Source of the DNA: Podarcis bocagei
Lineage: Eukaryota
NCBI GenBank assembly: GCA_964188305.1
Contig: OZ076895.1
Length of the DNA stretch: 64,000 nt
Strand: one strand, 5' to 3'
Each line of letters starts with the position of its first letter. The first letter of the stretch is position 1. The notes beneath the pieces were generated by a model. That model saw only the letters and a list, made by a program, of their open reading frames with translations. It did no database searches and had not been told where the DNA came from. This document shows positions 1-64,000 of this stretch, piece after piece. A program made the translations under genes and the position numbers.

Positions 1-997
1 CCCCATCGTTTGCCCTGTGAATCACTCCACACACAACCAGATTTCCTGTTTAGAAAAGCAGATCCTCCTAGCTGGAGTGCTGCACTCATCACCTTGGCAC
101 CCTGTGTAATTTTAACCTGCTTGAGCGTAGCTGTGAAAGTTAAATAATAAAATAAATCTGCGAGCATAGCAAATCCGTTTTATAATATACTGCAAGCGGA
201 ATCATGTTTTCACTTGCAGTTCTGTCACAGGAATGTCTTCAGGGCATGGGAGTACACATGCACTAAAACAAATTATTCATATGGCTGAAGCAAGCATGCT
301 GTCCTGCATATCCCAGGAGAAGATCCAAAACACCAAATGGGCCATAGGAAAACATTTTTCTGTCCCTTTAATATGGCGTTTTCTGAGTGTGAAAGTAAAA
401 GAAAGCCAAGAGGCTTTCAAAAAGAATGTTTTAGCCCTCTAGCAAAGTGCCTGTTCTTTTACCCCTCCTTAAATTGTGTCCATTTCGGTTCTTCAGGAAG
501 GTGGGTAGAAAAACCCATAAAAGCCCAGGAGTAGAGAATCCTTCCTGAAGCCAATAATCTCGGTTAAGATGCAAGATTTTGGAGCCTTATCCATCACGGT
601 TTGAGAATGAATGTGCAGCTGCTTCGCTCTCAATTCTTGAGAGAATTCCAGGAATTTTTGGTTCTCTAATAGTTTAAACCCCTTTCAGCTGCAACCTAAC
701 ATTATTAAAATAAAACATTCCAAAATAAAAAAATGCAGCCCTCTATATCTTAAGTTCGCATCTTCCTTTTTTCTTTACTTTTCTCCGTTTTCATACGATT
801 TTATTTGCCAACTAATTTTTCCTTACTCCGTTGTTTTTTCTTCTTCTCCTAAATGTCTGTCTGCTGACCACCCTGTCCCAACATTTACCTCATCCCCTTG
901 TGGGTTTCTTTGTGAGTTTCGTTTTGCGTTTGGTGTTAATGCCCTCTGTGGCCTCCATCCTGCTTATTCTATGACCTGCATGCAACCGTCTGCCCAG

Positions 998-1081
998 CCT
1001 TATCAAGACCGTGCTCTCACCCAGCCAGCCTACCGACAGCGAGAGCAGGGCCGCTTTGCCCCCATGCCTCAGTGGAAACAG
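998..1081 (+). CDS. MICAL3: MICAL3 cassette exon, 84 nt, phase 0-0 (PYQDRALTQPAYRQREQGRFAPMPQWKQ)
   Basis: tgcccag| acceptor after a long pyrimidine-rich stretch, CAG|gtaaaa donor, open frame, length divisible by 3, TGCATG at 977-982 and 1211-1216. Confidence 0.75.
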
Positions 1082-3996
1082 GTAAAACGAAACCGAATGA
1101 ATGACTGTGATGCTCAATCCATCTAAGCTACCACCCCATTGGCTGCTGCTTTTCCATACCAAATTTCCAGGTTATTCCTATGGACTGGCACTGTTTTAAA
1201 ATGGAAAGCCTGCATGTAATTTGACAGTAGGTGTGGCTTACATTAAAGGGCTATGTTATCTTTTCACTTTCTCCCTCTTCCTGACCATTGGTGAATATTT
1301 GAGCAGTAGTTGTGCTCGCTTGTCCAGTTAGGGGCTCACTCTTGTAAATGAGCCTTAGGAAACTCAGTCTATGTTTGCTTACCTGTTAATTTGTGTAATC
1401 CAGATTTGATTTCTAGAGGGTTCAAGAGCGGGTTGGGTAAGCAGTTAATGTGTCTTGACAACATGTTCTGGTATCCATGAGGATCACTCAAAGGGGAGAT
1501 CCTAAGCATTGGAAAATAGAATGGGAGAATCAGCCCTTTGTCTGAAGTAAGAGATAAGGAAGAGAGATGTTCCTTGTTATTTATACTGTACCTTCTCTGC
1601 TTGTGATTTCTCAGTGGCTCATATTAGCAGGTTGAGGTCATTGTGTACTGATCACATTTCTTACTGTCTATGATAGAACCCTGAACTATCCATTTTCATT
1701 GAAACTGGTAAGGCTTTTGCCATTCTTGCCATGGACTTTGATCTTCATCTTCAGAGGCATTGCTTTCTTTGAAATAACTATTCCACTTGTAACAGACAAG
1801 ATATTGACAGCTGTTTTCATATTTAATTTTTAAAAGCTCTAATACTCTCCATCACTCTCAACTGAGGGATTTTATTTTACTTTTTAAATTGGAATTGAAT
1901 GGTAGTGTCAGTAAAAAAAACACCACACCAATCCAACCCAAGTTTGCCTGATTGGAATAGCTAATTTAGGAAACAGATTTTATCACCTTCTGCTCTGGCT
2001 TGTGGTTGCTATACTAGCATTATTTAAAACATATTTTGTATATAGATTCTTCGTAATGTAATGACGGCAGGGTTTTCTCATCCCATGATGCATTAGCATG
2101 AGCAAATGGAAATCATTTCAGAAAATAAATGTAGGAATATCTTGTGCGTCAAAATACGCTTTTTGTAAATACTGTTTCTATATTCAAGAGATCTGCAAAA
2201 GGGATGAGTGACAGTGATACAGCTTCTGATATTATTTCCTCCCTTCAAATGTGCTTAACACATAGGTGGAAGCGGGGGTAGAAATAAATCAAGGTCCCCA
2301 GCCTGCAACGCAGCTGATCAAGTGAATTTGACCCCAGTAAGCTCATGTTGCTGATGATTTTCTTTTCATCCATCATCTGCTATTCATCGCACTCCATTCT
2401 ATGGAGTGTCCACAAATATGCTTTTACTTTGGCTAGCCACCATTGGGCCAGAAGGCACAGGCCTCCACCCTTTTCTGGCCAAAGTTGTGCATGCCTTTTG
2501 AAGGCAATGGAGGTGAGGGCACTTCATCCAAGCCAGTTAGATACTTTTGAATGTAGCAGAAATTCAGCTCAAGCTGTCCAATAACTTGGAAACATGAGCT
2601 GGGTTCAGTACCATGAACCATGGAAATGATTTGCTGGAAAAGAGATTTTTCAAAAGGGCAGGATGACTTTCTATTTAGCATGTCATTAAAATCTAAGAAT
2701 CTGGCAACAGCCCCGTGCATGTTTAATTGGTTGTATCGAACTGAATTGTTCTTACTGCCAAGTAGGCACACCTAAGATCACAAACCTAGATCCACATAAC
2801 CCATACACATGTGACTTGCTACTTTCTGTTTGTCTAGACTGGTATTTTCCAGATTTGTCTTTTTGGCCTAAGTTCATAGCCATAGCCTAGATTCGAATTT
2901 TCATAGCTTCACTGGGATATTGTCATCCACATAAATCCCATGGTTATTGCTATCGGTTTTGATGAGAGAGTGCTGTTGGCTTTGCCAGAGATTTTAGGGT
3001 GTAGGCAAACCTGCTTTGGCTGGGCATGTTCTTGAGGCATTTCACTCTTGCCTGATATTCAAGTACAGTTAACAGAATAATTTTGGTACTTTCTGTTAAC
3101 ATTCTTCAGGCTTTTTTGAAGGCAGATAGACAGGTTTTTCCAAACTTCAGTTTAGACACTTAGATATGGTGAATCAAATCCAACAGTTCAGATGGAAAGC
3201 ACCTGTTTCTCTTGCCTAGAAGGTTCCAGCATGTCAGATGTAGCATCCTATGTTTTCTTTCTTGAGAAGACATGGCAGACCTGGTATTTAAGAATTCTAG
3301 GAGACACTTGAATGAAAACATGGCCTGGGTCGTAGGGAAAGATGTGGCCAGCAAACCCTGTTCTCTCTCGCCTGATTTTTGCACCTGATGAACTGGCCCC
3401 TCAGTTTGCTGCTGTTTATACAGGTAATCGACTTGATTCATGAGTCCTGTTTGCCCCCATTGATTTAAGAAATGCAGTCAAGTATGTACACAGCCTCTGT
3501 ACTAGTTCTTGTTGCCTAATTTTTCTTTTAGCGCTACAGAGAAAGTATACAGTACAATGAGAAGTACCTGCACAATGCAAGTCATGTGTATGTGAATTAA
3601 GGAAGGAACTCTTAAAATAATTCCTGAGCCAATGTGTTTTTTTGTTTTTACTGCTCCACCAACACTTAGGTCAACTCATCCACCTTTTTTTGCAAGAAAA
3701 TATCCATGATCATGCTACGAGTTTCTTAAGCTCTTAAAGAAATGGGATTGAATTACCTGCAGGAGTTATGTGCATGATTATAAAATATCCTTGCCTCTAA
3801 TGGTTACTCTTTGAGGATTTCTTGATTGGTCTCTTATTAAAAAGAGCTGAATCTGCTGTGCTGCTAGGGGAGGTGGAAACCCAAGTTATTACGTGTCATA
3901 GGAATAATTGTGTCTTTTTGGTAATTCCAATGAACTTCATCTCATTCTCTTAACTTCATTATTCATTTGCATACTTACATCACTTGAGAGAGGTGT

Positions 3997-3998
<2 letters not shown>

Positions 3999-4040
<42 letters not shown>
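3999..4040. repeat. (TG)n microsatellite, about 21 units
   Basis: Read directly from the sequence. Confidence 0.95.
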
Positions 4041-4045
<5 letters not shown>

Positions 4046-5833
4046 CAAAGGAAGCCTGTGAAACTGGAAAGTTGCTTGTTTGAAGTCTGGGGTCAGAGGG
4101 TGGTAAGATCAAGGAATATATCTGTCTTGGGTTCTTCTTGAAAGGATATATGGATATGCAGTAAACACACTCTTTTTGGTAATGATAACACCCAAAGATC
4201 CATTTGAGTTGAAGTGACCAGAGCCAGCCATTAAGATGGAATAGAACTATGCCAGCCAACTTGTTTATGTCAAGTGGAATCTTTCTCCATTTTATACTTA
4301 TTAATGTGAGCATCATTTACTACTGGCCTTTTCTGAACTCAGAAATGCATCCTACTTGAAGATGGAAAAGAATGTTCTAATTATAGGAAGGCCAGCAAGG
4401 GTTTCAGCCTGCTTTACGTTCGTGTGACTGCCACCTTAACAAAAAAACAACAAACATTATTCTCTTAGCTAATTTTTTTTTTTTTTTAGAAGGCTATATG
4501 AGTAGGACATGATCTGGCTAAACTTGGTGGGAGACAGTCAATGAGGTCCTGGGTTTTATTAAGGGTCCCCATTAACTTTCTCCTTTCCCCCCAATTTGAA
4601 CAGTGACGGGAAACATTCCTAATGTGCCTTATGGATGTTGACAGTTCTTGACCTGCAGGAACAAGACACAAATCTTTCCCTTTGGGCTTTAGATTGCCCA
4701 GAGTTAAAAGTGTTTAAGATTCATATTTTAAGAAGGACTTTTGGATTTGCATAGTAAAAAAAAAAATCCAAAGTGGACCAATATTTTCAAAATAAGCAAC
4801 ATTAGTGGTGGTGGTGTTTATATACTCCTTTTTGAAACAGAGCACCGCCCCCCCCCCCAGGAGGGCATTTTATGCAACAAAATACACAGTCAAGTGCAAT
4901 TTTAAAAATCACTGCACTTTGGGTTTTGGGTGGACTAGAAGGGGGTACCAACCCCCAACCCCCAGTACACATAAATATGAGCACCAGGAATGAACGAAGA
5001 TTTGCATATTTTTTGTCATGTTAACATTCAGCCTCCAGCATTTAGGGTGCAGCAAATAAAAGTTTGGTAAAAATTTCTTTATTTTATGCCCTGCACCTTT
5101 TGGTGTGTGTTACATTTGAAAGGAACAGGATATTCTGCAGCTCAACAGCAGCTGCATAAAATTGCCCTTTTTAGACATGGGCCAATTTGATGCCTTGGAG
5201 ATTCCAAAGAGAACTACTTATATTTGAATCCCTGTTACCTGAATTTCATTTATATATCCCTCATGTCACCGGTTGGTTGAGCCATTCAGATAAATGAGGC
5301 ATCATATAATGGCCAGCTATGCTTGTAGTGACACGGGGACTTCAAATGACATTGTCTACCTCATGAGGAAATGCAGCTCACTTGCATTGATGCGCAACAA
5401 CGCTGGTTACTACTTGTCAACCGAGAAAGAGAAGCAAGATCAACATCCTCCGCACGATGCATTTCTGAGGCCTTGCCCACATACAGACACAGTAGTGGTG
5501 GTCAAATTATCCCTGGACACCTTTAGATAGGCAACCATATGGTTGAATGAAAAATTCCCTGCTCTTAAGCCAGCTTTCTGTTAGGCAAAGGCTGTGCTAC
5601 TTGGTAGTACTTAGTTTTTGTGTGTGCTGAGGGACCATTCAGAGCCCTTCCACTCCCGGGTAACCTGAACAGGTGTAATCCAGAAAGAATTTTAATATTT
5701 CATCCGCTGTTTGGGGAAACTTTAGTCTGTGGCCTTGCCACAACTAATAACCATCATCATTGACCATGTTTCTTCTTGTTCTATTATTATTATTACTATT
5801 ATTCTTTTTTTTCTCCCCTGTTTGTAAACAAAG

Positions 5834-5932
5834 ATGAGGAAAAAGGAGCGTTCTCGGACCTGCCCCAAAAAAGTGATCATGCTCTCTTCTTCCTCCATTT
5901 GCACTTCCTCTCCATCGTACCCCAGTCAGCAG
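5834..5932 (+). CDS. MICAL3: MICAL3 cassette exon, 99 nt, phase 0-0 (MRKKERSRTCPKKVIMLSSSSICTSSPSYPSQQ)
   Basis: Polypyrimidine tract then aacaaag| acceptor, CAG|gtgatt donor, open frame; resembles the CPKKVI linker segment I recall from long vertebrate isoforms; TGCATG at 5945-5950. Confidence 0.72.
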
Positions 5933-8550
5933 GTGATTTCATTCTGCATGCTCTGTCCTCCTTTCCCTCTCTTCCTGCTTCCACAAGTAGGCCACGTACC
6001 CCTTCTGTTTTGAGTTTTCTCCTAAAACTGAATAGTGTCAGCAGACCTCTTGATCTTCCCTTCCCCAAAACCAGTAACACAAGCAAACCCAGAATTCCTT
6101 TTATCATTGTTTGATTTAAGGTAATGTACACATATAACTTCTTACATTCTGTTGTTACGGTTACATTGTGTAGTAGGTTGGTGTACCAAACAAAAACCTG
6201 AGATCTTAGTAAAGGTTGCTGTTGATAGTGCCCAGTTGTTATATTGGGTGCTGTAAGAGGAGTGACACACTGGTTTCTGGATCTAAAATGAGCAGTCTAG
6301 GTGGCCTTCAGCTTGGTTTTGCATTGTAATGAGTAGAGAAGCATAATGTAATGCCTCTGTAGGCTTCCCATTCATTGCTGAGATTACAGGCGCATCCTTT
6401 ATCCATCTGTTTGTTTATTTGAAGTACTTGCATGCTACCTTTCAGAGAAAAGCTACTCACTCCCAAGGCGGCTTACAAAAGATATTTCAGGACAATTTAG
6501 CGGTTTAGGATATTTTCTATCCCCTGCCCCCATTAAATACCACTGAAAGGGATGTCCTATCTCAGGATCAGAGGTTATCCTGGACCTTACTTTCTCTCTA
6601 ATGAAAATAAGTTAGATAATGTGCCTAAACCTGCCTTCTCTGGCCTGGTCTAGTACAACTCTCATTACCCCAGACCATTCGCCATGTTGGGTAGGGTTGA
6701 TGGAAGTTGGGGGTCCAACAACATCCTCAGGGCACCAGATTGGGGAATGTTAGCCTTGAAGCAGATTCTTACATTTGGCCTGTGATGTGGGAACTGCTAC
6801 AATGCTTCTCCCATAGCACCAGGATGACTTTGTTTAATGAAGGGGTCGTGCAGACATCCTACGATTTGCTAGAATGTAAACCCATTGTTGTTGCTACATT
6901 ACTTAGAAGTTGGGGAGGCCAGGATGCTCCCCACTTCATGAGAATGACAAGGAATTCCAAAACATAGCCCCCAAAAGTCCTCCAGGTTTTACCAATTCTA
7001 GCCTGCTGCGGTTTCCCTTACTTTCCTAGTGTGTTGTGCTGCTCTTACTTACCTCCACCAACTGACCATAGTACCACTAATCAGCATGGCAGTCGTCTAG
7101 AATGCCTGGGCCCAGCTGTTTTACCTGGCTTTGGGACCTTGGGAAGCCTCCCCCATTTCCTGGTCACCCTCCCTCACTGACGTTGTTAAAACATTCCTCC
7201 AAAGTAGTTTATTGTTGAATACTTTGTTCAAATCAGGCACCCCAGTTACATGATTGTGTCAAAAATGTGTGGGCCTTGATTCAATTTATAATAAATGGTT
7301 TTATTTGAGTTTTTATAATAAAATTAGATAACAGTGCAAAATACACTGATACAATACAGGGCAGTCATACAATTCATCTCAACATCAATTACATATTTTA
7401 TTGGTATCGCGCCATGTTGAACGTTCCATTTGTGCAAGCATTGCAACTCGCTGAAAAGAATAATTCCTTCTCTCTTCTCCTCCCCAGCGTGCTACTGTTG
7501 GGGTTCTCCTGACCCCCACTCCCCAGCCAATTTCAGGGGGAGCAGGGGGTGGAGAGGAGGGGAAACCCGTTGCACAAGGGGGAAGTCCTTGTGCAGGACA
7601 TTCACTAACTGGGTTTGTTTTGTTAGGTACACAGTTTACCCCAGGAGTTCCCTCCACAATGTCAGGGCCAAAATAGTATTATTCACAAAGGCACACTTAT
7701 TCTGATGTCCGCAACGTAGAACATGGTTTACTTACAGTTGGAAAAACTGGGTCAGCTTCTCTTGCTTGATCTGCAAGAAGAGTTAGCTTCTAAATGGGAA
7801 ACTTACCACTCAGTCTTGTAAACTATTTGTTTTTAAGGTGTTTTATATTTCATATATAGTTGCATTGACTCACAAAACTGGAAAGTTGCAGGACACACAC
7901 ACACACACACCTATTTTGTCTTATGAAGTATGAGCAGGTTTGTGAGTTTCTGGGAGCTACATTTTTATAAAACTATACCTGTGTGTATAGAGGATAATCA
8001 GAGCTGCCTCCAGGTGTCTGCATTCTTGGGGCAGGGAAGATTACGGTCTGTCTTATCGTAGGATACCACTGTGGATTTCGCAGGCCAGGGAGCCTTGTTT
8101 CTTGTGCACGTTGACGGGAGCCCAAACTCTTCAAAATAACCTTTGAATTAAAAACAGACTTGATTACTTAAGCTCAATGGACATATCTCACTTTGCCTCT
8201 AAAGTTCTCTAAAGTTTATTCCTCATATTACTTTTAAAACTAGGATTTTCCAAGGAACAATTTACGGTTTCTTGGGAGCGGTTCCTTCTTCTGCCACCAC
8301 GTGTATCACTGTGTGGATATTTATTGCTGTTGTCACCATTTACTAACACAGTTTGTATAAAGTTTTGTTTTTAACAGCTCGGCACAAAACCTCTTTCTTC
8401 ACAGCAGCCACATGATCTTTGCAAACCTCCTATGGCTTTTCCAGGACTGTGGTTTTAATGTTTCTCTTGTAGGGTGACTCCTAACTGAACGATGCTATCT
8501 TTCTGTGAGTGTGTGTGTGGGATTTGTCAAGGTCATTATTTTGCCTGCAG

Positions 8551-8607
8551 GCAAACAGGGAACCTCATGGAGAACCAGCTGGAGAGCAGAGTCCCAGACA
8601 GCAGCGG
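8551..8607 (+). CDS. MICAL3: MICAL3 cassette exon, 57 nt, phase 0-0 (ANREPHGEPAGEQSPRQQR)
   Basis: ttttgcctgcag| acceptor, CGG|gtaaaa donor, branch-like ctaac at 8481-8485, open frame. Confidence 0.65.
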
Positions 8608-9178
8608 GTAAAATAGCATGAGCAAAAGCAGCATGAAGAGGGTGTGTGCACTCTTGGGAGAACGTTGTGCAAGCTGGGGGTGGGTAAGAGAAGGCTGGAG
8701 AGCTATTCATATGCCAGCATAATACTAATAGCCAAGCTCTACTGAAAATGCTTCGTAAAAATAGTGGTTTTGTGTCTGTGTGGCCTTTGCAGAATTACTT
8801 GCTTGACAGGCTTGTGATCACTTTGAGCATCATGCTGTATGTTTTTTTTCTGTCGGGCACATATTAGCGCATTGAATTTGGCATTCCCCATTTTTCTGTT
8901 TAATAGAAGATACTATAGTGGAGTAGAAAGGGCCTGCTGATGTGTCGGAAAATATCTATCCATCTATCTGAATCATTATTACCTCATTCTTCAGCCAAAA
9001 AAACTCCCAGAGCAGCTTACAGATCAATAAAAAGCTAGACAAGTCCTAGCCCTCAGGCTCACACTTTAAAAGAAATGATACAAAATGAAAAAGGGATGGG
9101 GCAGAAAGAGGAAAACAAGACATGCAGGAACCAGTTCTTTGTAAGTTCTTTTTGTAAATAATAAAACTATTGTTACTC

Positions 9179-9333
9179 CCTGTGGAACACCCTCCCATCA
9201 GATGTCAAGGAGATAAAAGAACTACACAACTTTTAGAAGACATCTGAAGGCAGCCCTGTATTGGGAAGTTGTTGTTGTTTGGCGTTTTGTCATGGTTTTT
9301 TGTGGACTGGAAACTGTCCAGCCCGATGGGTAG

Positions 9334-9335
<2 letters not shown>
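9179..9335 (+). mobile_element. L2-type LINE 3' terminal fragment
   Basis: tgtggaacaccctcccatcagatgtcaaggag..ttttagaagacatctgaaggcagccctg closely matches the 3' part of the element at 34610-35065; ends in an (ATT)n tail. Confidence 0.75.
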
Positions 9336-9390
<55 letters not shown>

Positions 9391-9396
9391 GTTATT
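9336..9396. repeat. (ATT)n microsatellite, expanded tail of the L2 fragment
   Basis: About 18 perfect TAT units directly after the element end. Confidence 0.95.
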
Positions 9397-10411
9397 AATA
9401 AAAAGCTGGGATAGAAACAGTTCACATAGTCTGATGGAATGCACAAATAAATCTTCATGACAGTAGGGAGAAAGGGACATTTTTAAGCGTCCCGCCCACA
9501 AAAGCATGTAAAACTAAATTAACTGGAATAAGCTTGGACCAAAGTAGAACATGCAAGGAAAGAGAATGAATTGACATAATAAAGGCATGGATCGATGCTG
9601 CAGTCTGCCTGCTCAATATATTTCTAAAAGCTGCTCATCACAGTAAATAATTTTGAAAAGGAACCCTACACAATACAGTTTTGAGGATACTGAGAATTTT
9701 GTGTTAAACATCACTAGCCCCTCACAGAGAACTACGGCTTTGCCATTGTTTCCCTTCCATGACCCTTCTCTTCACCACTAGCTTGGTATTGCATCCAGTC
9801 TCCAAAACAACCAGGTTAAAAAGTTGGAGCGAGGGAAGTGAGGAAGGAAAACCCAAAGTTTTGGTCCCTGTGTCGATATTGCACCTGCCTGGCTTCCCTG
9901 CCTCTATTCAGTCCCTACCTCTCAGTAATGTGCGTCACTACAGACAGCAAGTGCCCTTCTCCAGATCCCTGTGACACACCTGTATTTCACAGCAGCTAAA
10001 CTATGACGCTGCTTTGGCGGCACAATCTTGGCTCCTTTTCCTGCTGCTGTAGGATTCATAAACCACAGCTTCCAAAGGTCACAGCCCTCTGCATGCTTCC
10101 TGAGCGGTAAACCTATTTAAATCAGTGACTTCCAGAGTAGACCTAATTTGGATTTGGCTACCGTAAATGGTTTGTGTTATATGTATGTCACATCTGTGGT
10201 GTGTATGTGTGCAACCTTCATCCAGAGGATTTTGAGCTTTTGTTCCCCTCCTTGCCCCTGCGTCCCACTTTGTCTTTTAATGCACAAGCATTTAATTAAC
10301 TGCCTCTGACCTTATTTTCAGCTTTGTTTCTTTTCCTACTGTCATGCTTTTTCCATGAAAATTTCCCCCCTGTGCTCTCTTGTTCATTTTCCCTCACTCA
10401 TTATTCTGCAG

Positions 10412-10525
10412 AGACCTCACCAGTTCTTTTCAGATGACCGTGTGCCAGAGCGCACGCTTACCATTGAGCAGAGGGCAAGCCAGCTGGCTGCCCTCCTGGA
10501 GCAAAGGCCAGCAACCAGGCATCAG
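10412..10525 (+). CDS. MICAL3: MICAL3 cassette exon, 114 nt, phase 0-0 (RPHQFFSDDRVPERTLTIEQRASQLAALLEQRPATRHQ)
   Basis: Long pyrimidine tract, ttctgcag| acceptor, CAG|gtgact donor, open frame (inside ORF 10355..10666). Confidence 0.72.
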
Positions 10526-11786
10526 GTGACTGCCTTCCTCTCTGTCTGGCGCTTTGTGTCTGCTTGCCGTTCCGTAGAATGGGAAATGAAAGGTTGCTTG
10601 GGCTGTAACATGGCTGGCATCAGATGTCCTGTTTTAATGGCTGATGAGTACACTATCACATTGTAGCAGAACACTTTCAATCACTCTGGGTAAAACAACA
10701 ACATCCAAACTCATTATTCCGTCTTTCCTGTTAACTTACTGTTCCTGCTTGCTGAATCAACACTTAATCTTGCATAGATTCGTCTAGCACTAATAAAAGA
10801 TGTGTGGCATATGCAGGGAAGAAGCTCCTAACTTAAAGGGGCTTTTGAGAGTTTGCACTTCTATAGAGTAGGGTAGAATCTGTATTGAAAGACTCAGCTA
10901 GATTCAAGAAGTGTTGGTGGAGCGTTACTTAGCCAGTCTGGAGATGAAAAGCGTCTGCGGTACGTAACTAGGTTTCAGAAGCAAGGTTCTATAAAATTAG
11001 CATGCTAAAGAGTAACCCAAAACAAATGAAACCAGGAAGTTAACTAACCCCAGAACAGCCTTTATATATAAACCAAATGGGCTTTGAAAACTTGTTTATT
11101 TCTTTAAGCAATATATACATTCTTTCTATACGTCCTCTAATTTTTAAACATGTATGTCAGTGCCAATATTCAATCATATATCATTAGTTGCTGATCAGAA
11201 TTTATTTTCTGACCCTGCGTGGGCTGTTATAATGTATTTCATCTTGTTAAACTCTGGAAGGTCTAATATCAATTGCCTTTAGTCATTTTGCCAAACAAAA
11301 TAATGATGGGGTAAAAAGAGACTATTAAATGCAAGCACATGCATTTTGACATGTGTCTTGCTTAACAGTCTTGCAGTCTCTTCTACCATGCAGAAATTTT
11401 AGAAAGTTGTTTCTTTTCAACCTTCTTATTAGGAATTTTTGGTATTGCTTCATGATTGGAATAGAATTCCTCGTATTTTATTCAGGATACATCCAGCCCA
11501 CAGTTCTTTATAAATCCATTCATTTCTAAAACTTGAAAGACAAGCATCAGGAAGGTCATTCACAGCTGAAATTAGTACATGGATTTGGTATTCCACCAAT
11601 CCCCCCACCCCCCAAATATCAATGTTCTGAACTTTGGCTGGAGAGTATAAAAGTTGTAGAGCATGCCGACAATTTTCCTACGTCACTTGCAAGCTGCAAG
11701 ATATCTGCTGCCTGTCTCACCCGCCCTTTCCCAAAAGCTCCTATTTTGAAATGCCGTCTTCTGACTTTCTCATCTTTATTTTGTAG

Positions 11787-11894
11787 CCAGAGATTGAGCG
11801 ATCTCGTCGATCTGTTGTTGAGCAGTGGGAGCTCTCCCGCAACCTCCGCTCTTCCAGTCGCCCTTCTTCTCCCTCCTCTGACTCCCTCAGACAG
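11787..11894 (+). CDS. MICAL3: MICAL3 cassette exon, 108 nt, phase 0-0 (PEIERSRRSVVEQWELSRNLRSSSRPSSPSSDSLRQ)
   Basis: ctttattttgtag| acceptor, CAG|gtagca donor; resembles the recalled mammalian isoform segment QWELS..LRSS.RP.SPSSDSLRQ. Confidence 0.82.
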
Positions 11895-13574
11895 GTAGCA
11901 TGGTGTGGGGCTTGAGGCTGCACCCGGTTGCACATCTTTGGCCTATTCCATCTCCTGCCACTTGAGAATGCCGCACTGGATAAAGCTAGGCTAATAAGTT
12001 CTTTTTGCCTTGGGTGTGGCTGCGCTTAGCCTGTGTGCCTGCAGAAAGGCTTGGGATTCCTCTGTACCCTGGCTATTCCAAGGCTTGTGAATTTGGAAAT
12101 GCTGCATATCCTTTACACCTCGGAGTTACTGATTGTCTGGTAGGAGAGAGAGCAATGGCTAGCAAACGTTTCACAAAGAATATTGTATGTCTCATCCAGA
12201 ACTGGCTTGTTCTGCCTCCAGATAAGTAAAGGCATACCCTGGAATGCACTCACCCAGTTGGGAGATGTGTTGGGTCCGAATCACCAAGCCATAGTTTGAT
12301 CATCGGAAGTCCTTTGTGGGCTGAAATGCTTCTTCCTCTGCTTTCTCCTGCATCTTCCTTGGGCTTCTTCACTTCACTTTCATTTCCTCCGTAGCTATGT
12401 CTTGGTTTTATTATAATGTTTTGAGCAGGCGCTGCCATAATCACTTCTCACTATAATTCGTTCTCAAGTTGGCAGTTAAAGCCAAGTTCAAATTGTGGTT
12501 GGAGTCACTCAAATGAAAACAAAATTAGGCTAGCAGTAATTATGACCTGCTAGTTTAACCATGGCTTCCCAGTATATCTTTTGCTATGCGGGAAAGGGAA
12601 ATGGAATAATACAGACTGCTACTGACCACCAAACCATGGTGATGTTGGAACTGGACCATTATGTAGCCATTTCTGACTACTAAGGATCCCCAAATAAGGC
12701 TTCATTGTTGCCAAGAGTGGGATTCACTGTGTTGTCTGTCTCTTAACAGCTGTTTCTAGCACTGGATTTTCTATGACCATTGAACATCTACATGATGAAT
12801 AACTGCTTGTTTGCTGCTTCACTTTGAGGATGTGATTCAAACCACTATATTGCTTTGTGTGTCTTATAATATAACAGATTAGTTGTGGTTTGATTTTTGA
12901 ACAGCGTAGTGAATACGGAAATGCTTGCTGCTTGCCTCATCTAGATTAAGGTTTAAGGGATTTCTGATTGTTCTGTAGGAAGAGCTATACTGTATTTGTC
13001 ATTGTGTCACTAAATGTTGTCTAATTCTTCAAGATGGGCATGGGGAATGTGGACACCTGTCTGTTGTAGAACTAATATTTCATTTTAAACAACGTAGTCT
13101 TGCTCTGAGAATTCTGTAGAGTTTTTATGGGAGAGGTGGATTAGATTCAAATCGATGTTAGGCAAATGTAATAATCTTTAGCATGGGCAAGAAGCACAAT
13201 CTTTTAGAGCAGATAGTCCCCTCTGTCTGCTTGTAGAGTAGGGAAGAGAAGGACTCGCCAACCAAGACCTTCCCTTCAAAAGAAAACTTGTGGACGACAA
13301 TAGACCTGTTTCTGACAAAGCAACCACATTGCCTCTCATTTGGTTTCCCATGTTGTCCCCTCTTCTCATACATAAACAAGACCTAGGGTAGAAATAGGCT
13401 GAAAATTCTCACAATTGTTGGAAATAGGTCATGGAATCCCCCAAAGATCTGTATTGGGACAGTCTATGAGGAAGTCTGTAGCTGAAGAGATTTGTTTGGC
13501 ACACAGTCCACACACAAAAGAAAAAAATAGAAGAGGCTGTCTTAGAGACAATAAGACTGTGTAACTTGCCCACA

Positions 13575-14000
13575 AATGATCTGGAAGTGATCAGTGAAAG
13601 CCAACTTTGCAGATGGCACCAATTTATAGAGCATGATGAAAACCTGAGCAGACGGTGAAGAGTTCCAAAAGTACATCTCCAAATGAGGTGAAGGGGCAAA
13701 AAAATGTGCTAATAAGTGTAAAGTGATACATATTGGAACAAAACATTCCAATGCTGATTGAGTCTAAACTGGCTGAGACTGTCCAAGAATGACAATTTGG
13801 AGCTGCGGTGGAGAGCTCAATCAAAACTTGGTGCAGCAGCTGTGGAAAGACAAATTCCAGTATTGTAGAGATGGATAAGTGGTGCAGAAGAGGCACCAAA
13901 ATAACAGTCAAGAAGTTGGGAGGGCATTCCAGGCAAGGCTTGTATGTTTGGGGCCTTTTAATTTAGAAAAAAAATACTAAAGGAGACACAATATAGGGTT
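13575..14000 (+). mobile_element. Old, degenerate CR1 LINE ORF2 fragment
   Basis: Recognisable CR1 RT remnants: tttgcagatggcacc (FADDT-like), aagtgtaaagtgatacatattgga (KCKVIHIG), tttaatttagaaaaaa (FSLEK-like); boundaries approximate. Confidence 0.6.
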
Positions 14001-14711
14001 GTAAGATGATTATATACTTTTCAATGTCTACATGGCATCTAAGTGGTTTACAAAACATTAAAACCAGTTGCACAACCTTGTTGAAATACAGAATAATGAA
14101 AAAACGTACCATAATTGAAATACACAATAAATCCATCCCATTAAAATGTTAAAATAGAAACATGTGATTAAAATATGGAATAAAACTATCGCATTAAAAC
14201 CCCACAGCAATTAAAACAGGAGATTTGGGTCAAGAGATAAAAGGAATGCCTGTATAAACAAATGTGCCTTCAGAAGCTGGTAGAATATCAATACAGATGT
14301 GGAATGCACTACCCCAACACCTGTGCCATCAATAATACATGATGCGGGGAAAATGTGGGAATGTTTTCCCCTCTCATAAAACTAGAACTCACTTAATGAA
14401 ATTGTCAGTAACAGATGAAATAAAGCATTTTTTCACACAATATGTAATAAACTTAGGGAATTCACTGGTGTCATAAGATGTGGTCAATGGCTCAGATTGG
14501 TTTTTTTAATGACTTGTTCATTTTTTAATTAAATTTATATATCACACATCATACGAAGATCACAGGACAGTTTACAACATAAAAACACAAAATGCATAAC
14601 ACAATCATAATAAAAACAACAACACACACAGCACCTTTAAAAGGCCATAGATTGTTTAACAGAAGGCCTGGTTGAAGAGAAATGTTTTTGCCTGGGTCTA
14701 AAAGCAGTCAT

Positions 14712-15060
14712 GGACACGGGTGACGCTGTGGGTTAAACCACAGATCCTAGGGCTTGCCGATCAGAAAGTTGTGGTTCGAATCCCCACGACGGGGTGAGCT
14801 CCCGTTGCTCAGTCCCTGCTCCTGCGCACCTAGCAGTTCGAAAGTACGTCAAAGTGCAAGTAGATAAATAGGTACCGCTCCGGCGGGAAGGTAAACGGCG
14901 TTTCCGTGCGCTACTCTGGTTCGCCAGAAGCGGCTTAGTCATGCTGGCCACATGACCCGGAAGCTGTATGCTGGCTCCCTCGGCCAATAAAGCGAGATGA
15001 GCGCCGCAACCTCAGAGTCGGCCATGACTGGAACTAATGGTCAGGGGTCCCTTTACCTTT
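14712..15060 (+). mobile_element. Sauria-type (Squam1) SINE, full length, with target-site duplication
   Basis: tRNA-like head with B box ggttcgaatcc, typical body (gtgcaagtagataaataggtacc, ttagtcatgctggccacatgacccggaag) and cctttaccttt tail; flanked by AAAAGCAGTCAT (14700-14711) and AAAAGAAGTCAT (15061-15072). Confidence 0.92.
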
Positions 15061-16648
15061 AAAAGAAGTCATGAGAATTTACACAGATTCATGGGGGTTA
15101 TGGATCTTTCAAAATGTGTAGATCTATCAGCAATTAGCTGCAATTTGAAATACCATATCAGTTGAGAGTCCTGTTGACTTCAGGCCCTCCGCCTGACCAG
15201 TCTTCTGATCCCTCAGGTCTATTCTTCCAACAGAAAGGCCCATTAGTTGTTAATAATGTATCTACTTAGGTAAATACTGTAGAAGGACTTGTTGGTTTTA
15301 CTCTCTGTTCTTCAGTACAAAGTGCATTGGCTTATAATAAGTGGAATATCTGTTGTTTTTGAGAAGGGCAAACTGTCAAAGGTTCTTGAGCTGAATTTGA
15401 TATTCTGCTTCCTTGCTGAGAGGCTAGGCAGCCCTCATCCATCTTCCTCTCCCCATAAACTTAAGGGAGAATTGGGGGGGGGGGTGCAGTTATATGACTT
15501 GCTAGGTGGGACTGTGTGTGAAGAATCTCAGTATCTAAGGTTCTGTAAACTTAATGGCTTGTGCTCCCCCCCCCAATATATTTCTGAAACCCAATCCTAT
15601 CTAGTTATCTTTTTGTGTTACACAGTTTGCTGCTTAAATAACAGTTGAAACCAATCATGTTGTTTAAATAAAAATAAGCAAAGGCAGCCATGTTGGTCCA
15701 TAAGACACTCCCCTTGCAAGTTCCATAGTAAGGAAATACCTTTTTAAGGCCAACCAAGATATAACAAAATAATGAGCAAGCTTTTGGGTTCTCCAGCACT
15801 CTTCATAAGCTGGATGTGGGCGAGAAAAAGGCTTGCTTGGTGTTGAAACTACAGTGTCTGCACATTGGCCTCCAACCTGAGATGGGGTATGAAAAGAGAT
15901 AGCGGACTTAATATCCAACTGGGGAGACTGGGATGAAGAAAAACACAGTGGCTAAAGACACTAGTATTTTTGCAGCCCTGCAAGAAAGAACATATATCTG
16001 AGCATGCAAATTTATTACACCCCTCTTTCCCTTTTAACTTCTCCTCCAGATATCCTTTCCCCAGACTATGTAATTCCCCAGTCTGATTTTGGATATCATA
16101 AATAGCCATGATATCCCAATATGGGTAATCCATGCTACCTCATTCCTGAACCCATAGCACTCTTAGTCACCTATTGTTGGGGTTTCTGTTTGGGGGAGGG
16201 GGTCAACAACCAGCAGCTCATGGACTAGATCTGACCCTATGGCAGGACTATGTTCAGCTGTCAATCTAGAGATAAGCATGGTGTTTGGAAAGAACATGGC
16301 AACTGTTATGGGAAACCTTTGTGGGAGATGGGGTTAGAAACACCTTTCATCTCCAACGACTCTCTGGCAAAAGAAAGTCTCTGACCAGGGTCTTAGAGTG
16401 GCTGATTACAAACTGCTAATAATTTTATTTAGTGCTGCCCACACCAGTGGTTGCTGAGATCACTTGTTTGGCTGGTGCCACACACGCTTGTGTTGTCCAC
16501 TGTCTTGGCATGGTTTCACCCCTTTCTGCACCTTTTTTGCCATTTTTTTTCTTTCGTAGTTTTCATCCTGAATTTATACTGTTTCTCTTTTCCCTCATTT
16601 TCCCCATCCATCTTACCTCCCCCCACCCTCATTACCTTCATCTGGTAG

Positions 16649-16756
16649 AAGTATATAAAGATGTATACAGGTGGCGTGAGCTCATTGGCTGAGCAAATAG
16701 CCAATCAGCTTCAAAGGAAAGACCAACCCAAAACCCTTCTAGACAAGAAGGAACTG
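16649..16756 (+). CDS. MICAL3: MICAL3 cassette exon, 108 nt, phase 0-0 (KYIKMYTGGVSSLAEQIANQLQRKDQPKTLLDKKEL)
   Basis: Very long pyrimidine tract, tctggtag| acceptor, CTG|gtaaga donor; open frame joining directly to GSLKKEF. Confidence 0.85.
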
Positions 16757-17491
16757 GTAAGAGAATGATGTTCAGAAGGTGATGAGTATTTGTGATTAGA
16801 AGTTAGACAGCTCTTCCTTAGATCCTCAGTAATATGGAGCCTTTAGTTTTCCCTCAGTGTTTAGTTAAAGGTAGCTGATGTAAGCACTTCCTTGCCTGTT
16901 CCTCCACTTCCCTTTGTGGGTTCTTGAATTCTTGCTATAAAGAAAATGGATAGTACACAAAAGATCTGTTGCTGAAAGCTTTGGTGTCTTTGGAGTAAAT
17001 GTGTGGAGATATCATTTGACAGTGGTTGTTTGGAGCTTAGCTTCAGTGGTAATGTGGGAGGAGGATTATTACTATCATAATTGTGTGACCATTTCCACAA
17101 TTTGTTAGTTGTGTACACTTGGTGTCTCTCATCAACTTTGTGAGGTATGTCATCATTATACCCATTTTAGAGACAGGATGTGTGGGAAAGCTAAAGCTGA
17201 GAGAATTAAAGAATTTTTAGATCCTTCAGTTCTCCCATATTCCGCCAGACTCTTTATTTTCAGGTGGTTGGATGCTACACCTTACGGAGTGTGTTCCTTG
17301 GCTGACCTTTTCTTCCTCATGTTGGGGCCTTGGAATTATCCATAGGTGCCTGCCTAGTGTTTTTGCTCAAACGTCCTCCGTTCCCCATTGAAGGATTCCA
17401 AAACAATCTAATGAATACATATGGAACCACAGTGGAAGTAAAAGTATGCTCGTGACTCAGTCTAGACCTTTCCTTGTTCTTGCTGCTTTAG

Positions 17492-17678
17492 GGTTCCTTG
17501 AAAAAAGAATTCCCTCCGAATGTGGGAGGCAGTGATGTCTGCTACTTCTGCCACAAGCGTGTCTACGTGATGGAAAGACTGAGTGCTGAAGGCAAATTCT
17601 TCCACCGCAGCTGCTTCAAATGCGAATACTGTGCTACAACCCTGCGCTTGTCTTCTTATGCCTACGACCTGGTGGATG
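17492..17678 (+). CDS. MICAL3: MICAL3 LIM domain exon 1 ([62 protein letters not shown]), phase 0-1
   Basis: tgctttag| acceptor, ATG|gtaagt donor; LIM zinc ligands CxxC..HxxCxxCxxC; near identical to recalled human MICAL3. Confidence 0.97.
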
Positions 17679-18845
17679 GTAAGTGAAATTTACCTTTTGC
17701 CTTAGGGGATGGGCAAAAGCTTCAACTGATGGGTTGCATTCAGCAAAATTGTTGTGCAGGTGACTTCTACTTGCATAACAAGTAGAAGTCCTCCTCCTCC
17801 TCCTTCCCCCCACTTGTGTCCCCATACCCAAATCTTCTCTGGGGGTTCCCACAGGCTTCTGGGACAGAGGTTTTTTTTGGGGGGGGCGGGAACTCAGGGA
17901 GTAGAAGAAGGAGAGGGAGTTCCATTGTGCAAGCAGAAGTCATTGAGATCACAACATGGCTTTTATTGGATTCAGCCCTTTGACTTAGAAATAACCTTCA
18001 GGATTCCATATATCTTTAGTATGGTCAGGAAATCATTACATCACTGTTTGGCCCACTTCAGATATACCATCCAAAATTATTATTGTGCAGGAGGTATTTG
18101 TAGAAACTAAAATGCACATTGTAAATACTGCTGTCTGAAGCTGGTTGAACTGGGAGTTGAACTCTCCATGCTCAGGATTTTTGTGTGCTGCCAGAGATTA
18201 TGGAAAACTCAGAGTGGGAAGCCATTGCTCTTGTATTTGCACTCATGGCTAGACAACTGCAGCATCATGTAAACAGGACTCTCCTTGAACACTGTTTAGA
18301 AGGTTCAGCAACACACTGGAAGTTCTTGCAACACCATACCACAGGCTATTTGCATCTGTGAGATGATAACTTTTGAATATTTGTAGTTAGAAATCACCTG
18401 GGTGACCATGGTACATAGATTTCTGTTTGGATTGGCCAATTCTTGGTAAGCAGCGGTCTGTTTGGAGTTAATGCCCAGCCCTTTCCTCTTTGCATTCATT
18501 CTTGCCTTTTCCGCAGCACTTCTGGCACAGCCAGATTTCCATGTGATGCAGCCTTTGTTCCTCATACAGTGCTGCTTTGTGTGCGATACCACGCAAGTTC
18601 CCCTGGGATGTTCTGGCTATTGGTTGGGTGCTGGGTAAATGGCTGTCAGGCACCCTATGGAAAATCCATATGTTTTCAGGAAAGGAGGAAATTAACGTGA
18701 ATTAAATCTTTGAGGCATAATTGTCTCCATGTATTTTGTATGTGACAGGGCAGAGGAGATACAGAGGAACTGTGGCATTGCACGGCATTGACAAACTGTA
18801 GCTTTTGTCTTTCTCATTAGCATTTTCTTCTTGCTCTATTTGCAG

Positions 18846-18934
18846 GGAAATTCTACTGCAAGCCTCACTACTGTTACAGACTTTCAGGTTATGCACAGAG
18901 GAAGAGACCGGCAGTGGGCCCTCTGTCAGGAAAG
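18846..18934 (+). CDS. MICAL3: MICAL3 LIM domain exon 2 (GKFYCKPHYCYRLSGYAQRKRPAVGPLSGK), phase 1-0
   Basis: tttgcag| acceptor, AAG|gtaggc donor; completes the LIM domain (CxxH). Confidence 0.97.
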
Positions 18935-19782
18935 GTAGGCTGTTTCCTTGCATTTCCCAGATGAGACTGCTTTGCCATTTTATGTTGGGAAGTGGCTTTG
19001 GGTTGCTTGGAAGGGGGAGAGCAGTGTTGCAGAATCTTTCTGAATCCTTTATGCATTGATCTTGCCTGCCTTTATTAGCTGTAAACTCTTAAACAGAACA
19101 CATAATGGAAACTTTTTATCAGTTGTTTTTATAAATTTGTTGGCTTACCAAAACCAAGACAGCAGTATGTCTGGAGAGAGAAGATGAAAAGCTGTGCCAG
19201 TGGTGTGCAAATGGGCATGTTGCCATTCATATTTACTTCTGTCTATCCAAAATCCAATTTATGGTGTTGGATAATAAAAATAGGTTCTTTTTATCAGGGG
19301 ACTATTGAAAAGTACTCATACCCAAAGAGTGGGAATTTACTAATTAAAACATGGATATGCATGAAAGTAAATTCTGCCTTGAGAATATATGTAATAGCTG
19401 ATCTACTGGACAATGATTACATTTACAAAGTAACATGAATTAATTTTACTTATGCAGTTAATTTTTTGGCAGTTGGTTTTATGGCAAGTAGTTCTTCAAG
19501 GCAATACTATGGAAAAACGATACGTGTGATACTATTATTTTTGGTTAAAATCAGCTAACCCCAGGCATGCCCTCCATATGGCTTTACTTGAAGAAGCAGT
19601 TAGATAAATAACAAAGATATACTGAGAATGTGTGTCCAGGTCTGGAATATGCCTGAATAAACTAGGGTTATTGTTTCTCCTGGATCTAAAACCATAAAAC
19701 CACCTTTTGTCTGTTTGCATTTGCTCACTTTTAAATTACATAAATTTAATAACTGCATCCTTCCTTGCCTGTTTCCCCCCAG

Positions 19783-19870
19783 GACAGCAAAGGGACCCAA
19801 CAGGACAACATGGCGGCTGACGGTGCAGGACGTTCAAACTCCATCTCAACTTCGTCGGAGAGGACTCCAG
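19783..19870 (+). CDS. MICAL3: MICAL3 exon (DSKGTQQDNMAADGAGRSNSISTSSERTP), phase 0-1
   Basis: tttccccccag| acceptor, CAG|gtagct donor; aligns to recalled human EAKGPLQDG..SSTERTP. Confidence 0.93.
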
Positions 19871-20112
19871 GTAGCTCTGCTTCCTTGTTTGGCAGGGTGA
19901 TGCAGTACTCGCTCCACCTCTTTGACAGAGTTAGGGTGGCAAGCCAGCTCCTGCAAAACACAGTTTCCTCAGTTGGGCACCACGTAGCCCAAAATCCTTT
20001 GGACTCCTTTTTCATGTGCCAGCTGATGGCTTTTGGAGTCCCCTTTATCTATGTCCAGTCAGAGGTTCTTGTGCAGATAATGGGGGAGTTTTTATCAGCA
20101 CTAGGATATTAA
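19871..20112 (+). CDS. MICAL3: Putative read-through terminal coding extension of a short MICAL3 isoform (GSSASLFGRVMQY...NPLDSFFMCQLMAFGVPFIYVQSEVLVQIMGEFLSALGY*)
   Basis: The frame stays open for 80 codons past the 19870 donor (ORF 19765..20112) with protein-like composition, then passes into AT-rich UTR-like sequence. Confidence 0.65.
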
Positions 20113-23100
20113 TACAACTTTTGTAACACTGTGTAACGTGTGTGCAGGAGGAAATTAGGGGTTATGTGGTGGTGGGGTTACATTATGGTTTGTAAGACAA
20201 AGCTGCTGTTCTGAATGCTGTCCAGGTAAACACAGACACCCAGTTCAAGATTTCTTGGGTAGGTTCAAATAAATTAAAAATTGCTAGTCATACCCAGAAC
20301 AGACCAATTGAAATTAATGGACACGACTAACTTAGCTTAATTAATTTCATCAGGTCTACTCTGAGTAGAACGTAGCTGGATGCAACCCTTAGTCTGCAAA
20401 ATCTACATTGCTGAGCGAATTAAATATAGCATTAGCATGGTATGAAGAAGTCCATTGACTGGATTTCTGTGTTCACCTGCAAAACTATCTTCTAGTTCTC
20501 ACCGACATGGTGTCTGAATAGCAAAACATCAAAACCTTGTTGATACGTTTTGAACCATGCCTGCTAGACATTCCTTGTTGTCTTTCACAGCCTTTAACTC
20601 TGGGTGATCTTGGTGTTGGCAGGTTGTGGAAATTTCTCCCAAAATATATGCTTTGCTGTTCTGGACTGGGGCTGACAAACCAAGCTGTATGCTGTTGAGG
20701 GCATTCTGGTTAATCTTAAACTTGATTCCTGTCTCTGTGTGAGAGAGAGCGATAGACTCAATTTGTGCCACAAACTCTTGTTTGGACGGACTTTTACTTT
20801 GACCTTTTGGTGATTAAATTTGAATAGCACTTGATAAGAAGCCAGACTGGATTCTAGTTGTGGAATCTTCCAAGCCAAACAGGTTTAGATTTTATTTTTT
20901 TATGTAGAATTAAATTATATAGCCATAGTTGTGCGTAGGAACTAAACCGTTGCCCTTCCATTGGCTAAATGTTTCTAAATAGTATGAAAAAATCCAATTG
21001 AAGGATCATTCAAGATATTTTTTTTCATTTATTTAATTTTAGTTGTGTACACTCAATAGCATTGTACAGTTTCTGTATTTGTGTGACATTTCCCACCCAG
21101 AAGCAAAATGAAAGAGATTTAAGATTTAAGTAAGCTCTGAAAAACATTTTGTATTAAGCAAGTCTTTCAAATGTGAAAACACAGCATCTTGTAACTATTG
21201 GATAGGAGTCATTTGGCTGTGGAAACAAAGAGTTCTGGAATTTTGCACTGATTAAATTGCTTGATCAGAGATTGGATGTTGTTGTTCAGGTAACTTTTAA
21301 GAGTTCAGACTTCTGAATACTGCTTGTGTTGAGCTTCTGCCTCTGTTGTCTTGAGACTGACAATCTTGCAGAAGTTGATTGCAGTTGGAGTTGCCAACTT
21401 GGTCTAGCATATTTCACCAGCTCTTTACCTTGTTAATTTCAGTTTAGCAATAATTATTCTTGGCCTAATATTGTAGTGAAACCTGTCCTACATTCCCTGC
21501 AAGCCATCTAACTTTTAGTTCTAGTTCCCTGCTGGTCAGGGCAAAAAGCAGACAATTTTTGGCTCTCTGCTGAGTTCAAAATTAACTTGAATGTATAAGT
21601 TTGCTAATCACTCAAAGAGTATGGGAAATTAATGTGTATTTTCATAGGAGGCTGCTGGAGGAATCTCTATATGTTTAAAATTTAAGATCAGGACTCTTTC
21701 ATGTGTCTTTGTTTACATATACCTATTTATGTGTCTATAGATATTGTAATCTCTACAAAGTAGAATCCAGCAATAATGAATTGAATAATTAATTCTGGCC
21801 TTTGTGTTATATAAGCACCATGAACTATGATAATAGTTAAAGACAGTGCTGGGGGGAAATATTTCAAATAATCAGAAGCCAGCATTTTATGTGTTCAGAG
21901 CTGATAAAAACGTTTCAGTCCCTAGATTCCAGCTGAAGTATCCTAATCAGAGAAGTTTCAGACTTTGGCAGTCCTCTGTGAGGCTGGTCTGTCCTCATGC
22001 AAACTCTGAATTGCCATTGAGGTAGAGATATAATTCTATTAACTGCATGTTTCGGACACTGGAATTCATGCAGAGATTGGCATTTCATAATGTGGAAAAT
22101 GATGGTGATTTGAAAAGGGGGAAAATGTGATTTTAATAGAATGTAATTGGATGGTAGTGGGGGAAGCGGAGAAGTGCAGTCTTGGAACGAATAGAAATCT
22201 GCACTTCTCGTTGACCTGTGTTCATGGTCAGCTGCCCATTCCAAGCTGACCCTTGGTTCCCGTGGAATAGGTAAATGCATGCTAGTGGAGCCGTGCTTAC
22301 TCTATTTGCATGTTTCAAACAAATCTGCAATCAGTATTTGCTTGGTTACTATGAAATTTTATGTCGCCTCCCTTCCCTACTTGTCGGCTAACTTGAATAG
22401 TAGAGAAGAGAGCTCTTCTGTACTGAGGCATTAGAATAATGGTCAGGAAACAATAAGCACTTTTTATTGTGAGATAATTTTGCTCTCTGGCATGTGTGGC
22501 TCTTGCATTATAGGTGATTTGTGACTCTCCCTATTCTGTTACAAAAGGGGAAGTTAACTGATCTCAAAGCTCAGTATTTAGCCATTAGGGTAGGCCAAAT
22601 CTTCTCTTGATGTCCACCTCCTGGTCTGCCCAGGAGTGTGTGTGGCACATGTGAGTGCTTTAAGTGAGTTAGCTTTTGATGTTGCTGCTATCCGGTTACA
22701 CTTCTTGCACACTGTCTCCAAAACGTGCAACCCTTTCTGCTGGTGCAGGGGTGGTGAAAGCTGTGACAGGCGCTTTCTTGTGCTGAACTCTGGCATGCTT
22801 CTGGCAAACTCTGTATTACGCCTTTTTCTTGTACTGTCTTCCTGGGATTTTGTGTCAAGCACTCTCTGCATTTGCCTTTGTGACACAATTGCTGCTGGTG
22901 CCAATAAAAGGAGTGGGGGTGGAAAAAAATCCCTTGCTTTTCAATGGTTGTATTCTGTAATAGTTGTATGTCTCTTGTATTTTGGAATGTTTTACAGTGA
23001 GTGTCATTTTTTATACATGTCTTTTTTTTTTTAACACGGAAGTATTGTTCTTTCTGCACTTGGTTGTAAATGTCTGTAAAATATTTTTGAATGTATTAAT

Positions 23101-26100
23101 CCTCCTGTGGGTCCAGTGGGCTTGGAACAGTCTCTTTACATTTTGCCCTTACAATTTTATATAAAGGCGGTTGGTTTTCACTCAAAAACTTTTAGGGGTA
23201 ATGAAATTAAGGTAATTCACCATGGGCTAGGTCACTGGAATGTTGCACATATAGTCAAAAGCATTCTAATTAAAAAAAGAAAAGAAATATAGGAAATTGA
23301 GAGAATTTGTACTAATATCCTCCTTTGAAAGAGGGGAAGTAAATAGTATTATCAGTGGGTTATATCTGTTCTTAATAGTATATTCCAGTGAAGTAAGCTA
23401 ATTGCACTATAGTGAGGTGGCTGTAATGTGGCAAGTAATCATGAAATACTAGGACTTAAACATGACCTTTTTTCAGACTAACAGTCAAATCTTGGAACAC
23501 ATAGTTGCTGTTTTTAGTGGAGGCCAGCACTCCACTATGGAATTTGCAGCATTTCACATGGACAGAAAGTTGGGTTGTAGGACTTTCATATACTTGAAGG
23601 AGCTGTTGATGGGTTTCTAGTAGCATGCACCCATATCTGCAGAATGCAAGCTGAATTTGCTTGTGTATTTGTTTTTAAAACACGGGAAGAGGGAGAGAGG
23701 GTGTAATCTTTGATCAGTGATTAGAGGAGCTCTATGCTCTTCTTTTATCAGAGATTAGAGTAGCTGCATCTTCTATTCCCTTTGATGCCATTTTGGCAGA
23801 CTCTTCTTTCCTACATAAAAAGGTGTATCAGTAAATTTGTCCCTTTTCGCTACAGAGCACTGAATAATTGTGTTTAAAAAAACAAGTTATATTGTTGGTT
23901 GTAACAAACTTTTTGTTGAATCCTGAAACTGCATTGGTTCATCCAATGTATACCAATGAGAAGCAGGAATTGCCATGGAATTGCACAGGGAGAAGTTAAG
24001 ACATATTTCTATGGGCCATGATTCAGTATAAGCATGGTTAAGCTCTGTGTTAAATTGTGCTAATGGTAATGTTACAACAACATACCTGCAGTATAGAATC
24101 AGTGAAGAATGTCCGTATATATGTAATTTAATAAGATTATATAATGTCTCCTGGACACAAATATTAAAATATTAGCATACTACCTTTAGTCTCAACAAAC
24201 CATGATCTGAATGAATATATTTCTTTGTTTTCTGACATAATAACTAATGTATAAGTATTTTTTTGATTCAGCATATGCTTAACAAACTATAAATTGTGCT
24301 AAACTTGATCTCAGTTAATATAGTTCCTTAAATTAATATTAGCTGTCACCCTGGTTTAAAATGTACTTGATAGGTAATGCAAAATTCACTTGCCCCACAT
24401 TTGGCATGAACTCTGCCAGTACTCAAACAGCACCAATTTCTGTTTTAACAGAACATGTTCTTTACAGAATTAATCGTAGGTTAGCAAACATTTGGGCTGA
24501 TGTGATACAATTTTCCACCTGTGACAGAATACTTTTTAGGAAGTCTAGAGACGGTATTGGTAACCTTGCACAATGAAGGCAGCATTTGAGAAGTTTTTTT
24601 GAAATGTTTTTTGAAATGTTGCTTGGTTTTTACTGTGTCCACTGCAGCAAGATAGCAACCATTTTTAAAAAACTCTGCAGGCCAATCAAAACTGTGTGCA
24701 GTGGATTCTGAACAAGTAGGAATAAGGATACAGTTCTTTTTCTAAATGTTACTGTGGACCTGAAGCTGGGTAGATCAGTGGGACTCCAGGATATATGCCA
24801 CATTATGTGCAGAGAGACCCAAGGAAGGTCTGTTTCTTCAAAGAGGTTAGGATTATTTTATATATTAAAGCAGCCACCTGGAGTTTGATGGCTGCTCCAC
24901 AAGAGGCCCTAATCAGCATTAATTGCACAATAATAGATTGGCTCTATTGTGTAGTCTGTAAACAGTGTTTCTGTGCGCTCTGGCTTCCGACACAGTGTTC
25001 CGCTGTGCTAGAAGCGGTTTAGTCATCTCCTGTACAGAATACCAGTGTATGGTTGCATTTCTTGTGGCCTGCACTGAACTACCATAATGTATGGAATCAC
25101 TTTTAGTATGAAATCAAAGGTCCCGTGTAGCTGGAAGTTTACTGTTAAGCATGCATGTTGAATGGCTGAAGATAGTGTCCCTACCCTGTGAAAAATAGCC
25201 TTCCAGAGCTTAGCTTGGAAGCTTTCTTGAGAGACTGTTCCTAGACCCCGTTGCATTCCCCTTCAGTGTTCTTACTAGGTTTTTATGGTGGGATTGATGT
25301 GGAGGGAAGAATGTGTCCAACCACAGGGCACATGAGCAGGCAGCAAAATGAGGAGTCTGGACATGGTGTATCAAGGGAAAATGATGCACATAGGAAAATG
25401 CAGTGTTATGTGCTTTCAAAGTGAACCTCACTTTTGAATAGCTACAGGGAAGAAATGAAATGTAAAATTGATACAGTTGTTGGGGATCCACCATAAAATC
25501 CTGTTGAGAACACTTTTTTCCTTGGAGAGATGAAATTCTTTTCTTTTGTCTTTTCATCCCTTCTCAAACCCTGTAGATCATAGTGACTTGTATTGTTATT
25601 TGTGTATATATATATATGCATTTCTTGAGGGATGATGTGAGTTATTCTGAGTATTTTCTTAAACAGAATGCAATATTACTTGTGTGTCAGCGAAAAATAC
25701 CTTAAATCTCTTAAGAAATGGGTTTTGTTTTTTCCCTCCCAGCAATTATACTGGGGTCTGCTTAAATGCCCCCTATTTTGAAATGCAAAATCTGAGGGGG
25801 GGGGGGAACATCCCCTGCTTGAGATTTAAGCTGTGGCTCAGGGAAGAATGGGAAATGTGCTCTGAAAAACCTCACATCTCAAACTTGAGATGTTGTACCC
25901 TTTTTTTATTTTGGTTTTCTTGCCCTTACTGTGGTGGTGCAGAGTGTGCATTTGTGTTCAAATTCTGTAACTTTGGAACTCTTGTTGCTGTGAAAACAAT
26001 ACGTTTTTGTGCAAATGTTACCTCTTCACGTTAAAAAGGGAATAAATTCCAAACAATCTTTCTGAGGTTTCAAAAGTTTCTGAGTTTTTCTTTTCTACTC

Positions 26101-27473
26101 CATTGTTTATCTCCTTTGATTCAAGCCTAAAGAGGTGGGGGATGAAGACTTCCTGGAGATGGAGTTTCTGCAGTTGGTCCATTAGATTGAAATTAAGAGT
26201 TGGCTAGTGCTAAGAAAAATATACTTTCGAGTAAGATTTGGCAGGACAAGGATTTGCTTAACATAATTCAGAGCTTGCATTTCCAGTTTATGGTTCTATA
26301 GTATGCATGGAGTCCCGAGGCAATAAGATGCCTTAAAGTAATACATTGGTTCTTCTTAGAGGAAAAATGAGAACTTTGACCAGCAGCCAAAAATTTGTCC
26401 AGTGATTTCAAGTCAATATATAAAATTCAGCCTCTGTCCCTGTTCTCTTCGACTCCTTGCACCCTGCTTCCCAATATCATGTCTTTAGGTCCCTTGCCTG
26501 TCCATTTCTGCTGCCAACAACACATGTATTTTCCTGTCATCAAGGCCCAAGATTGAGAGGTTTTTTCCTACGGTAACTATCTCTCTCTATTCTGCTAAAG
26601 TGCATTGCTGCTAATGTTCTCATTGTTGCTAACAACATTCTTCTAAACAATTAGAATGTTTATGAACATCCTATTACCTCACAAGCTCAGCAAGTTTCTT
26701 ATAGGAGAAGGTAGTGATAGCTGTTCATGCTCTAGCCCTTATACTGAGAAACAGAACCTAGTATGTAGCAATACAGAAAGGGACAATCTTGATTCTAAAT
26801 AAATGGAGCAAGGATAGCAAACGTGGTACAATCCAGATATTGTCGCACTACGACTCACAGTATTTTTGACCAGTGGCCATGGTGACTGGGGCTAATGGGG
26901 GTTGAAGTCTTAACAATATCAGGAAGACACTGTGTTGGCTAACCCTGAACTCCATCAAAGGTGTGGAGCAGATTTAACCTCTTCCTCAGTGTTTCCTGAG
27001 TGAACCCCCTTAATTCTAAATTAGTATGTAAGAGCCATTCACTGCTATTGAGTAAAGCACTGCACTAAGGGAGCCAAACTTGTCCTACACTATTGATACC
27101 TAATGAGCTGTTCCTCTAAAACTGGGGTTTTTCATGCAAGCCAAGTGTGGATTTGTGCACAAAGTACACAGCAATGTTTGTGCATGCACATGTACACAAA
27201 TACACAATCCTTCCAGTGCACAAGCCCTCCCTTCGTACTGCTAAAGAGCTGGAACATGGAGACAAGTGGAAGAGAACCCAAACTGTTAAATCCATATCAA
27301 AAAAAATTCCAGGGGTTGATTTTCAACTTTAAGAATACCCCACAGAAATAAATATGCATCCACTGTATTTTGTTAATACCTGATCAGTGAGAATGATGTG
27401 TAGCTCTCTTGTTCGTGGTATATTTCTAATGTTGCTTCTGTACTGAATCTGTTGTCCCACCTTTATTCTGCAA

Positions 27474-27479
27474 AATAAA
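27474..27479 (+). terminator. Candidate distal polyadenylation signal of the short MICAL3 isoform
   Basis: AATAAA after U/GU-rich sequence typical of 3' UTR ends, at the border between the repeat-poor and repeat-rich parts of the intron; other AATAAA at 20268, 22903, 26041, 26798 and 27347. Confidence 0.4.
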
Positions 27480-27480
27480 G

Positions 27481-28070
27481 GCCACATGGGAGCATATTCA
27501 TCCAGTGCTTTTCAAGCTGCACTGGCTCCCGGTGGAATACAGGGTCAGATTTAAGGTGCTGCTTTTGACCTTTAAAGCCCTTCACGGCCTAGGACCCTCG
27601 TACCTACGGGACCGCCTCGCCTGGTATGCCCCACGGAGAGCCTCAAGGTCCATAAATAACAACACCCTAGTGGTCCCAGGCCCTAAGGAAGTTAGATTGG
27701 CTTCAACCAGAGCCAGGGCCTTTTCAGCACTGGCCCCAACTTGGTGGAACGCTCTGTCTCATGAGACCAGGGCCCTGCGGGATCTGATCTCTTTCCGCAG
27801 GGCCTGTAAGACAGAGTTGTTCCGCCTGGCCTTTGGATTGGAGCCAATTTGATTCCCTCCGTCCCCCTTTTCCTTTTTCCTTTTTTCTTTTCCTTCTCCT
27901 GCAATGAGGCTCCATTTTAATATTTTAATGTTCCATTATTTTAATGTATTTTATTTTTGTTTTTAAGTTGTAATCACTCATCTTGTTTTTATTATTGCTT
28001 GTAAGCCGCTCTGAGCCCGGCCTTGGCTGGGGAGGGCGGGGTATAAATAAAAATTTATTATTATTATTAT
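27481..28070 (+). mobile_element. L2-type LINE 3' fragment (RT C-terminus, 3' UTR, (TTA)n tail)
   Basis: ORF 27505..27852 LHWLPVEYRVRFKVLLLTFKALHGLGPSYLRD..RAFSALAPTWWNAL is the typical L2-clade ORF2 end; terminal gggcggggtataaataaa plus (tta)n. Confidence 0.9.
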
Positions 28071-28724
28071 AAAACAGATAATAATTTTATCACGGTGGCA
28101 ACTCTTTGTATTTCTCAAACATGGCAAGGCTGCCAGAGTTCAGGAATGAACTGGTTTTGGCAGTGGTCAGCTTTGGAAGGGGTTTCTTTAAAATATTATT
28201 GGTTCAGCTCACTCTCGAGACAGTGGGAGAATTTCATAGTACTAGTTTTTCTTTGCAAATTTGCAAACTAATTAAATGAACACTGGAAATCTTTTCTCTT
28301 TGTCATGCACTCCTTGTCATTGAAAGTAATAGCAATAAAAGGAACGTGGGAGGCCTTGAGAACACTGAACTCCTAAAACACCTCTGGTTCTGGATGGTAA
28401 AATAGTTTGCACCTTGAATAAATAGCATTGCTTTGCCAAGTGCTACAGAAGCCAGCAATAAAGCCAGATACTTTCTTCCTTCGCTTCATCTGAATATTCA
28501 GCTAACAAATCGGCTTGATTAAATACTATGCACTTAGCACTAGACTTGCTGAGCTTCATGATAAACATTGACAGTGTGTACCTCCATTGTGCACATAGTA
28601 GAATGTGGTATGTTATCTCCTTTGCATCTGCAATCATATTCAAGATCCTCAGCATGTTGCTTAAAATTGTCTGTATCCAACTAGACCATAGACAGCATCC
28701 TTATGATAAATCAGATCATATAAT

Positions 28725-28895
28725 TGATTGTAGAGTTGGATGTGATCCCAAGGGTCATCTAGTCCAACCCTTGCAATGCAGGAATCTCAACTAAAGCATC
28801 CATGACAGAAAGCCATCCAACCTGTGCTTAAAAACCTCCAAGGAAGGGGAGTCCACACTGTCAAACAGCTCTTACTGTCAGAATATTCTTCCAGA
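28725..28895 (-). mobile_element. CR1 LINE 3' end fragment
   Basis: tagagttgga..cccaagggtcatctagtccaaccc..aacctgtgcttaaaaacctccaaggaaggggagtccac resembles the starts of the 36370 and 45445 CR1 copies. Confidence 0.8.
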
Positions 28896-28920
28896 TTATC
28901 TGGCTCAGTATTGCCTATAC

Positions 28921-29058
28921 CAGAGATGGGGAAAATGTGATCCTCCAACTGTTGCTGGACTCTCTTCCATGATCCCCACTCAGCATGGTCTGTGGTCAAG
29001 GATGATGGGAGCTGGAGTCCAGTAACATATGGAGGGCCACAGTTTCCTCCATCCTTGT
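28921..29058. mobile_element. Short non-autonomous DNA transposon (MITE-like); related copies near 6680-6750, 26810-26946, 34240-34365 and 54538-54650
   Basis: Imperfect terminal inverted repeats around tgttgctggact..gatgatgggagctggagtccagtaacat; similar internal motifs recur across the window. Confidence 0.55.
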
Positions 29059-29729
29059 TATGTCTGTTTCACACATAACAGACTTGGGAATTGGTCCAAA
29101 ACTAACAAAATGAATTTCAATGTAAGGTTCTACACTTAGGCAGGAAGAACCAGCATGCCCTATATAAGATAGGCAAGTAGTCCAGCTTGCTAGCTTTCAT
29201 TTCTTTTCCTCTCAGCTTCATAAGCTTACAGCCACCTCCATGGAACAGGGGCTTCGAAAGATAGAGCCACAACTATAGTTAGTGAATTCAGACAACATGC
29301 CAAACCACAGTTTGCTAAGCCCACCACAAAACACAGTTTGCAAACCCAAGCCAAGCCATGGATTCTGATTCTGAGTGTGGGCCAGTTGCAAAACCAGAAG
29401 AATCTGCCTTATACCAGGTCAAGACTATTTGTCCATCTAGCCCTGTATTGTATACTGCGGTTGATGGGAGGTCTTGCCCATCACCTGCCATCTGATGTTT
29501 TTAAGTGGAGATGCCAGGAATTCTAAATTCAAAGCATGTTCTCTACCACTGAGCTATGGTGCTTCCCAATTCAACTTGAGCCAGTATGGAAATAAGTTTG
29601 TATTAGGCATGCTTTAAGTTGCTAATTTGAAAAACTAAACTTGCATGATGAACCATCAGTGCTATTAGAAATATATGGAATCCCCTTTTATTTAGTATTG
29701 TCAGCTTTTATAGCTTCACTCTCCACCCT

Positions 29730-29974
29730 GGAGAGCCAGTGTGGTGTAGTGGTTAAGAGCGATAGACTTGTAATCTGGGGAACTGGGTTCGCTTCCCCGC
29801 TCCTCCACATGCAGCTGCTGGGTGACCTTGGGCTAGTCACACTTCTTTGGAGTGTCTCAGCCCCACTCACCTCACAGAGTGTTTGTTGTGGGGAGGAAGG
29901 GAAAGGAGAATGTTAGCCGCTTTGAGACTCCTTCGGGTAGTGATAAAGCGGGATATCAAATCCAAACTCTTCTT
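29730..29974 (+). mobile_element. tRNA-derived squamate SINE (Squam3-like)
   Basis: Head gagagccagtgtggtgtagtggttaagagc (A box), gggttcgcttccc (B box), gggtgaccttgggctagtcac core, L2-like end gccgctttgagactccttcgggtagtgataaagcgggatat with ctt tail. Confidence 0.85.
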
Positions 29975-30335
29975 GTTCATGAGAGTGCCTGAGGCAAGAT
30001 TTGAAACACACAAACTTCTATGAATAAAAATTAACTTTTTCTACAATCCTTCCTTGTCTCCTCCTTCCTCTCCCTTTTCTGTCATAAAAAGCCTAGTGAT
30101 CCAAACAGAAGATCTGGGATAACCATCTAAACACATAACACATAAAGGGGAAAGATCTGCAGGTATTAAGATGGATACATCACAAACTATAGGGAAGGCC
30201 CTTCACACTGTGGCACATAAACCTTTTCCTTGCAGCTGCATCCCTTGCTGCCACCATAAAATTTGAAATACAAGCACTACTTTCTCACTTCTTTAATGTG
30301 CTCTTCTGCAGAAAAGTGTGCAAGGAGCTCTATAC

Positions 30336-30587
30336 CAGGGATCAGCAAACTTTTTCAGCAGGGGGCCGGTCCACTGTCCCTCAGACCTTGTGGGGGGGCT
30401 AGACTATATCTTTTGCGGGGGAAACGAACGAATTCCTATGCCCCACAAATAACCCAGAGATGCATTTTAAATAAAAGGACACATTCTACTCATGTAAAAA
30501 CACGCTGATTCCCAGACCGTCCGTGGGCCAGATTTAGAAGGTGATTGGGCTGGATCCAGCCCCCGGGCCTTAGTTTGCCTACCCATG
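30336..30587. mobile_element. hAT-family MITE with perfect 8-bp TSD CTCTATAC
   Basis: Termini cagggatcagcaaact / agtttgcctacccatg are imperfect inverted repeats; CTCTATAC at 30328-30335 and 30588-30595. Confidence 0.9.
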
Positions 30588-32014
30588 CTCTATACATTCA
30601 AATCAAGATGCACCCCACCACGAGGCAATGGTTTTATGTTTATAACATACTTCTCCTGCTTCGACATTTCAAAACATCTTGCCAGAAATATCAGCTTCAC
30701 CTAAAAAAAATGCAACCCAAAACCTGCCATAAAACATACAAAAAGAAGAGAAATAAAATCAGCAGCATGAGCAAAGCACGTATCAGCCGCAAGTAACCTC
30801 TACTTCATCTGCAAACCCCCTGAAATAAAAGTTTTTACAGAATAGCAAGAGATCAAGAGTCGGGGCCAAATGAACATCTGGGAAAGAGAATTCCAAAGCC
30901 TGACTTCAGTAGCCCTCCCCTACATACACACCCATCTAACCTGAGAAGAACACACTGAGTCAGACCATTCTTAGCTCCATCTGGCTCAGAAATTTCTGGC
31001 AATGCTACTGTATGGTTGTGGATGGGGGTCTTTCCCAGTCTTACATATAAATGCCAGGGATTGAACCCGTAACCTTCTGTATGCCAGAGCTATGGCTGAG
31101 CCTATGGCCTCTCTGAAAAGACAGCAGGACAGAGCTTGGGACTCAGCTGAAGACCTAAGTGAGAAAGTAGGTTTCATATGTGCAAAGGCAGTTCTTAAGG
31201 CATCTTCCACCCCAGGTCATGTAAGGTTTCAAATGCACTTGGAATTGGGTTTATATAAGGTTTATCAGCACTTGGAATTGGGCCCAGAAGCAATTATGGA
31301 GCCAGTTAAGTTAGTTTTGGAATCCACATTCCTCCTATAGACAAGGCTGTTTTGATAACCTGCGCCAGTATCAAAAATACATCCTATGAATTAATACAGC
31401 AAAATGAATTAATACAGTGAATTAAAACAACGAAGAAACAGCCATAGATAAAGTTTGTATTGTATCCAGAATATAGCAACTTCCCCGTGTTTCTAGTTTG
31501 TCACAAATATGTGTGTGAACAGTCATATAGGTACTGTAGTTAATAGAGTAACACACACACAGTCTTAAGGATATAGATATGCATTATGGTGCAGTATATT
31601 TACTTTAAACTCTTTTAATATTTAAAAAAACTCAGAGCAACAATAAAGCAGCATCATAAAAAACAGATGCAAACATAAAAACAGCAAAACAGTGCTAATG
31701 GCTTCCACTTCTCATATTCTACTGAGGCTAAAAGGCTCGTGCCTGGGACTAGGCCAGAGGGAGAGAGCTGAACCAGCATAGGGTGGTTGCTAGGCAACCG
31801 GTGATATTCATTCTCTAGTACTTCTCCCATGCTTTGTAAACAGGCCTTGTGCTAAACTGTTTTTGGGGAGACAAGGGACAGATAGGATAAGATGGGGCAG
31901 AATGTAAAGGTTGCCAAGTTCCTGGATATTTTTTTAAAAATCTGGTGTCTAGAAACTCAACTCATCAATTTAAAGGTACAGACACTAGATTTCAAACTCT
32001 GCTTAAAGTAACTA

Positions 32015-32907
32015 CAGTGGTGCCCCGCTAGACGAACGCCTCGCAAGACGGAAAACCCGCTAGACGAAAGGGTTTTCCGTTTTGGAGGCGCTTCGCAAAA
32101 CGAATTTCCCTATGGGCTTCCTTCGCAAGACGAAAGCCCATAGGGAAATCTCCGGGACAGCGGGGAAGCGCAGCGCTTCTTCCCCACTGTCCTCGGACCT
32201 CCTCCGAAGGCTGGCGGTGGGGCGGAAAGCCCTTCTTCCCCACGCCAGCCTTCGGAAGGCTCCTCCGAAGGCTGGCGGTGGGGCGGAAAGCCCTTCTCCC
32301 CGTGCCAGCCTTCGGAAGGCTCCTCCGAAGGCTGGCGGTGGGGCGGAAAGCCCTTCTTCCCGCGCCAGCCTTCGGAAGGCTCCTCCGAAGGCTGGCGGTG
32401 GGGCGGAAAGCCCTTCTCCCCGCGCCAGCCTTCGGAAGGCTCCTCCGAAGGCTGGTGGTGGGGAGAAAAGCCCTTCTCCCCGCGCCAGCCTTCGGAAGGC
32501 TGCTCCGAAGGCTGGCGGTGGGGCGGAAAGCCCTTCTCCCCACCCCAGCCTTCGGATGGCTGTCCTGAAGACTTGCGGTGGGAGGAGGGTTTTCCTTCCC
32601 ACCGCCAACATTCAGAATGCTGTTCTGAATGTTGGCGGTGGGGAGGAAAAACCCTCCTCCCACGCAAGCCCCGGGAACAGAGGAGAAGCGCTGCGCCCCT
32701 TCCCCTCTGTTCCCGTACCTGTCCTGAAGGCTTGCGGTGGGGAGAAAAGCCCTTCTCCGCACCGCCAGCCTGGCAAGCGGTTTCCATAGGAACGCATTAA
32801 TTGATTTTCAGTGCATTCCTATGGGAAACCGTGCTTCGCAAGACGAAAAACTCGCAAGTAGAAAAAACTTGCGGAACGAATTAATTTCGTCTTGCGAGGC
32901 ACCACTG
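32015..32907. mobile_element. Tc1/mariner (Tigger/pogo-like) MITE carrying an internal minisatellite
   Basis: TA|cagtggtgccccgc...gcgaggcaccactg|TA terminal inverted repeats with TA duplication; repeated subterminal cgcaagacgaa motifs. Confidence 0.9.
32199..32775. repeat. 60-bp GC-rich minisatellite (about 6 near-identical units plus degenerate units), each unit with a 13-bp hairpin
   Basis: Successive 60-nt lines from 32221 to 32521 are nearly identical; the unit contains gccagccttcgga-N7-tccgaaggctggc. Confidence 0.95.
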
Positions 32908-34609
32908 TAATTGACTCTGCAATCCTACATACATTTAACTGGGAATAAGCCAGATTTAACTCAGTGGAACTTACTTCTGAGTAGACGTACATAGGGCTAT
33001 GCCATTAGTATTACAACTGCTGAATGCCCTTCAGAGGGCGAGGGCGCCAGAAGTTGAGGCTTTTGACACACCTTTTTCCATCTGGGGTAAGTTATAATGT
33101 AAAACAGGGGCATCCATTTTCTTCTGTTGAGCATAGCCTCTCATTCTGCAAAGGTTGGTCTGCAGGGGCCAGAGAGGTGTATAGCCACACAGGAGCCAGG
33201 ATGAATAATACAATTGCTGTCTTCTAGCACAGCAGTGGGCAGAATTATCCTACTGGTAGATCTCTGGGTAATTTCAATCCGATCTTACTTCAACAACAAA
33301 AATGCTACCCCCTGCTAAATTATACTGGTGAAATGAAGGAACTGTGTTGCAGAAGTGGGGATACTTTTGGGTGGAACGACTTATGACTCAGTCCAGTTCT
33401 TTCATCATCACTATCGTTTTATGTTATTAGTAAGTATTTGTCAAAATAAAAGCAATTACTGGAGAAAACATCTCTAAATGTCCAGAGTTGATGCTGCTCA
33501 GCCTTTTCATGGGAGAAAATATTAACTTACAGCTCAAACCTCTAATAAGTTCTCTTTTACTAGCATAGCAGACAGACTCATAATAACGAGATACTGGAAA
33601 AACTGACTAACAAAATAAAATTGCACAAGGTTTGAAGCTCAAAGACTCATTTGCAACTGAATGGTACAGCTTTGTTATGTACATGTCTCCCCTCGCATTA
33701 TAAAACCTTCCAGTTAACATAAATTATTTATCACCTTCTATACAAATGGTAGTCTGGAATAAGAACTTATTATGTCATTTGGATGTTATTTTGCACGTAT
33801 TGCCTATACACCATCTTCTGGACTCAGTCCAGTTCAAAACAAATTCCTGGGTTCAACATTTTTATTACAGTATTATTTTATTTTAGTGTATATATTTCAC
33901 ACAAGGCTTGGTGGATCCTGGGGTTCAAATAAAAATACAAAATATATAATGCAAGCCTGACATCAGCCTAGCCCTAGCAAATAGGGGACTTTATGGTAGT
34001 CAAAGACAGGATGATGATATAGCAAAGCAGTGCTGCACATAGACCCTCTTCAGATGTTCCTAAAATCTATCCATGTGGTGATGTGTGTGCTTCCCCTCCA
34101 CACACACCTACTTACACTGAGTGGGAAGAAGAATTTCAGGAGAATTGTAAGTGTATTCAACTAAATGTGCTTGCTCCTCATTGTGATCAGGAACCCTGTG
34201 CCATCAGAATTCCCAATCACAGGGGCCAGTAGCCCCTTTACCAAGAATGGAAAACTTGTGGCTCTCCAAATGATGTTAGATTACACCTTCCACTATCCCT
34301 TACCACTGGGGCTAATGTGAGTTGTGGTACAACGAGATCTGGAGGCCACAAGTTCTCCTTCCCTGCACTACACAGATAGGCTTCAAGAAAACCCAAATAA
34401 GAACATGGCATCTCACATGTTCTGACAATCTTGCTCCTGGGTGATTCTGTGGGTACCTGAAAATAAAAGTGGTGTTTGTGTACACTAGGGGTTGGGGGAC
34501 ATTTTTCAGCCCAAGTGTTACTTATCCTTCTAGTCAACCTTCTGCAAGTTATATGCCAGTGACCGGTGTAATCAGAAGCAAAAATGGACAGAATAATTTT
34601 AACTAGGCT

Positions 34610-35065
34610 AGGCAGCTAGACTGGTGACTGGAAGTGGCTGCCGAAACCTGAAAGACCTACATTGGCTCCCAGTACGTTTCCGAGCACAATTCAAAGTGTT
34701 GGTGTTGATCTTTAAAGCCCTAAACAGCCTCAGCCCAGTATACCTGAAGGAGCGTCTCCACCCCCATCGTTCTGACCAGACGCTGAGGGCCTTCTGGCAG
34801 TTCCTTCACTGCGAGATGTGAGGTTACAGGGAACCAGGCAGAGGGCCTTTTTGGTGGTGGCGCCCACCCTGTGGAATGCCCTCCCACCAGATGTCAAGGA
34901 AATAAACAACTACCTAACTTTTAGAAGACATCTGAAAGCAGCCCTGTTTAGGGAAGTTTTTAATGTGTGATATTTTATTCTGTTTTTAATCTGTTGGCAG
35001 CTGCCCAGAGTGGCTGGGGAAACCCAGCCAGATAGGCGGGGTATAAATAAACAACAACAACAACT
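34610..35065 (+). mobile_element. L2-type LINE 3' fragment
   Basis: ORF 34624..34821 LKDLHWLPVRFRAQFKVLVLIFKALNSLSPVYLKERL; end ggcggggtataaataa with (aac)n tail. Confidence 0.88.
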
Positions 35066-36369
35066 TGGCACAGTAGTGTAGTTTTACACACATCAAACAC
35101 TCTTCTCCATCCAGGCAAATGAGTCATGAGAGTTTAACATACCAACCAGGTAAAAACATCCAAGAAAATTAAATGAGTTACAGGTGTGGTCCGGGGCGGG
35201 GGGGGGGGGAGGAGAGAATGACTGGAGAAGAGATGGTGGGCTGGTCAGAGTTCCAAGAGCTATCTCTTGGTATTGTACCTTCGTTGGGATTTGGCTCAGT
35301 TTTTTTGAAATCACAAGATGATGAAGGTGACCTTTCTCAACAAAGCTTTGTTGATTTTTATGGAATTCAATATTTTCTGGATGCCTCTGGCAACCTTACA
35401 GAATAGAATTGTGCACACTGATATTTACTTAGCTGCTATGTGTTTAAAAAGCACAATGTATTCCTGACATCTATTGACCTTTTTTAAAAAAAGAATGCCT
35501 TATGTATTCTAATTAATCAAGGGATTGGAAGCTTCTATAATGCTTCTGATGTAAATGCAGCCATTGATAGTTTTATTTGGCAGCTGCCCTGATTGAATGC
35601 ATTAGATTGGACACTTGTTGAAGCCAATGATTTCAAAGCAACATAACTTGACCGGAGTTTATCAGGTTATGATTTAGGAACACATGTGGCTCCTTTGCCA
35701 GATCATTGGTCCCTTTTGCTTAGCACTGTCTCCTCTGACAGCATCTCTTCATGGTCACAGGCAAAAAACTTTCCCATCTCACCTGCTTTCTGATCCTTTA
35801 ACTGAGGATACCAGAGATTGACCCTGGAACCATCTGCATGTGAAGCATGTGCTTTATCACTGAGCTGTAGTTCTTGTCAGCCATGGTAGAAACTGAAAAA
35901 TGCTAGCCAGTTACGGAGGTGTTTTGAGAGAAAGGAATGGAGAAACAATCATACTGTTAATTGATGATTACAGCCAAACAATGGATCACCAAGGAAAAAT
36001 ATGGAAGTTCCCTCTAACCCAAAGTATTTGTCCCCGTCCCAATGGGTGGAAAGTAGTCAATACCAGAATTGTTTAGCACAGAACTGAACATCCTGACAAT
36101 TTACTTCCAGCAGAACCTTTTGGGCTTCAAAGTATATGGGGAAAAGAGCAGTGCTTGTAAAATATTGGATTCCAGAGGTGGGACTGAGCAGGAAGCCCTG
36201 TGGTCAGTATTGTGGGGCTTCCGTTCCTGCGCCCAGCAGCACAAGCAAAACAAATAATTCAAAAGAGGGCAATATATGCAAACTAATTGTGTTTGTGCAT
36301 AGTTTTGCTCAGCATGCTACAAAATGATCCTTTTTAAAAAGCCCTGATAGGTCTGATGGGGGGGGGGGG

Positions 36370-37201
36370 GAATCATAGAATCATAGAGTTGGAATAGACC
36401 ACAAGGGCCATCGAGTCCAACCCCCTGCCAAGCAGGAAACACCATCAGAACACTCCTGACATATGGTTGTCAAGCCTCTGCTTAAAGAGCTCCAAAGAAG
36501 GAGACTCCACCACACTCCTTGGCAGCAAATTCCACTGTCGAACAGCTCTTACTGTCAGGAAGTTCTTCCTAATGTTTAGGTGGAATCTTCTTTCTTGTAG
36601 TTTGGATCCATTGCTCTGTGTCCGCTTCTCTGGAGCAGCAGAAAACAACCTTTCTCCCTCCTCTATATGACATCCTTTTATATATTTGAACATGGCTATC
36701 ATATCACCCCTTAACCTCCTCTTCTCCAGGCTAAACATGCCCAGCTCCATTAGCCATTCCTCATAAGGCATCGTTTCCAGGCCTTTGACCATTTTGGTTT
36801 CCCTCCTCTGGACACGTTCCAGTTTGTCAGTGTCCTCCTTGAACTGTGGTGCCCAGAACTGGACACAGTACTCCAGGTGAGGTCTGACCAGAGCAGAATA
36901 CAGTGGCACTATTACTTCCCTTGATCTAGATGCTATACTCCTATTGATGCAGCCCAGAATTGCATTGGCTTTTTTAGCTGCCGCGTCACACTGTTGGCTC
37001 ATGTCAAGTTTGTGGTCAACCAAGACTCCTAGATCCTTTTCACATGTACTGCTCTCAATCCAGGTGTCACCCATCTTGTATTTGTGCCTCTCAATTTTTT
37101 TGCCCAAGTGCAATACTTTACATTTCTCCCTGTTAAAGTTCATCTTGTTTGTTTTGGCCCAGCTCTCTAATCTGTCAAGGTCATTTTGAAGTGTGATCCT
37201 G
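36370..37201 (-). mobile_element. Young CR1 LINE, 5'-truncated (ORF2 C-terminal ~250 codons uninterrupted)
   Basis: ORF 36445..37221 LQNDLDRLESWAKTNKMNFNREKCKVLHLG..RPHLEYCVQFWAP..FSLEKRRLRGDMI; (GATTCTAT)n tail seen as gaatcatagaatcatag. Confidence 0.96.
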
Positions 37202-37576
37202 AAAGATCTAAGAAAATTCATTTAAGAATTCTCTTAATAGCTTTTCTTGCTTTCCTGTGACCGATCTATCAAACACAGTGGCCTGGTCTGAAGCTGCAAA
37301 GTTTGACCTGTTCACTTTGCAGTTCTGTGGTTAGATTCTCTGAGGGCTTGTTTTCTCTCTACTAAGGCTTGTCTCAGTGGCTTCCACATCAGATACCAAA
37401 TGCTGATTTCTACTTCTGATTCCCCGACTATTAATATATTCCCCGACTATAATGTATTCCCAGATTCCAAGTATAATGGCTAAAAGATTGAGCTGTGAAA
37501 AAGAATGTCCCTGGTTCCACCATGCAAGCCGTTACCTTCTCAGATCTCGCCCTACCCCACCTCCATGTCTACAGTA

Positions 37577-37992
37577 CAGTGGTGCCCTGCAAGACGAAAT
37601 TAATTCGTTCCGCAATTTTTGTCGTCTAGCGAATTTTTCGTCTTGCGAAGCACGAAATCCCATAGGAATGCATTGAAAATCAATTAATGCGTTCCTATGG
37701 TCAAAAAAAGTCGAAACAAAGCCAAATGTGGTACAACAACAGTTTATTAACTGCTCTTTAAAGTCACACATACTGTAAAGAGCAGTTCAAAAATTGAAGG
37801 GAAAATAAATTAACTTTATAAACAAAACATGTCTTTGTTTTTAGACAAAGGAAACAAAGCCGCGAGACGTTTTCGTCTTGCGAAACAAGCCCATAGGGAA
37901 ATTTCGTCTTGCGAGGCAAATCGAAAACGGAAAAACCTTTCGTCTAGCGAGTTTTTTGTCTTGCGAGGCATTCGTCTTGCGAGGTACCACTG
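37577..37992. mobile_element. Tc1/mariner-type MITE, same family as 32015-32907, opposite orientation, AT-rich interior
   Basis: TA|cagtggtgccctgcaagacg...cgtcttgcgaggtaccactg|TA; its first ~120 nt match the reverse complement of about 32789-32907. Confidence 0.9.
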
Positions 37993-40734
37993 TATATAGA
38001 TAACACTGGCATATATTATAGATTTGTTGTAAGGATTACAGAGAGAATGGCTAGGGTTAAAAGAAAGAAACACTTCAACCGAGCATGGGAAGTCTTATGA
38101 GATCTACTTTAAAAAACCCCCTGAAATGCTGAGTTCTGTCAACTGGAGCCAGGCACAAAATAATCACTGAAGGGCAGAGCTAGAAACAAAATGGCAGAGC
38201 CAATTACCTACTTACCCACCCCAGACACTGGGGTAATTTGCATATGCAATTGACAATATACTTCTGAGTACAGGTCAGGGATTCTAATTGCCACCTTTGT
38301 GGGGTGGGAAAATTTTTGCTGTGGTTATTGAACAACTGGGAGTCATAAGCTCTTGCTGATCTACAGCAAATTATCCAGTATTCCTCTTCCTACACTGTAG
38401 AAAACCATGTAGACTTCATTGTTTTTTTAAACAGCTAATTTGGGGGGGGGGCTAGATTGCAAATTGCTTCTGAACCCCCCCCCTTCTTATTCTCAAAAGC
38501 AGTTTATTGTGTTTCACATTCTACTGCCATTTACGAACAAGTTTAAAGTCTACTTGGTACTGACAAAATTAGCTGCTCAGCCCTTAAGATCCTGGACAAA
38601 GTTCATGAGGCCTCTAACACCGACTTCCCTAACCTGGCACTTTCCAGCTATTTTGGTCTACAACGCCCGTCAGCTTCAGCCAGCATAAAGTGTAGTATAA
38701 ATGCTTATGTATGTTCAGACTTTCTGCCCATCCTAATCCATGCACCTCACAGAAACAGTAGTTGCTGAGTAGCTTCCTACCCTCACTGCAGAACCATTGC
38801 AAAGGAGGCAACAACCCAGTCAGTCCCTGATTTGTTTTGTCAAAATTGCAATGGGGAATTATGGTTGACTTTATGGGCGGGGGTGGTGTTCAGACAAATA
38901 GCTGTCAGTTTGCTTAATTTTTTAAAAAGTCACAGAAAATGGAGATTATTTTAGGAACATTCTATACAAGGGGAAAAGCCAAAGGACATGTCAGAGGAGT
39001 GATGTTATCTCTGTCCCTGGCATTCCTTCTACCAAGAAGTTGGCTCGGTCAAGGATTGAAATAAATAAATCTTCTGTCAGCTTTCACAAAACAGCTAAGC
39101 GGGCTGCACACTTATGAAAAACAGCTCCTTTTGGTTGATCTGTGTACTGCTCATCGCCAAATGCTTCCAAAACATAAAACTGTTGAGGAATAAAACACTT
39201 GTCTATTTAAGGATGTTTACATCTTACAACCAGATTTTTTTAACTGCCATATTGGCACATTTACCCATAAAATAATGCAGCAGGATAATAGAACTTTTAA
39301 GTGACGCATCTGTATGCAATACTGGTGTAATAGTGGTACTGTATCTGCTTGACTTTAATAGTAAATGTGCCAATTATTTAACTTCCTTTGGTGGTGGATG
39401 GCTTGATGGATAGTGAGGTTGTATACTGAATACTTTTTCATATAAAACTACTAAATACTGTCTTCTCAGTTTGCCTTTGCAACAACCCTGTTGGATGGTT
39501 GCTGTTGTAACTTGCCCAGAGTGCAAAACTTACGGTAGTCATATAAATCTGTCTTACAACTAATCAGATTGGGCCAATGTTGCCCACTCAAACTATCAGG
39601 ATCTCTCCCAAGTTATTGGGACTTTCAGAAATCTGTTACAGTGGTCCTTTTAACTGGACATGTAGATTAAAACTGGAATCTTCAGCAAGCACAACATATG
39701 TTCTACCAGTGAGCTATGCCCTTTCCATTAAGTGTGTAACACTTTTAAACCATAAATGTCTTTTGGAATCAACTACACTATTCAGTATTGAAAGATTTAT
39801 GTAAATCATAACTAGGTTATTTGGTATATGTTTGTTGTGGTAACGGAGCCTGAGTAAGATATAAGTGTCTACTGTGTTGACATCTAAAATCAATTCATAT
39901 ATTATGAAATTATTTTTTTAACACACACAAAAATAGCCATAGATTATAATATAAAAATCAACCTACAGACTAAGCCATTTTAAACAATCATGTTACCCTA
40001 TTATAGAAATGTGATCCTAACTATAAGTATTTAACTCCAGTTATCAACAGTTAAACTTACCTTTATCAAATGAACATTAACAGGACTATTTATCCAGTTT
40101 GTTTCTAAAACTAACCTCATTTCTTGCTAACCATCGTTGTGTTATGAACGTCTTAAACTTGAACTAATTATTGCTTCTTCCTGGAATGGTAAAAATACTC
40201 CAGTAACTACATATCCTGCCAACAGTCCCCTTTTTATGTGCTCTGGAAACAGGCATATAATTGCAGTGGGGTCATTGCAGTGCAGTACAGTTTTGCCAGG
40301 GCCCTAACACTTAACAAAATCTTGTATCATGTCCTATGCCTGTTGTCTTCCTGCTCTGAATTTTATAGTCCTGTTGCTAGAAACATGGAACAGATCAAAA
40401 CAGAAGCAGTTGTTAAAATTTAAATGCTAGTGCAAATGTGAACTTGGTCATTATGCAGTCTGTTTTGAAATGTCACATTAATATTAAGCCCCTGAAAATT
40501 TGGGGACAGGAGTTGAGATTCACTGACTTTTAAAATCTTGGTTCCTGCATCACCCAATGCACTTTCATTACCCAAAATTCATTTTGCATTTGCTATGTAA
40601 GCTAAGATTGATAGACCACATTTCCAGACTAGGCCTCCTGGTTCTATAAGTTTGTTGTTGGGAAATGACAAAACTCGATTTTGGCAGAGTCTAGTTACGG
40701 TGGTGCTGACGATGGTGGTTTTTATCATCGTTAT

Positions 40735-40880
40735 GAGAGGTGGTGGACTCTCCTTTCTTAGAGTTTTTTAAAGCAGAGGTTAGATGACTATCTATCATGT
40801 TGAGATTCCTGCATAGTAGGGGATGGGACTAGATGACCCTCATGGTCCCTTCTAACTCTACAATTCTATGGTTCTATGAT
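40735..40880 (+). mobile_element. CR1 LINE 3' end
   Basis: ggtggtggactctcctt..ggactagatgaccctcatggtcccttctaactctacaattctatggttctatgatt, the CR1 terminal hairpin and octamer tail. Confidence 0.85.
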
Positions 40881-41239
40881 TTTATTATTATTTACCCTTC
40901 ATAGCTCTGGTGCAAATACCTACGAAAATGGACAAAAATATGAATAAGCTTTGATTGGTCATCTTTTTCATAGTAAGGGTAGTTAATGATTCACTCAGTG
41001 CTCTGTTTAGATTTTAAAAGAGGATTCTCGTCCATGTTAATAAGTGAGAAATGAGGGAAGAAGTGATAGCAGTTCCGTATTTATTAACCCAAACTATGGT
41101 TACCAGATTTTTTAAAATTAATCTGGGAGTCAGTAGTGGGGATGGTGAAGCAAAAGACCCTGGGCCCAAGCACACATGCATATTGTATAAAGGTGTAAAG
41201 CCCTTCTTTTGCACCCTGTGAAACATAAATGCGCAGAGA

Positions 41240-41650
41240 CTGGGCAACGGCGTTCCTCGCGCCCGTGACTCCGGAGCCTACCCTGATCTCCTTCCCCCTT
41301 CCCCCTTTGTTTTGACAGATCAGGGGAGGCTTGGGAGTCACGGGCGGGCAGCTGTTGCCAGGAGGTGCCAGCCTGGTAGTGCAGTTGGCTCTGGCTGGCT
41401 TCAGGAGCTGCTCGCTGTCGTGGTGCAGGAAAAATGGCGGGTGCCATGGCAGTGAGCAGCGAGCAGTTCCTGAAGCCAGCCAGAGCCAACTGCACTAAGA
41501 GACTGGCTCCAGGCTGCTGAGGCTGCCACTGCCATGCTTCCCAGGGACGGATTTGCAAATCTGGGGATATTATGACGACGGATTTTGTTCGGGGACAGAT
41601 TTGCAAATCCGGGGACTGTCCCCAAGAACAGCGGTTGTCTGGCAACCCTA
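41240..41650. repeat. GC-rich interspersed repeat ending in ctggcaacccta (probable DNA-transposon derivative)
   Basis: Abrupt CpG-rich block in an AT-rich intron, duplicated gatttgcaaatc.gggga motif; its terminus is the reverse complement of tagggttgcc, which also starts a block at 42656. Confidence 0.45.
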
Positions 41651-42121
41651 ATCCAAACCAATGAGCATAAACATATATATGCATGCAACAGACTGAGGTG
41701 GGAGAGAAGACTTGTATACCATTTTTGAATGCTCCCCTAGGTTTAAAAAATACAGCAACAACAATTGAACTCTAGTAGAAAGAAATGCAGCATAGCAAAG
41801 AAAGGGGTTCTTCTTCAGTTTTCTCCTTGGAGGTGGTTGCTCTGCCCAACAGTCTCCTCACTGGGCCACATGTGTGAATTAAGCCTACACCTCTTACGTT
41901 GTCAATATAAGGTAGACATTTTCCAGAAACAAAGCAGAAATTCCCTCTTATTAGTTCTTTTCAAATCCTGCTTTTTAGTAGCAGTTTTCATGGTCAAATC
42001 TCTTATTAGGAGAATCAACCAGAATCAAATTTTGCTCATTGATGGAAACAAATACAATACTTTCACAGTCCGGTTCAATGCTCATAATGCTCTTTCCCCC
42101 CTGTTAATTTTTGTTCCCCAG

Positions 42122-42317
42122 TTCCCAGTGTAAATGGCGTAGAGGAACCCAGCATTGCAAAGAGACTGCGTGGCACACCAGAGCGGATTGAACTGGAGAA
42201 TTACCGTCTCTCGGTACAACGGGAAGAGGAGTTGGAAGAAGTCCCTGAGGAGACCTTGGCAGAGCACAACCTGAGCAGCGTGCTAGACAAAGGAACAGAA
42301 GAGGATGTACCCAGCAG
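42122..42317 (+). CDS. MICAL3: MICAL3 exon (VPSVNGVEEPSIAKRLRGTPERIELENYRLSVQREEELEEVPEETLAEHNLSSVLDKGTEEDVPS), phase 1-2
   Basis: ttgttccccag| acceptor, CAG|gttatt donor; strong match to recalled human MICAL3. Confidence 0.96.
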
Positions 42318-44768
42318 GTTATTTTTCTTTTTTAAAAAGCCTTAATTTATTTAAAATATGACTTGGCTGCCTTTCTAAAGAATGCCTGTTCAAGGTGGCT
42401 TGAAAGAGTAGAAGTTTAAAAAAATGTCAATAATACAAAAAGGCTCAGAGTTTCCCCCTTAAAAACCAATAAGGCTTGTATCAAATGCAGTACAACGCTG
42501 AATAGGGATTCTCACATGTGCAACAGGACTTTCTCCCCTCTCCTCCACCTGCATATGCCGTATGCCCTCTCCAAATCTACTCTGGAGGGTTGGGGGACCC
42601 CCCAGAACAAATTTATGGGGTGCAGAGGAGAGAAGGGAGGAAGTCTCATTGCGCTAGGGTTGCCGTATTTCAAAAAGTGGAAATCTGGACACAAAAGTTG
42701 TTGAGCTTTTTCTTTTCTGCCAAAGTTTCTGAGCAACTTTTAATGAAATTTGGAAAAATCTCCACTTCCAACATGGGCTGCCATATGTCCAGATTTTCAC
42801 AGACGTTTCAGCGATTTTCTGCCCAAATGCTGTTTAAGAGAGCCGAATACCGGCTGTGTCTGGGAAATTCTGGAGGTATGTTGTGCAAGCAGGAATTCTT
42901 GTGCTTATGGGGCACTTAGCACTACATTAGACAGAAGCCAAAACATTCTCAGCCAGCTAGTTAAAATACATTTCACAGTTCTAACAACCACAAGCCAAGC
43001 CAAAAAGCACTAAGCAGGAATAGGCCAGTCAGAGAACAGATAACTTTCAAACCTTTTAAAAAACTTGAAGTAAAACTTGCAGTAATACAAAGTGCAATGA
43101 AACAGAACAAAAAAAGGAAGAAGTTACTATTGAAATAACAACCATATCCATGCAAAATAATCAGATAAGACAAATTGCATCATAAGCCAGTTTGCAAGCC
43201 AAAGTGTGCTTGAAGGTGCCTAGTCCTGAGAGATGTGACCGGCTGGGCCTTGTTCTCTCCCCCTCCATCCACTGTGAGTGGAAAAGGAACTTGGGGAATA
43301 TGATTTTTAGCTGAAGGGAAACTTTAGTTTATCATTTTTAAAGGCATTTACAGGTCATCTTTCTGGACAAAGTCCTCTCAAGGTGGAAAGGGGTTAAGCA
43401 GCTTCACCTCACTTTTCTTCCACTTGAACACAGCTTGCACTAGGATCCTTTCTGCTTTAAAAGAAATATTTTAGAAGAAAGAACCTGAATTCCACTTTTT
43501 TTTGTAATTTGAGCATGTGTTCTGCACTTTGACTGGGAGTTGCATACTATTTTTAAGTGTCAGTAAACATAAAACTGACTTTTTTCCTTCTTCCAACAAA
43601 GCAAAGCCAACATTCCTCCTTGAGGGCCTAGCTATCTGTCAGGCAATGTACTGAAATAAAAAGCTGTTTTTAAAAAATAATTCTTAACACAAATGTTTGG
43701 AAAAACACATTCTTAGGAGTTGAGAAAATCACAACGAACATTTCTTTGTCTAGATAAAATTCCCAAAAGGATTATGCATTTCTGAAGTTTGCCCATAATT
43801 TCACTTAACAGCCTGGTTTTAAAAAGTTGTGAAAAACCTGTTCCCACGTCTTTTGTGAAAATAGATGGCTAAGCAACAAATGGAAGGTTTCACAGTTTGT
43901 GTGAATAAAGACAGAATCCCACTGCTATTCTTAATTGCAACAAAAGTAACAATATTTTTGCCAGGGAACAAACAAAAGAAAAATGAGATAAATTTAGTGT
44001 ATACTTTTGCTGCTACAATTCTAAGTGAAATGAGTTGGAGATATGTACCTCCTAATCTTTTCAAATATTTTTTGTACTGGAGAATTTCCTGCTGGACTTT
44101 GTCCAATAAAAATGGATAGGGGGAAAGGGTAAAACATATGACAAAAGAAGGGTGAATTCCTGTTGATTTAGCCTCCAGGAGAGGAGGAGCTTGCTTTTCT
44201 AAGAGGAATATGTAACAGGCCTATAAAGATTAAATGTTGTTTTCTTCTTCTAATGGGATCATTCCTCAGTAAGGCGTGTGCTGAAATGAAAGAGGCTGTC
44301 ATTCCATTGATGCTGATTGTGTCTGAGTGGGGGGGGGGGCACTAGTTACCTTCCTCTCATGACTGGCTCTTTTTCACTTTGGAATAAGGGACCACAGAGA
44401 CCTCAAATTGGCTGCAAACTGGGAGTGGGAAATAAAACCCCTCAACAATTGACATGTAGGTTGTGTTTCAGTGCTAAATTCTGATTCAGTTCTGTTTTGA
44501 ATGACCCCATTCTGTCATAGTCAAGAGCAGGGGTGGGGAACATGTGGCAGTGGTTGTGGGAAAGTGGCCTCGTGGACTCGCTTGCAGGCCAAGATTGGTC
44601 TATGGGCCGAAAGTTCCCCACTCCTGGAATAGATGGACAAATATTCTGACCTGGTTTGAGGCAGTTTTGTTGGCTATGGTTATTTTAAAACAATCATCTG
44701 CTTGTACGCACAGGGGGGGAAACCCAGTTGAAGTATCATCTACTAACTTTCCTGATTTTCCTCTGCAG

Positions 44769-45010
44769 TAGTTCAGAATCTGAGATGGAAGAGGAGGAGG
44801 AGGAGGAGGAGGAGGAACAGCCACAGCAGCCCACTTCTGACCTGGGTGGTGTGCCTTGGAAAGAGGCTGTGCGGATCCATGCCATGCTGAAGGGCAAGAG
44901 TGAGGAAGAGCTGGACACAGAGAAGAATCATGACAATGAAGCAGAGGAGGAAGAGGAAGAAGAAGAAGAGGAGGAGGAGGGGGAAGAAGAGGAAGAAGTC
45001 TCTAGTGAAG
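44769..45010 (+). CDS. MICAL3: MICAL3 acidic exon (SSESEMEEEE..SDLGGVPWKEAVRIHAMLKGKSEEE..EVSSE), phase 2-1
   Basis: ctctgcag| acceptor (CAGTAG tandem), AAG|gttagt donor; conserved DLGGVPWKEAVRIHA core between poly-Glu tracts. Confidence 0.96.
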
Positions 45011-45444
45011 GTTAGTAGATAGTTTTGATTGCTTCTCATGATATGGATTCGGATATGTATATTAATTTTATTTTTCAATGCTATTCAATTTATATCTTGC
45101 CATTGATCCTGAAGGAGCCCAGGCTGGCATATTGATCACAGATTGCCATCATACAGAATAGATAATCAAATATAAAGTGCATCTCCCATTTCTTTTGGAA
45201 AACTTGGAAGTCAGTGCAAAGACTGCAAACCTGCTGGAGACTCGTGTTTACGGACTACTGGGAAGTCCCAAGGAAAAGCTTTAGAAGAAGTATTTGGGCC
45301 CGAGGTGGTGGTCTTCATCAAGTTGGCAGTTATTAAAATTGTATTTTCTCTAACTTATCTTGCTCTCTCGCTCTCTCTGGTTTTCATCTCTGTAACACTG
45401 TTCCAGGTTTTCATTTTTCAGTCTGCAAATTTACGTCTGGGAAT

Positions 45445-46402
45445 CAACATAGAATTGGAAGGAACCCCAAGGGTCATCCGGCCCAACCCCCTGCAATGCA
45501 GGAATTTCAGCAAGATCATACATGACAGGTGGCCATCCAACCTCTGTTTAAACACCTCCAAGGAATAACAGTCCACCACCTCTTGTGAGAGTCTATTCCA
45601 CTGTCGAACAGCTCTTAACTGTCAGAAAGATCTTCCTGATGTTTAGTCAAAATCTCCTTTCTTGTAACTTGAATCCACTGGTTCATGTCCTATCCTCCTG
45701 AGGAGAAGAAAACAAGCGTGCTCCATCCTCCATGTGACAGCCCTTTAGATATTTGAAGATGGTTATCGTATCTCCTCTCAGTCTCTCCTTAGCAAGCTAA
45801 ACATACCACATTTCCTCAATCATTCCTTATAAGACTTGGCTTCCAGACCCTTGCTCACCTTAGTCACCATTTTCTGCACACGTTCCAACTTGTCATTATC
45901 CTTCTTAAATTGTGGTGCCTAGAACTGGGCACAGTACTTCAGGTGTGGTCTGACCAAAGCAGAATAGAGCAGGACTAGTGACTTCCCTTGATCGGGACAC
46001 TGTGCTTCTGTTGATGCAGCCTAGAATAGAAGTAGCTTTCTTCCTTTTTTGCTGCTGCATGTTGACTCCTACGAAACTTGTGGTCTACTAAAACCCCTAG
46101 ATCCTTTTCACATGTACTATTTGCAATCCAGGTGTCACCCATCTTACATTTGTGCACCTGGATCTTCCTGCCCAGGTGTAGAACTTTACATTGGTCCCTA
46201 CTGAAATTCATTTTGTTAGTTATGACCCAGGTCTGCAATCTGTTGAGGTCATCTGGAATCCCCATTCTGTCTTCTGCAGCATTGGCTGCCCCTCCCAGTT
46301 TTGAGTCACCTGCAAATTGGATGCGTATCCCCTCCATACCTACATCCAAGTCATTCATAAAGATATTGAACAACACTGGGCCCAAGACAGAACCTTGCAG
46401 CA
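45445..46402 (-). mobile_element. Older CR1 LINE 3' fragment with disrupted ORF2
   Basis: ORF 45975..46424 QGSVLGPVLFNIFMNDLD..FAGDSKLGG..KCKMGDTW..CEKDLGVLVDHK; colinear with the 36370 copy but frameshifted. Confidence 0.93.
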
Positions 46403-46499
46403 TCCCAGTTGTCATGCGTTGCATTCAGGCTTAAAACAGAGTTATAATTTGAGGAGCCTGTTCGACAGGCAGGTACTCCTCCATAACAAAAGGCTTGGG

Positions 46500-46685
46500 G
46501 AAGAGCCAAAGCTTAATTGTACAATGCACGTTTTGCATGCAAAAACACCCTGGGCTCAATCCCCGGCAGTTTTGGGTAGGGCTGGGTGAGACCTGACTGA
46601 AACCCTGGAGAGCTACCATCAGACAATGTAGGCTATACTGAGCTAGATGGATAAATGCTCTACAGGTAGCTTTTTATGATCCTAC
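46500..46685 (+). mobile_element. Degenerate tRNA-derived SINE (Squam2-like); related minus-strand copies near 29400-29560, 31020-31110 and 35700-35870
   Basis: ttttgcatgcaaaaacaccctgggctcaatccccggcag..gggtagggctggg..tactgagctagatgga pattern. Confidence 0.55.
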
Positions 46686-48219
46686 ATGATGGCAGCTGGG
46701 TGAGCTCAAAGGTTCATTGCCAGGGTTAGGGAAGTAATGAAAGATTGATTTGCCTGCAGGCCAAGGAAGTAGTTCAGTAGCAGGGTGAAGAGGCAAGTCA
46801 GGGCTGGAACTGTGATTCAGTAAATAGGTTAAGTGAAAAGTTTGGCATGTTTCTGTGGCTGTTGGTGATGAAATGTTCAGAGGCTGTATTTATTTGGCCT
46901 TGGATGTGTTTGCATAGGTTTAGAGTCTATCACAGCTCAGAACTAGGAGCCAGCAGCAAAGGCCTGTGAATAGCAGAAAGGTTGGACAAAGCTTTGCTTC
47001 CAGACCAGAAGGACCCCTGCTTTTAGTTATATAGGGGTCTGCACTTGGATCAAAAATTGGATTCCCCCCCCCCCTCCTCAGCTCCTTTATGACTGGATTA
47101 ATTGGGGGTGGAAAACCACATGTCTGAACTAGGGATTACCACCTAAGGTAGTTGGGAAATCAAGAGTGAGTCACAAAAAGTGTTATGTGTAGATACTCAT
47201 GCTTGCATCTAATGGCAACAGTTCTGCATTAACTGCTTAAGGGAGTATCAGTTACAGATCAGAACAGGCAGGTGTCTCAGTTATTGAAAGGTTTGGGAAC
47301 CATAAATCTGCATAATATTCAGTCTTCAGGGATTTATAGGGTGTTGGCATTTTAAATTACTTTTGAGGATTGTTTGTGGAGATAGAAGGCTTTGCTGCTC
47401 AAGTCACTTTTTTGTCGTGGTGGCTGGTACCTGATCAGTTTCATCAGACATAAATCTTTGGTGGGTGGGGCTCTTCCAAATGAGGAGTTCAGCTTTCAAA
47501 ATGGGCCTCCTTTGCCAGAGAACTCACAGATCTCTTGCAGCACCTGTTTAAGAACAAAGTGCCTTTTCAGTAAAGGCCATTGATGAGTTAAAGACAACAG
47601 AGATCAAGGCAGCTTCAATTGTGCTATTAAACAGACCAAGGAACTTGCTGTTGGAGTTATCACTACAAAATATTTCTGTACCTGAATATTGTAAAGTTGC
47701 ATCTTGGAGACAGATAATCCGGCACCTTCTGCTTCAAGCAGGTTTACAAATGTGAAGTTCTCAGAATTCCTTTACCACCAGCTCACTTAAATTTGCACAT
47801 CAGAAAGAAATTTAGTTGATGAATGCCTTGGAACAGAAGAGCATTTTCAAGCATGATTTTTTTTCCCCTGAACAGATATTGCTTTTTGGCAAGGAAATTA
47901 CTTGTAACCCTAAATATAGCTGTGATTAATTTATATATACCTATCATGAAGAAGGAAAGAGTTTTTTGCAACAGGCACACACAACAAAGTAGACAGGTAT
48001 TCATCATATGGGGTGGTGTCCCTATGCATTGCATTTAATTCTGTACACGTAAGTGAAATCTGTGTAAGGTTTCTTATAGGTGAAGCAGTCCTGAACCTTT
48101 CTGGATTTCCCTAAAACACCCCTGTGTTCTTTCTGATTCTCTGTCCTTCTCTTTTTCTTTGTTCTGCTCTAATTTCTGTATCAATGCTATTTGTTGATGT
48201 GTGACTCCCCCTGCTGTAG

Positions 48220-48309
48220 AGGGAGAGTATTACCCTTGGGAGAGAGAACTTCAGCAAGGCCTCTGGCTTCAACGTCTCTCAAATGAAGAGGACACGGGTA
48301 CATTTAAAG
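48220..48309 (+). CDS. MICAL3: MICAL3 cassette exon, 90 nt, phase 1-1 (EGEYYPWERELQQGLWLQRLSNEEDTGTFK)
   Basis: Long pyrimidine tract, ctgctgtag| acceptor, AAG|gtaccc donor (second in-frame donor after 48297); frame-preserving; absent from the canonical human sequence as I recall it. Confidence 0.68.
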
Positions 48310-49765
48310 GTACCCTCACATTGTCATCACCTCCCCTAAAGGGGGGGGGCATTTTACAAAGAGCAGGCTTCACACGAAGCAACATATTTTTTTAAAAGTT
48401 GTTTCACCAAATTAGTTGTAATTGAGAATTACTGTTAACTTCCAGATAAGGAGCGAACAAAACCTGTAAATTTACAGCTCAAATTCTGTTTGTTTGCTTT
48501 CTTGCATTGAATGCAACATCTGTGTGTCTGATTAAAGACTTCTGTGATCAAAGAGAGGATGCGCCTGCCCATCTTCTGTTCCTATTTCTGCTTTGATTCT
48601 CTGGGAAGACTGTGAAAGGTGCTGAGATGCCTACTTTATCTCATGAACCATATTCCTTTTGTTCCTTTTTTGCAGAATACATGATACACTGAAACAAAAA
48701 GCTTCAGTGCTTTATATGCAGTTTCAGTTATTATTGTACAAATCAGATAAAGGACACAGGAGTAATGACTGTTAACAAGGCTAATTAGCTGCCCTCAGAT
48801 AAACATCTGTATCTCTCTCTCACACACACACAAATTCCCATTGGAGAAATGTTCATTTAAGGTCTCTTAACTAGCCAAGTGACATTGGGAATGGTGAAAT
48901 GCATTCAGAATAAGAAGGTACAGTTTGGGATGATAGGGTGAGGCCTGCTCTTTGGAAGCCTTGCTAGGTTTCTATAAATTTCCCTTCTACTCTTAATTCT
49001 TGCTGGTTGAAACTCACCCTTCTAACTCCTAATGCTGTGTGATGTGGTATAAACACTAACTCTACTTACCCAAGGACTTGCATCAAGGGGACTTGACAGC
49101 ACAAGGTGCCATGTGGCCACCAGGATTCATCACTCACTTCTGAATAGCATTTTTCCTTTCACAGTTCAGTTTTATAACTCAATTTGTGTCAAATTAGAAA
49201 GGTATTAATTAAAAATAGGACAGTCATGTTACTTTTTGAAATGCTTTTGTCTAGAAAAGAAGGGGGAACACAGAAGTCACTTTTATATATATAAATCATT
49301 CTGTAATGTCATCTTCCTGGGCTTTCTTAGTATTAAGCAAAGAATGCTAAAAAGTGCAGGTTTGTGTACTTTTCTATGAACATGGATATCCAGTTACTAA
49401 CAGACTGTGACTTTTTCCTATAATAATACTTAAAAGGAAAACTTAGAGATGGTGAATTCTTGATTAATAATATGCACCATTGAACCATTTTTGGCATGGA
49501 GTGGAATTTCCAAACTGCAGTCCTGTCTGTGCATGTGTGGGAGAGGGCGAGTGAGTCTGGAGGGGAGCATATACATGCATGATGCTGAATTTTACCTGTC
49601 TTCTTTTGCCAGCTGATCTCCGCAAGTAACTTCTTTCATTTTTCCCTCCCTTTCCCTGCATTTCTTTCCTATTGTGTGTGCTCCTTTTCCTTCCCTCTCT
49701 TTTTCCTCCCTTTTATCCCTTGCCACTCCATCAACATGATCCACCATTGGCCTCTTGTCTGCTAG

Positions 49766-49903
49766 CTGGAAACCTGAGGCTGCAGCAGATAGTAAATCCG
49801 ATTGATCCACTGGAGATCTTGGCAGATGTGCATTGGACACACATCCGTCAGAAAGAGGAGGAGGAAAAACTGGGCCCTACTTCTAAGTCCTCCACCTCCA
49901 GAG
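49766..49903 (+). CDS. MICAL3: MICAL3 exon (AGNLRLQQIVNPIDPLEILADVHWTHIRQKEEEEKLGPTSKSSTSR), phase 1-1
   Basis: tctgctag| acceptor, GAG|gtaaac donor; matches recalled human AGNQRLQQ..DPLEIQADVHWTHIRE. Confidence 0.94.
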
Positions 49904-52900
49904 GTAAACGTGTCTGCTGCGTTGACCCCTTCCATCACAAGGACATTTGTTCCCTATTGATTGTATCTCCAGAAAGGCCAACTCTCAAATGTCTTAATGT
50001 CACTTTTAGCAATGTTCATTTCAGGTTGGTCTCCGTTTGTTGTTGCTTACAAAGGCCATCAAAAGGAAATCTTCCAGGCTTGCATCCCTGGTTACATTTA
50101 CGTTCTGATGCTCTCCTACTTATAAGGATCTAATTGTAGCAGGAGAAAGATCTGAATGCAGGACTTGATAGACCCTTGGCATGGTTTAGCAGGAAGTCTT
50201 AGCGGAATTTTATTTAACTCTGAAAACAAATTGTTATTCTTTGTGTCCACAACTTAGAGCTGTGTGGATCTCAAATTTTGTCTAAAAGCAAGAAGTGCCA
50301 ATTTTCTTAAGATAGTACAATGTCAGCTCCTTTTGTGGCAATACAGTTGGTATCTGATACGGTTTTGCTTAACATTAGGTAGGAAGGAGAAGATTTAAGG
50401 AACCCTACTAGGTGCTAAGTGCCCTACTAGGCTCCAGGTACAGAGGAGGATATGAGAGCAGGAATTGTCTTGGTTTCCTCTTTCAACCAGCTTCAATATG
50501 AGCAGAAGTGTCTTAATCTTAAAGTGGACGGAAGATAAGAAAGGTGATCCCACCCTTGCTGAGGCTGAGTGGAAGAGAGGCTGTTGGCACTTCCTGCTGT
50601 GTCTTACTTTCCCCGGTGCTCTGAACTTAATAAAGATATCATAGCCAGAGATGGTCCTCTCTCTGAGAAGCTTGTTCAAGGAAGTTTTGGCACCTAGGCT
50701 TAGGAAGTGGCTTTCAAGGAGCCTGAAAATGTGCCATGGAATGGTGAAAAAGTATGAGAACAGGGTTGCAATGATGGATGTCTGCTAGTATGCCTATGTG
50801 GGGTATAGTGGAAGGCAGTCCTTTGAGCAGGCCTTTAAGTGTTCTGGGCTTCCTAAAGCAGATAGAAGCAGTTCTATACTAGTGAGAGCTTGTGGTGACG
50901 GCTAATGCAAGTCAGAAATGTGAAAGCAAGTAAGTCCCTAAATATCAGGAGCAGAGAGGTGTAGAAAGTTACATAGAAAGGCCAATCCATTTTTTTTATT
51001 AAAAAAAATCAGTACTGTGGAGACCTCAGTTGGAATTTGGGATCCAGAGTAGAGTAACAAGAACGATAAAAGGCCTAGAAGCCAAATTATGCCTGGAGAA
51101 TCTGAAAGAGTTGAGTATATTCGTTGTGAAGAGGAAAGTTTTACTTTTGCATTTATTTAAATATATTTATATCTACTGCATGACTGAGAAATGTTTGAAG
51201 AAGAATAGAGAATGCAGTGCTAAATAAGTTTTAAGAAGGTTGCTCTTTCTTAAATGTTAGGGGAAATGTCCTAAGTATAAGACAAATATTGCCTATGACA
51301 GTTCTGGATTCTTCTTCCTTGGATAATTCTTTTAAAAGCTGAAACTGAATGCTTTTAAGTATCTTGCCTGTAGCGAAAGAGGTATTGCTCAATGCTCCTT
51401 ATTCTATGCAGGATTTGCGGGAAAATCCATACAAAGCATTCTCTGTGGGCCTCGTTAACCAGAAAAAAGCAGGGCGTGGAAACTTGAAAATTCTCTTGCA
51501 TTGCCTCTGACTTTCTGTGCAAAGCAAACCTGTTGCTGTTGGGATAGTGGGCCCTTTCCTGTGCTCAGAGCTCCCAGGAGGTGCCTGCCTTTGCCATTGC
51601 CTGGAGCTGATGTTTGTTATGCCATTCCAGGTCTGTGTTGCTAAGGTACTTCCCATAAAGTAATTGCTTTGCACAATAACTGTGCAGCTTGTTACTTTCC
51701 TCTTGCAGTGGGTTCCAGACTTCTCTCTAGGTAATTCTTCAGCTGCAGGAATTCATCATGTGCCTAGTATTCAGAGAGCAGCATGTTGCTGCTACAAAGC
51801 TGTCAGGATCTGTAGTCCGTTTAGGTTCAGTTTTGGTTATATTCTCCAAATGATTTGCAGTGTCTCGTCTTCCCTCTAATATAGAACTAACTTTTAATGG
51901 ATGTTCTGTGTTTGATTTATATTGAAAATAAATTCTAATTAGAGTAGGTCATGTGGACACTCTTTGCAAGAGAAAGGTTATCTTTTCATTCTCTACACAT
52001 TTCAGATGTCAGGAAATGCCTAACCTTCAACCTCTGGCTGCATAATTTTCCCAGCCAGAATTCTCCTGTTTTTTTGGAAGCCTCACATAGGTGCTGTTAG
52101 TCTTCAGCCACGCCTTTCATCATCCAACTGCATATTTGATCTGTCTGTCTCAGGGAGTCTCAAACTTTTTTTATAGCAAACCTCTTTAGGTCAAGGGAAT
52201 TGTTCTTTCCTGGTTCTAAAGTTACAGGGCCAAAACTGAGAAGGCCCAGTCCCAAACACCGAGAGCTTATTTCTCAAAGAAAAATAAAATTTAAAATTGA
52301 ACTCGGAATGCCAGTAAATCTGGGGACCTAGGAAATTTTATAACAGAAGTAGATGTTTGTTTTTGCTTTATTCCACATGAGTGTGTTACATAAACTTTCA
52401 CTGGTGACCTAGAATCTGAATCTGTGTGCCCTTCTTGGAATCTTCTGAGTTTTCTTTCCTCTTATCCGATTCACCATCTTGATTTTTATAAACTGTAAGC
52501 TGCTTTTACTGTCCACAGATTAATTTAGTATAAAAGTACTCTTCCTTGTCACATAAATAACAAATACAAGAGAATGGTGAAAAGAGACTAGGGCTTGCTT
52601 AAGGAGTACCATACAGAAGATGGTAAATTAGACATAAAGTCACTCCTTTGTATTGTCTACAGTTCTACAGGAAAGGCTTTGTCAGGTGTGAGAAGTAAGA
52701 ACCTGATGATTTTGAAGGACTATTAGGAAATAGGGAACAGCACTCTGGGTAATGCAGGCATCAAATGAGTCTGTAACAGATGAGCTTGGCAGAAGACACA
52801 GAGAACTGAAGAGCCTTTGGTGTGAGGACACTGTTCTAAACCCAACACTTAGGCATACATAAACCCAATGAAATCATTGAGTTTAAGTAAGCCTAACTCT

Positions 52901-53552
52901 GTGCTGGACTTAGGCCATTGAGTGCCTGACTGCACCTGGCACCCTCTAGGTGTGTTCAGCTACAAGTCACACAAACACTGGCCGTTTGCCACTGTGATGG
53001 AGCTGGTGGGAGTGGTAATCCAAAATATTTGAAGGCACCAGTTTGGGAAAAGTTGATACAGCACTTCACACACTTTAATGCATTAAATGCATGGGAATTG
53101 AAGAATCAGTTCAACCATCCAAAGGGAGACGGGGACATAATGCAGATAGGGAAAGGGATACATTTTGCAGGACTGTTGTGATTTGAATGAAAAGAAATGG
53201 CCCGCAGTAGTCTAAGTGAGGCTTGATTGATCCAGAGCTCGGACAAGGATTCATCTGCAATCAGAAACGAACATCTTTGCACCACCTCTCCTTGCAGGTG
53301 GGTAGCAAAAACCACTGCAGCAATTACTCATGCTTCAAGGATTCATGCTTCATCTTTCTCCCCCCCCACCCCCCGCCTTTCGGAGCAGGGGGCGGGACGA
53401 CTTTGGTCTTCCCTGTGTTTGGTGTCTCCTTGGTCTGTCTGCTCTTCTTGAAGTTTCCCTCCCTTGATGTTTCCGTTTCAGATGTTTTCACTTTCAAAGT
53501 GTTTGTTTCGTTGCTTTGAAATTTATTATTATTTTATTTTATTTTAATTCAG

Positions 53553-53615
53553 CATCGGACCTTCCCTCCATACGCCACGAGGCAGTGCAGGCGTGGCTGG
53601 AAGCAGTCCCAGGAG
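53553..53615 (+). CDS. MICAL3: MICAL3 cassette exon, 63 nt, phase 1-1 (ASDLPSIRHEAVQAWLEAVPG)
   Basis: T-rich tract, aattcag| acceptor, GAG|gtagtt donor, GC-rich open frame, three TGCATG downstream. Confidence 0.75.
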
Positions 53616-53754
53616 GTAGTTTTGCTGATGTTCTGTTTTACAGCTCACAAGTAACCCTGCCCGCCACTGCTGGTGCTCCCACTTGCCCGGAATTTTAGTG
53701 TTCCAGCTGCTGGCCCTTTTTTAACCATGGAGCTATCTATGCCTTTGGTGCTAC

Positions 53755-53819
53755 TGCATGCTGGGTTGGGGAGAAGGGAGGAGGCTGCATGTCTCACTGA
53801 GATGGTTAATTCTTGCATG
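53755..53819 (+). promoter_or_regulatory. Cluster of three RBFOX motifs (TGCATG) downstream of the 63-nt cassette exon
   Basis: TGCATG at 53755-53760, 53786-53791 and 53814-53819, 140-204 nt after the donor. Confidence 0.7.
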
Positions 53820-55961
53820 AACTAGGCTTCCCCGTTAACCTCTCCCAAGGCAGGCCAAACAAAAAAGAGGTCCATGTGTATTATGAAGGAACTGCAGCTG
53901 TTGTTGAGGAGGAAACGGATTTTTTCATTTGTGCAGTAGGAAATTAGGACCAATTTAAATCTAACGTTTCTTGTACGTGGCACTTCAAAGAAGCTATGCA
54001 GATCCCTCTATGTTTTGAAGGTTGTTTTATGCAAATAATAATAATAAGGCCATTTATATAGAACTATATAGCATTATACAGCAAAGGGTTCAAGTTACAT
54101 TTTTCTATCATTAATCTTTTTCTCATTAATCCTGTAAAATAGGTTAAGATTATTCCTGCATTGTAGATGTCAGCTCATTTTAAGAGATGATAGCTTGCCT
54201 TGTAGCTTCCTCTGAATTCATAGCAGAGGTGACATTTGGATTTTCTTCACAGCCACTATGCTACAATAGCCCATGTGCATATGGCAGACATGAGCCGGGT
54301 GTAGTCCCAGGCACCTGCCTGGAAAATATCACAGCGACTTGGAAGCATCATATTTACAGCGGCCCCTAGTTGTGAATTTCTAAGTTCTTCTATTCCTGAG
54401 AGAAACCTGGGCACCCCCTGAATTTGGCCTCATTTCAAAGAGGAGAAAACACTTTAACAAACCGAAGCTTGTTGTAACCCTAAAATATGAGAGAAAGGTG
54501 GAATATGTTAGCTGTTCTTGCCAGACCATCTTCTGGATCAGGGGTAGCCAACATGGCACTCCAGATGTTGTGGCCATTTAGCATGCTGTCTGGGACTGAA
54601 GGAAGCTGCAGTCTAAAACATCTGGAAAATGCCCAACTCCCTCCCTGCACTTATTATTCAGAATAACCCCTGTCACTGAGGGCATTTTAGGAAAGAAGAA
54701 CCAGGTTTTTACAAGCTAGAAACTTAATTTTGCATAATAGAAAAGTGATTACTTGAGATTTGGCACCTGAGTTTTGCATGAATGTAGTTAGTGCATTTCT
54801 AAAACCTTTTGCTTCTGACAGCAGAGCTTACAGGACGGCTGCATACCGCCTTATCCAGTTGTGGCTGCTGACCAACTTGGACAAAATGTTGGCTCCATTC
54901 GTTTCTGGCTACAGTAGTGCATAGCTCACAAATTTTGGTGTGACAGCTTTTATCCCCTTGCACTTCATCTTTAACTGCCTAGTGTGTGTAAATGCATACT
55001 TGTACAATAACTGTGAATAGGTACGTCTCTCCACCACACCAATATATGTTTGCACCAACGTGTTCCCAGTCTGTACCTCCATTAAACATGTCACTGACTT
55101 CTGAGGTCTTTATTTTTATTCTGTGAATCAGCCTAAGGTTATTCTGTGAACCACCCTTAGACCTCCGGGCATGGCGGTATATAAATTCAATAAATAAATA
55201 AAATAAATATATCTTGATAATGTTAACAGGGCAGTCATGGGAAATTGCATGATAGCTTGGGCAATTACAAAATTTCATTTTTAAAAAAGGATGTTCCAAA
55301 ATATTGCATCACTTAGCGCCAATTCTTTTAGTCTCTGAGATGCTATATTCCAGTTTACCCAACCAGTGCTTGCTTTGGATAGTTGCACAGACCAGCCAAA
55401 GTCTGGTAAACGTATGCCAAATATGACTGTGCTTTGAAATTACTGCTTTGCAAGACAAAATGCACCCAACAGAAAACAAATCTGGTGTCATAGACTTTCA
55501 GATTATGATCTAAGAGGTCGCCTAGGCAATTTCAGGGCAGAGATGGGTAAAGTGAACCAATTAAAAGTATGTGAGCTGAGCTATATGATCAGTAGTGTAA
55601 TATAGTGCAACTCAAGGTTGGCTTTACCATTTCAAATGCAAATAGGTTTGAATGCTTCCATGTTTCGTTTAGGTTTTTTTTTTAAAAAAATGTTCTATAT
55701 AGTTTTCTCTCTGACATGCTAGGTTTAATATGCAAAGTGTGGTTTTATGGGGGCAGCATACAAACATACAGCACACCTCACTTTTAACTAGTGGTATAGT
55801 TCAGCAGCGTCTGCATCACATGATATTACTGTTTCTGGCGCTTAGATCTTCACACACAAAAGTGGACTTCTGAAGAGACCACAGTACAACTTAGAACTTG
55901 AACTTACATAGATCTGTTTTCTCCCCTACCCCCGTTTCTTTATGTATCATATTTATTCTAG

Positions 55962-56054
55962 CCCTGTGTGAGGAGAACGACTATGAAGATGAGGCAGGCA
56001 CCGAGCCTGCAGAAGCTCTTGAAGATGGGGACACTGGTGCAGAGTTGGATGATG
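55962..56054 (+). CDS. MICAL3: MICAL3 exon (ALCEENDYEDEAGTEPAEALEDGDTGAELDD), phase 1-1
   Basis: ttattctag| acceptor, ATG|gtatgg donor; matches recalled human APLDEND..EPAE..GDTGAELDD. Confidence 0.92.
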
Positions 56055-56628
56055 GTATGGGACCACGAACTCCCTAGTGTGTTGTCAAATGTAGTTTCTG
56101 TAGTACAAAGTCATGTCTCAAACGGGTGCAGTGGTGGTATTTTGTGCAAGACTTAGCAAACCCCAAAACATTTGAGCTCAGTGCATGTGCTGTTTTAGCA
56201 GTGTGTGAATGTGTGTGGAGACAGTTGTCATTACAATTGTAATGTTTTATTCATTTGAGGATTAGCGGTGCTCAAGAAAGCTTCTGAGATGAGTGGAGAG
56301 AACCTATTGCTATCAGTATTGACCTAGAGCTAGCCATATGTTAAATGGGTATACAAAAGTAATAAGGGTTATGTTAGTTATTCAGAGAATGTGCCAAGTC
56401 CTTGGCCAGCAGATTGTTTTAATGGGGGGGGCGTTTTGAGAATCAGATGCAGAAGGTGAGCCAGCCACCCTCCGTCCATCTGATTGCCTTCAGATCTTAC
56501 TGTCACAACCACCATTTCCCTTCACTCATCTCTCTTGACTCTGGGTTGGCACGGTGAAATCTTACCACAAAGACACTCTAGATTTGCATGTCAGATCCTT
56601 TAGTTTTTGTTCTGCTCCTTTCCATGTG

Positions 56629-56778
56629 AAAAACAATGGGGAGCAGATGACATCCCATCTGATGCAGAAGCAGAGTGCCGCTTGCATCAAGAAGAGGCAG
56701 AAGAACTGGAGCTGAAAGTCTCTGAAAAAGAAGAAGCAGAAGAAGAAGAGACAGCTGCCCCTTCCGTTGAGACAGAAG
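56629..56778 (+). CDS. MICAL3: MICAL3 exon (EKQWGADDIPSDAEAECRLHQEEAEELELKVSEKEEAEEEETAAPSVETE), phase 1-1; 5' boundary uncertain (56629 after TG, or 56644/56647 after AG)
   Basis: Aligns to recalled human DQHWSDSPSDADRELRL..ELELRVSEDEE; AAG|gtacca donor; the homologous acceptor position reads catgTG. Confidence 0.85.
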
Positions 56779-57933
56779 GTACCAAAATTTAATCATCAAG
56801 TCTGAAGCCCCAGGCAGTTTTGAGCAGTCTGCACTGCAGGCAGTACAATATTCTAACACATGGTTCTCATTATCATTAAGTAAATCTGGTGGCAAAGTTG
56901 CCAGAGAACATTTGCTGCTCAGGGAATGCTTGCAGGTGGCTGCCATGAAGGTGTACACATGGAAAATGTTGTGTCAGGTTATGGGAATGATAGTCTTGCT
57001 TAAGTCTAGGCTGCCTTTTTAAAACCTGATTTGTCAAAAGCCGAAAAAGAATAAAAGGCCAAGGAATAATACTTGACATCTGACATTTTTATGTCAGCTG
57101 ATCTTACTTGGATATTCAGGCTTCATAAGGGGGTACTAGCTGGAGCCATGTTCACATTGGGGAGTCTTCTCAGTATGGGATACCTCTGGGGTGCTAGTTT
57201 CCATCAGTGGCTTCCTTTTGGCTCTATAGAAGGAGGACTCCACGACTTACAGCCAACCATCTTAGACTGGCATGAGTCTTGTGGAAGCTGCTTCTGCTGT
57301 CTTGCCTTTGGGGTTTGTTACTATCTTCCCTGGAAATGAAGGCTTCTCTTGTCATCTTCTGGCTTAATTTTCATCCTGCCCTTCTAGAATTTATGGAATT
57401 TGCTACTACAAAATGTGGTGGTAGCCACTAGCTTACGTAGCTTTGAAGCAATTAGGCAAATGCATGGAAGACAGGGTTATCAATGACTATAAGCTACAAT
57501 TCGTGTCTCTGAATCCTTCTTGTGCACTTCTCAGAGGCATCGCAGAGGCCACTTTGGGAAGCAGGATAGACTAGGATTGACCTTGTGTCTGGTCCAACTA
57601 CCCTTTACTGCTAAACATATTTCTTTTTGACCTGTAATGAGCCACACCTCTACAAGCAGTGTAATATTTTAGCATCTAAAGCTACAATCCTGTGCATACC
57701 TATTTGTGAGTAATCTCCACTCATTTTAATAGTACTTGCTGCCAAGTAATATGCATCACATCAGGCTGCACTGACCATAGCACTGTGACTGTCTTGTATA
57801 ACTGGGTGGAATGGTAGTGTTCAAGTTAAGTACCAAGTTGACTATCTGGAAATAAGCAAGGAGGTGGCGGTAAACTCAATGCACTTCATTTGGTTTAAAA
57901 TAATTATGGACTTATTTGTTGGTTTTCCTTCAG

Positions 57934-58025
57934 ACCCTTGCAAGCTTTGTCTGCCTGATCAGTCACCGTGTGAGAGGGCTGCTCTGCCGACTCCAGCTGA
58001 AAACCACAAGGAAGAAGAAAAAGAA
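57934..58025 (+). CDS. MICAL3: MICAL3 exon (DPCKLCLPDQSPCERAALPTPAENHKEEEKE), phase 1-0
   Basis: ttttccttcag| acceptor, GAA|gtaaga donor; supplies the required phase 1 to 0 switch before the large exon; sequence is divergent from human. Confidence 0.82.
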
Positions 58026-60568
58026 GTAAGAAAAGGGATTGCTAATGCTTGCGTACCCAGCTGAGTAAAATGTTAAAAGAGAAACTTGATCACAACCCCT
58101 GATTCTATACACAAAATATTTGTAAGCTTATTTTCAATTTTTATTTGTGTTGCTTTATAATAGATTGGCTTGCAACATAAATGCATGTGGAAGTGCTTCT
58201 CTCCTTGAAACAGGACTGACAAATAATTGGTTTGGAATCTCTGTATAAAAACAAGTTCCAAACATTCTGCCATGAATATGCTTAGAACAAAAATTGGTGA
58301 AAAATTAATGGGAATGCGTTTTAAGAAATTAATTGAGGTAGCTGAAGCCACTGAATTTGTGAGAGTGCTGCCTACGTTATATTTGGTACTTGGGGGAAAA
58401 AATCCAGAGTACAAAACAGAGGCCTCATTTGTGAACACTGTGCTTTTGTACAAATAGTGGCTTTTAATAACAATATTTATTATTCATAAAGTTGCTCAGC
58501 AGTCTAAAGCATATTTCAAAAATCAAGACAGGCCCTTTCCCACACACTTAGAATCCTAGAAACACAAACCTACCTATGGAGAAGGTGTGATCTCATCCCT
58601 GTTGGTGCTCTCATTTTTGTTGTTTTTGCAAGCAAAGCCCGCAGTGCATCCATATATTGTTCTGTAAGGGCACAGTGCATATGCATTTAGAAAACACTAC
58701 TCTTCATTTGATTAACAAGAATTTATTTATTTATTGAAATATTTATATCCCACCCATCAGCTAAATGTCTATAGAACAACAGAAAATACTCATCTTTCAA
58801 ATGACCGCCCCGTCCCCACTGTAAATGCCTGAGTAAATAAAATCATTTTAAGCTAATGAAAGAAGGGCCACTACAAGACAGGAGGCCAGCTGGGACACCA
58901 TCACAGAGAAGGCTCTCAGGTCATGGATACAATATGTGAGGCAGCTGACACCGCTTAGGCTTAGGTGAAACCATGTTTGACTTTTGTACCTCATGCTCTG
59001 GAGTTTTCTTAGCTTTTTGAAAAGCTGGTTTACTTTGGATGTTAAGAAACAGCTTGCTAGTATCAAGCAGTACTTTTAATTGGCTATATTCTGTGACAAG
59101 GGGGGTGGGCGGTGGCAGAATGAGACTTTCTCCTTATTCTTTCCCATAGATTTGTAGGTAAAAGACTCATTTCCCAGAATCTTCTTTACTTCAGTCTTTT
59201 GCAGGACAATTTTCCAACTTATTCAGAGCTGAGTCAGTCATTCCTTGAGGATGTGTCAGAAGTCACCCAACAATCATCTTTGCTGGCACTTCGTGTGACT
59301 TGAACTAGTGTTATGAAATACAATCCATGTGCCTTGTGGTTTTTTTAGCACAACTTAAATGCTTAAATTCAAAAAATACAGAACAATACAGAACACAGTG
59401 TCCAAAAAGTACACAGCGATCTAAATAGATATAAAAGTAAAGCTGTCATAATGCCTGAAGAAGGAATAACTCATATTGGCTAGTACTGTAGTCCTTAATC
59501 ATGGTCCTTATTCACCAGCTGTCTGTCTGTTTTGCCTCATATTACTGAATCTGTTGAGAGCTAGGGTTGTGAATTAAATTCTGATAGTGGAAAGTACCCA
59601 ATGTTGCATGGGAATTCTTAGAAACAAAATCCTCCCTGATATTTATAACTGGAAAATGTGATTTGTTACAAGGGCTGTGTATGCTCCCCAGTCCTGCCCC
59701 AAATCAATTCAGGAGGCTGGGTTAATATTTAGTTTGGTTCTTTTAGATCCTATGCAACTGGGACAGGGAAGGAGAAATTGTTTCTTCTTTCTTGCTTCCC
59801 CAACTGCACTGCAGAATGCGGAAGGGTTCAGTCTTGCTGGGTTCTTCTTCACCAGCATGCTTCTTGCTGGGAACAGATCACTGTAGTCAGCGGAACTTCA
59901 CCCTTGGTGGACGACTAGTGTATGTGCCAGGTCTGTTTGCCACCTTCCCTCTCCCATGTCAATGCTCCCAACGTGTCTTAGCTCAGTTTAGATGCAGGCA
60001 TCCCTGCTGCCACCGCCACCACCAACGATGCCACACCACTTTACTCTATGGCCGCTTCTTACTCAGCTATTGTTGCTGTTGCCACCACCAGTATATTGCA
60101 GGTAGCGGCTGCCTGAGCTGGACCCACGTCACTACCACTCCCACAAACAAACTTCTGCATCAGCTATCACCATGGGGGCCATAAACAAGTATGAGAAACC
60201 AACCTGCAACATGGGGACAGTTCTCCGGTCCCCCTCTCCCCCACGGTTAGGTTCTCTTCCCACTTAGGACCTTTGCAGTCTTGGCCACCCATTTTTCAAT
60301 CCTGCTTGGGTCTACTTGCTCAGTACTTTCCCTGTAGGTGACTCACTGGCAATCCAGATCCCTGTAGCCAGCAATATTGCATCCTCCTCATATGAGGAGA
60401 GTGTGCATTCTAGAATATTTCCCAGAATTGCTCGTAACAATCTAGGGGTCTGTGGCAAACATGGAGCAGCTGGTATATGTACAAAGTTTGGAACTCCTTG
60501 GTCTAGAACCTGCTAGTGGGTGTTTTGTTCCACTGATGATGCTCTGTGTTTTATATCTGTCTGTGTAG

Positions 60569-62420
60569 GACTCGAAGGAGCTTCTTGCAACAGCGCCCTG
60601 CAAAGATGAATCCCCAGATGTACGGTTTTTCCCTGAACCGTTCCTCCCAGGAGAGGAGGCGCAAGTCAAGATCTCTGATGACCAAAAAGTCAAAAGCCCA
60701 CCTACACCACTTTCTCCAATACGGTCCCAGCCAGTTGCAATGCCTGAGACTATCACACCAACATCACCTGTAAAATCGCAGCCAGCAACTCCTGCAGCAC
60801 CTGCATCTCCACCTGCCACCCCCTTGCCTATTTGTTCACAGCCTTTACCTTCTGGTGAAGCATCCATTCAATCTCCAGGGGAACCTGTGTGTTTCCAGCC
60901 AGTCCCAGCCTTAACTTCTACTCCTTTGGCCAAGCTTGCCCTAAAAAATCAAGATGGAGAGATGGAAAAATTGGGGAGCCCTACCACAGCAGAAGAAGCT
61001 TTGAAAAGGAATAATCTTGTGGAGGAGTTCTGGATGAAGAGTGCTGAAATCCGGAGGAGTTTGGGTCTCACCCCTGTGAACAGAAGCAGGGGACCAGAGC
61101 CAAGCTTTACCATTTCCCCCCTTGAGTCTGCCCCCCTGAAAACATACACCCCTGAGCGTATTTCAGAAGAGAAGGGGATCCACATTGTAAAACCTCAGTT
61201 AAAGAAGCCAGTCACAGCAAAGCTAGACAGTGAGCAGTTTTCTTTGCTGACTCCAAAGTCCCCATCAGAGAGAGAGTTGAAAAATTTGAGTGATGTTAAG
61301 AGAGAGCTGTCCAGCAGTTCTGGACTGGGTCTTCAGGGCAGTTCATCAAACATGAGAACATTGGCCAGCCAGAGTTTCAACACTTCCGATTCCACCATGC
61401 TCACTCCTCCATCCAGCCCTCCTCCTCCACCACCTCAAAACGAAGAGCCAGCAACACTACGGAGAAAAAGGCACCAGGCAACTTGGCAGAACGAGGCTGA
61501 GTCTAAGCCGGCTTCTATGCAAACACCTCACCCGCCACCAGCAGCCAATGAAAGGATCCGGCCAGCCAGGGAGCCATCCCAGCCCTCCAGAGAGGAGGTA
61601 CGGAAATCATTTGTGGAGAGTGTAGATGAGATACCATTTGCCGATGACGTGGAGGACACTTACGATGAGAGGACTGAGGATTCGAGCATCCATGAAAAAT
61701 ATTACACGCCCCCCAGTAGACCGAGGCCAGAGAAGTCTCTTCACCTACATTTTGTTAAGGAGAATGGTGGGCCACCATCAATGGAAGGGGGGAGCCAGCA
61801 AAAGAGAGGCCTCTCTCAAGTCTCTGCAGAAGCGAAGGAGCTAGCAGAGGAAAGAATGAGAGCCAGAGAGAAGTCCATCAAGAGCCAGGCCTTACGCGAT
61901 GCCATGGCTAAGCAGCTATGCAAGATGAAAGAGCTGGAGATGGCCAATGCTGCTGGCGCTGCCAAGTTGCACAAGGCATCTACCATGCCTTCAAAGACCA
62001 AAGAGCTGTATTTTGAATCCCAGAAGCATTTGGGTATGAAAGCTGGCGAAGGCCCCACACTGAAACACGAGGCTAGTAGTGACAGGTTCTTTTCACCCTT
62101 TGCAGACACCAGTGGGCGTGATGGGTCAGTCACATCCTCAGAAGGCTCTGGAGGGAAGAGTAAGAAAAGGACTTCTCTCTTCTCCCCCCGCAAGAACAAA
62201 AAGGAGAAGAAGTCCAAGAATGACAGCAAGCTCTCTGACAAATCCAGCAGTGCGGCTGAGGAAGCCACGAAGCCCAAATCACTGTGGAAGTCTGTGTTCT
62301 CTGGCTATAAGAAAGACAAGAAGAAAAAGACAGATGACAAATCCTGCCCTAGTACACCTTCCAGTGGGGCCACAGTGGATTCTGGGAAGCATAAGGCGTC
62401 TCCAATAGTTAGAGCAGCAG
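60569..62420 (+). CDS. MICAL3: MICAL3 large Pro/Ser-rich exon, 1852 nt, phase 0-1 (DSKELLATAP...SGKHKASPIVRAA)
   Basis: ctgtgtag| acceptor, CAG|gtatag donor; contains ORF 60740..62494 with conserved blocks VEEFWMKSAEIRRSLGLTPV, SQSFNTSDS.MLTPPSSPPPPPP, EIPFADDVEDTYD, SAEAKELAEERMRAREKS. Confidence 0.97.
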
Positions 62421-63844
62421 GTATAGTGTCACTGACTGCATTCTTTAGTGAACCTGAAAATCTTTTGCAGATTCCTTCCATGCACAGAATATGAGCCCAA
62501 GAGATATTTGAGCAATGTAACCTGTGATTTGGGAGGTGATTAAGGGGGGAGGGGAGAGATAAGCATAAAAAGGCAGAAGAGGAACAAGGAAAGCATGAAA
62601 AAAATAGTATTTTACAAAAGCATGGGATTTCTAGTTTTAGCTCGAGGAATAGGAATATGTGTTCCTCTGGATGTTCATGTACCCCAGTTCCAAGCAGTCA
62701 TGGATGGTATCTGGCGAACAACACACCACACGCTCCCCTTGAAGTGATGTATGCAAGGCACATGTATATTTTCTGTGGGTGCTTTCAGGGACTCCTTCAA
62801 TTCTTGCAACCTCTTTCTCTTTTAAAAATGAAATTGTTGAAACAGCTTTCTTGTGGGAGGCCGGATTGTGGGGGGGGCAGTTGCTCTGATGATGATTGAG
62901 AATTAGCCCCCTACTCCTAAGCAGCATATTCATAGGCATGCACATTTGGGGGAGGGGTACACAGCTACCCAGTGGTATTACTGTCCCCTGCCTAACTGGG
63001 AGCAGCTGTTTTATCCAAGGGCCCCAAATGGGCTACAAAAGATCCCATGTGCGGCCTAGTTTTGTGAGGCATGACTGGACACATCCATGAGTTTCCATTT
63101 TGCTGCAACACCCAGACTCTAGGGATATTTGAATCAGCAGCAGTGTTAGGCTTGATGTATGAGTCATCGTTTTCTCCCCCCAGTTCCCATCTCAAGCCTG
63201 GTGAAGTCAGTATGAACAGTCTGCTTCATTGTCAACCACGCTTGGGAGTTTAGGATTAGGTTCATCTGGTTCTGTGCCCTGCTCTTATTTTAAGCCACTT
63301 GGACAAATCCGTTTGGAGGATAGTGTTCTGAGTGATCTGATGGTTTTCTTTCTCATATATTGTCTGACTCAGTTTATAACTTTTAAAATAGCAGGTTGAT
63401 TATCTGGAGAATAAGTAATAATGGTGCCTGAGACAAAATCAGAAATATTCAGCAACTTGCAGCTTGAGGCCCAGCTCATAAACTTCCATTCCAGTTGCAA
63501 TGGTATCGACCTAATTGGTAGCATACCTTCCAGATAACTTGCTTGGCATGGAAAGAATAAGTCCCAGCTGTTCTTCAAGAAATATCTACACTGCTTTTTG
63601 AAGAAAAGTATTGAAGAAGTATAAATCAAGGCATCTGAGAAAGTTACTAGTGGAGGTGCAAAAAGGTCACACTCTTAGATCTTCCGCAGATTATTATAAT
63701 TAATGCCAGCAGCACGATATCTCTTTCCCATGTCATAGAAGAGGAGGGATGTAGTCTTACTGTAGGTAAAACAGGGACAGATAAACCTGGTGTCTATTTG
63801 CTTTCTTCCACCGAACTCATAGATGCATAAACACACACTCCTTT

Positions 63845-63992
63845 TTATCTTCACAACAACAACCCTGTGAGATAGGCTAGGTGAATACCTCAAGGTCACC
63901 CAGTGAACTTCATGACCAAGTGAGGATTTGAACCTGAGTCTTCCCAGTTCCTGCCCAGTTTGACACTGTAACCACTGCACCACCATGGCTCT
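63845..63992 (-). mobile_element. tRNA-derived SINE (MIR/Squam3-like)
   Basis: Reverse complement reads agagccatggtggtgcagtggtt..caggttcaaatcc..ctgggtgaccttgag..ctcacagggttgttg (A box, B box, core). Confidence 0.75.
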
Positions 63993-64000
63993 TAGTGATG

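Follow-up and report, generated by a model that had tools for sequence, protein, structure and literature searches.

A conserved open frame past an internal splice donor points to a composite terminal exon in Podarcis bocagei MICAL3

We report that positions 19783–20112 of a 64,000-nucleotide stretch of Podarcis bocagei DNA (contig OZ076895.1 of GenBank assembly GCA_964188305.1; the whole stretch is called the window below) very probably form a composite, or alternative last, terminal exon of MICAL3. Its first 88 nt would serve as an internal exon of the long enzyme, and reading on past the donor that ends them would give a short enzyme with a C-terminal tail of its own. The pattern of substitutions among relatives shows that the read-through frame is under purifying selection, and the hydrophobic core of the tail is, judged by its share of invariant columns, about as conserved as the folded domains of the enzyme. 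The short MICAL3 isoform as such is already known and widely annotated, and we count it as known because terminal use of a human MICAL3 exon has been reported (bioRxiv 10.1101/373704). The locus illustrates that when a frame stays open far beyond a donor, the cause can be a true alternative last exon that annotation already records.

An 88-nt exon with two continuations

Exons were placed by local tblastn of database MICAL3 proteins on the window (Table 1), and the LIM assignment of the two proteins used for the LIM exons, P0026 and P0079, was confirmed by Pfam. The exon that starts at 19783 lies on the same strand as the two MICAL3 LIM exons and directly downstream of them. It holds 29 full codons and, as its last base, the G that opens a Gly codon (GGT), so that the donor GT sits inside that codon; the donor GTAGCT is without the consensus +4A and +5G. 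Across the five related loci that we compared, the donor CAG/GT is kept, as GTAGCT in four sauropsid loci and as GTACCC in L003.

Splicing from 19870 to 42122 would remove an intron of ~22.2 kb, the first 242 bases of which are filled by the tail. The junction joins G to TT to give an in-frame Val, followed by PSVNGVEEPSIAKRLRG..., and the frame continues PSVNGVEEPSIAKRLRGTPERIELENYRL.... Skipping of the 88-nt exon would leave the 42122 exon to be read as TTC CCA GTG TAA, so the long protein needs both the exon and its donor. The bird long isoforms P0071, P0074 and P0077 have the 88-nt exon joined to the homologue of the 42122 exon (...ERAPG-SNVNGLEEPSLAKRLRG...), and our assignment of 19783–19870 as an internal exon thus draws on homology combined with the logic of the reading frame.

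The first-pass annotation of this DNA had claimed that ignoring the donor leaves 80 open codons past 19870. This is confirmed: read-through in frame 1 adds 80 further open codons (the shared Gly plus 79) and ends at a TAA at 20110–20112, the peptide end quoted at the time matches our computed translation exactly, and both other frames are closed. The accompanying description of the end of the tail as free of Lys and Arg stands for the last 39 residues; the same residues do include Asp74, Glu94 and Glu102 and carry a net negative charge. Since mammalian tails often have an Arg (QIRGEF), the lack of basic residues is not a conserved feature.

An antisense open frame of 100 codons (19749–20048, − strand) overlaps the exon and the tail. 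We rejected it as coding because the codon-position pattern and the homologues favour the + frame, and we take it to be a by-product of the composition of the sense frame. At the next donor, after 42317, reading on adds no more than RLFFFFKKP before a stop (window 42318–42344), unlike the conserved extension of 80 codons at 19871. The models of turkey and penguin (P0075, P0076 and P0071) have unrelated read-through endings at the equivalent of the 42122 exon.

Table 1. Coordinates of MICAL3 features and of reverse-transcriptase-like ORF fragments in the window
Feature	Position	Strand	Remarks
Short linker exons between CH and LIM	5831-5935, 8548-8607, 11787-11834		Matched by P0079 or P0026
Upstream MICAL3 exon	within 16676-16765
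First LIM-domain exon, MICAL3 (5' edge approximate)	17501..17683	+	tblastn: P0026 92%, P0079 100% over 17492-17683
Second LIM exon	18846..18934	+	Phase 0 end ...PLSGK/gtaggc; 100% identical to P0026 segment GKFYCKPHYCYRLSGYAQRKRPAVGPLSGK
MICAL3 88-nt exon	19783..19870	+	Acceptor ...ccccccag/GAC, donor CCAG/GTAGCT; internal exon in long MICAL3, would be first part of composite terminal exon in short MICAL3
5' splice site GTAGCT	19871..19876	+	Doubles as part of Gly-Ser in the read-through frame
Tail helix 1, predicted (residues 31-70 of the 109-aa translation)	19873..19992	+	Moderately conserved; AlphaFold2 pLDDT 65-74
Tail core (residues 71-103)	19993..20091	+	NPLD..FFMCQL..FG.PF.Y...E.L.QI.GEF; hydrophobic, 33 residues
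Lineage-specific last residues and TAA stop	20092..20112	+	LSALGY, squamates
Start of putative 3' UTR	20113..20295	+
Next long-isoform exon	42122..42317	+	Acceptor ...ccccag; downstream MICAL3 exons at 42122 and beyond
Reverse-transcriptase-like ORF fragments in MICAL3 introns	36448-37221 and 45978-46424	-

Short MICAL3 proteins that carry the tail

A phmmer search of 1.84 billion representative proteins, with the 109-residue translation as query, turned up five true relatives and no further family; the two weakest matches, P0006 and P0007, are low-complexity proteins and were rejected as relatives. Among the relatives, P0002 is a cDNA-type sequence from a primate run that represents a spliced product, with the LIM domain leading into the 88-nt exon and from there into the tail, and its cluster includes PNJ08532.1, 'MICAL3 isoform 14, partial [Pongo abelii]'. 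A word search yielded 15 short fragments which, together with four other relatives, gave an alignment of 19 sequences; its 26 invariant positions are concentrated in Q..P.D.FFMCQL..FG.PF.Y...E.L.QI.GE.

Full-length models were gathered by a search with the tail region of a 754-aa bird protein, a query chosen to bring them inside the length filter. Of the 53 proteins returned, 45 carry the tail; these 45 are named MICAL3 models, many of them automatic predictions in which one model may derive from another by homology. The carriers come from many birds, four turtles, the squamates Phrynosoma, Varanus, Crotalus and Erythrolamprus, and mammals that range from bats to great apes. Their lengths are 943–1144 aa, with ~950–1070 aa as the usual size, their only recorded Pfam families are PF01494, PF25413, PF00307 and PF00412 (FAD-binding, Rossmann-MICAL, CH and LIM), and the tail lies 33–35 residues from the C-terminus in all of them except the mis-fused P0027 and the alternative model P0049. 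Protein alignments of the tail range from 43 to 99% identity to the window. The nearest protein is P0079 (UniRef100_A0A670KKE0), a 1063-aa MICAL3 model from a close relative with ~99% identity over exon and tail; other named examples are isoform X4 of Pongo pygmaeus (977 aa, P0064), isoform X36 of Equus caballus, isoform X7 of Taeniopygia guttata, Protein MICAL-3 of Chelonia mydas, isoform X4 of Erythrolamprus reginae and [F-actin]-monooxygenase MICAL3 of Varanus komodoensis. Human RefSeq isoforms of 948 and 966 aa presumably belong to the same group.

These proteins bear on two further claims made from the DNA. The proposed architecture, a monooxygenase–CH–LIM protein without bMERB, is that of the 45 named proteins, which add the tail to it, and no bMERB family appeared in hmmscan of P0012, P0002, P0026 and P0028 or in the precomputed Pfam lists of the carriers. 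The statement that short MICAL3 isoforms with an alternative C-terminus are annotated in mammals was also correct, Pongo abelii isoform 14 being one such case.

The window shares with the annotated short isoforms the exon that follows LIM, the donor inside a Gly codon, the order monooxygenase–CH–LIM–tail with the tail at the extreme C-terminus, and the core NPLDSFFMCQL.AFGVPF.Y..SE.L.QI.GEF. It differs from them only in lineage detail. The last residues are of the squamate type, LSALGY or LSALRY, compared with CGQPADQ in birds, YRQPADQ in turtles and HWQAVAQ-like endings in mammals; helix 1 is only ~50–60% identical to its mammalian counterpart; and the window has Ile89 and Met100 where most other short isoforms have Leu at both positions.

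The most divergent carrier is P0004 (L003–L005, from Logan runs SRR17272384, -85 and -96), which is 43% identical to the window and lacks 8 residues of helix 1, with the core nearly intact; if the source of L003–L005 is an anamniote, the tail module predates amniotes. P0005, a mammal-like Logan fragment of 191 aa, has a disrupted core (...NPPDSFSCANYLHSQVPFLYGLSEVLVQIRG...) and could be a frameshifted copy, an assembly error or the trace of a lineage that lost the tail.

Purifying selection on the read-through frame

Similarity to relatives at the DNA level starts at the acceptor and stops at the stop codon. When related genomic contigs were compared by blastn, L007 aligned over 19773–20108, L008 over 19761–20112 and L001, a bird-like sequence from a metagenome, over 19780–20090; stray matches outside 19761–20112 consisted of 41 bases downstream in L008 and of the upstream LIM exon and a weak intronic stretch in L001. 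With the distant locus L003, blastn aligns nothing but the tail core. The closest relative, L006, is 94.5% identical to the window over 1059 bases, and here the flanks are 3% different and the exon differs at 3 of 88 bases, while the tail differs at 0 of 242 (P about 6e-4); a 9-base indel follows directly after the stop codon.

The first-pass annotation had proposed dN/dS as a check on the tail. Among sauropsids the ratio (Nei–Gojobori) is 0.19–0.49 for the tail and 0.03–0.30 for its core, and against the distant L003, where synonymous sites are saturated, core dN is 0.12–0.16. Fisher tests of synonymous versus non-synonymous differences gave p values from 8e-4 to 2.5e-9 for most pairs and p = 0.08 for the window versus L008. 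Third codon positions of the + frame account for most differences in two of the three comparisons, the one with L008 being the exception. Of the stops and frameshifts in relatives that had been named as evidence against the extension, frameshifts are seen in none of the 45 named proteins and 19 fragments, with the exception of P0005. In 38 full-length amniote proteins, 71% of the columns of the core are invariant (scored on the nearly identical 34-residue stretch of the Varanus reference), compared with 82% in the monooxygenase, 75% in CH and 77% in LIM; the corresponding values are 3% for the 88-nt exon and 10% for tail helix 1.

Two explanations of the conserved block would dispense with a selected protein. 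The block might be conserved mainly as an RNA or DNA regulatory element that governs splicing versus intronic polyadenylation, its open frame being secondary. The absence of any change in the tail relative to L006 would fit such an element, as would the conserved non-coding motifs just downstream and a dS of 0.20–0.47 in the tail (19873–20109) compared with 0.60–1.5 in the neighbouring 88-nt exon in the same pairs of species, a contrast that is noisy because the exon has only ~22 synonymous sites. Such an element would not, however, account for dN/dS values well below 1, for the third-position bias in two of three comparisons, for the end of conservation exactly at the stop codon or for a frame kept intact in all carriers and fragments but P0005, and we regard this explanation as very improbable. 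A dual role, coding as well as regulatory, is compatible with a composite terminal exon, and the low dS of the tail may reflect extra RNA-level constraint on the splice-versus-polyadenylation choice.

The other explanation is a chance open frame in a retained intron, the transcript being a target of nonsense-mediated decay and the frame having no protein function. Open runs of the observed length are not rare: at least 80 open codons are expected at 1.6% of positions from the stop-trinucleotide frequency and are observed at 3.6% of all + strand positions of the window, so frame length alone is weak evidence. The read-through frame is shown to be real because it is conserved, not because it is long. 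The alignments, the dN/dS values and the 45 carriers contradict a chance frame, the spliced cDNA-type product P0002 from the primate run also argues against it, and the probability that we attach to it is close to negligible. The composite terminal exon, with a selected protein extension, is the reading that we carry forward.

Predicted structure of the tail and the membrane question

With the 19-sequence alignment as input, AlphaFold2 predicts a helix over residues 31–70 and a second over residues 72–106 (pLDDT 83–93), broken at Asn71-Pro72; the mutual arrangement of the two helices is undefined because the pTM is 0.34. A prediction of the full short isoform (Varanus P0048 plus 40 amniote sequences) had a mean pLDDT of 31.8 and was uninformative on docking of the tail. 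No relative of the tail was found in Pfam, in a PDB sequence search, by Foldseek against PDB or in the ESM Atlas, and a literature search found no functional study of the short isoform or of its tail.

On a helical wheel of the core, the invariant polar residues Q80, E94, Q98 and E102 line up in a single narrow stripe, and the invariant F76, F77, M78, L81, F84, F88, L96 and I99 fill most of the rest, giving a wide hydrophobic face of ~280 degrees. Gly85 and Pro87 are also invariant. The core segment is acidic and has no conserved basic residue. Its hydrophobic stretch lies 11–19 residues from the C-terminus, the best 19-residue Kyte–Doolittle mean is 1.47–1.80 in the 19 orthologues (1.51 in the window) where the usual membrane threshold is 1.6, and Hessa insertion energies, plainly summed, come to +3.1 to +6.6 kcal/mol in every orthologue.

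It had been suggested from the DNA that the tail may be a membrane anchor, in which case FFMCQL.AFG.PF.Y...E.L.QI would be a tail-anchor helix or a monotopic hairpin turning at Gly85-Pro87 and would place an uninhibited actin oxidase on an organelle. Several properties of the tail fit this proposal: the position of the hydrophobic stretch close to the C-terminus, Kyte–Doolittle means that reach 1.6–1.8 in mammals, snakes and L003, the long predicted helix with its ~280 degree hydrophobic face, and the invariant Gly and Pro in mid-run, since hairpin membrane anchors have Gly and Pro in the middle of their hydrophobic run. The C-terminal hydrophobic helix with a central Gly-x-Pro is indeed what the tail has in common with tail- and hairpin-anchored proteins. 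Unlike them, it is marginally hydrophobic (borderline Kyte–Doolittle values, with the window itself below the threshold, and positive Hessa sums throughout), it has invariant polar and acidic residues within the run, so that Gln80, Glu94, Gln98 and Glu102 would fall inside a membrane span, and its acidic segment has acidic rather than basic flanks. Simple anchors conserve composition rather than sequence, and 71% invariant columns would be unusual for one; the tail sequence is far more conserved than those of simple anchors usually are. The literature search also found no localisation data. A simple membrane anchor is thus weakened as an interpretation, and an anchor in either form, helix or hairpin, seems to us possible but doubtful.

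Because polar and apolar positions are both near-invariant, as expected for a helix packed on a specific surface, the core helix may instead be a specific protein-contact element that binds either a partner or the enzyme's own CH, LIM or monooxygenase surfaces; from the sequence pattern we give this contact role an even chance. That the tail acts by membrane insertion or binding of any kind, whether by a hairpin that turns around Gly85-Pro87 or by weak tail anchoring, is conceivable at a distinctly lower level of confidence, and other roles, for example in the control of protein stability, seem unlikely.

How the short isoform would arise

The switch between the secreted and membrane forms of the immunoglobulin M heavy chain is an alternative last exon produced by intronic polyadenylation, and a choice of a comparable kind is proposed here for MICAL3. 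Use of the U1-dependent donor at 19870/19871 would splice the 88-nt exon over the 22-kb intron to 42122 and give the long, Rab-regulated enzyme. When the donor is left unused and the transcript is cleaved and polyadenylated in the start of the intron, translation would add 79 more residues and stop at 20110. The short product would be a protein of ~1060 aa that consists of monooxygenase, CH and LIM domains and a two-helix tail, the tail taking the place of the acidic linker and the bMERB/Rab-binding domain. A donor without +4A and +5G would compete with early polyadenylation, as suggested by the anatomy of the exon and by the human report.

In that report, a human MICAL3 terminal exon also acts as an internal one, containing a 5' splice site; its terminal use gives a shorter C-terminal region and, by RT-PCR, increases on depletion of CELF1 and less so on depletion of ELAVL1 (bioRxiv 10.1101/373704). 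The paper gives no exon sequence, but its description fits 19783–20112, and we infer that the two exons are counterparts; another study concerns a different MICAL3 cassette exon (PMC12721327). The composite terminal exons of SPTBN1 and PPP3CB, named together with MICAL3 (bioRxiv 10.1101/373704), likewise have an internal 5' splice site that competes with a downstream poly(A) site, and in all of them reading through exchanges every downstream domain for a short alternative C-terminus. The MICAL3 extension differs from composite terminal exons generally in its strong protein-level constraint, and its poly(A) site here is a candidate only.

We also infer that the short isoform is expressed and has a polyadenylation site in Podarcis bocagei itself. 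Fourteen small contig sets from four studies, which we guess to be RNA, contain 37–47% of the sampled words of 19500–20400, a share compatible with a transcribed exon-plus-tail segment. Candidate AATAAA/ATTAAA poly(A) hexamers lie at 20268–20278, ~155 nt past the stop, and L006 has ATTAAA at the equivalent position. No hexamer was found within 800 nt in L007 and L001, two of the five related loci; a conserved proximal poly(A) signal is thus not supported, and the true 3' end may lie kilobases downstream. At the human locus, MICAL3 SNPs labelled '3'UTR' extend across 4 kb of the mid-gene region (PMC3366887), a spread that suggests a long 3' UTR for the short isoform in human.

Two elements of the putative 3' UTR stand out. 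The GU-rich run TGTAACACTGTGTAACGTGTGTG, at ~20120–20150, follows directly after the stop and is similar in L006, L007 and L001. Since CELF1 binds GU-rich RNA and represses terminal use of the human exon, this run is a candidate CELF1 site. Further on, at ~20224–20258, the non-coding motif CAGGTAAAC...CAGTT (CAGGTAAACACAGACACCCAGTT) is kept in L006 and L008 and partly in L001; it contains the 5'-splice-site-like CAG/GTAAAC, possibly a decoy for U1 or else an alternative donor within the 3' UTR.

Expected loss of Rab control in the short form

MICAL enzymes take actin filaments apart by oxidising them and also produce hydrogen peroxide, and for this reason they must be tightly controlled. Their known control is the C-terminal Rab-binding domain, and a conserved isoform that has a near-invariant tail instead of that domain implies a second, unstudied mode of regulation or localisation, one that would matter for exocytosis, cytokinesis and MICAL3-linked cancer-cell phenotypes. 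Full-length MICAL3 is autoinhibited by contacts of the Rab-binding domain with CH, LIM and monooxygenase, and interface mutants of MICAL3 disassemble more F-actin (PMC11315924; see also PMC3645671, a review).

The short isoform would have the same N-terminal catalytic and adaptor domains as autoinhibited full-length MICAL1 and MICAL3 but, unlike them, no Rab-binding bMERB domain. With neither the acidic linker nor the Rab-binding domain, the product should be free of the known autoinhibition and should no longer undergo Rab8-type recruitment. Judged by domain content, Rab independence and loss of autoinhibition are plausible for the short form, and constitutive activity is a reasonable expectation, although the conserved tail could replace part of the autoinhibitory control. 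We suggest, tentatively, that the 33-residue core, which is kept almost unchanged in amniotes and in one more distant vertebrate, is an undescribed MICAL3 module that would give the short, Rab-independent enzyme an address or a brake of its own, be it as a membrane hairpin or anchor or as a helix that docks on the CH, LIM or monooxygenase surfaces.

Other features of the window

The two reverse-transcriptase-like ORF fragments on the − strand (Table 1) are presumably of the CR1 LINE kind. A G+C-rich block at ~32064–32800 (GC 0.485) is open in several frames on both strands and contains repeated units (...PPKAGGGAESPS...); the block, which lies within the 22-kb intron, is probably a tandem repeat.
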